This document shows positions 1 through 13,173 of a DNA stretch of 13,173 nt, piece after piece. The stretch is taken from IMG/VR virus record IMGVR_UViG_638341082_000004. One strand, 5' to 3'. Under the pieces are notes generated by a model. That model worked only from the letters and a program-made list of their open reading frames with translations, searched no databases and was not told the DNA's origin. The stretch is from a virus (Duplodnaviria; Heunggongvirae; Uroviricota; Caudoviricetes). The translations under genes were made by a program, and so were the position numbers. Numbering within the stretch: the first letter of the stretch is position 1; the number at the start of each line of letters is the position of its first letter.

Positions 1-1227
1 CTACGATAACCGCGCATTCAACATGGCTATCTGTTCGTCGTTCATGTCATCAATCCACATACCGTAAATTTCATACACCATCTGCGCAGTTTCATGCCCC
101 ATTTGGCTGGCTATAAATGCCGGGTTCGCTCCTGCCGTCAACAGCCAGCAGGCAAAAGTATGCCGCGTATGGTACGGATTACGGCGGCGAATACCAGCAC
201 GTTTTACTGCTGCATTCCACCTTGCCCCCAAACTGCTTACCGAGTAATAAGGTTTTTGTTTTCCGTTACACACCCTGGGCATGAAAACAAAATGCAGTTT
301 TTGCTTTTCGGTTCTGCCGTACTCCCGATGATAAAAGGTGATTTCGCTTTTGCGATGATGCCCGGTCAGTTTGTATTGCTCCTTCAGTGCTTCAAGAGCA
401 GGCTGCAGTAGTGTTACTGTTCGGATCCCGGCATTTGTTTTTGGGGGACCGAACATATCAAGTATCGTCAGGTTTCTTCTGACATTCACTATTCCCTTTT
501 CGAGATCCACATCCTCCCACGCCAGAGCTGCCAGTTCCCCGTGACGAAGTCCTGAGTAAACGGCAAATTTCCACAAGTTCTGGCTCTGTCCTTTTTCACT
601 TTCCATTAATGCATTGAATTCTGTTTTAGATAACGGATCAGGCTTTATTCTGTTTCGCTGTAATTTTTTTACTCCTTCAAATGGTTTGGTTGATATAAAT
701 CCCGACTGATACGCAAAACGCAATAGCGAACAGAGCAGGGCGATATAGTTATCAACTGTGCGCACGGTTCTTCCTTTTTTGTTGGATCTTGGATTATCCA
801 GGTAAAGCGTTTCTCCATGCAGCAGTTCATTCCGGTAGTTTAAGATATCGCTATAACGAATATGTGATATCGGGGTACTTTCACAAATTATTATTCTGAG
901 TGTTTTTAATTGTGATTTCGTTTTCTTCATTGTGTTTGTTGTTAACTCTGTCTCTTTAATTTTTGTCCAGATATCACAAAGCTCTCCGAACGTTTTTATG
1001 ACTCTCGTTGTCACCATTTTTGCCCCAGTGCTGGACTGGGGAAAACGTCTTAAATACTCAAATTCACCGGAGTTTATTTCATGAACTATCAGCGCTCTTA
1101 AATTTCCGGCCTTTTTAATATTACTGTTTGTAATCTCCCAGCCTTTTAATGTTTCCCGACATCGTTTTCCTCGAAACATGAACCAGATGCGAATGTATCT
1201 ACCTCTAATCTCGGGTAATGACTCCAA
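1..1227 (-). CDS. intR: Phage tyrosine integrase (Rac IntR-like); 5' end disrupted and fused to the IS1 right inverted repeat
   Basis: 408-aa minus-strand ORF with a tyrosine-recombinase C-terminal region (HTRHTFACWLL...GHET...MVYEIYG). The stop codon is bases 1-3. The first about 5 codons (TTG start, MESLP) are encoded by IS1 terminal sequence at 1214-1227, so the native N-terminus and promoter are missing. Protein matches Rac IntR from memory. Confidence 0.88.
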   Translation of the reverse strand: MESLPEIRGRYIRIWFMFRGKRCRETLKGWEITNSNIKKAGNLRALIVHEINSGEFEYLRRFPQSSTGAKMVTTRVIKTFGELCDIWTKIKETELTTNTMKKTKSQLKTLRIIICESTPISHIRYSDILNYRNELLHGETLYLDNPRSNKKGRTVRTVDNYIALLCSLLRFAYQSGFISTKPFEGVKKLQRNRIKPDPLSKTEFNALMESEKGQSQNLWKFAVYSGLRHGELAALAWEDVDLEKGIVNVRRNLTILDMFGPPKTNAGIRTVTLLQPALEALKEQYKLTGHHRKSEITFYHREYGRTEKQKLHFVFMPRVCNGKQKPYYSVSSLGARWNAAVKRAGIRRRNPYHTRHTFACWLLTAGANPAFIASQMGHETAQMVYEIYGMWIDDMNDEQIAMLNARLS

Positions 1228-1236
1228 CTTATTGAT
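1214..1236. repeat. IS1 right terminal inverted repeat (IRR)
   Basis: Sequence GGTAATGACTCCAACTTATTGAT read in the window. Confidence 0.85.
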
Positions 1237-1732
1237 AGTGTTTTATGTTCAGATAATGCCCGATGACTTTGTCATGCAGCTCCACCGATTTTGAGAACGA
1301 CAGCGACTTCCGTCCCAGCCGTGCCAGGTGCTGCCTCAGATTCAGGTTATGCCGCTCAATTCGCTGCGTATATCGCTTGCTGATTACGTGCAGCTTTCCC
1401 TTCAGGCGGGATTCATACAGCGGCCAGCCATCCGTCATCCATATCACCACGTCAAAGGGTGACAGCAGGCTCATAAGACGCCCCAGCGTCGCCATAGTGC
1501 GTTCACCGAATACGTGCGCAACAACCGTCTTCCGGAGCCTGTCATACGCGTAAAACAGCCAGCGCTGGCGCGATTTAGCCCCGACATAGCCCCACTGTTC
1601 GTCCATTTCCGCGCAGACGATGACGTCACTGCCCGGCTGTATGCGCGAGGTTACCGACTGCGGCCTGAGTTTTTTAAGTGACGTAAAATCGTGTTGAGGC
1701 CAACGCCCATAATGCGGGCAGTTGCCCGGCAT
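1229..1732 (-). CDS. insB: IS1 transposase InsB frame (expressed as InsAB' by -1 frameshift)
   Basis: 167-aa [28 protein letters not shown]... recognised as IS1 InsB. The A6C slippery motif TTAAAAAAC is present on the minus strand at about 1669-1677 in the insA/insB overlap. Confidence 0.88.
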
Positions 1733-1926
1733 CCAACGCCATTCATGGCCATATCAATGATTTTCTGGTGCGTACCGGGTTGAGAAGCGGTGTAAGTGAA
1801 CTGCAGTTGCCATGTTTTACGGCAGTGAGAGCAGAGATAGCGCTGATGTCCGGCGGTGCTTTTGCCGTTACGCACCACCCCGTCAGTAGCTGAACAGGAG
1901 GGACAGCTGATAGAAACAGAAGCCAC
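1651..1926 (-). CDS. insA: IS1 InsA (DNA-binding transposition inhibitor; N-terminal part of the InsAB' transposase)
   Basis: 91-aa [46 protein letters not shown]... recognised as IS1 InsA with its zinc-finger CxxC...CxxC. Confidence 0.88.
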
Positions 1927-1954
1927 TGGAGCACCTCAAAAACACCATCATACA

Positions 1955-2200
1955 CTAAATCAGTAAGTTGGCAGCATCACCTACTTTCTGCTCTCTGGAA
2001 ACGCCTGCTTCTTTTTTACCTGAGAGCATTTTTTCGCATTCTGATTTCGTTAGTTTAGATTTTGAATATCTTGTCCAGTTAGTAGGAGTGCCACCTTCCT
2101 TTTCAATAGTGGCGGTAATTTTATACATGAACACCTCCATTATTATTTCCAGTGGTTCGTTTATTCCATCTTTCGAGTGCTTCTTTTTCACTTCCACCAT
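1955..2200 (-). pseudogene. ydaC: ydaC-like small prophage gene, 3' end truncated by IS1 (last ~8 codons and stop are IS1-derived)
   Basis: Minus-strand ORF (...MYKITATIEKEGGTPTNWTRYSKSKLTKSECEKMLSGKKEAGVSREQKVG) runs into the IS1 IRL at 1981. Position between ralR and int matches ydaC in Rac. Real start is probably an internal ATG (2140 or 2128). Identity is by synteny and partial recall only. Confidence 0.45.
1959..1981. repeat. IS1 left terminal inverted repeat (IRL)
   Basis: Reverse complement of GGTGATGCTGCCAACTTACTGAT read in the window. Confidence 0.85.
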
Positions 2201-2315
2201 AACCGGTTCGGGATTCGCATCCGTTACACTTCGCTCGGTAATATCCTGAAATGGCTTTCACCGTTACTGATGGACAACCACAAAATGGACATGGTTTAAC
2301 ATTGTCATATCTCAT
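2121..2315 (-). CDS. ralR: Restriction alleviation protein Lar/RalR
   Basis: 64-aa product MRYDNVKPCPFCGCPSVTVKAISGYYRAKCNGCESRTGYGGSEKEALERWNKRTTGNNNGGVHV starting at the internal ATG of track ORF 2121..2354. Matches the Lar family zinc-ribbon protein of Rac. Confidence 0.85.
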   Translation of the reverse strand: MRYDNVKPCPFCGCPSVTVKAISGYYRAKCNGCESRTGYGGSEKEALERWNKRTTGNNNGGVHV

Positions 2316-2371
2316 AATTTTTCTCATAAAAAATATTTCAAGTTGGCGGTGCATTACACCGCCAGGCTGAA

Positions 2372-3181
2372 TTATTCCTCTGAATTATCGATTACACTGT
2401 ATTCCCCGGTTAATACAGAGGAATCTGCAGGATCGATTGTCAGTGGTTCCTTTTCATCCATTGATACTGCACGCTGGATCTCAATTGATACGGGCAGATA
2501 TTTGAACAGGCGACGAATAGCCGTTTTCTTTGCCATTTCTTCCCAGTGAGTTACCCACGGCCCGTTATTACCAGCTTTACTCAGGCTGCGCACCAGCTCA
2601 ATCTGTTTGCGCGTCATAACTTCAAACTGAGTACCTCCGTCTTTCAGTCTTGCGACAGCATAGACGTGGGTAACCGGGGCATCTTCGTTTTCTCCCGGGC
2701 GGTGTATTAACTTTTCATCAAGGCCAAATTCGAAGCTAAACTCGTCACCTTCACGGACAACACGGGCTGACAGGCTGGCGATTTGACCAGAACGGCGAGC
2801 CAGATCAATCATGCCGCGATAGCCAATGATTAGCTGAACGTTCTTTTTACCGCTCTTTTCGTTTTTATTACCAAAAGGCAGTAAATATGCATGACCGAGG
2901 GCGCTACCTGGCTCAAGTCCGAGCTGTGAACACTGTACGATCGCACTGACAAAACTCATAGTGTCACAGTTTCCTAACGCCGGAACTTTACGAATTTCTG
3001 TAGTGGCGATACGGATCATACGTTCAGCCGTCATATGGCGTGGAAGAGCTGCTGCCAGTTGCTCTTTCATTGATGGCTGGTTAATAAAACTAATCACGTC
3101 GCTATTTTTAACTGCTGCTGGTGCACGGTTTCCCTGAGTTTTTTGCAGATCGGCTTTTGCGATTGGTGGTTGCTTAGTCAT
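2372..3181 (-). CDS. recT: Recombinase RecT (single-strand annealing protein)
   Basis: 269-aa product beginning [21 protein letters not shown]... from the ATG at 3181 within track ORF 2372..3238. Overlaps the recE stop by 8 nt. Recognised as Rac RecT. Confidence 0.92.
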
Positions 3182-5774
3182 TTGCATATTCCTTAGCCCA
3201 GCGGGGCAGTGATAATGTCTTAATAGCTGGCCATTCATCGGTATTCAGGCAGTCAGACAGGGTTCGCAGATTGCGGTGATATTCCTGTTGACCTGCCAGT
3301 TTTGCTTCTTCGCCCATCATGAAAATTTCAACCGGATAACGTCCGCATTCAATAGTTGTGCTGGCAACCAGAAAAACGAAAGTTGGCTGCACTCCAAACT
3401 GTGCTTCATAACCGTCACTGTAGAATGCATCCTGAACGTGATAGCGGTAGTCGTAATAAGCGGTTTTGAATCGTTGAATATCCGCCGTAGTTTTCACGTC
3501 CATGATCCAGTGAAATTCAGGGATAATTTTGTCCGGACGGCACCGACACAAAATTCCTGTTTCAGGATCTTCCCAGTAAATTGATGATTCAGCGTGTCCG
3601 GCGCTTTCAACAAGCCATTGCCCCAGCGGCAAAGCCATAACGCTTTGATACATGAGTTCAATTTTCCGGCCTTCTTCCGCAGTGATAACCGTTTTTCCTG
3701 TGCTTGCGCATTCCATCAGAAACGCTTTCTCTTCTTCTTTTCCGGCGTTTGTACGGCGGTTAAATTCAGGTGCTACGATAAAGCGGTTACTGAATTCTTC
3801 CGGTTCAAGTACCCGGCAGTGGAAAGCAGTTCCTAAATCGAGCGTTTTTGTCTTTGTGGTGTCCACGGGGGCATTTTTACGCCACAAATATAGTGCCGGA
3901 GTATCAGCAATGTCATCGAGCTGAGACTTACTGATACCGGGACCCGCGTGGTAATTCTCATTCGAAATTCCGTAATAAATACCTGGCTCTATGTCTTCTA
4001 CGATTACGGGATCTGCGACTTCGCCAGTTTCATCACTGCAATCGTGATGCGGATCGCTGCCAGCATTCTCATTGTGCGGATGTTCAGCGCCTTCCATTTC
4101 CTCCGGATCATTTTCCTTAGCTTCAACCTGACTCTCTTCATCGAATGTTTCCTGGTATGTTGCGTCGCCCATCACCGCACCACAGTCAGGGCAGTTATCC
4201 CCGCCAGTCTGGCCGCAGGCATTGCAGGCTATTTCCGGTTCCTGTTGCACTACTGGCTCAGGTTGATTCATATCTGGGCTGGTTTTTTCCGTTTCTGGCT
4301 GGTTCTGGTACACACAATCGCGAGTCTGGATCCCCTTTACCCATTTCGGATCGTTCGGGTCGCTAATTCCGTCAACAAATTCACCACGTGATGCAGCAAG
4401 CAATTTATCGGCATCGACAGGATTTTTTGATGGAATGTTTTTCCGGGCTTCATGGAGTTCTGCCCGCAGTTCCTGATATTTCGCATCAACAGAATTTACC
4501 TGTGACTGAGCATCCAGCGGCTGCGTGTCCTGATGATGTTCAGTTGCGTCCGGTTCCATTGTTTCAGCCTCTCCCTGTTCAACTGCCGTTGTTCCAGATG
4601 GTTGCGGTTTTTCTTCATCATCCTGTTTTCCTTCTTCTGTTACTCGCTGCGGCATCGGGGCAGAGGAGCGACCGCAGGCAATATCCACGATTTCCGGATC
4701 AGGGTTGGCATGATCGGTTTCAGTCAGTACTTTGTTCAGATATTCAGTGACGTGCGCGGGGATGACCTCGATCCCAATTGGTGCTTCTTTTACGGACGCA
4801 ACCACGATGGCGCGGGAATAATCCAGCCCGCCAGGCATGGTGATGAATTTGTCGCGGAAAACAGAAAAGGGCGGTTTATTTTCAGCGATAATTTCCTCAA
4901 TGCGTTTAGCGTGTGCCGGATGAAGGTTATAGATGTCCAGATCCATTGAACGGGCCAGTACGCCAGTGGCTACGTCGCGCGCCAGTGACGTCAGATCGTG
5001 TACGAAACCTTCGCCGCGATCGGTGAGGTTTCCGCCGCCAGCATTAGCACCGGAAGCCGTGCGAGTGATGTGTGAAACACGATTACCCTTCATCCACTCT
5101 TTTGTCAGCAGTCCTCGATCGGTGTAGTCAGCGTTCAGGTATGCTTCGAAAAAAGCAGTTATCAGTCCCAGGTTTGAATTACCAGGATTAGGGAAAACTT
5201 TGTCAGTGTCACGAACCAGTTTGTGGAGTTCGCGAATTTCCAGCGGGTCGAGCAGGCTGGTTTTGTGGGAAACAGCCAGGGCAGTAACAGCCGGTAGTTC
5301 TTCAGCCCGAGCAATGTGTAATGCCTGGAGTCCGTCGCGTGAAACGTGCGTTACCGGTTTTTCGCTGCCGTGTTGAGCAAGCCAACGAATGGGCAGTTCC
5401 TGGCCAGAAATTGGGATTAGCATATTCTCCTCAATCTCAGTCATGTCTTCGCCGTTGACGTTGGTATTGCCTTGATAATGAGCGTTGTCTGGTGCTGCTC
5501 CCGGTTTTAGTTCCCATGTCATGGAGTCTTTGCTGAGTTGATAGCGTTCACTCCAGGTAAAATCGATCTCACCTTCAGCGGGCAGGTCATTAACGACAGG
5601 AAAATTCGTGGCAACAGCTTTAAAATAGCTGCTCAGTTTTTTACCTGACTTAACGATCAGGTAGTCCAGAGTGGCACAGGTCGATTCAAAATCGTTGCTT
5701 GCCCACAGGACGACGTCAGGTTCACCGGATGATTTTTTCGCTTTCCGTAACAGGAAGAGTGGTTTTGTGCTCAT
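3174..5774 (-). CDS. recE: Exodeoxyribonuclease VIII RecE
   Basis: 866-aa [27 protein letters not shown]...WAKEYAND, full length for RecE, with an acidic central region and C-terminal nuclease domain. SD GAGGT upstream. Confidence 0.93.
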
Positions 5775-5845
5775 TGTTTTTTAACCTCAACTCAGATTAA
5801 AATTCGTTTTGTTCAGTGAATGATCTTGCCGGATACACACTGTTC

Positions 5846-5870
5846 ATAGCCTGCGCCATACGCAGGCTAT
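5846..5870. promoter_or_regulatory. Perfect 10-bp-arm hairpin in the racC-recE intergenic region
   Basis: ATAGCCTGCG-ccata-CGCAGGCTAT read directly, 5 nt after the racC stop and about 70 nt before the recE start. Confidence 0.35.
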
Positions 5871-5875
5871 TTCTT

Positions 5876-6151
5876 TCAGATTTCACCTTTTAATTTCATT
5901 GCAATTAGAGTTGCCAGAAATTCGGCTTTTTTTTCTGCGGGCAGATTCTTTCCGATATGCACCAGGCACATTTTTTTGACACCTTCATCAAGTGTTTTTA
6001 CGTTGCCTGATGGACCATCGATATCAACCACAGTGAATGGGGTTTCTTTATTTTCTGTTTTAATTACGTAGCCAATGCGCTTTCCTTCCAGATTCACCTC
6101 GTGAACAATGTCATCGGTAGTTACAACAGTGGCTTCATAATTGGTAATCAT
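5876..6151 (-). CDS. racC: Rac prophage protein RacC
   Basis: 91-aa product MITNYEATVVTTDDIVHEVNLEGKRIGYVIKTENKETPF... from the internal ATG at 6151, which has a strong SD (AGGAG, 5-nt spacing). The longer 6199 start lacks an SD. Confidence 0.85.
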   Translation of the reverse strand: MITNYEATVVTTDDIVHEVNLEGKRIGYVIKTENKETPFTVVDIDGPSGNVKTLDEGVKKMCLVHIGKNLPAEKKAEFLATLIAMKLKGEI

Positions 6152-6225
6152 GTTTTTCTCCTTAATTAAGGTTGAGCGAATACCTGCCATTTCTGGCATA
6201 AATTCAGTTTCGAATAGTCAATTAA

Positions 6226-6396
6226 TTAAAGTTCATGTGCCATCTGGTCTTTTTCGGCACAAGCTTCACTGCAATATTTTCTCGGTTCGTCTTTTGATAA
6301 AATCCCGTGCATGAAGTGAAGCATTCTTTCAATAGCTTTGCTTTCTTCAACGTCTTTTTTGCAAAGGTGGTAAGCACATTTTATTTTCTTAGTCAT
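6226..6396 (-). CDS. ydaE: Small Cys-rich protein YdaE (putative metal-binding)
   Basis: Hand-translated 56-aa ORF, absent from the ORF track (below cutoff): [56 protein letters not shown]. Start ATG overlaps the kilR stop (ATGA). Has CxxxxC and CxxxC pairs. Confidence 0.75.
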   Translation of the reverse strand: MTKKIKCAYHLCKKDVEESKAIERMLHFMHGILSKDEPRKYCSEACAEKDQMAHEL

Positions 6397-6617
6397 CACC
6401 ATGACTCCGCCTTTACAGGTAAACCATCACGACCGAGGAAGACTTTAATCATGCGGTCAGTAATGCATGTTTTTGTGGTCAGGTTACGAATATATAGTTT
6501 TCGCTTTTTAATATTGTTTGCCGAGGCAATATATGTCCGGCCTTCATGAAGAACATAATCGCCAGGAGTCACACACTGACGTGGTATTTCATCAGTTCCG
6601 AAGTGATGTGCAATCAT
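6396..6617 (-). CDS. kilR: Cell-division inhibitor KilR
   Basis: 73-aa product [46 protein letters not shown]... from the internal ATG at 6617 with SD GGAG upstream. Recognised as Rac KilR. Confidence 0.85.
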
Positions 6618-7058
6618 AATTATCTCCATTTTTACAAATGAACTTTGTTGATGCGGTGCCTGGTGCCTCCAGGTGACTGCAACCAGTTAACAATTACAGT
6701 CGGCTTTCCCACCCAAACCAATAAGGACTAACATGACTTTTAACTGTGCCACGTGCGCTTAGCCGCATTCACCGCATCACAAAATTCACTTTAAAAAGGG
6801 CGGACATCAGCCGAACTTCAAGAAAAAAACTGATGCCGCCAGGACTACACACAGCAATGTCGTTATTTACAACCGGAGGCGCACTCCCACCATTTAAATT
6901 TAACAGACAAGACCGACTCTTTATGGATATCGGAAATGCGCCTTCGTGTTGTGCCCGGTTTTATTTCACCACCTCCGGACTTCGGTGGTCTCGGCTATAC
7001 CCCTACAGCGAGAGCTTGTGTTAACATTTCAATACCCTTACAGTTGAGAGTTATTGAT

Positions 7059-7547
7059 ATGTTGGATGTATTTACTCCATTGTTGAAACTTTTTGCTAAC
7101 GAGCCACTCGAAAGACTTATGTATACGATTATCATTTTTGGTCTCACTCTCTGGCTGATACCGAAAGAGTTTACTGCCGCATTCAATGCTTATACTGAAA
7201 TACCTTGGCTCTTTCAGATTATCGTTTTTGCCTTTTCTTTCGTGGTCGCCATTTCCTTCTCAAGATTGCGAGCACATATTCAAAAGCATTATTCATTACT
7301 ACCAGAGCAACGAGTATTGCTTCGTTTATCTGAGAAAGAAATCGCTGTATTTAAAGATTTCCTTAAAACAGGAAATCTTATTATCACTTCTCCTTGCCGT
7401 AACCCGGTTATGAAAAAATTAGAACGGAAGGGCATCATTCAACATCAGAGTGATAGCGCAAACTGTTCTTATTATCTCGTCACCGAAAAATACTCCCATT
7501 TTATGAAGTTATTCTGGAACAGCAGGAGTAGACGTTTTAATCGTTAG
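7059..7547 (+). CDS. sieB: Superinfection exclusion protein B
   Basis: 162-aa product MLDVFTPLLKLFANEPLERLMYTIIIFGLTLWLIP... with predicted N-terminal membrane helices, starting at the internal ATG 7059 of track ORF 6936..7547. Confidence 0.85.
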   Translation: MLDVFTPLLKLFANEPLERLMYTIIIFGLTLWLIPKEFTAAFNAYTEIPWLFQIIVFAFSFVVAISFSRLRAHIQKHYSLLPEQRVLLRLSEKEIAVFKDFLKTGNLIITSPCRNPVMKKLERKGIIQHQSDSANCSYYLVTEKYSHFMKLFWNSRSRRFNR

Positions 7548-7699
7548 CTTACTGTGTGCTTCTCCAACCATCGGCGCGCACCAGTTTCGGTTTTAAATGT
7601 TTTGCTTTTGGTATACGTCATGGCAGTGAACGTTCCATCCTGGTTGGGGAACACGCCGCACACCAGGGATTCGTTGTTGCCGAGGTCGATTTTTTGCAT
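7544..7699 (-). CDS. ydaF: Small prophage protein YdaF
   Basis: Hand-translated 51-aa ORF not in the track: MQKIDLGNNESLVCGVFPNQDGTFTAMTYTKSKTFKTETGARRWLEKHTVS. Its 3' end overlaps the convergent sieB stop by 4 nt. Confidence 0.7.
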   Translation of the reverse strand: MQKIDLGNNESLVCGVFPNQDGTFTAMTYTKSKTFKTETGARRWLEKHTVS

Positions 7700-7709
7700 T
7701 TTGCGAATC

Positions 7710-7844
7710 TCACATCTTGTTGCTACGTATAGCGACTTCTGCCTGCCAGAGATCCCAGTCGTTGCTGCGTAAAGCCTGCACAGCCTGGTTGTAAGTGATA
7801 CCGCAACAATCCATCAAATACTGAACTACTTCGTAATGCACCAT
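7710..7844 (-). CDS. ydaG: Small prophage protein YdaG
   Basis: Hand-translated 44-aa ORF not in the track: MVHYEVVQYLMDCCGITYNQAVQALRSNDWDLWQAEVAIRSNKM. Confidence 0.7.
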   Translation of the reverse strand: MVHYEVVQYLMDCCGITYNQAVQALRSNDWDLWQAEVAIRSNKM

Positions 7845-7989
7845 CTTATCTATCCCCTTAACGCCGGGTGGCGGAACTAACTGCTGCACTGCAAAATTTG
7901 AATCCCGCCGTCATGTTCATACGCCTCGGGCTGGCTACTTAACCCCTGACCACTGCCTGGTAACTCGAAGTATTGCCCGGCGTTCTGTG

Positions 7990-8060
7990 GGGCGGGGTGG
8001 GTTGGTAGGTATATAATGTACTTTGTGTTCATCATTGTAAAGTACTTTAAGTACATTTTA
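7990..8060 (-). promoter_or_regulatory. Candidate leftward early promoter/operator (PL/OL-like) upstream of ydaG
   Basis: AT-rich segment with palindrome GTACTTTAAGTAC (8042-8054) and ATGTACT motifs. On the minus strand TTACAA-17bp-ATTATA resembles -35/-10. Inference only. Confidence 0.35.
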
Positions 8061-8132
8061 TGTATAAAAAAAATGAGACGGGATAAAGTGAAGCACAAAC
8101 CCGGAGGGGGACGCTACCGGATTTATGCTGGT

Positions 8133-8552
8133 TTAAGAGGCTTTTTGTTTTTTCTTTCGTGCTAACTCTTCGTAAATTGCATTGTACTTCTGTTTTTTCT
8201 CCTCAAGAGTTTTTAAAAGTTCATCTGTCTCACTGTCAGGGAGCTCGTCCAGAAGGTCAATGATGATTTTTTGTCTTGGATTTAACTCCTGATAGAAACG
8301 TATCTGTCCACTTTCTTCTGTATCCTCTCCCAAAAGATAGGTTGGTGTTGTTCCAATGAGTGTTGCTAATTCCCTTAATTTCTCTCGGCGAGGAATTGTT
8401 TCACCATTAAACCATTTGCTAACCGCTTTTGGTGTTAATTTCATTCGACGGGCAATTTCTGCCTGCCTTCCATGTTGTTCATAACCAGCGTTTTCACAGG
8501 CTAGCGCAAGCCTACTGGCGAACTCTTTACGCGCTTTATCTTCATGAACCAT
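8133..8552 (-). CDS. racR: Rac prophage repressor RacR (CI-like HTH regulator)
   Basis: 139-aa ORF MVHEDKARKEFASRLALACENAGYEQHGRQAEIARRMKLTPKAVSKWFNGETIPRREKL... with an HTH (Xre-type) N-terminal domain, divergent from ydaS. Confidence 0.85.
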   Translation of the reverse strand: MVHEDKARKEFASRLALACENAGYEQHGRQAEIARRMKLTPKAVSKWFNGETIPRREKLRELATLIGTTPTYLLGEDTEESGQIRFYQELNPRQKIIIDLLDELPDSETDELLKTLEEKKQKYNAIYEELARKKKQKAS

Positions 8553-8631
8553 AAGTTCAATGATATTCGCTCTTGAATGTACTGTCAGTTCTGTTATAGC
8601 ATGTACTCAAAGTTCACATTGTGAGGGTGAT
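8553..8631. promoter_or_regulatory. Divergent racR/ydaS promoter-operator region (OR-like)
   Basis: 79-bp gap between divergent starts. TTGAAT (8573-8578) then TATAGC 16 bp later for ydaS; CTGACA-17bp-TATCAT on the minus strand for racR. ATGTACT occurs twice (8577-8583, 8601-8607). Confidence 0.5.
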
Positions 8632-8886
8632 ATGAACCAGAAAACACTTGAAGATGTAATCAAAACTGTTCGCGTTTCTGTTGTGGCCGACGTTTGTGGT
8701 GTCAGCCAAAGAGCAATCTACAAATGGATGGATAACGGAAAATTGCCTCGCACAGAATATACCGGCGAAACAAATTACGCTGAAAAAATCGCTCATGCAT
8801 CAAACGGATTATTTTCTGCCGATGCAATTTTAACTATTGGCAGAAATAAAACTACTACGAAAAAGCTGATGGGAGTTGATTCATGA
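8632..8886 (+). CDS. ydaS: Cro-like HTH protein YdaS
   Basis: 84-aa product MNQKTLEDVIKTVRVSVVADVCGVSQRAIYKWMDNGKLP... from ATG 8632 with SD GAGGG 6 nt upstream. The longer track start at 8560 would leave only 7 bp to the divergent racR. Confidence 0.8.
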   Translation: MNQKTLEDVIKTVRVSVVADVCGVSQRAIYKWMDNGKLPRTEYTGETNYAEKIAHASNGLFSADAILTIGRNKTTTKKLMGVDS

Positions 8887-9305
8887 AAATCAAGCATGAG
8901 CACATCGAATCAGTGTTGTTAGCCCTGGCAGCCGAAAAAGGGCAGGCGTGGGTCGCTAACGCAATTACTGAAGAATATCTGCGCCAGGGGGGCGGCGAAT
9001 TGCCCCTGGTACCAGGCAAGGACTGGAACAATCAGCAGAATATCTATCATCGTTGGTTGAAAGGTGAAACGAATGCGCAAAGGGAAAAAATTCAGAAACT
9101 GATCCCTGCGGTTCTGGCAATTCTTCCTCGCGAGCTGCGTCACCGACTCTGCATCTTCGATACCCTGGAACGCCGTGCATTACTGGCGGCACAGGATGCA
9201 CTGAGTACGGCAATTGATGCGCATGATGATGCAGTCCAGGCCGTTTACCGTAAAGCACATTTCAGCGGCGGCGGTTCTCCTAGCGATTCTGTCGTAGTGC
9301 ATTGA
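8883..9305 (+). CDS. ydaT: Rac prophage protein YdaT (CII-like/toxic when derepressed)
   Basis: 140-aa ORF MKIKHEHIESVLLALAAEKGQAWVANAITEEYLRQGG... with start overlapping the ydaS stop (ATGA). Confidence 0.85.
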   Translation: MKIKHEHIESVLLALAAEKGQAWVANAITEEYLRQGGGELPLVPGKDWNNQQNIYHRWLKGETNAQREKIQKLIPAVLAILPRELRHRLCIFDTLERRALLAAQDALSTAIDAHDDAVQAVYRKAHFSGGGSPSDSVVVH

Positions 9306-9318
9306 TTGAAATTAATCG

Positions 9319-9340
9319 TACCGAACTGTTTTGTTCGGTA
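9319..9340. other. Perfect 8-bp-arm hairpin between ydaT and ydaU
   Basis: TACCGAAC-tgtttt-GTTCGGTA read directly; no downstream U-tract. Confidence 0.4.
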
Positions 9341-9350
9341 TCAGTTAAAT

Positions 9351-9369
9351 GTAACGCTGCGAGCGTTAC
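9351..9369. repeat. Iteron-like palindrome GTAACGCT-gcg-AGCGTTAC (copy 1)
   Basis: Perfect 8-bp arms with 3-bp spacer, 14 bp upstream of the ydaU start. Confidence 0.55.
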
Positions 9370-9382
9370 AAGGTGAAAACAA

Positions 9383-10171
9383 ATGGCTTCAAACTGGATA
9401 AAGCTCGAAGTTATTACGCCGGATAAGCCGGAAATATTCAGGCTTGCTGAGATTCTGAATATTGATCCAGATGCCGCATTAGGGAAAGTCATTCGCTTCT
9501 GGGCATGGGCGGATCAACAAATGATAGACGGTAACGCAGAGTGTAACGCTCGCGGCGTTACAAAAAGTGCAATAGATCGCATCACTTTTATGGCTGGTTT
9601 TGCTGATGCGTTAATTCAGGTTGGATGGCTGGTCGAAACTAATGGTGTGTTGTCGCTTCCTAACTTTGAGCGCCATAACGGGAAAAGCTCTAAAAAACGG
9701 GCGGTTACAAACGAGAGAGTAACAAAAATACGAGAACTGAAACGAAAAGGTAACGCTGCCAGCGTTACAAAAACGGATCAAAAAGCGTTACCAGAGGAAG
9801 AGAAAGAGGAAGATATAAATACTTATCTCCCCCTAAATCCCCCTCGCCAAAAACGAGCGTCTAAAAAATTCGAACCGGAGGCTATCGAGCTGCCTGACTG
9901 GTTGCCGGAAACACTCTGGCATGAGTGGGTTCAGTTCAGGCAGGCATTGCGAAAACCGATTCGAACGGAGCAGGGCGCTAACGGGGCGATACGGGAGCTG
10001 GAAAAATTCCGCCAGCAGGGTTTTTCACCTGAGCAGGTGATTCGACACAGCATCGCCAACGAATACCAGGGCTTGTTCGCGCCGAAAGGTGTTCGACCTG
10101 AGACGTTACTCCGACAGGTTAACACCGTCTCGTTACCGGATAGTGCGATCCCGCCAGGCTTCAGGGGGTAA
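9383..10171 (+). CDS. ydaU: Putative replication initiation protein YdaU (lambda O-like position)
   Basis: 262-aa ORF MASNWIKLEVITPDKPEIFRLAEILNIDPDAALGKVIRFWAWADQQ... with SD AGGTG 7 nt upstream. It precedes the DnaC-like ydaV and contains iteron-like repeats. Confidence 0.85.
   Translation: MASNWIKLEVITPDKPEIFRLAEILNIDPDAALGKVIRFWAWADQQMIDGNAECNARGVTKSAIDRITFMAGFADALIQVGWLVETNGVLSLPNFERHNGKSSKKRAVTNERVTKIRELKRKGNAASVTKTDQKALPEEEKEEDINTYLPLNPPRQKRASKKFEPEAIELPDWLPETLWHEWVQFRQALRKPIRTEQGANGAIRELEKFRQQGFSPEQVIRHSIANEYQGLFAPKGVRPETLLRQVNTVSLPDSAIPPGFRG
9543..9561. repeat. Iteron-like palindrome GTAACGCT-cgc-GGCGTTAC (copy 2)
   Basis: Same motif as 9351-9369 with one arm mismatch, inside ydaU. 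Confidence 0.5.
9750..9768. repeat. Iteron-like palindrome GTAACGCT-gcc-AGCGTTAC (copy 3)
   Basis: Perfect arms, inside ydaU. Preceded by half-sites GGTTACAAA (9702-9710) and GTAACAAAAA (9719-9728) in an A-rich stretch. Confidence 0.5.
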
Positions 10172-10177
10172 CTGACC

Positions 10178-10924
10178 ATGAAAAATATTGCGACAGGCGA
10201 CGTTCTTGAACGTATCCGCAGACTGGCCCCGTCACATGTAACCGCGCCATTCAAGACGGTAGCGGAGTGGCGCGAGTGGCAACTTTCCGAAGGCCAGAAA
10301 CGTTGTGAGGAGATCAACCGTCAGAATCGTCAGTTGCGGGTGGAAAAAATTCTGAATCGCTCTGGCATCCAGCCATTGCACCGCAAATGCTCGTTTTCGA
10401 ATTACCAGGTGCAGAACGAAGGGCAGCGATACGCGTTGAGTCAGGCGAAATCCATCGCTGATGAACTGATGACCGGGTGTACAAATTTTGCGTTCAGCGG
10501 AAAACCTGGTACCGGGAAGAATCACTTAGCGGCAGCTATCGGGAATCGCCTGCTGAAAGACGGTCAGACAGTGATTGTGGTTACCGTGGCTGATGTTATG
10601 AGTGCCCTCCACGCCAGCTATGACGACGGGCAGTCAGGCGAAAAATTTTTGCGGGAACTGTGCGAAGTGGATCTGCTGGTTCTTGATGAAATTGGCATTC
10701 AGCGCGAGACGAAAAACGAGCAGGTGGTACTGCACCAGATTATTGATCGACGGACAGCGTCGATGCGTAGCGTGGGAATGCTGACAAACCTGAACTATGA
10801 GGCCATGAAAACATTGCTCGGCGAGCGGATTATGGATCGCATGACCATGAACGGCGGGCGATGGGTGAATTTTAACTGGGAGAGCTGGCGTCCGAATGTC
10901 GTCCAGCCAGGAATTGCGAAGTAA
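10178..10924 (+). CDS. ydaV: DnaC/IstB-like AAA+ helicase loader YdaV (lambda P analogue)
   Basis: 248-aa ORF with Walker A ([15 protein letters not shown]) and Walker B (DLLVLDEIG). SD AGGGGG upstream; begins 6 nt after the ydaU stop. Confidence 0.88.
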
Positions 10925-10946
10925 TTTTTACCGGGAGAAAAATTTA

Positions 10947-11708
10947 ATGGAGACTGTTTTTGACGCACTGAAAGCAATGGGGAAAGCTACGTCGGTAGAA
11001 CTGGCTGCGCGACTTGATATCAGTCGTGAAGAAGTGCTGAACGAGCTGTGGGAACTGAAAAAGGCTGGCTTCGTTGATAAAAGCGTATACACCTGGCGCG
11101 TGGCTGATAACAACGTTCAGCAGGAACAGCCAGAGCAGGCAGAACTGCCGGAAGAAACCACCACGGCAACAGTCGCAAAAATTTCGGAGTGCGATTTAAC
11201 TGCGACGATTGAACAACGTGGCCCACAAACGGCGGATGAACTGGCTACGTTTTTCGGCATCACATCACGCAAAGTGGCTTCAACGCTGGCAATGGCAATC
11301 AATAAAGGTCGTCTGATTCGCGTTAATCAGAACGGTAAATTTCGTTACTGCATGCCGGGCGATAATTTACCAGCAGAGCCGAAAGCTGCATCGGTAGCGG
11401 AAACTGATGGTAAAGCCTTTCCTCAGCCAGCCGGTGTTGCGTTACCAGTACAGGAAGCGGCAACACAGGAAGATATTAAAACAGAAACTGTGGCGGACAT
11501 TGTGCAGTCGCTGCCATCGTTTACTGAAACGCAAGCGGATGACCTGGTTTTACCATCGCTGCATATGGCAAACCGCGAACTGCGTCGGGCGAAAAATCAT
11601 GTCCAGAAGTGGGAGCGAGTCTGCGCCGCGCTGCGGGAGCTGAACAAGCACCGGGATATTGTCCGACAGATTGTCGATTCCTCCAGTCGTATTGTGTCGG
11701 AAAAGTGA
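10947..11708 (+). CDS. ydaW: YdaW-like protein with two tandem winged-helix DNA-binding repeats
   Basis: Track ORF 10896..11708; probable start is ATG 10947 ([45 protein letters not shown]...). A second similar repeat follows ([33 protein letters not shown]). Assigned by synteny and partial recall. Confidence 0.65.
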
Positions 11709-11723
11709 TTGCCGGAGGCGCTT

Positions 11724-12146
11724 ATGGCAAAAGTTTTTACACAGGAAGAGCGGGAAAAAATTAAAGGGCAGGTTGTTGAGCTAGTACGCCGGAGTGGACG
11801 TGAGACGTTACGGCAACTGGAAGTCAAGACAGATGCGACAAGATATCTGATGAGCGTTCTCGCAAGAGAGCTGGTTGCCAGCGGCGATGTATACAACTCT
11901 GGTTACGGGTTATTCCCGTCTGAACAGGCGCGTAAGGACTGGCAAAATGCCCGTAAAAAGCTCTCAAGGGCAAAGCTGAAGAAACCATCTGCGGTTGATC
12001 CGGACCTTATCTGGTCATTACCTGACGGAGAAATACGTCGCTACGACAGGCGTCAGAACATAATCTGTCGCGAGTGCCGGAAGAGTGAAGTTATGCAGCG
12101 CATATTGTCGTTTTATCAGGGTGATGTTCGGTATTTATTGAAGTGA
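11724..12146 (+). CDS. Hypothetical prophage protein (unknown function)
   Basis: Track ORF 11709..12146 (TTG); probable start is ATG 11724 (MAKVFTQEEREKIKGQVVELVRR...), 140 aa. Composition matches the phage module. Not recognised. Confidence 0.55.
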   Translation: MAKVFTQEEREKIKGQVVELVRRSGRETLRQLEVKTDATRYLMSVLARELVASGDVYNSGYGLFPSEQARKDWQNARKKLSRAKLKKPSAVDPDLIWSLPDGEIRRYDRRQNIICRECRKSEVMQRILSFYQGDVRYLLK

Positions 12147-12214
12147 CGAGATTAAAGTGCATTAGTTCAGATGCAAATTGACATTTTGTGGCACAGGGTA
12201 GAGCTAGCGTGGTT

Positions 12215-12246
12215 GTCCGCTTTGTGCCAGAGGCGGACGTTTTGGG
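12215..12246 (+). terminator. Candidate intrinsic terminator after the replication-module operon
   Basis: GTCCGC-tttgtgccagag-GCGGAC followed by GTTTTGGGTAT. Short stem and modest T-tract, so weak. Confidence 0.3.
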
Positions 12247-12276
12247 TATATTAACCTTACACTTCATGGATACTAT

Positions 12277-12305
12277 TCAACATCTCTTTTAAATTATTGT
12301 AAAAT
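12277..12305 (+). promoter_or_regulatory. Candidate sigma70 promoter for the AT-rich cargo gene
   Basis: TCAACA (12277-12282), 17-bp spacer, TAAAAT (12300-12305) preceded by TG. The 10-mer ATTGTAAAAT recurs at 12296-12305 and 12340-12349. Confidence 0.3.
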
Positions 12306-12534
12306 CCGACGCATTCATTGATTTACGGAAACTTGGCGTATTGTAAAATTGAACATCAAGATTTACACTATGAAGGTTAGGATAGTTTGTTAAAAGCATA
12401 ATGCATGAGGCCTGAATCAGTTTATTAAAGAAGTTTTGTATGAATTAAGTGGGCTAAAAATATAATTTTGAAGTATTTATGACTACATGATTCATATTCA
12501 ATTATTTGAGTTAAATATTTTTCATGGAGAAATT

Positions 12535-13173
12535 ATGGACGTTAGAATATTCTCATTAGAATCTCAGAAGAGTAAAATTTATGATAGAAGAACTAGAAAA
12601 TATTTTGAAGAGGTTTATAAGAGCTATGCTAATGGTTGTTACCGTTCTGCTACCGTGATGCTATGGTCAGTAGTTGTATGTGATATTATTTTTAAGCTCC
12701 AAGAACTGCGAGATGTTCATAACGATGCTGTTGCGGAAAAGATATTATTAGAAATTGAAGCACTACAAAACGATGATCCTTACTCTCCTAAATGGGAAAA
12801 AGAGCTTATTAAAAGAGTTTTTGAAAGAACTCAATTATTAGACACTGCTTCAAACCATAAAGTTTTACTTATTCAAAAACACAGGCATTTATCTGCCCAT
12901 CCCGTAATAAGTGACGAAGATACGTTATTCGAGCCAACACAGGAAATGATTAGAAGTGACATTAGGAATAGTATAGAAGTAATATTAAGCAAGCCGCCAT
13001 TTATGTCTCAAAAAATACTTTCCACATTTGTTGCAGATCTAGAAAAGGTAAAGGACCTATTCCCTTCCGATAACGCGCTAAAAAAATACTTAGATGTTAA
13101 ATATTTCAAATCTTTAAACAAGGAAGTATTAGTTAAGATATTCAAGGGTTGTGGAAGTTTTCGTTTAGATCTG
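12535..13173 (+). CDS. 5' part of an unrecognised AT-rich cargo ORF (at least 213 codons, no stop in window); possible HEPN-like R-x4-H protein
   Basis: ATG 12535 with SD GGAGA 5 nt upstream; open to the last base. Hand translation: [60 protein letters not shown]...[19 protein letters not shown]...[10 protein letters not shown]. Markedly AT-rich by eye; not in the ORF track because it has no stop. Confidence 0.6.

Follow-up and report, generated by a model that had tools for sequence, protein, structure and literature searches.

The locus considered here raises a question about the history of a prophage edge: how did a complete copy of the insertion sequence IS1 come to lie exactly between the 5' end of an integrase gene and the 3' end of a ydaC-like gene, and what has the prophage lost at this place? 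The stretch of DNA analyzed (13,173 nt, IMGVR_UViG_638341082_000004; hereafter, the window) agrees with the draft contig AAMK02000005.1 (L009) of E. coli 101-1 without a single mismatch over the 12,128 nt available. In this contig, ttcA, the Rac attachment gene, directly follows int; the adjacency of ttcA and int there and in relatives, together with the ralR-recT-recE-racC-kilR-sieB synteny at 99.8% identity to K-12, identifies the prophage as Rac. The attR site falls outside the window.

Compared with the Rac prophage of K-12 (intR-xisR-rcbA/ralA-ralR-recT-recE and onward), the window has the same insertion beside ttcA, and its left arm, from intR to ydaG, is 99.8–99.9% identical. The left-arm genes ralR, recT, recE, racC, ydaE, kilR, sieB and ydaF all have open frames that hardly differ from those of K-12. 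The window differs from K-12 Rac in lacking 381 bp (xisR and the ends of two genes), in carrying an IS1, and in its immunity/early-right module (8007-9798) and the DNA past 11397, which are not K-12-like. The earlier note on this DNA, made from its sequence alone, held the recombination, immunity and replication modules to be intact. As open frames they are, but the repressor/replication region at 8007-9798 represents an allele other than the K-12 type.

A complete IS1 without target-site duplication

Positions 1214-1981 are occupied by a complete IS1A-like element of 768 bp, the only IS1 in the window. Its transposase genes lie on the minus strand, so that the right inverted repeat (IRR) abuts intR and the left inverted repeat (IRL) abuts rcbA (ydaC); the earlier note had likewise placed a full IS1 exactly between these two genes. 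The element displays the family characters of IS1, namely, a length of ~768 bp and imperfect inverted repeats of ~23 bp that begin with GGT; the two repeats of this copy are 78% complementary. The IRR, distal to insB, is at 1214-1236 on the plus strand (GGTAATGACTCCAACTTATTGAT), and the IRL, which contains the insA promoter, is at 1959-1981 on the minus strand; both are 23-bp imperfect repeats. Both transposase frames are open on the minus strand: insA (1651-1926) encodes 91 aa from a GTG start, and the insB' frame (1229-1732) encodes 167 aa and is linked to insA through a -1 frameshift, for which the A6C motif typical of IS1, TTAAAAAACTC, is present at 1667-1677 on the minus strand. The known insA promoter within the IRL was recovered by the promoter scan at 1974-1947 (minus strand). 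PGAP labels the identical IS1 copy of strain FORC_082 "IS1A family transposase, programmed frameshift" and treats it as intact.

The 9 nt on each side of the element, which together with it make up the interval 1205-1990 assigned to the feature by the earlier note, are unrelated. The left 9-mer, CTAATCTCG (1205-1213), is native intR sequence, and this junction is identical in L007, L008 and L020 (the last being GCA_002109875.1), while the right 9-mer, TACTTTCTG (1982-1990), is native rcbA sequence. A comparison of the two IS1 flanks revealed no direct repeat of at least 8 nt, and the 8-9 bp target-site duplication (TSD) customary for the family is therefore missing from this copy, as had been claimed. 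Such an absence is expected for the product of a deletion or recombination and does not affect membership in the IS1 family.

The missing 381 bp

To define the missing bases, the window was aligned, as the earlier note had proposed, with the uninterrupted Rac prophage of K-12 MG1655 (L004, corresponding to NC_000913.3 1411000-1426000). Window positions 1-1213 correspond to L004 1001-2213 with 99.9% identity, and positions 1982-8007 correspond to L004 2595-8619 with 99.8% identity (12 substitutions), the right 9-mer being L004 2595-2603. Both flanks retain the order and strand found in K-12, and L004 2214-2594, exactly 381 bp, has no counterpart in the window. Colinear flanks from which the intervening DNA has disappeared relative to an uninterrupted reference are the arrangement by which an adjacent deletion is recognized.

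The 381 bp comprise nt 1-23 of intR, all 216 nt of xisR, the spacer of 78 nt between xisR and rcbA, and nt 148-210 of rcbA, that is, its last 63 nt (20 codons and the stop codon). The earlier statements that the two genes are truncated at these ends and that the excisionase gene is absent thus proved correct: the order in K-12 is intR-xisR-rcbA, the K-12 copy of xisR (ydaQ; Pfam DUF1233) lies wholly within the missing segment, and the window contains no xisR. Consequently, the DUF1233 excisionase gene that in Rac stands directly upstream of intR is not found in that position here. The same 381 bp also include nt 1-38 of ralA and everything directly upstream of this gene.

Truncated integrase gene and prophage excision

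The truncated intR occupies 1-1213 on the minus strand, with its stop codon at 1-3, and lacks its first 23 nt (the start codon and 7 2/3 codons in all). At the protein level, the native N terminus MSKLPTGV is gone, and from residue 9 on the sequence matches K-12 IntR without a difference. Both Pfam domains, Arm-DNA-bind_2 (PF12167) and Phage_integrase, are detectable, the former spanning residues 5-69 of native IntR.

Where translation of the remaining frame might begin can be considered for two candidate codons. The earlier note placed the start at a TTG within the end of IS1, and a TTG in the IRR (1225-1227, minus strand) is indeed the first ATG, GTG or TTG of the open int frame and, as was also noted, has no Shine-Dalgarno sequence. 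It is situated 1 nt past the insB' stop codon, with an in-frame TAA 6 codons upstream. A protein initiated there would be a fusion of 408 aa with 5 IS1-encoded residues and would lack profile positions 1-4 of the arm domain. However, in FORC_082 and B-JRPT-4119, which have this junction too, PGAP sets the start at an internal ATG (1177-1179, minus strand; native Met20). This alternative candidate would yield 392 aa and would lack arm-domain profile positions 1-16, a quarter of the arm-binding domain. In either case, what is annotated as "intR" in these strains is a gene without its native start. Counts of the 392-aa Int were also considered as a stand-in for the left junction and rejected, since gene callers often select Met20 of IntR even when xisR is intact.

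XisR is the experimentally defined excisionase of Rac, and its deletion in K-12 makes excision 9.4-fold rarer in exponential phase and 13.6-fold rarer in stationary phase, a reduction rather than an abolition; RpoS induces Rac excision through xisR (PMC4632033). Because xisR is gone and intR, without a start codon, now abuts IS1 instead of xisR, efficient excision of the prophage is probably not to be expected, and its earlier description as "locked" is a reasonable one. For E. coli 101-1, the prediction is that Rac excision would be absent or very rare.

A RalA remnant beside an intact ralR

The truncation of rcbA created a short fusion gene. The 57-aa ORF (rcbA'/ydaC', 1955-2128, minus strand) consists of 49 native residues, encoded by 1982-2128, and 8 residues encoded by IS1 (GDAANLLI); it matches positions 1-48 of 61 of the DUF1187 profile, and exactly this protein is deposited for E. 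coli 101-1 (EDX40065.1 / WP_001301107.1).

The deletion reaches a further gene. In K-12, ralA is antisense to rcbA (L004 2557-2735, plus strand) and encodes the sRNA antitoxin of the toxin RalR. In the window only a remnant is left at 1982-2122 on the plus strand, corresponding to nt 39-179 of 179, the upstream DNA and the 5' stem-loop having been deleted. The covariance model Rfam RF02694 scores 225.1 bits in K-12 and 170.4 bits in the window, where it barely reaches the gathering score of 170; real ralA sequence is lacking for the first 38 positions of the model, and only nt 39-179 are genuine. In PMC4041452, these first 38 nt are described as a 5' stem-loop at the mapped transcription start that aids sRNA stability. 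The promoter of RalA would presumably also have lain within the deleted upstream DNA.

Other parts of the antitoxin gene persist. The 16-nt seed, complementary to ralR mRNA, is retained at 2006-2021 (plus strand); its pairing with 2178-2193 involves 14 of the 16 positions, 11 of them contiguous, and its location fits the wording of PMC4041452 ("62 nt downstream of the RalA 5' end"). The terminator of RalA is likewise retained in the window. The adjacent toxin gene ralR (2121-2315, minus strand) is intact, and its 64-aa product is 100% identical to K-12 RalR. Neither the promoter scan nor direct reading revealed a sigma70-type promoter directed out of the IRL toward the RalA remnant, and the TTGGCA at 1968-1973 is not accompanied by a -10 hexamer at the proper spacing. 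This damage to the RalA gene beside an intact ralR escaped the earlier note and is mildly unexpected. E. coli 101-1 is accordingly predicted to pair a RalR toxin gene with a damaged antitoxin gene.

Junctions in related genomes

Do the two junctions of the IS1 occur elsewhere, and do they occur together? The IRR-side junction (intR nt 23 joined to IS1), accompanied by a 100% identical IS1, was also found in the complete genomes of FORC_082 and B-JRPT-4119 and in the draft genome GCA_002109875.1. The right junction is different in each strain. It lies at window 1982 (K-12 L004 2595) in E. coli 101-1, at window 12358 in FORC_082, where 10,376 bp more are missing, at L008 9000 in GCA_002109875.1 and at L008 9583 in B-JRPT-4119. 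The four deletions thus form a nested series in which each encloses the preceding one and the left junction is common to all, so that one IS junction is invariant and the other is variable among related isolates. The relatedness is evident from int and the host flank: over 6.2-7.2 kb, FORC_082, GCA_002109875.1 and B-JRPT-4119 differ from 101-1 by 1-2 substitutions, compared with 6-67 in other E. coli. Such close similarity makes a single ancestral insertion the parsimonious reading.

The right junction of the window is represented independently in a short-read assembly, the Logan contig SRR9418184_1158, which passes the same rcbA breakpoint and ends 26 nt into the IRL. Both junctions of the window together were found in none of 5,426 complete E. 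coli genomes, and the exact window junctions had zero matches in JGI metagenome contigs and GTDB species representatives. A precursor was sought with a chimeric query composed of the IRL end of IS1, CTAATCTCG and native intR/xisR sequence, which returned only two-piece, non-contiguous matches; a simple insertion of IS1 between nt 23 and 24 of intR, flanked by a 9-bp duplication, was therefore not found in any of the 5,426 complete E. coli genomes. The mirror query likewise revealed no IS1 with a duplication at the rcbA site in complete genomes. Strain MB51, at one point a candidate carrier of the right junction, was rejected as an artifact of joined BLAST pieces; its actual arrangement is ralR-IS1-dgcM'.

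Origin of the deletion

We consider the best explanation of this locus, and probably the correct one, to be an insertion of IS1 into intR followed by an adjacent deletion from its IRL end to rcbA. According to this account, IS1 would have transposed into codon 8 of intR in an E. coli ancestor shared by 101-1, FORC_082, GCA_002109875.1 and B-JRPT-4119, which form a small lineage. The IRL end would then have driven an adjacent deletion as IS1 transposed replicatively to a nearby site on the same molecule, and in 101-1 this deletion would have extended only as far as rcbA codon 49. IS1 would have been kept together with its junction to intR, at the cost of the 381 bp that separated its other end from the new target. 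The surviving element would lack direct repeats, since every target duplication loses its second copy along with the deleted DNA. A fixed junction combined with nested variable junctions is what IS1-promoted adjacent deletion classically leaves behind and, judged from the four sequences compared, favors this course of events. IS1/Tn9 is presented as the textbook producer of such deletions, which leave a surviving element without direct repeats, in PMC9330008, which cites Turlan & Chandler 1995 (EMBO J 14:5410).

The earlier note offered inter-IS1 recombination next to adjacent deletion, and these two are the right pair of candidates, between which the nested series speaks for adjacent deletion. 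In the former, RecA-dependent homologous recombination between two direct copies of IS1, one in intR codon 8 and the other in rcbA codon 49, would have deleted one IS1 together with the 381 bp. This process yields the exact product observed, one IS1 with unrelated 9-mers and colinear flanks; the lineage is rich in IS1, with 30-40 copies in these strains (30-39 IS1 sites per genome in FORC_082 and B-JRPT-4119), and the left arm of Rac has been struck by IS1 repeatedly in other strains. However, a second insertion in the same orientation 381 bp away is required, the whole series demands three further insertions of this kind, each later recombined away, and no complete genome has a duplication-flanked IS1 at either the rcbA or the intR site; we regard recombination as unlikely, albeit still a credible competitor. 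That IS1 entered the DNA at a double-strand break, or removed the 381 bp in the very act of transposing, so that a simple-insertion precursor never existed, strikes us as improbable. New IS insertions accompanied by a deletion and devoid of a TSD have been described (PMC11708052), and the failure to find a TSD-bearing precursor among complete genomes agrees with such a one-step event. Against it, the moving right junction and fixed left junction of the three other strains call for later deletions from the IS1 end anyway, and every such case in the E. coli long-term evolution experiment (LTEE) was traced to a pre-existing IS (PMC11708052).

Could the arrangement instead be an artifact of assembly, the 101-1 draft having merged two IS1 copies so that the junctions are not joined through one element? 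Both junctions do occur together only in one Sanger-era draft WGS contig, that of 101-1, and in no complete genome. Nevertheless, the left junction is found independently in two complete genomes and the right one in the Logan contig, only 381 bp separate the colinear flanks in the reference, and relatives have real deletions at this IS1. We consider such an artifact very improbable, and had there been two copies, the interruption of intR and rcbA would stand all the same. The least probable reading, which can be dismissed almost entirely, is that int and ydaC are naturally adjacent in a variant of Rac and that IS1 is a simple insertion between them. We found no evidence in its support, and it is refuted by flanks 99.8-99.9% identical to K-12, where xisR stands between them, by an intR without a start codon and an rcbA without its last 21 codons including the stop, and by the lack of a TSD. 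Under the preferred account of insertion into intR and subsequent adjacent deletion, the allele of the window may be either a stage on the way to the larger deletions or a branch of its own.

Recurrent erosion of Rac by IS1

A similar arrangement is present in E. coli B19695 (NZ_CP196120.1), in which truncated intR, IS1 in the same orientation and truncated rcbA follow each other, xisR is deleted and no TSD is present. In contrast to the window, the IS1 of B19695 is an isoform 96.5% identical to the window copy, the endpoints correspond to window positions 1117 and 2056, and 551 bp are lost. The RalA seed has also disappeared, only the last 67 nt of ralA remaining, and the adjacent ralR is annotated as intact. 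Since both the IS1 isoform and the endpoints are different, the loss of xisR in B19695, as read from these sequences, is a separate event in an unrelated strain. This independent recurrence of xisR loss by IS1 is mildly unexpected.

In other strains, IS1 is located after xisR, after ralR or inside recT, in each case with the DNA beyond it lost or rearranged. IS1 is a habitual eroder of Rac.

It might further be speculated, with considerable doubt, that the loss of xisR through IS1 is not only recurrent but possibly selected, fixing Rac in the chromosome with recET, sieB, kil and immunity open, as a route of prophage domestication, and stripping the RalR DNase of RalA. If so, either ralR would be silent at native levels or the IS1 end would transcribe the RalA remnant.

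Comparison with known IS-mediated deletions

The events described here belong to known biology, IS1-promoted adjacent deletion and prophage decay, and leave the current view of IS1, Rac and prophage decay unchanged. Their value is that of a clear case from nature: insertion sequences first fix an excisable prophage as a chromosomal island and afterward wear it down step by step. Adjacent deletions promoted by IS1 were reportedly described by Reif and Saedler in 1975 in the gal region. The Rac series resembles such adjacent (replicative) deletions in that IS1 is kept, one junction is constant and the other moves, direct repeats are absent, and the lengths are nested. The difference is that the deletions known from elsewhere arose under laboratory selection, in gal or on plasmids, whereas here a natural series would be represented by four genomes.

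The LTEE offers a second parallel: for IS150, an insertion was followed by a small adjacent deletion and then by its extension, with no TSD left (PMC11708052). The Rac series is similar in the succession of insertion, small deletion and extended deletion and in the absence of a TSD, but the LTEE deletions involve IS150, a member of the IS3 family, and are resolved in time, whereas the Rac series involves IS1 and is not time-resolved.

The RalA antitoxin locus next to IS1

In the window, the deletion has removed the upstream region and the first 38 nt, comprising the 5' stem-loop, of the RalA sRNA gene. Within window positions 1982-2315, the 16-nt seed of this antitoxin RNA (2006-2021) is retained and its terminator is still present. 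The Rfam RalA score is 170.4 bits versus 225.1 bits for the K-12 locus. The toxin gene ralR (2121-2315) is intact.

In E. coli B19695 (NZ_CP196120.1), the 5' end of int, xisR and the 3' end of rcbA are likewise replaced by IS1 without a target duplication. This copy (3219-3986 of the extracted segment L006) is 96.5% identical to that of the window and represents an independent event. In B19695, ralA is reduced to its last 67 nt and lacks the seed, and the adjoining ralR is annotated as intact; thus, ralR appears to be tolerated in strains that have no RalA.

Other IS1 copies and the annotation of IntR

In E. coli MB51 (NZ_CP073946.1), IS1 (3417-4184 of the extracted segment L003) directly follows ralR, and beyond it lies a 5'-truncated dgcM, a host gene whose usual place is on the opposite side of ttcA, the Rac attachment gene. 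The order ralR-IS1-dgcM' represents an inversion or rearrangement that is associated with IS1 and involves the left arm of Rac. In the draft assembly GCA_002109875.1 (ADKA01000019.1), the IS1 next to int, at the intR junction shared with the window, measures 723 bp, with ~ 20 bp in place of an internal ~ 64-bp segment of the window copy. The difference is either a genuine deletion within the element or a product of misassembly.

In various E. coli contigs (L011-L019, int at 6001-7179), gene-calling software often places the start of IntR at Met20 (392 aa) despite an intact xisR and an intact native ATG. Therefore, counts of 392-aa integrases in databases are no sign of truncation.

Right end and immunity module

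K-12 Rac has no counterpart to window positions 11397-13173, which contain DUF1627 and DUF977 ORFs followed by an AT-rich stretch. An ORF starting in this stretch at 12535 continues past the window end; its complete form in strain FORC_082 is a 406-aa protein (WP_244577158.1) annotated as "hypothetical protein" and without a match in Pfam. The FORC_082 IS1 deletion endpoint corresponds to window position 12358, just upstream of this ORF.

The immunity and early-right module (8007-9798) differs in type from the K-12 racR-ydaS-ydaT. It includes a 139-aa HTH_3 repressor on the minus strand (8133-8552), a divergent 108-aa HTH ORF (8560-8886) and a YdaT-like ORF (8883-9305) with ~ 92% nucleotide identity to K-12. 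The position taken in K-12 Rac by the DUF1376 protein YdaU is occupied in the window by a 262-aa ORF (9383-10171) with no Pfam match.

Follow-up and report, generated by a model that had tools for sequence, protein, structure and literature searches.

The ATGTACT repeats found on either side of the repressor gene are interpreted here, with a probability of about 0.85, as parts of the left and right operators of a lambdoid immunity switch of the HK022/933W type, which appears from sequence comparison to have been swapped as a cassette (OL/PL, repressor, OR and cro, positions 8008-8876) into an otherwise K-12-like prophage. The window (the whole stretch of 13,173 bp that was analysed) was identified as a Rac-type prophage with the order intR, xisR, ralR, recT, recE, kilR, sieB, ydaF, ydaG, immunity region, ydaT, ydaU and ydaV. 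Its identity to K-12 Rac was 99.8% over 2388-8007 and 92.5% over 8877-9303, with DNA similarity to K-12 Rac absent over 8008-8876 (homology ends at 8007 and restarts at 8877). Operator sequence, layout, repressor head and Cro were found to be those of the HK022/933W type, but the additional operators OL3 and OFR and the S24 domain of the repressor were not present.

The original prediction had placed ATGTACT on the plus strand at 8016-8022, 8577-8583 and 8601-8607, with AAGTACT at 8040-8046 and a palindrome at 8042-8054, and these coordinates were borne out; the palindrome (GTACTTTAAGTAC) consists of 6-bp arms about one central base (6 + 1 + 6). A fourth copy of ATGTACT was identified on the minus strand at 8050-8056. 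The recurrence of the motif thus stands, but ATGTACT is not the complete operator, as it reads in the aligned sites as the left part of a quasi-palindrome of 15-17 bp (a-TGWAC-N5-GTWCA-t), comprising only one half-site and a flanking A. Similarly, the proposal of two operator clusters flanking the repressor gene held, but the tally of sites was incomplete, with five sites identified rather than four and three rather than two of these in OR. The fifth site (core 8546-8558, at the repressor start codon) had been overlooked because its left half is GAAC and not GTAC.

The sites were compared to those of the HK022 record X16093 (Oberto et al. 1989). OL1 (8017-8031, TGTACTTTGTGTTCA) is situated between the -10 and -35 of the PL-like promoter and aligns without gaps with HK022 oL at 2201-2215 (TGTACTTAAAGTTCA), and OL2 (8041-8055, AGTACTTTAAGTACA), at a spacing of 24 bp from OL1, abuts the PL -35 and aligns with HK022 oL at 2225-2239 (AGTACCAATAGTACA). 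On the other side of the repressor gene, OR3 (8545-8559, TGAACCATAAGTTCA) lies on the ATG of the repressor gene (8550-8552), matches HK022 oR at 3000-3014 in every base and was kept in all 11 elements stacked below. OR2 (8578-8592, TGTACTGTCAGTTCT) has its HK022 counterpart in oR at 3033-3047 (TGTACTATCAGTTCC), and OR1 (8602-8616, TGTACTCAAAGTTCA), which has no mismatches to the operator consensus, has its counterpart in oR at 3057-3071 (again TGAACCATAAGTTCA). The OR sites, starting at 8545, 8578 and 8602 (0, +33, +57), are therefore spaced by 33 and 24 bp. In relatives, OL3 is located 53 bp from OL2 and OFR is located after cro, both being present in HK022, HK75, O276, S9-5, Omnitron and a Klebsiella phage; no site with three or fewer mismatches was found in 8056-8544 or 8617-10790 of the window.

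The two operator sets were found to flank the repressor gene and to overlap divergent early promoters, as in lambda, which agrees with the OL/OR-like arrangement that had been proposed. A PL-like promoter was identified by promoter scan on the minus strand at 8013-8041 (-35 TTTACA at 8041-8036, 17-bp spacer, -10 CATTAT at 8018-8013), its register being equal to that of the annotated pL -35 and -10 in the HK022 record and also to that in O276 and HK75; it would drive ydaG-ydaF and the genes beyond. The PR-like promoter (plus strand, 8573-8602) was assigned from the HK022 register, with a -35 of TTGAAT (8573-8578) and a -10 of either TATAGC (8595-8600, preceded by TG) or TAGCAT (8597-8602), hexamers that correspond to the HK022 pR -35 at 3028-3033 and -10 at 3050-3055. 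This promoter was not called by the simple promoter scan and its -10 is weaker than that of HK022, and so the -10 given here is a candidate assignment. The placement of the sites against the rightward hexamers in the original prediction was correct, with OR2 lying between the PR hexamers and OR1 at the edge of the -10 and the transcription start.

A PRM-like promoter for the repressor gene was identified by the same scan on the minus strand at 8560-8588 (-35 CTGACA at 8588-8583, -10 TATCAT at 8565-8560, 10 of 12 matches), and a TATnnT -10 occurs in the same register in the Klebsiella, Salmonella and HK022 relatives. The predicted start of transcription falls at or beside the repressor ATG at 8552, and the repressor mRNA is probably leaderless as the start codon lies 7 nt downstream of the -10. 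Leaderless repressor mRNAs have been reported for lambda cI, paaR2 and racR (PMC8630535; PMC9638921). OR2 overlaps the predicted PRM -35, for which reason activation by the repressor of its own promoter, as occurs with lambda CI, should not be presumed. No reverse (PRE-like) promoter was detected by promoter scan inside cro. Just past the repressor stop codon, a minus-strand hairpin at 8092-8129 (RNA fold of -19.4 kcal/mol, z = -4.6, none of 200 shuffles as good) is likely to represent the end of the immunity transcript; its stems are kept in Tritos and L096, with differing loops. As the T-run is set apart from the stem, this hairpin is described as a putative terminator. The leader between PL and ydaG (7845-8008, minus strand) folds marginally better than shuffled sequences, and with a z of only -1.8 no put-like or nut-like RNA is claimed for it. 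A scan with Rfam identified RalA only, which is distant from the immunity region.

Phylogenetic footprinting of both regions was performed on 11 phages and prophages, namely the window, Tritos, an E. coli relative of 89% identity, two Salmonella prophages, two Klebsiella phages, Omnitron (Citrobacter), S9-5 (Salmonella), HK022 and HK75, the hosts thus being E. coli, Salmonella, Klebsiella and Citrobacter. A twelfth element, O276, possesses the same sites but does not contribute to the matrix. In OR as in OL, the sequences of the 11 elements, whose repressors are 46-100% identical, could be stacked without gaps, with the half-site cores and promoter hexamers kept and the central bases varying. 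The matrix derived from 34 unique sites (a-T-G-W-A-C-y-w-w-w-r-G-T-W-C-A-t) has invariant G at -6, A at -4 and C at -3, with A or T at -5; ATGTACT corresponds to positions -8 to -2.

Polymorphism was examined separately among 81 near-identical loci, of which one was obtained by a repressor scan of genome contigs and 80, at 99-100% identity, from viral contigs. These loci were used for polymorphism and not for deep footprinting, and the diverged relatives used above were taken from a phage collection and a protein search. In the OL region (8000-8070), common polymorphisms were found in 0 of 20 core columns vs 17 of 51 others (Fisher p = 0.0017). The OR region, where variation is sparse and the columns were counted by hand, had 1 of 20 variable core columns vs 10 of 53 others, a difference that by estimate is not significant.

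The repressor gene (8133-8552, minus strand) encodes a short CI-type repressor of 139 aa with an N-terminal helix-turn-helix domain and a 37-residue helical tail, labelled in RefSeq as a helix-turn-helix domain-containing protein and no more. Pfam returned helix-turn-helix families only (HTH_3, 1.8e-9). The protein shares 46% identity with HK022 CI over residues 4-102 (E 9e-32) and 51% with the 933W-type CI of phi24B over residues 1-73. A sequence search of the PDB gave a weak match to the N-terminal domain of P22 c2 for the repressor and none for Cro. The Cro-type regulator (8632-8886, plus strand, 84 aa, with the same start in RefSeq), which was named ydaS in the original prediction, shares 62% of 73 aligned residues with HK022 Cro (E 1e-34).

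Resemblance to HK022 thus extends from the operator consensus and the spacings to promoter hexamers in register, a repressor start codon within OR3, and homologous CI head and Cro proteins. HK022 differs in possessing a 235-aa CI with an S24 autocleavage domain, in contrast to the 139 aa and helical tail found here, and in having OL3 and OFR, an OL-OR distance of 799 bp as opposed to 528 bp, and cII downstream in place of ydaT. DNA similarity to HK022 is confined to 8012-8070 and 8392-8802, which suggests that 8071-8391 has been replaced, with loss of OL3 in the process, and may account for nun and put elements not being seen in the window.

The operators of 933W and phi24B are likewise of 15 bp, with the same core of G-(A/T)-A-C-(T/C) and nearly the same layout (OR sites TGAACCATGAGTACG, AAACTTTCAGTTCA and CGTACTGAAAGTACG), but differ in their outermost positions, which are C/G there and T/A here. 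With the 933W repressor, affinity is set by operator positions 2-5 (G, A/T, A, C) and 6 (T/C), with contacts made by S41, K42 and K46 of the recognition helix (Koudelka laboratory; PMC3317979). The affinity-setting positions are those conserved in the present matrix, and K42 and K46 also occur in the 139-aa repressor, although residue 41 is Pro rather than Ser and the S24 domain of 933W has no equivalent here. In 17 relatives of the repressor, T40-P41-K42-A43 and S45-E51, forming the recognition-helix stretch, were found to be invariant.

The absence of an S24 peptidase domain (Ala-Gly cleavage site and Ser/Lys dyad) from the repressor was indicated by Pfam, by alignment and by the all-helical structural model. 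Full-length relatives, of 235-236 aa, possess an AGPG cleavage site and the S24 Ser/Lys motifs, and the repressor follows the 235-aa relatives as far as IDLLD (residue 102) but diverges before AGPG, ending in the tail ELPDSETDELLKTLEEKKQKYNAIYEELARKKKQKAS. In the AF2 model (mean pLDDT of 83), a five-helix head is followed by two short helices and a terminal helix of 33 residues. Foldseek matched the helix-turn-helix domain of this model alone, leaving the tail with no identified structural relative. This short repressor without S24 is the one less ordinary feature of the switch and might be unexpected to a specialist. A possible reading, put forward tentatively and with rather less than even confidence, is that the cassette is an HK022-type switch uncoupled from the SOS response, in which the DNA-reading head of the HK022/933W repressors has been kept, the S24 domain replaced by a conserved 37-residue helix, and five operators retained. 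On an informal inspection by eye, no LexA box was seen upstream of the KilA-N gene in L001.

In terms of mechanism, a dimer of the 139-aa repressor would presumably bind each operator through its helix-turn-helix. Occupation of OR1 and OR2 would cover PR and prevent expression of cro, ydaT and the replication genes, and occupation of OL1 and OL2 would cover PL and do the same for ydaG, ydaF, kilR, recET, xis and int. The Cro homologue would be expected to read the same sites as the repressor, and OR3, positioned on the start of a probably leaderless gene, could serve for self-limitation by the repressor or for its shut-off by the Cro homologue.

Repressor binding to such sites has been demonstrated for 933W (PMC3317979) and, as cited in PMC8053113, for HK022; for the 139-aa repressor itself, we infer binding, together with any filling order, cooperativity and OL-OR looping. 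HK022 CI is described in PMC8053113 (citing Carlson & Little 1993) as cooperative at adjacent OL and OR sites, with OL-OR looping and with OL3 and a far-right operator. The 933W repressor, by contrast, is reported in PMC3317979 to be non-cooperative at adjacent sites, and thus cooperative behaviour varies within the HK022/933W family. Lambda likewise has its repressor gene flanked by divergent early promoters, has three OR sites, and its cI is leaderless; differences lie in operator sequence and spacing, in the two OL sites here instead of three, and in the lack of an S24 domain here. In lambda, the S24 C-terminal domain mediates cooperativity between dimers. As the 139-aa repressor does not possess this domain, pairwise cooperativity and looping cannot be assumed for it.

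The loss of the S24 domain, together with that of OL3 and OFR and the membership of a prophage family that is cryptic in K-12, could also mean that the switch is a relic, its HK022-like operators no longer being effectively held by a truncated repressor and the prophage being silenced by other means, or the sites serving mainly Cro. This is considered unlikely. Values of dN/dS were 0.03-0.09 for the tail and 0.07-0.17 for the repressor gene overall, which is taken as strong purifying selection on the entire gene including the tail. Salmonella homologues of 62-65% identity also have the short form with the tail and carry all five operators in register, and polymorphism spares the operator cores as described above. 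Furthermore, of 5426 complete E. coli genomes, 1047 (~19%) carry the cassette, O157:H7 and O104:H4 strains among them, as do Tritos and other entries submitted as genomes of phages. The vB_EcoS "phages" with this repressor come from work that located phages in clinical isolates, and these records were for that reason not counted as proof of an active phage.

The reading of the cassette as an HK022/933W-type switch was further weighed against the gene identities given in the original prediction, namely racR and ydaS, according to which the sites would be operators of a K-12-type RacR (and YdaS) repressing a toxic ydaS/ydaT module. The cassette does occupy the equivalent prophage position, from ydaG to ydaT, and K-12 Rac likewise has repeated sites on either side of racR. 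Both share the same backbone, a YdaT-box at the start of ydaT and a YdaT of 94% identity (PMC5700373, PMC9638921, PMC11879457), as well as three sites in the divergent region, of which the third covers the start codon of the repressor gene, whose mRNA is leaderless (probably so here). At the right edge of the cassette, the YdaT-box (8876-8893, TTGATTCATGAAAATCAA), which spans the cro stop and the ydaT start, has no mismatches to TTGATT-N6-AATCAA, and ydaT itself (8883-9305, plus strand) encodes a CII-like regulator recognised by Pfam as YdaT_toxin. Footprinting has been reported for the K-12 YdaT-box (ATGATTCATGAAAATCAA), through which a reverse promoter for racR is activated (PMC11879457).

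Beyond position the correspondence fails, as the proteins in the repressor and Cro slots are unrelated to those of K-12, the repressor matching K-12 RacR at 36% identity across 33 helix-turn-helix residues only. The operators differ also. Those of K-12 RacR have been footprinted as (T/A)TAGGC-N3-GCCTA(T/A), with three in the racR-ydaS intergenic region (PMC9638921), and a search for this motif gave two weak matches in the window vs 3.3 expected, none of them intergenic, compared to six clustered matches in K-12 Rac. Given the homology gap at 8008-8876, the 33-residue match and the different operator, the names racR and ydaS are right in position only, and the repression of ydaS/ydaT by RacR that had been cited as established does not transfer to this cassette; operators of a K-12-type RacR are refuted at the sequence level and considered very improbable.

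A parallel in organisation is provided by paaR2-ydaS-ydaT of CP-933P (O157:H7, PMC8630535): its OL/OR is lambda-like, its repressor is short, has no S24 domain and is encoded by a leaderless gene, and YdaT is the equivalent of CII. Its toxin-antitoxin pair also has a parallel in the Salmonella relatives of the present cassette, where higBA is situated between the repressor and OL, after the repressor gene. CP-933P differs in the consensus of its operator repeats (GTTTAGTAA), and the window is without a toxin-antitoxin pair.

As to the recurrence of the motif as such, all four ATGTACT copies of the window lie inside the two named regions, with approximately 1.08 expected in the window and four copies reached in 5 of 200 shuffles, so that the count of this 7-mer by itself is only modestly unusual. 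The extended motif GTACTNNNWGTWC was found at four sites, in the two regions only (0.06 expected, 0 of 200 shuffles), and the symmetric core GWACNNNNNGTWC gave five matches, all within the two regions (0.55 expected, 0 of 200 shuffles). It is the extended motif, rather than the 7-mer count, that is decisive for non-randomness. An independent repeat finder returned OL1 paired with OL2 (24-bp spacing), with OR1 and with OR2 as repeat families. The alternative that two AT-rich intergenic regions contain the same short AT-rich word by chance, to which the shuffles of the 7-mer lend some colour, is refuted by the extended motif, by the spacing identical to that of HK022 and by the gapless stacking across four genera, and its probability is regarded as negligible.

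A full-text literature search on the exact OR3 sequence, on Rac together with HK022 and on phage Tritos returned nothing relevant. The present comparison assigns operators and promoters to the base in a cassette that is very common and uncharacterised. It also corrects an annotation trap: the immunity cassettes of Rac-type prophages belong to two or more unrelated types, of which this one and the K-12 racR-ydaS type (1085 of 5426) each reach a frequency of about 20% among complete E. coli genomes, and findings on the toxicity of K-12 RacR/YdaS are not simply transferable to the other type. Since OR3 is identical to HK022 OR1 and OR3, strains carrying the cassette might be immune to HK022-like phages. 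The occurrence of the same head and operators with and without an S24 domain constitutes a natural experiment that could reveal the part played in such switches by cooperativity and by SOS coupling. Should the tentative reading of an SOS-uncoupled switch be true, a RecA-insensitive repressor would silence the Rac-type prophages in roughly one E. coli genome out of five, and any induction of them would depend on an antirepressor or on the dynamics of Cro and YdaT.

Two RacR-type sites, TAGGTAATGCCTA and TAGGCTATGCCTA, were found spaced 25 bp apart at 5631-5668 of the K-12 MG1655 locus (L002), to the left of the gene for RacR, the K-12 Rac repressor, and upstream of ydaG. This pair looks like the K-12 equivalent of OL. 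Four further RacR-type matches were identified at 6236-6335 of the same locus, at the racR start and across the racR-ydaS region. The binding work described in two of the papers on K-12 (PMC9638921, PMC5700373) is limited to the racR-ydaS intergenic region, and ydaG goes unmentioned in both.

The OL1-OR3 distance in the window is 528 bp, compared with 527 bp in most related loci, a difference that may derive from an extra A in the run past OL2 (8066-8073; eight A residues, compared with seven in phage Tritos, which carries a related cassette). At the other operator cluster, a palindrome, TCACATTGTGA (8613-8623), shares bases with the right OR1 half and extends into the cro Shine-Dalgarno GAGG. 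Its arms are retained in the related locus L096 (TCACGCTGTGA), and it is not present in the HK022, Klebsiella and Salmonella relatives. The 160-nt leader between the leftward promoter PL and ydaG (7845-8008, minus strand) is common to K-12 Rac and Tritos. As its folding was only slightly better than that of shuffled sequences (z = -1.8), a put-like or nut-like antitermination RNA is unsupported in this leader.

The repressor of the window was found to be without an S24 autocleavage domain, its C-terminus instead consisting of a conserved charged helix (residues 103-139, window 8133-8246), modelled by AF2 as a helix at residues 106-138. The dN/dS of this tail was 0.03-0.09, and Salmonella homologues (62-65% identity) have the same short form of the repressor. 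Directly past the repressor stop codon lies a strong hairpin (8092-8129, minus strand; z = -4.6), whose stems are kept and whose loops vary in comparison with Tritos and L096. The immunity transcript probably ends at this hairpin, despite a distance of approximately 20 nt between the hairpin and the U-run.

At the right edge of the cassette, a perfect match to the YdaT-box, TTGATTCATGAAAATCAA (8876-8893), lies over the cro stop codon and the ydaT ATG, coinciding with the restart of K-12 homology (8877). In K-12, racR has a reverse promoter that is activated through a near-identical YdaT-box (PMC11879457), whereas in the window both the gene upstream of the box and the repressor are unrelated to those of K-12. 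A promoter scan within cro called no reverse promoter. Elsewhere in the window, the RalA antitoxin sRNA was identified with Rfam (1965-2122, plus strand; 170.4 bits, at the gathering threshold), adjoining ralR in the arrangement expected for Rac.

Between the short repressor and OL, the Salmonella relatives carry the toxin-antitoxin genes higB-higA (L093 3553-4220; L094 3588-4255), a pair that displaces OL to approximately 1.3 kb from OR. The arrangement resembles that of paaA2-parE2 in the O157:H7 prophage CP-933P. Among 5426 complete E. coli genomes, the window cassette (8010-8880) was present in 1047, O157:H7 and O104:H4 strains among them, a prevalence approximately equal to that of the K-12 racR-ydaS cassette (1085/5426).

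Follow-up and report, generated by a model that had tools for sequence, protein, structure and literature searches.

A probable replication origin embedded in the initiator gene of a Rac-like prophage

Results

Genes and repeats at the locus

The window (the whole stretch of DNA that was analysed, 13,173 nt of the Caudoviricetes record IMGVR_UViG_638341082_000004) belongs to the same prophage type as the Rac prophage of E. coli K-12, with the same insertion site and gene order (ttcA/intR...recET...ydaT-rep-ydaV). The 262-aa gene that we call rep is annotated in the record as 'hypothetical protein', and the next gene, annotated ydaV, starts 7 nt past its end. The features of the region are listed below in order of position.

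9351–9369, no strand: site U, perfect palindrome between ydaT and rep, GTAACGC-TGCGA-GCGTTAC
9383–10171, plus strand: replication initiator gene rep, 262 aa (N-domain 9383–9796, C-domain 9797–10171)
9531–9537, no strand: extra left half-site of site A, GTAACGC, 12 bp before the left arm of the second palindrome copy
9543–9561, no strand: site A, palindrome GTAACGC-TCGCG-GCGTTAC in the rep ORF (codons 54–60, N-domain loop)
9703–9711, no strand: degenerate right-type half-site GGTTACAAA, a perfect CGTTACAAA in close relatives
9719–9726, no strand: degenerate left-type half-site GTAACAAA, 1 mismatch to GTAACG, membership uncertain
9750–9768, no strand: site B core, perfect palindrome GTAACGC-TGCCA-GCGTTAC in linker codons (residues 123–129)
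9785–9792, no strand: terminal right half-site GCGTTACC, 23 bp (two periods) past the right arm of site B
9793–9827, plus strand: polypurine tract AGAGGAAGAGAAAGAGGAAGA (9793–9813) followed by ATATAAATACTTATC, with the purines on the coding strand (TRF); candidate DNA-unwinding element
10178–10924, plus strand: ydaV, DnaC/IstB-like AAA+ helicase-loader homologue (Pfam IstB_IS21, E 3.9e-20; Bac_DnaA, E 7.5e-9)

A first-pass annotation of this DNA had claimed three copies of a 19-bp palindrome about 190 to 205 bp apart. We found the copies at 9351–9369, 9543–9561 and 9750–9768, with 0, 1 and 0 mismatches to GTAACGCTNNNAGCGTTAC, respectively, and start-to-start distances of 192 and 207 bp, and so both claims hold. 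When up to 3 mismatches were allowed, GTAACGCTNNNAGCGTTAC had these three matches in the whole window and no others, relative to a chance expectation of 0.04, and none of 200 shuffles reached three copies. In the form conserved in the family, GTAACGC-N5-GCGTTAC, all three copies are perfect and are the only ones in the window (0.01 expected). The GCGTTAC 7-mer occurs 10 times in the window, where 1.25 copies are expected, and 8 of these lie within 9351–9791. In a 37.8-kb Rac-like phage genome the palindrome was confined to the same three places, and it was found that the palindrome family is the sole repeat family with at least three copies in 6200–13173.

The same annotation had placed two extra GTTACAAA half-sites in an A-rich stretch at 9700–9730. 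The sequence at 9704–9711 is GTTACAAA as described, but that at 9719–9726 is in the opposite orientation, and its membership is uncertain because relatives show no clear counterpart. At the position of 9703–9711, the close relatives with a perfect half-site are L045, L051, L053, L056 and L062. The A-rich character of 9700–9730 was confirmed (AT skew 0.58, GC 0.43), but the lowest-GC 30-mer of 9300–10200 lies further downstream, at 9797–9826. Two exact half-sites had been missed, GTAACGC at 9531–9537 and GCGTTAC at 9785–9791. TRF detected no tandem array besides the polypurine tract.

The initiator protein

The gene had been taken for ydaU, and this is correct for one part of it: the C-terminal 124 aa share 81% identity with K-12 YdaU, with the last ~85 aa identical, and the adjacent ydaV gene is ~96% identical to its K-12 counterpart. 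The N-terminal 138 aa, in contrast, are not DUF1376. BLASTP gave no N-terminal similarity between the window protein and K-12 YdaU, and the N-domain had no Pfam match at E ≤ 10, whereas K-12 YdaU matched PF07120 (DUF1376) with an E value of 2.7e-26. The 262-aa protein as a whole had no Pfam match at E ≤ 0.01, nor did its halves at E ≤ 10, Phage_rep_O included, and searches with the N-domain of Pfam, NCBIfam and PDB sequences returned no family and no solved relative. PHROGs alone names this family, as phrog_2509 'replication initiation protein' (E 4.7e-88 at full length, residues 1–262 against profile positions 1–277 of 277, and 5.3e-68 for the N-domain), with 6,596 cluster representatives at E ≤ 1e-3. 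In phage vB_EcoS-673R7 (ON470616.1) an annotator named the protein 'DNA replication protein O', which is no more than a label.

The N-domain appears to be a putative winged-helix-type domain followed by a conserved basic helix. Site A encodes a low-confidence N-domain loop (pLDDT < 50 at residues 52–56), and site B encodes a disordered linker (pLDDT < 50); in the predicted structure these would be parts of the protein that can tolerate constraints imposed by the DNA.

At the place in K-12 ydaU equivalent to that of the GTAACGC dyads there are (A/G)ATGTTCAA repeats instead. The earlier idea of a Rac-type origin was not upheld: because only the C-terminal 124 aa match YdaU and the N-domain is without DUF1376, the locus would represent an alternative replication module and not oriJ, the origin of K-12 Rac. 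An active origin, oriJ, has been reported for Rac (PMC3945230; Potrykus et al. 2000 as cited in PMC11014345); the passages on oriJ in this literature are passing mentions, and in those passages no position relative to ydaU was found. These comparisons suggest that the 'ydaU' genes of Rac-like prophages are mosaics, in which the DNA-binding half and the origin may be swapped as a unit.

Conservation of the sites among homologous loci

Conservation of the motif in related prophages and phages was evaluated in 85 non-redundant homologous loci from Enterobacteria, Pseudomonas, Xanthomonas, Verrucomicrobia and Planctomycetes, and the same layout recurs across this set. Its first element is a palindrome or half-site array in the loop-coding segment (+147/+159), and at the position homologous to site A, TAACG-N-CGTTA is present in 63 of the 85 loci. 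The second element is a further array in the linker-coding segment, at about +350, and site B is the centre of this conserved array; half-site cores at +250 to +450 number 4.3 per locus, compared to a background of 0.06 per 50 bp. In the window the site-B array is thin, consisting of one dyad, one exact half-site and degenerate half-sites, and in 6 of the 85 loci a recognisable array is absent. The extra half-site at 9531–9537 arose by a subclade-specific insertion of 12 nt (4 codons, ECNA, alignment columns 51–54), which placed it at the 12-bp left-to-left spacing found throughout the family. Site U is restricted to an enterobacterial subclade (0.32 half-sites per locus at −50 to 0), and in the upstream DNA of 9 enterobacterial loci, which has otherwise diverged, its arms alone form an invariant block. 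The Shine-Dalgarno sequence AAGGTG (9370–9375) starts 1 nt after the end of site U, and the ATG 14 nt after it.

The possibility that the repeats are a by-product of coding for a peptide repeat (G-N-A-x-x-V-T), or are due to chance, arises because copies 2 and 3 share a reading frame, giving the peptides CNARGVTK and GNAASVTK. However, copy 1 is non-coding, and the half-site is also found in another frame (9785–9791, KALPE). Furthermore, the third bases of synonymous codons are fixed to a far greater degree than codon usage would predict: GGT serves as the Gly codon ahead of the left arm in 72 of 82 cases (family usage 19%), GTT as the Val codon of the right arm in 67 of 73 (family usage 28%), and AAC as the Asn codon in 67 of 67. 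In the flanking NGT/NGC codons the amino acid varies (C/G/S; S/G/R/T) and the last two bases are kept. This evidence rests on unselected counts; the 2.0-bit values from a motif-selected clade are partly circular because that clade was chosen by the motif. We regard the peptide-repeat explanation as contradicted by the codon analysis and chance as at odds with the expectation of 0.01 to 0.04 copies, so that this reading is hardly credible. The codon counts indicate that selection acts on the DNA of the sites over and above what coding requires.

The half-sites are arranged in convergent blocks (LLRR in 19 loci, LRR in 11, LLLRR in 10, and others). Left-to-left spacing is 12 bp in 46 of 55 intervals, and right-to-right spacing is 11–12 bp in 45 of 54 and 23 bp in 9 of 54. 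In most loci the left half-sites are not matched by an equal number of right ones, and the spacers are non-pairing. Distances between sites A and B cluster at 198, 207–210, 219–221 and 228–231 bp, which is suggestive of whole helical turns; we do not rely on this phasing, since the 3-nt coding step and phylogeny are both confounders.

Each dyad in the window is able to fold into a stable hairpin of 8–9 bp (−7.6 to −8.9 kcal/mol as DNA, z −3.7 to −4.7), and the palindromes could accordingly be read as RNA or ssDNA hairpins that serve in stability or attenuation, as RNase III targets, as antisense terminators or as primosome signals. A scan of 8400–10300 for terminators gave none on the plus strand and weak terminator-like sites on the minus strand, at 9768–9750 and 9340–9319. 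These would fit an antisense terminator, and the changes of half-site class described below alter both arms in a compensatory manner, as hairpins would. The terminator-like count was not above that of shuffles, however (4 compared to 2.2 ± 1.4), and an Rfam scan of 8000–11000 at E ≤ 1 returned nothing but a spurious tmRNA fragment at 8919–8979. Pure structure needs neither an arm sequence common to all copies in one genome nor its retention across phyla, and lone half-sites, unequal left and right numbers and non-pairing spacers are the rule. We therefore consider hairpin function quite improbable, and the array grammar points to an array of protein-binding sites rather than to hairpins. A hairpin or cruciform that is recognised by the initiator would be a variant of the initiator-site explanation.

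In sister clades the layout is kept but is built from other half-sites, which are switched in all copies at once: GTCCGC in epsilon15, phiPSA1 and 8 genomes, GTCACG in L154 and L157, GTAGAC in Raharianne, and TGTCAC in a Vibrio phage. The five half-site classes track the N-domain clades, although the switches are few independent events that are confounded with phylogeny, and the co-occurrence of site and N-domain is partly unavoidable because the sites lie in the N-domain's own gene. The N-domain is the sole constant neighbour of the sites, whereas the C-domains, the regulators upstream and the genes downstream (DnaC-like, DnaB-like, P-like or none) vary. Members of phrog_2509 and phrog_9474 (the epsilon15 gp, TL-2011b, Xanthomonas CP2, Pseudomonas PAN70 and phiPSA1) are likewise N-domain relatives with the same in-gene site layout and with varying C-terminal domains and partner genes; in the epsilon15 clade the first array is at +64 rather than +147. 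Some residues are specific to a class, T109 and V113 of the basic helix being two of them, and are a lead only.

Upstream regulators and promoters

The first-pass annotation had also offered YdaT or YdaW as the protein that binds the palindromes. This was not borne out, since the sites are kept in phages that lack both genes and have unrelated regulators, and when the immunity region is exchanged (L003 compared to the window). The published YdaT operator is a different sequence, TTGATT-N6-AATCAA (PMC9986795), of which we found a perfect copy at 8876–8893, and in K-12 the sites of YdaT have been mapped to the start of ydaT and to the racR-ydaS region (PMC11879457). That TAACG is invariant across phyla could point to a conserved host protein, but the half-site differs between initiator clades in the same host groups (Salmonella epsilon15 compared to E. 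coli), and no DnaA-box-like 9-mer was found in 9200–10300. Therefore, it is very unlikely that the sites are operators for another prophage regulator (YdaT/CII-like, Cro-like/CI-like or YdaW) or sites for a host factor.

A different proposal is that the initiator does bind the sites, but that they serve solely for autoregulation, as operators or roadblocks that hold down the expression of rep and ydaV, with the true origin elsewhere in the prophage. In iteron plasmids, dyad-symmetric Rep sites are autorepression operators. The dyads in the window are dispersed rather than clustered, and site U adjoins the ribosome-binding site, which would fit such a role. Site U is the best operator candidate, yet it is missing from most of the family, and a scan of 8400–10300 predicted no sigma-70-like promoter near any site. 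The most conserved part of the layout is the site-B array fused to a polypurine, low-GC tract of unusual codons, a tract for which a pure operator has no obvious need, and the stretch 6200–13173 offers no other repeat family of at least three copies. On balance we judge a purely operator role to be fairly unlikely.

The polypurine tract

The half-site at 9785–9792 adjoins the polypurine tract, and the lowest-GC 30-mer of the region, directly past this last half-site, has a GC content of 0.27 and is 77% purine. This low-GC tract is short, and the whole region is moderately AT-rich (GC 0.42–0.45). At the tract position a purine run of at least 12 nt (median 23 nt) was found in 63 of the 85 loci, with a GC content of 0.39 in the runs compared to 0.55 for the gene, and the string CGTTACC(A/T)(A/G)AGA... 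is common to the whole family. The Arg codons of the tract peptide EEKRRE are AGA in 72 of 72 cases, relative to 23 of 439 (5%) elsewhere in the same genes; this count is anchored on the peptide and replaces a circular count of Arg codons inside purine runs. The tract is upheld by AGA codons even in GC-rich hosts. Its position and composition are consistent with 9793–9827 being a candidate unwinding element.

The tract also admits a reading based on transcription. In lambdoid origins, 'transcriptional activation' has long been unexplained. The rep mRNA might form an unusually stable purine-RNA/pyrimidine-DNA R-loop at the tract, which the initiator array would stall or position, and the hybrid would then open or prime the origin. 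The family invariant would in that case be not the half-site sequence but the 12–33-nt coding-strand polypurine run with rare AGA codons, fused to the last half-site. We think this unlikely; if true, it would be a sequence-defined version of transcriptional activation, akin to a retroviral polypurine-tract primer.

Discussion

Taken together, these results make it probable that the palindromes are sites at which the initiator binds its own gene and that, with the tract at 9793–9827, they form an origin embedded in that gene. The proposal that the repeats are initiator-binding sites arranged as in lambda is strongly supported by the comparative evidence, although two of its details did not stand: the DNA-binding half of the gene is not that of ydaU, and YdaT and YdaW are not the binders. 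The support comes from conservation at the DNA level, the non-coding footprint, the co-variation of half-site and N-domain, and the conserved polypurine tract.

From the sequence we infer the identity of the binder, the bridging of three sites, unwinding of the tract, recruitment of the loader and autoregulation, in a model as follows. The N-terminal domain, with its winged helix and conserved basic helix, would read half-sites of 5–7 bp, (G)TAACG(C). Initiator dimers would occupy the three dyads, with extra protomers on the flanking half-sites at 12 or 23 bp, and protein-protein contacts might bridge sites U, A and B into a nucleoprotein complex similar to the lambda 'O-some'. This complex would destabilise the polypurine/AT tract just 3′ of the last half-site, and the YdaU-type C-terminal domain would recruit YdaV, the DnaC-like loader and presumed partner of this domain, together with host DnaB. 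Site U, lying against the ribosome-binding site, may in addition let the initiator throttle its own expression.

The closest comparison is with lambda, where gene O carries in its middle part iterons that are inverted repeats, with an AT-rich tract beside them (PMC7466680). The window resembles this in having a probable origin in the initiator gene, repeats that are inverted repeats (two dyads inside the ORF and one 14 nt upstream), and an adjacent AT-rich, strand-asymmetric tract. As in lambda (and 434, 21, phi80 and Stx-phage variants), the initiator appears modular, in that the repeats co-vary with the N-domain while the C-domain goes with the adjacent loader gene. Lambda iterons are packed within about 100 bp. 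Site B and its flanking half-sites lie in the linker-coding segment, where relatives have arrays at 11–12 bp, but in the window the three full dyads are 192 and 207 bp apart and site A falls in the part coding for the N-domain. The protein family is unrelated to that of lambda, with no match to Phage_rep_O or any other Pfam family, and instead of four adjacent 19-mers there are dyads in two or three clusters about 200 bp apart, with half-sites at an 11–12-bp period in convergent blocks and, as the candidate opening tract, a polypurine run of the (GAAGA)n type. The iterons of lambdoid phages differ even among close relatives, whereas here one recognition sequence is kept across several phyla; on the loci compared, the retention of TAACG from Enterobacteria to Planctomycetes and Verrucomicrobia is a surprise.

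A plasmid-type iteron origin (pPS10, R6K, F and P1 type) was not supported, as there are no tandem direct iterons of 17–22 bp and no DnaA-box-like 9-mers in 9200–10300. In addition, the sites in the window are inside coding sequence and the helicase loader is phage-encoded.

A literature search yielded no report of binding, footprinting or origin activity for any family member. A paper on Stx-phage replication regions (Eru) had no mention of iterons, origins or ydaU, and searches on DUF1376 and iterons gave only the lambda/Stx O-protein comparator.

It was found that the 2.5-kb module is present at a coverage of at least 80% in at least 677 of 5,426 complete E. coli genomes. The interpretation given here, if true, would provide a precise origin map (dyads, half-sites and unwinding tract) for a module in hundreds of E. 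coli and Shigella genomes, and would reach an initiator family absent from Pfam, with about 6,600 cluster representatives in several phyla. A mosaic 'ydaU' would bear on annotation, on the question of which Rac-like prophages still replicate after excision, and on orthogonal phage-derived replicons. The half-site grammar and its natural variants (TAACG, GTCCGC, GTCACG, GTAGAC and TGTCAC) would be a ready system for studies of how initiators read DNA. Judged from sequence comparison, the locus most likely represents the same arrangement as that of phage lambda, built from an unrelated protein family that is unnamed in Pfam.

A mosaic initiator gene in a Rac-like prophage

The window was identified as a Rac-like prophage integrated at ttcA. 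Over 8500-11000, full (100%) identity was found with E. coli CFSAN064036 and not with K-12, and the same module is present in the complete phage record vB_EcoS-673R7, where the initiator is labelled 'DNA replication protein O'.

Gene order of the window
Ahead of the CI-like repressor gene: intR, xisR, ralR, recT, recE, racC, kilR, sieB
8133-8552, minus strand: CI-like repressor
8560-8886: Cro-like gene
8883-9305: ydaT
9383-10171: initiator gene
10178-10924: ydaV (DnaC/IstB-like)
Downstream of ydaV: DUF1627 and DUF977 genes

An inverted repeat, ATATAATGTACTT / AAGTACATTTTAT (8011-8023 / 8049-8061; 92% complementary, 25 nt apart), sits in AT-rich DNA that follows the CI-like repressor gene on its 3' side; a possible role is that of operator or terminator for the leftward region.

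The first-pass annotation had named the initiator gene ydaU. However, the BLASTP alignment with K-12 YdaU is confined to residues 139-262 (81% identity, with no differences in the final ~85), and no similarity to K-12 YdaU was found in the N-terminal 138 residues. K-12 YdaU matches DUF1376 (E 2.7e-26), whereas the window protein matched no Pfam family; in these comparisons, the gene is a mosaic and not simply ydaU. The whole protein was assigned to phrog_2509, 'replication initiation protein' (PHROGs, E 4.7e-88), and the family of the N-domain (residues 1-138) numbers 6,596 at E <=1e-3 and 4,124 at E <=1e-10, counted as representatives of clusters at 50% identity. Among E. coli genomes (hits H1-H15), the ydaT-ydaV slot carries at least four annotations, namely hypothetical protein (the family of the window), YdaU/DUF1376, HTH-domain protein and 'phage O protein family', and its flanks remain 95-97% identical, a pattern that marks this slot as a mosaic hot spot.

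The C-terminal tail of the protein, ...VNTVSLPDSAIPPGFRG (10115-10171, the last 19 residues), weakly matches the DnaT C-terminus (NCBIfam NF002770), with an E of 0.0034 that falls far short of the cut-off. K-12 YdaU and one Klebsiella phage homologue share this tail, and the epsilon15 record mentions an HHpred match to primosomal protein DnaT.

Palindromes and half-sites in the window

A window scan returned only three matches to GTAACGCTNNNAGCGTTAC, where 0.04 were expected by chance, bearing out the earlier description of two perfect copies and one with a single mismatch. For the family-conserved core GTAACGC-N5-GCGTTAC, all three copies are perfect (0.01 expected).

Repeats and polypurine tract of the window
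9351-9369: palindrome copy 1 (site U)
9531-9537: lone half-site, 12 bp upstream of copy 2
9543-9561: palindrome copy 2 (site A), 1 mismatch
9750-9768: palindrome copy 3 (site B)
9785-9791: lone half-site, 23 bp downstream of copy 3
9793-9813: polypurine run AGAGGAAGAGAAAGAGGAAGA (TRF), then ATATAAATACTTATC

Successive copies are spaced by 192 and 207 bp, 8 of the 10 GCGTTAC 7-mers of the window, the two lone half-sites among them, lie in 9351-9791, and no further repeat family with at least 3 copies was found in 6200-13173. In the 37.8-kb phage genome, the palindrome is confined to the same three places. Both lone half-sites had been overlooked in the first-pass annotation, which described two GTTACAAA half-sites; one of these is GTTACAAA (9704), but the other reads GTAACAAA (9719). 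The GGTTACAAA at 9703 is a degenerate counterpart of a perfect CGTTAC in close relatives.

With L and R denoting the left-type (GTAACGC) and right-type (GCGTTAC) half-sites, site A has the pattern L-12-L-12-R and site B L-12-R-23-R, both matching the grammar of the family described below. The extra L of site A comes from 12 nt that most of the family lacks (an insertion at 9531-9542; codons 51-54, ECNA); this duplicates the left half-site exactly one 12-bp array period upstream. By this comparison, the insertion shows a route of array growth in which each half-site gained would add four residues to a protein loop.

Conservation of the sites in homologous loci

Homologues of the N-domain were found by tblastn in 59 phage records (E. 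coli, Klebsiella, Salmonella, Xanthomonas, Pseudomonas, Ralstonia and Vibrio), and pattern scans of viral contigs and genomes added 159 loci, Verrucomicrobia and Planctomycetes included. Removal of loci with >=90% nucleotide identity left a non-redundant set of 85. At the site corresponding to copy 2 (+147 or +159, counted from the ATG), TAACG-N-CGTTA was present in 63/85 loci, and a position-independent count gave at least four TAACG or CGTTA cores within gene nt 40-480 in 65/85. The density of cores has two peaks, 2.8 per locus over +100..+200 and 4.3 over +250..+450, where the background is about 0.06 per 50 bp; a minor peak at -50..0 (0.32 per locus) is due to an enterobacterial subclade.

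Six non-redundant homologues (L100, L120, L128, L143, L150 and L158) lack any half-site in >=4 copies; a single GTCACGC dyad is present in L128, L100 is cut short by the end of its contig and the product of L120 is a truncated protein of 122 aa. Degenerate or other-type origins may therefore occur in some members of the family. The distance between the site A and site B dyads (gene +147 to +378) clusters at 198, 207-210, 219-221 and 228-231 bp in 50/62 loci. These values, ~19, 20, 21 and 22 turns of 10.45 bp, hint at same-face phasing for looping, a phasing confounded by the 3-nt coding step and shared ancestry.

Selection on the DNA

Codon usage in the unselected set of 85 loci points to selection on the DNA, and not on the protein alone, at the palindromes. 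The left arm takes its first two bases from a Gly codon that reads GGT in 72/82 cases (GGT makes up 19% of Gly codons in the rest of the genes), the right-arm Val codon is GTT in 67/73 (28% elsewhere) and the Asn codon is AAC in 67/67, with mixed codons at other invariant Gly or Val columns. In the codons flanking the arms, the amino acid varies (Cys/Gly/Ser; Ser/Gly/Arg/Thr), and the second and third bases are kept. Copy 1 is non-coding, and when nine diverged enterobacterial upstream regions are aligned, only its arms form an invariant block. It is close to certain that the sites and the polypurine tract are a DNA-level functional element. A peptide repeat or chance as the source of the palindromes was excluded by the codon data and shuffles.

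In the AlphaFold model of the N-domain (mean pLDDT 71), copy 2 codes a low-confidence loop (residues 52-56, pLDDT <50) and copy 3 a disordered linker (residues 123-138), predicted places where the protein can absorb the DNA constraint.

The last right half-site passes straight into the purine-only run, and 9797-9826 is the lowest-GC 30-mer of 9300-10200 (GC 0.27). A purine run of >=12 nt (median 23 nt) occupies the tract position in 63/85 loci; the GC of the tract is 0.39 versus 0.55 for the genes, and the longest purine run elsewhere in the genes has a median of 8 nt. In the 26 loci with the peptide EEKRRE, 72/72 of its Arg codons are AGA, compared to 23/439 elsewhere in those genes, and therefore the run is maintained at the DNA level, GC-rich hosts included.

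Array grammar

In the linker cluster, left-type half-sites come first and right-type after, the commonest orders being LLRR (19 loci), LRR (11) and LLLRR (10). Start spacing is 12 bp in 46/55 left-to-left intervals and in 62/63 across the dyad; right-to-right, it is 11-12 bp in 45/54 and 23 bp, as in the window, in 9. Most loci have unequal numbers of L and R, and the spacers are unpaired. This grammar resembles that of protein-binding half-sites on one helix face and not the requirements of a structural hairpin. Although folding is energetically possible, it is very unlikely that the palindromes act as RNA or ssDNA hairpins, given that the copies have a common arm sequence, that half-sites occur alone, that arrays are unequal and that no Rfam or terminator signal was found.

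Coupled exchange of half-sites and N-domain

In sister clades, the layout and the polypurine tract are kept, and the half-site sequence is replaced in all copies at once; every class has the tract.

Other half-site classes
GTCCGC/GCGGAC: epsilon15, phiPSA1, eight genomes
GTCACG/CGTGAC: L154, L157 (related loci)
GTAGAC/GTCTAC: Ralstonia phage Raharianne
TGTCAC/GTGACA: one Vibrio phage

The K-12 Rac locus (L002) has the C-domain (residues 139-262) and ydaV of the window, but its N-domain is DUF1376 and (A/G)ATGTTCAA repeats occupy the equivalent place.

(A/G)ATGTTCAA repeats of K-12 Rac (L002 positions)
2327, 2360, 2372: direct
2390: inverted
2083, 2170: distal

Homology with the window restarts at the AT-rich segment and CCCCCTAAATCCCCC. 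This comparison and the sister-clade switches indicate that N-domain and repeats are exchanged as one unit, as they are in the O genes of lambda, 434, 21 and phi80. In loci keeping the sites, the upstream regulators, the C-domain and the genes downstream are all free to vary, and the N-domain is the sole constant partner.

The modelled N-domain has helices at 61-68 and 73-80, a beta-hairpin at 84-91 and a conserved basic helix at 103-122. In an alignment of 85 N-domains, T109 (9707-9709) and V113 (9719-9721), one helical turn apart on the basic helix in RA-x-T-xx-R-V, are among the residues that separate the TAACG class from all others; they are almost invariant within it and differ in every other class. 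As a lead only, they are candidate specificity determinants.

It is extremely unlikely that the dyads are bound by YdaT or YdaW, both proposed in the first-pass annotation, or by another prophage regulator or a host factor. The dyads persist in loci without ydaT or ydaW, and YdaT recognises a different operator, TTGATT-N6-AATCAA (PMC9986795), an exact copy of which (TTGATTCATGAAAATCAA) spans the Cro-like gene end and ydaT start at 8876-8893, the position reported in prophage CP-933P (PMC9986795). The three matches that the window has at <=2 mismatches do not exceed chance (28/200 shuffles); the 8876-8893 copy, however, is exact. No DnaA boxes were found in 9200-10300.

Just 5' of the proposed origin region, a weaker YdaT-operator-like sequence, TTGATTGAAATTAATCGT (2 mismatches; 9302-9319), shares bases with the stop codon of ydaT. 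Between ydaT and the initiator gene, positions 9319-9340 form a perfect 8-bp hairpin, TACCGAAC-TGTTTT-GTTCGGTA; on the minus strand it looks like a terminator and is reminiscent of the lambda oop RNA terminator, sited between cII and O. The 97%-identical module of 'phage Rac' MN652886 lacks this hairpin, which is thus not conserved.

A proposed initiator-bound origin

An origin of initiator-binding repeats within the initiator gene is a classic arrangement. Our template is the middle of lambda gene O, where the iterons are each an inverted repeat and an AT-rich tract accompanies them (PMC7466680). The sites and the tract probably constitute an initiator-bound origin; who binds the sites, and every later step, we infer. 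Initiator dimers would occupy the dyads, with additional protomers on flanking half-sites; sites U, A and B, ~200 bp apart, would be joined in a complex like the lambda O-some; the polypurine/AT tract adjoining site B would open; and the YdaU-type C-domain would bring YdaV-DnaB. Autoregulation may be a further role of site U, which abuts the Shine-Dalgarno sequence. A role of the sites as operators only is unlikely, as it leaves the conserved array-plus-polypurine unit unexplained and the best operator candidate, site U, is missing in most of the family.

Rac has a known origin, oriJ (PMC3945230). In the literature searched, what appears to be undescribed is the origin of this widespread Pfam-less initiator family, with its half-site grammar and two- or three-cluster layout, its codon-maintained polypurine tract and one recognition sequence retained across phyla.

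Follow-up and report, generated by a model that had tools for sequence, protein, structure and literature searches.

The left half of a single-gene DARNA (PD-T7-3) defence cassette in the variable cargo slot of a Rac-type prophage

Results

The window (the whole 13,173-nt stretch of DNA analysed here; the features described at 11709–13173 are on its + strand) ends in AT-rich DNA downstream of a phage replication module. The last backbone gene of this Rac-type module is a ydaW-like member of the DUF977 family (11709–12146; Pfam DUF977, E=1.6e-28), which is labelled as a DUF977 family protein in every matching genome and forms the upstream side of the cargo slot. GC content falls from 0.504 in the replication-module ORFs (9383–12146) to 0.323 at 12215–13173 (0.306 in the 5' untranslated part, 0.332 in the ORF part), in agreement with the AT-rich switch that the first-pass annotation had seen by eye. 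Next to the DUF977 gene lies a hairpin element conserved in the prophage backbone (12190–12245), identified by terminator scan, folding and a 7-locus alignment with a consensus hairpin. The AT-rich segment itself (12215–13173, GC 0.32) matches phage P2-EC30 and constitutes the left 959 bp of a 1,875-bp cassette. It contains an ORF that starts at ATG 12535, extends past the window edge and is still open at 13173, so the gene is indeed truncated there as previously noted; 47% of it lies inside the window, and its C-terminal half was inferred from genomes that are 99.9% identical.

We compared positions 12147–13173 with 5,426 complete E. coli genomes by megablast and found 14 copies spanning the ORF part of the window, while a whole-gene query returned 15 genomes. 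The downstream extension suggested in the first-pass annotation was made with strain SCZE5, which yielded the complete ORF of 455 amino acids (WP_001703208.1, a ‘hypothetical protein’ in RefSeq). The PADLOC search, also suggested there, was run with a full-length copy that is identical to the window through codons 1–205 (L001:14389-15753), and matched the PD-T7-3 model PDLC04108 over nearly its whole length (E=3e-168; residues 5–440 of the protein against 3–429 of the 432-position profile). The 455-aa protein is 100% identical over residues 1–455 to PDB entry 9wxf (12 chains, named ‘Dandelion’), and equally to the domain constructs 9wx2 (‘Dandelion-hepn’, residues 1–158) and 9wwz (residues 156–455). 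It also shares 100% amino-acid identity with ORF1 of AJ512676.1 (‘Bacteriophage P2-EC30 proviral Z-region, ORF1’). The name of that record suggests a P2-like prophage of ECOR30, and P2-EC30 thus probably originates from the strain in which PD-T7-3 was found: selection against T7 had recovered this system from E. coli ECOR30 (Vassallo et al., 2022; PMC9519451), and Table S2 of that study gives the same ORF length, 1368 nt. PD-T7-3 has since been renamed DARNA and described as an ssDNA-activated RNase (bioRxiv 10.64898/2026.02.22.705581). All ten residues mutated in the DARNA preprint (F6, N33, R98, R117, H122, K201, K204, E347, F368 and W406) are present under the same numbers. The region is therefore almost certainly the left half of a 1.9-kb single-gene DARNA (PD-T7-3) defence cassette in the variable cargo slot of a Rac-type prophage, with DARNA codons 1–205 in frame at 12535–13149, covering the HEPN domain (residues 1–159) and the first helices of the C-terminal domain.

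The first-pass annotation had taken this for a novel gene. The RefSeq name, which says only ‘hypothetical protein’, is compatible with that reading, as are scans of the full-length protein against Pfam, NCBIfam and PHROGs, which returned nothing above threshold; the family assignment consequently depends on PADLOC, PDB identity and the literature. These three leave a previously undescribed defence or abortive-infection gene with practically no chance of being the right answer, given the full-length PADLOC match, the identity to deposited structures, a description in 2022 (PMC9519451) and a mechanistic account in the 2026 preprint. The earlier guess at an anti-phage abortive-infection function was right; the gene itself had already been discovered and characterised. 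A literature search combining ‘Dandelion’ with HEPN and phage found no relevant paper. At E values up to 1, Pfam gave only a sub-threshold match to DUF6559 and none to Abi_2 (PF07751), and we rejected membership of the AbiD/AbiF family for want of a Pfam match.

The motif R117-H118-L119-S120-A121-H122 is encoded at 12883–12900 (R117 codon, 12883–12885; H122 codon, 12898–12900), exactly the residues that had been singled out as a possible HEPN signature. The preprint names the catalytic motif R117X4H122 and uses H122A as the catalytic-centre mutant in cleavage assays (bioRxiv 10.64898/2026.02.22.705581). A search of a 5.8-billion-protein collection found 314 homologues at E<=1e-5, ranging from Gammaproteobacteria to Myxococcus, Paenibacillus, Bacteroidia and Patescibacteria. 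In 40 aligned homologues with 33–78% identity, R117, H122 and P123 never vary, and each of H118, L119, S120 and A121 reaches at least 90% conservation; lack of conservation, which would have spoken against the motif, was thus looked for and not seen. The protein combines the alpha-helical bundle of the HEPN superfamily with its R-x4-6-H motif (here R117-HLSA-H122), and the assignment of R-x4-H as a HEPN RNase motif holds on both the published and the comparative evidence.

We then delimited the cassette by comparing its genomic contexts. Positions 92–1966 of the P2-EC30 Z-region correspond to L001:14069-15944 and to the window from 12215 onward, at 99.7% identity. The shared 1,875 bp run from window position 12215 to 188 bp past the stop codon and hold DARNA as their sole ORF. 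ARS-C101 and 442/2 have the cassette in P2-like prophages, flanked by the genes for tail-fibre assembly and tail sheath; this is the Z/fun slot, which Vassallo et al. described as a second P2 defence hotspot (PMC9519451). In F2_407_2_2 the cassette occupies a third type of island and adjoins IS2; this island (L006) has the left edge and the gene in common with the Rac and P2 copies. The neighbours beyond the shared cassette are the DUF977 gene upstream and either IS1 or a DUF1971 gene downstream. As the first-pass annotation proposed, this AT-rich 1.9-kb unit is horizontally acquired cargo in a prophage slot, and the Rac-type DUF977-distal slot is a second prophage home for it. Because DARNA is the only ORF in the DNA common to the Rac, P2 and third-island contexts, we consider it an autonomous single-gene module with no partner beyond the window. 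The partner genes that had been envisaged past 13173 are thus not part of the unit, and PD-T7-3 had been validated as a lone gene driven by its native promoter, in a clone that included 444 nt upstream of the ORF (Table S2 of PMC9519451, in which it is annotated ‘HEPN’).

The same data bear on the possibility that the protein is the toxin of a HEPN toxin–antitoxin pair, either HepT/MNT or an AbiF-like toxin with an RNA antitoxin, whose partner sits in the leader or beyond the window. We judge this very improbable. The full cassette has one ORF, and a HepT/MNT type VII system was rejected on finding neither a second ORF in the cassette nor an adjacent MNT nucleotidyltransferase gene. An Rfam scan of 11900–13173 gave as its sole match a sub-threshold CRISPR-DR hit at chance level (E=0.89), so the leader carries no known RNA element or antitoxin, and no credible small ORF was found in it. 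Furthermore, the gene with 444 nt of upstream DNA gave defence with no reported toxicity (PMC9519451), and the purified protein is inactive alone until ssDNA is added (bioRxiv 10.64898/2026.02.22.705581).

Upstream of the gene, the elements listed in the first-pass annotation were recovered to different degrees. A good Shine-Dalgarno sequence is in place (GGAG, 12526–12529, read from the sequence 5 nt before ATG 12535). Hexamer matching predicts a promoter-like element TTTACG-16-TAAAAT at 12322–12349, coinciding with the -35/-10 pair that the depositors of AJ512676.1 marked in this cassette, and an alternative one, TCAACA-17-TAAAAT, at 12277–12305. Both hexamer pairs exist, but this AT-rich DNA shows no enrichment for matches of the kind (8 found versus 4.9 +/- 2.4 expected from shuffles). 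Depending on the promoter the predicted leader is about 180–225 nt: about 223 nt from the alternative element, which is probably where the earlier figure of 230 nt came from, and only about 180 nt from the other. A terminator-like stem-loop of 10 pairs at 12214–12239 is followed by TTTTGGGT, and the terminator scan found 3 terminator-like sites in 12000–13173 versus 0.7 +/- 0.8 in shuffles. The hairpin and T-run proposed as a terminator are therefore there, while the fold of 12185–12255 is not more stable than shuffles (z = -0.61). With hexamers that are not enriched and a fold no better than shuffles, the promoter, terminator and leader are predictions only.

Another ATG in the same frame lies 48 nt before the true start (window 12487–12534); it has no Shine-Dalgarno sequence and gives a 471-aa reading that is used by some RefSeq and GenBank records (WP_257713991.1, CAD54896.1). 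The solved structures and the published residue numbering take ATG 12535 as the start.

Comparison with the 15 complete E. coli genomes carrying the gene revealed a difference that the first-pass annotation had overlooked. The window has GGG at 13146–13148 where every other copy has GGGG, and this 1-nt deletion shifts the frame after codon 205 (G205). The last 8 codons of the window (13150–13173) consequently read CGSFRLDL instead of LWKFSFRS, out of frame relative to DARNA. The missing G is the sole difference between the SCZE5 allele and the portion of the gene inside the window, and with the SCZE5 downstream sequence the window allele would stop after 218 amino acids. As read, it lacks the intact C-terminal ssDNA-sensing domain (160–455, with F368 and W406) and the interface residue E347. 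The predicted 218-aa product would keep the HEPN domain and lose the ssDNA-binding claw (the F368 and W406 region) and the dodecamer contact E347. Having neither the ssDNA sensor nor parts of the oligomer interfaces, we infer that the allele as read should be inactive in defence.

We lean slightly towards the missing G being a real mutation. The other reading, to which we give a little under an even chance, is that the same gene was misread through a sequencing or assembly error and that the strain has an intact, functional DARNA. A G4 homopolymer is a typical site for indel errors, the window cassette shows no other difference from intact copies, and the 3-G variant is absent from every other sequence searched: searches of GTDB species representatives, IMG/VR and JGI metagenomes did not return it, and no entry in the protein collection matched the simulated 218-aa product exactly. 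Against an error, real decay of DARNA is common in the Rac context, as detailed below, and the window prophage is degraded elsewhere too, where a deletion associated with IS1 has removed int, xis and rcbA sequence.

Among complete E. coli genomes, 8 of the 12 DARNA copies in a Rac context are disrupted, in addition to the window allele, compared with none of the 3 found elsewhere. The disruptions arise from independent events. Combat13F7 carries a nonsense mutation (C298T, Q100*), as does FORC_082 (C1219T, R407*, at an invariant residue), which has also suffered an IS1-associated loss of all DNA upstream of window position 12357. In VTB96816v one nucleotide is deleted from an A-run, and in strain 1506 the first 487 nt of the gene are missing beside IS1. 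E89, I3, WEM25 and 1217KP all have an IS insertion at the DARNA start codon. We read the junction in E89, where a 5-bp target duplication, TTATG (window 12533–12537), includes the DARNA ATG; the remaining three have an identical split point and insert length. The element is annotated merely as an IS3-family transposase, and its terminal sequences (TGGATTTGCCCC... and ...GGGGGCCAGTCTA; L002:18148-19481) are IS2-like and suggest that it is IS2. The interrupted ORF retains its ATG and is cut off from the GGAG Shine-Dalgarno sequence and the upstream promoter region. An intact gene with its native upstream DNA is found in the Rac context only in SCZE5, XH993, ECJXMCRH7 and CUPF12. Outside it, intact DARNA occurs in P2-like prophages (ARS-C101, 442/2 and the P2-EC30 record) and in F2_407_2_2.

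We next examined the edges of the cassette. The cassette in common with P2-EC30 starts at 12215, and in genomes that carry different cargo the match to the window breaks off at about 12229–12241. A long hairpin, GGCACAG...CTTTGTGCC, overlaps the terminator-like hairpin (GTCCGC...GCGGAC plus T-run, 12214–12245), and the junction between backbone and cargo falls inside the terminator loop, after ...TTTGTGCCA; in all other-cargo genomes compared, the backbone ends at this point in the terminator-like loop, after the same TTTGTGCCA. An imperfect inverted repeat of 52 nt, 73% complementary and with the core GTCCGCTTTG / CAAAGCGGAC, frames the DARNA cassette; its sites are window 12190–12245, L001:14056-14107 and 15905-15956, and L010:60-116 and 1942-1966. 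These flanks also enclose the P2 Z/fun slot and other Rac-slot cargos (HNH-like and DUF5677 cassettes), and several cassettes in both Rac and P2 end rightward in the inverted copy CAAAGC(G/A)GAC. Rac/Qin-type and P2 Z/fun slots have in common roughly 50-bp hairpin-containing flanks of the form GTCCGCT(T/C)TGTGCC ... CAAAGC(G/A)GAC. Among the papers available to us, none helpful on inverted repeats in the P2 Z/fun region came up.

Two mutually exclusive hairpins are possible at 12190–12245. The long one (GGCACAGGG...CTTTGTGCC), which is conserved in both the Rac/Qin-type and the P2 backbone, ties up the 5' arm of the other, the terminator hairpin (GTCCGC...GCGGAC plus U-run). An antiterminator/terminator-like arrangement of this sort could control whether transcription of the replication operon continues into the cargo. 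In the 7-locus alignment none of the 13 pairs of the backbone hairpin is changed on both sides, so covariation lends no evolutionary support to a functional RNA structure.

Behind the DUF977 gene, Rac/Qin-type prophages have a variable hotspot. This slot holds NsnABC in KO11FL (PADLOC, E=1e-89 to 4e-123), Kiwa KwaAB in FCI51 (E=1e-101 and 2e-159), a DUF5677 protein in MS10495, and a BCCT transporter/DUF2254/LysR/MFS block in ECONIH4 and BL12 (cargo loci L018:4881-8084, L019:5750-7389, L017:4928-5953 and L004:19099-25349). Yet another cargo, in G12 and SM107, is a gene for a 269-aa protein, WP_000161640.1 (L003:18905-19714, - strand; also L015:4844-5653). Of the 5,426 complete E. coli genomes, 141 have this protein, and 29 of its places are on plasmids. 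Neither Pfam nor PADLOC gave a match for it; by eye, its CxxC...DH...CxHCNN motifs look HNH-nuclease-like. We regard it as an uncharacterised candidate defence gene, more novel than the DARNA finding.

Discussion

Gene identity, HEPN fold, motif conservation, cassette boundaries and single-gene content come from the present analysis; the mechanism is taken from the 2026 preprint (bioRxiv 10.64898/2026.02.22.705581). According to that work, DARNA consists of an N-terminal HEPN domain (1–159) and a C-terminal alpha-helical domain (160–456) and forms a dodecamer in which loop 81–85 occludes the six HEPN active sites; both dodecamer formation and the C-terminal domain are required for activity. 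ssDNA activates cleavage of tRNA anticodon loops, leading to abortive infection, and activation is best when the ssDNA is presented by phage SSB rather than E. coli SSB. Mutations in SSB let T3, T5 and T7 escape. Protection by abortive infection extends to T7, T3, T5 and T-even phages (PMC9519451; bioRxiv 10.64898/2026.02.22.705581).

For an intact 455-aa protein from this cassette, the model would be as follows. The protein would assemble into a dodecamer in which N-terminal HEPN domains pair into six R117/H122 sites, each held blocked by loop 81–85. Once a phage SSB (T7 gp2.5, T4 gp32 or T5 SSB) presents ssDNA, the C-terminal alpha-helical domains would bind it, reading ‘CT’ dinucleotides. 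Activated DARNA would then cut the anticodon loops of most host tRNAs, so that translation stops and the infection is aborted.

The closest known system is PD-T7-3/DARNA of ECOR30 itself (PDB 9wxf, 9wwz, 9wx2): it is the same protein, with residues 1–205 identical, in the same single-gene cassette, with the same R117-x4-H122 motif and matching upstream DNA from 320 nt before the ATG. The two copies differ in place, since the window copy sits in the Rac DUF977-distal slot whereas the ECOR30 copy, judging by AJ512676.1, sits in a P2-like Z/fun slot, and in the 1-nt deletion that shifts the frame of the window allele after codon 205. Csm6/Csx1 of type III CRISPR-Cas, HepT toxins, AbiA/AbiV, LsoA and HepS are distant relatives by fold only. 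Csm6 responds to cyclic oligoadenylate via a CARF domain and its cleavage of mRNA is non-specific, whereas the sensor of the dodecameric DARNA is an unrelated alpha-helical C-terminal domain that detects ssDNA, and its targets are tRNA anticodon loops; Csm6/Csx1 show no detectable sequence similarity to it (5% identity). In contrast to HepT/MNT and AbiD/AbiF (Abi_2), DARNA is regulated by ssDNA-dependent activation and not by antitoxin release. The anticodon nucleases PrrC and RloC are functional analogues, in that phage-triggered cleavage of host tRNA anticodon loops also serves there as abortive infection, and HepS and ApeA are HEPN defence proteins that are likewise borne by prophages or islands.

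Our analysis adds little to the biology; for annotation, the RefSeq ‘hypothetical protein’ should become DARNA/PD-T7-3. The locus also confirms that an R-x4-H motif in AT-rich prophage cargo, read with no tools, can correctly flag a HEPN abortive-infection gene. Many natural DARNA copies are dead alleles, which matters for defence repertoires inferred from gene presence alone.

The shared flanks suggest that cassettes are exchanged between lambdoid and P2-like prophages at a fixed point, perhaps by short-homology recombination of the RecET/Red type. Defence cassettes (DARNA, the HNH-like 269-aa gene and the DUF5677 gene) might in this way be swapped as discrete units between unrelated phage families. 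Recurrent inactivation of DARNA in the Rac context may mean that the gene is costly there, for instance if ssDNA bound to the prophage's own RecT activates it. Taken jointly, exchange through the shared flanks combined with recurrent inactivation driven by such a cost is a speculative reading that we consider rather unlikely to hold in full. We know of no earlier description of either cassette exchange via these flanks or recurrent DARNA inactivation in Rac.

Finally, the window carries an IS1 at 1214–1983 that is 100% identical to the IS1A copies of SCZE5. Relative to E89 it replaces 381 bp comprising the 5' end of intR, all of xisR and the 3' end of rcbA, and with this sequence lost the window prophage should be unable to excise.
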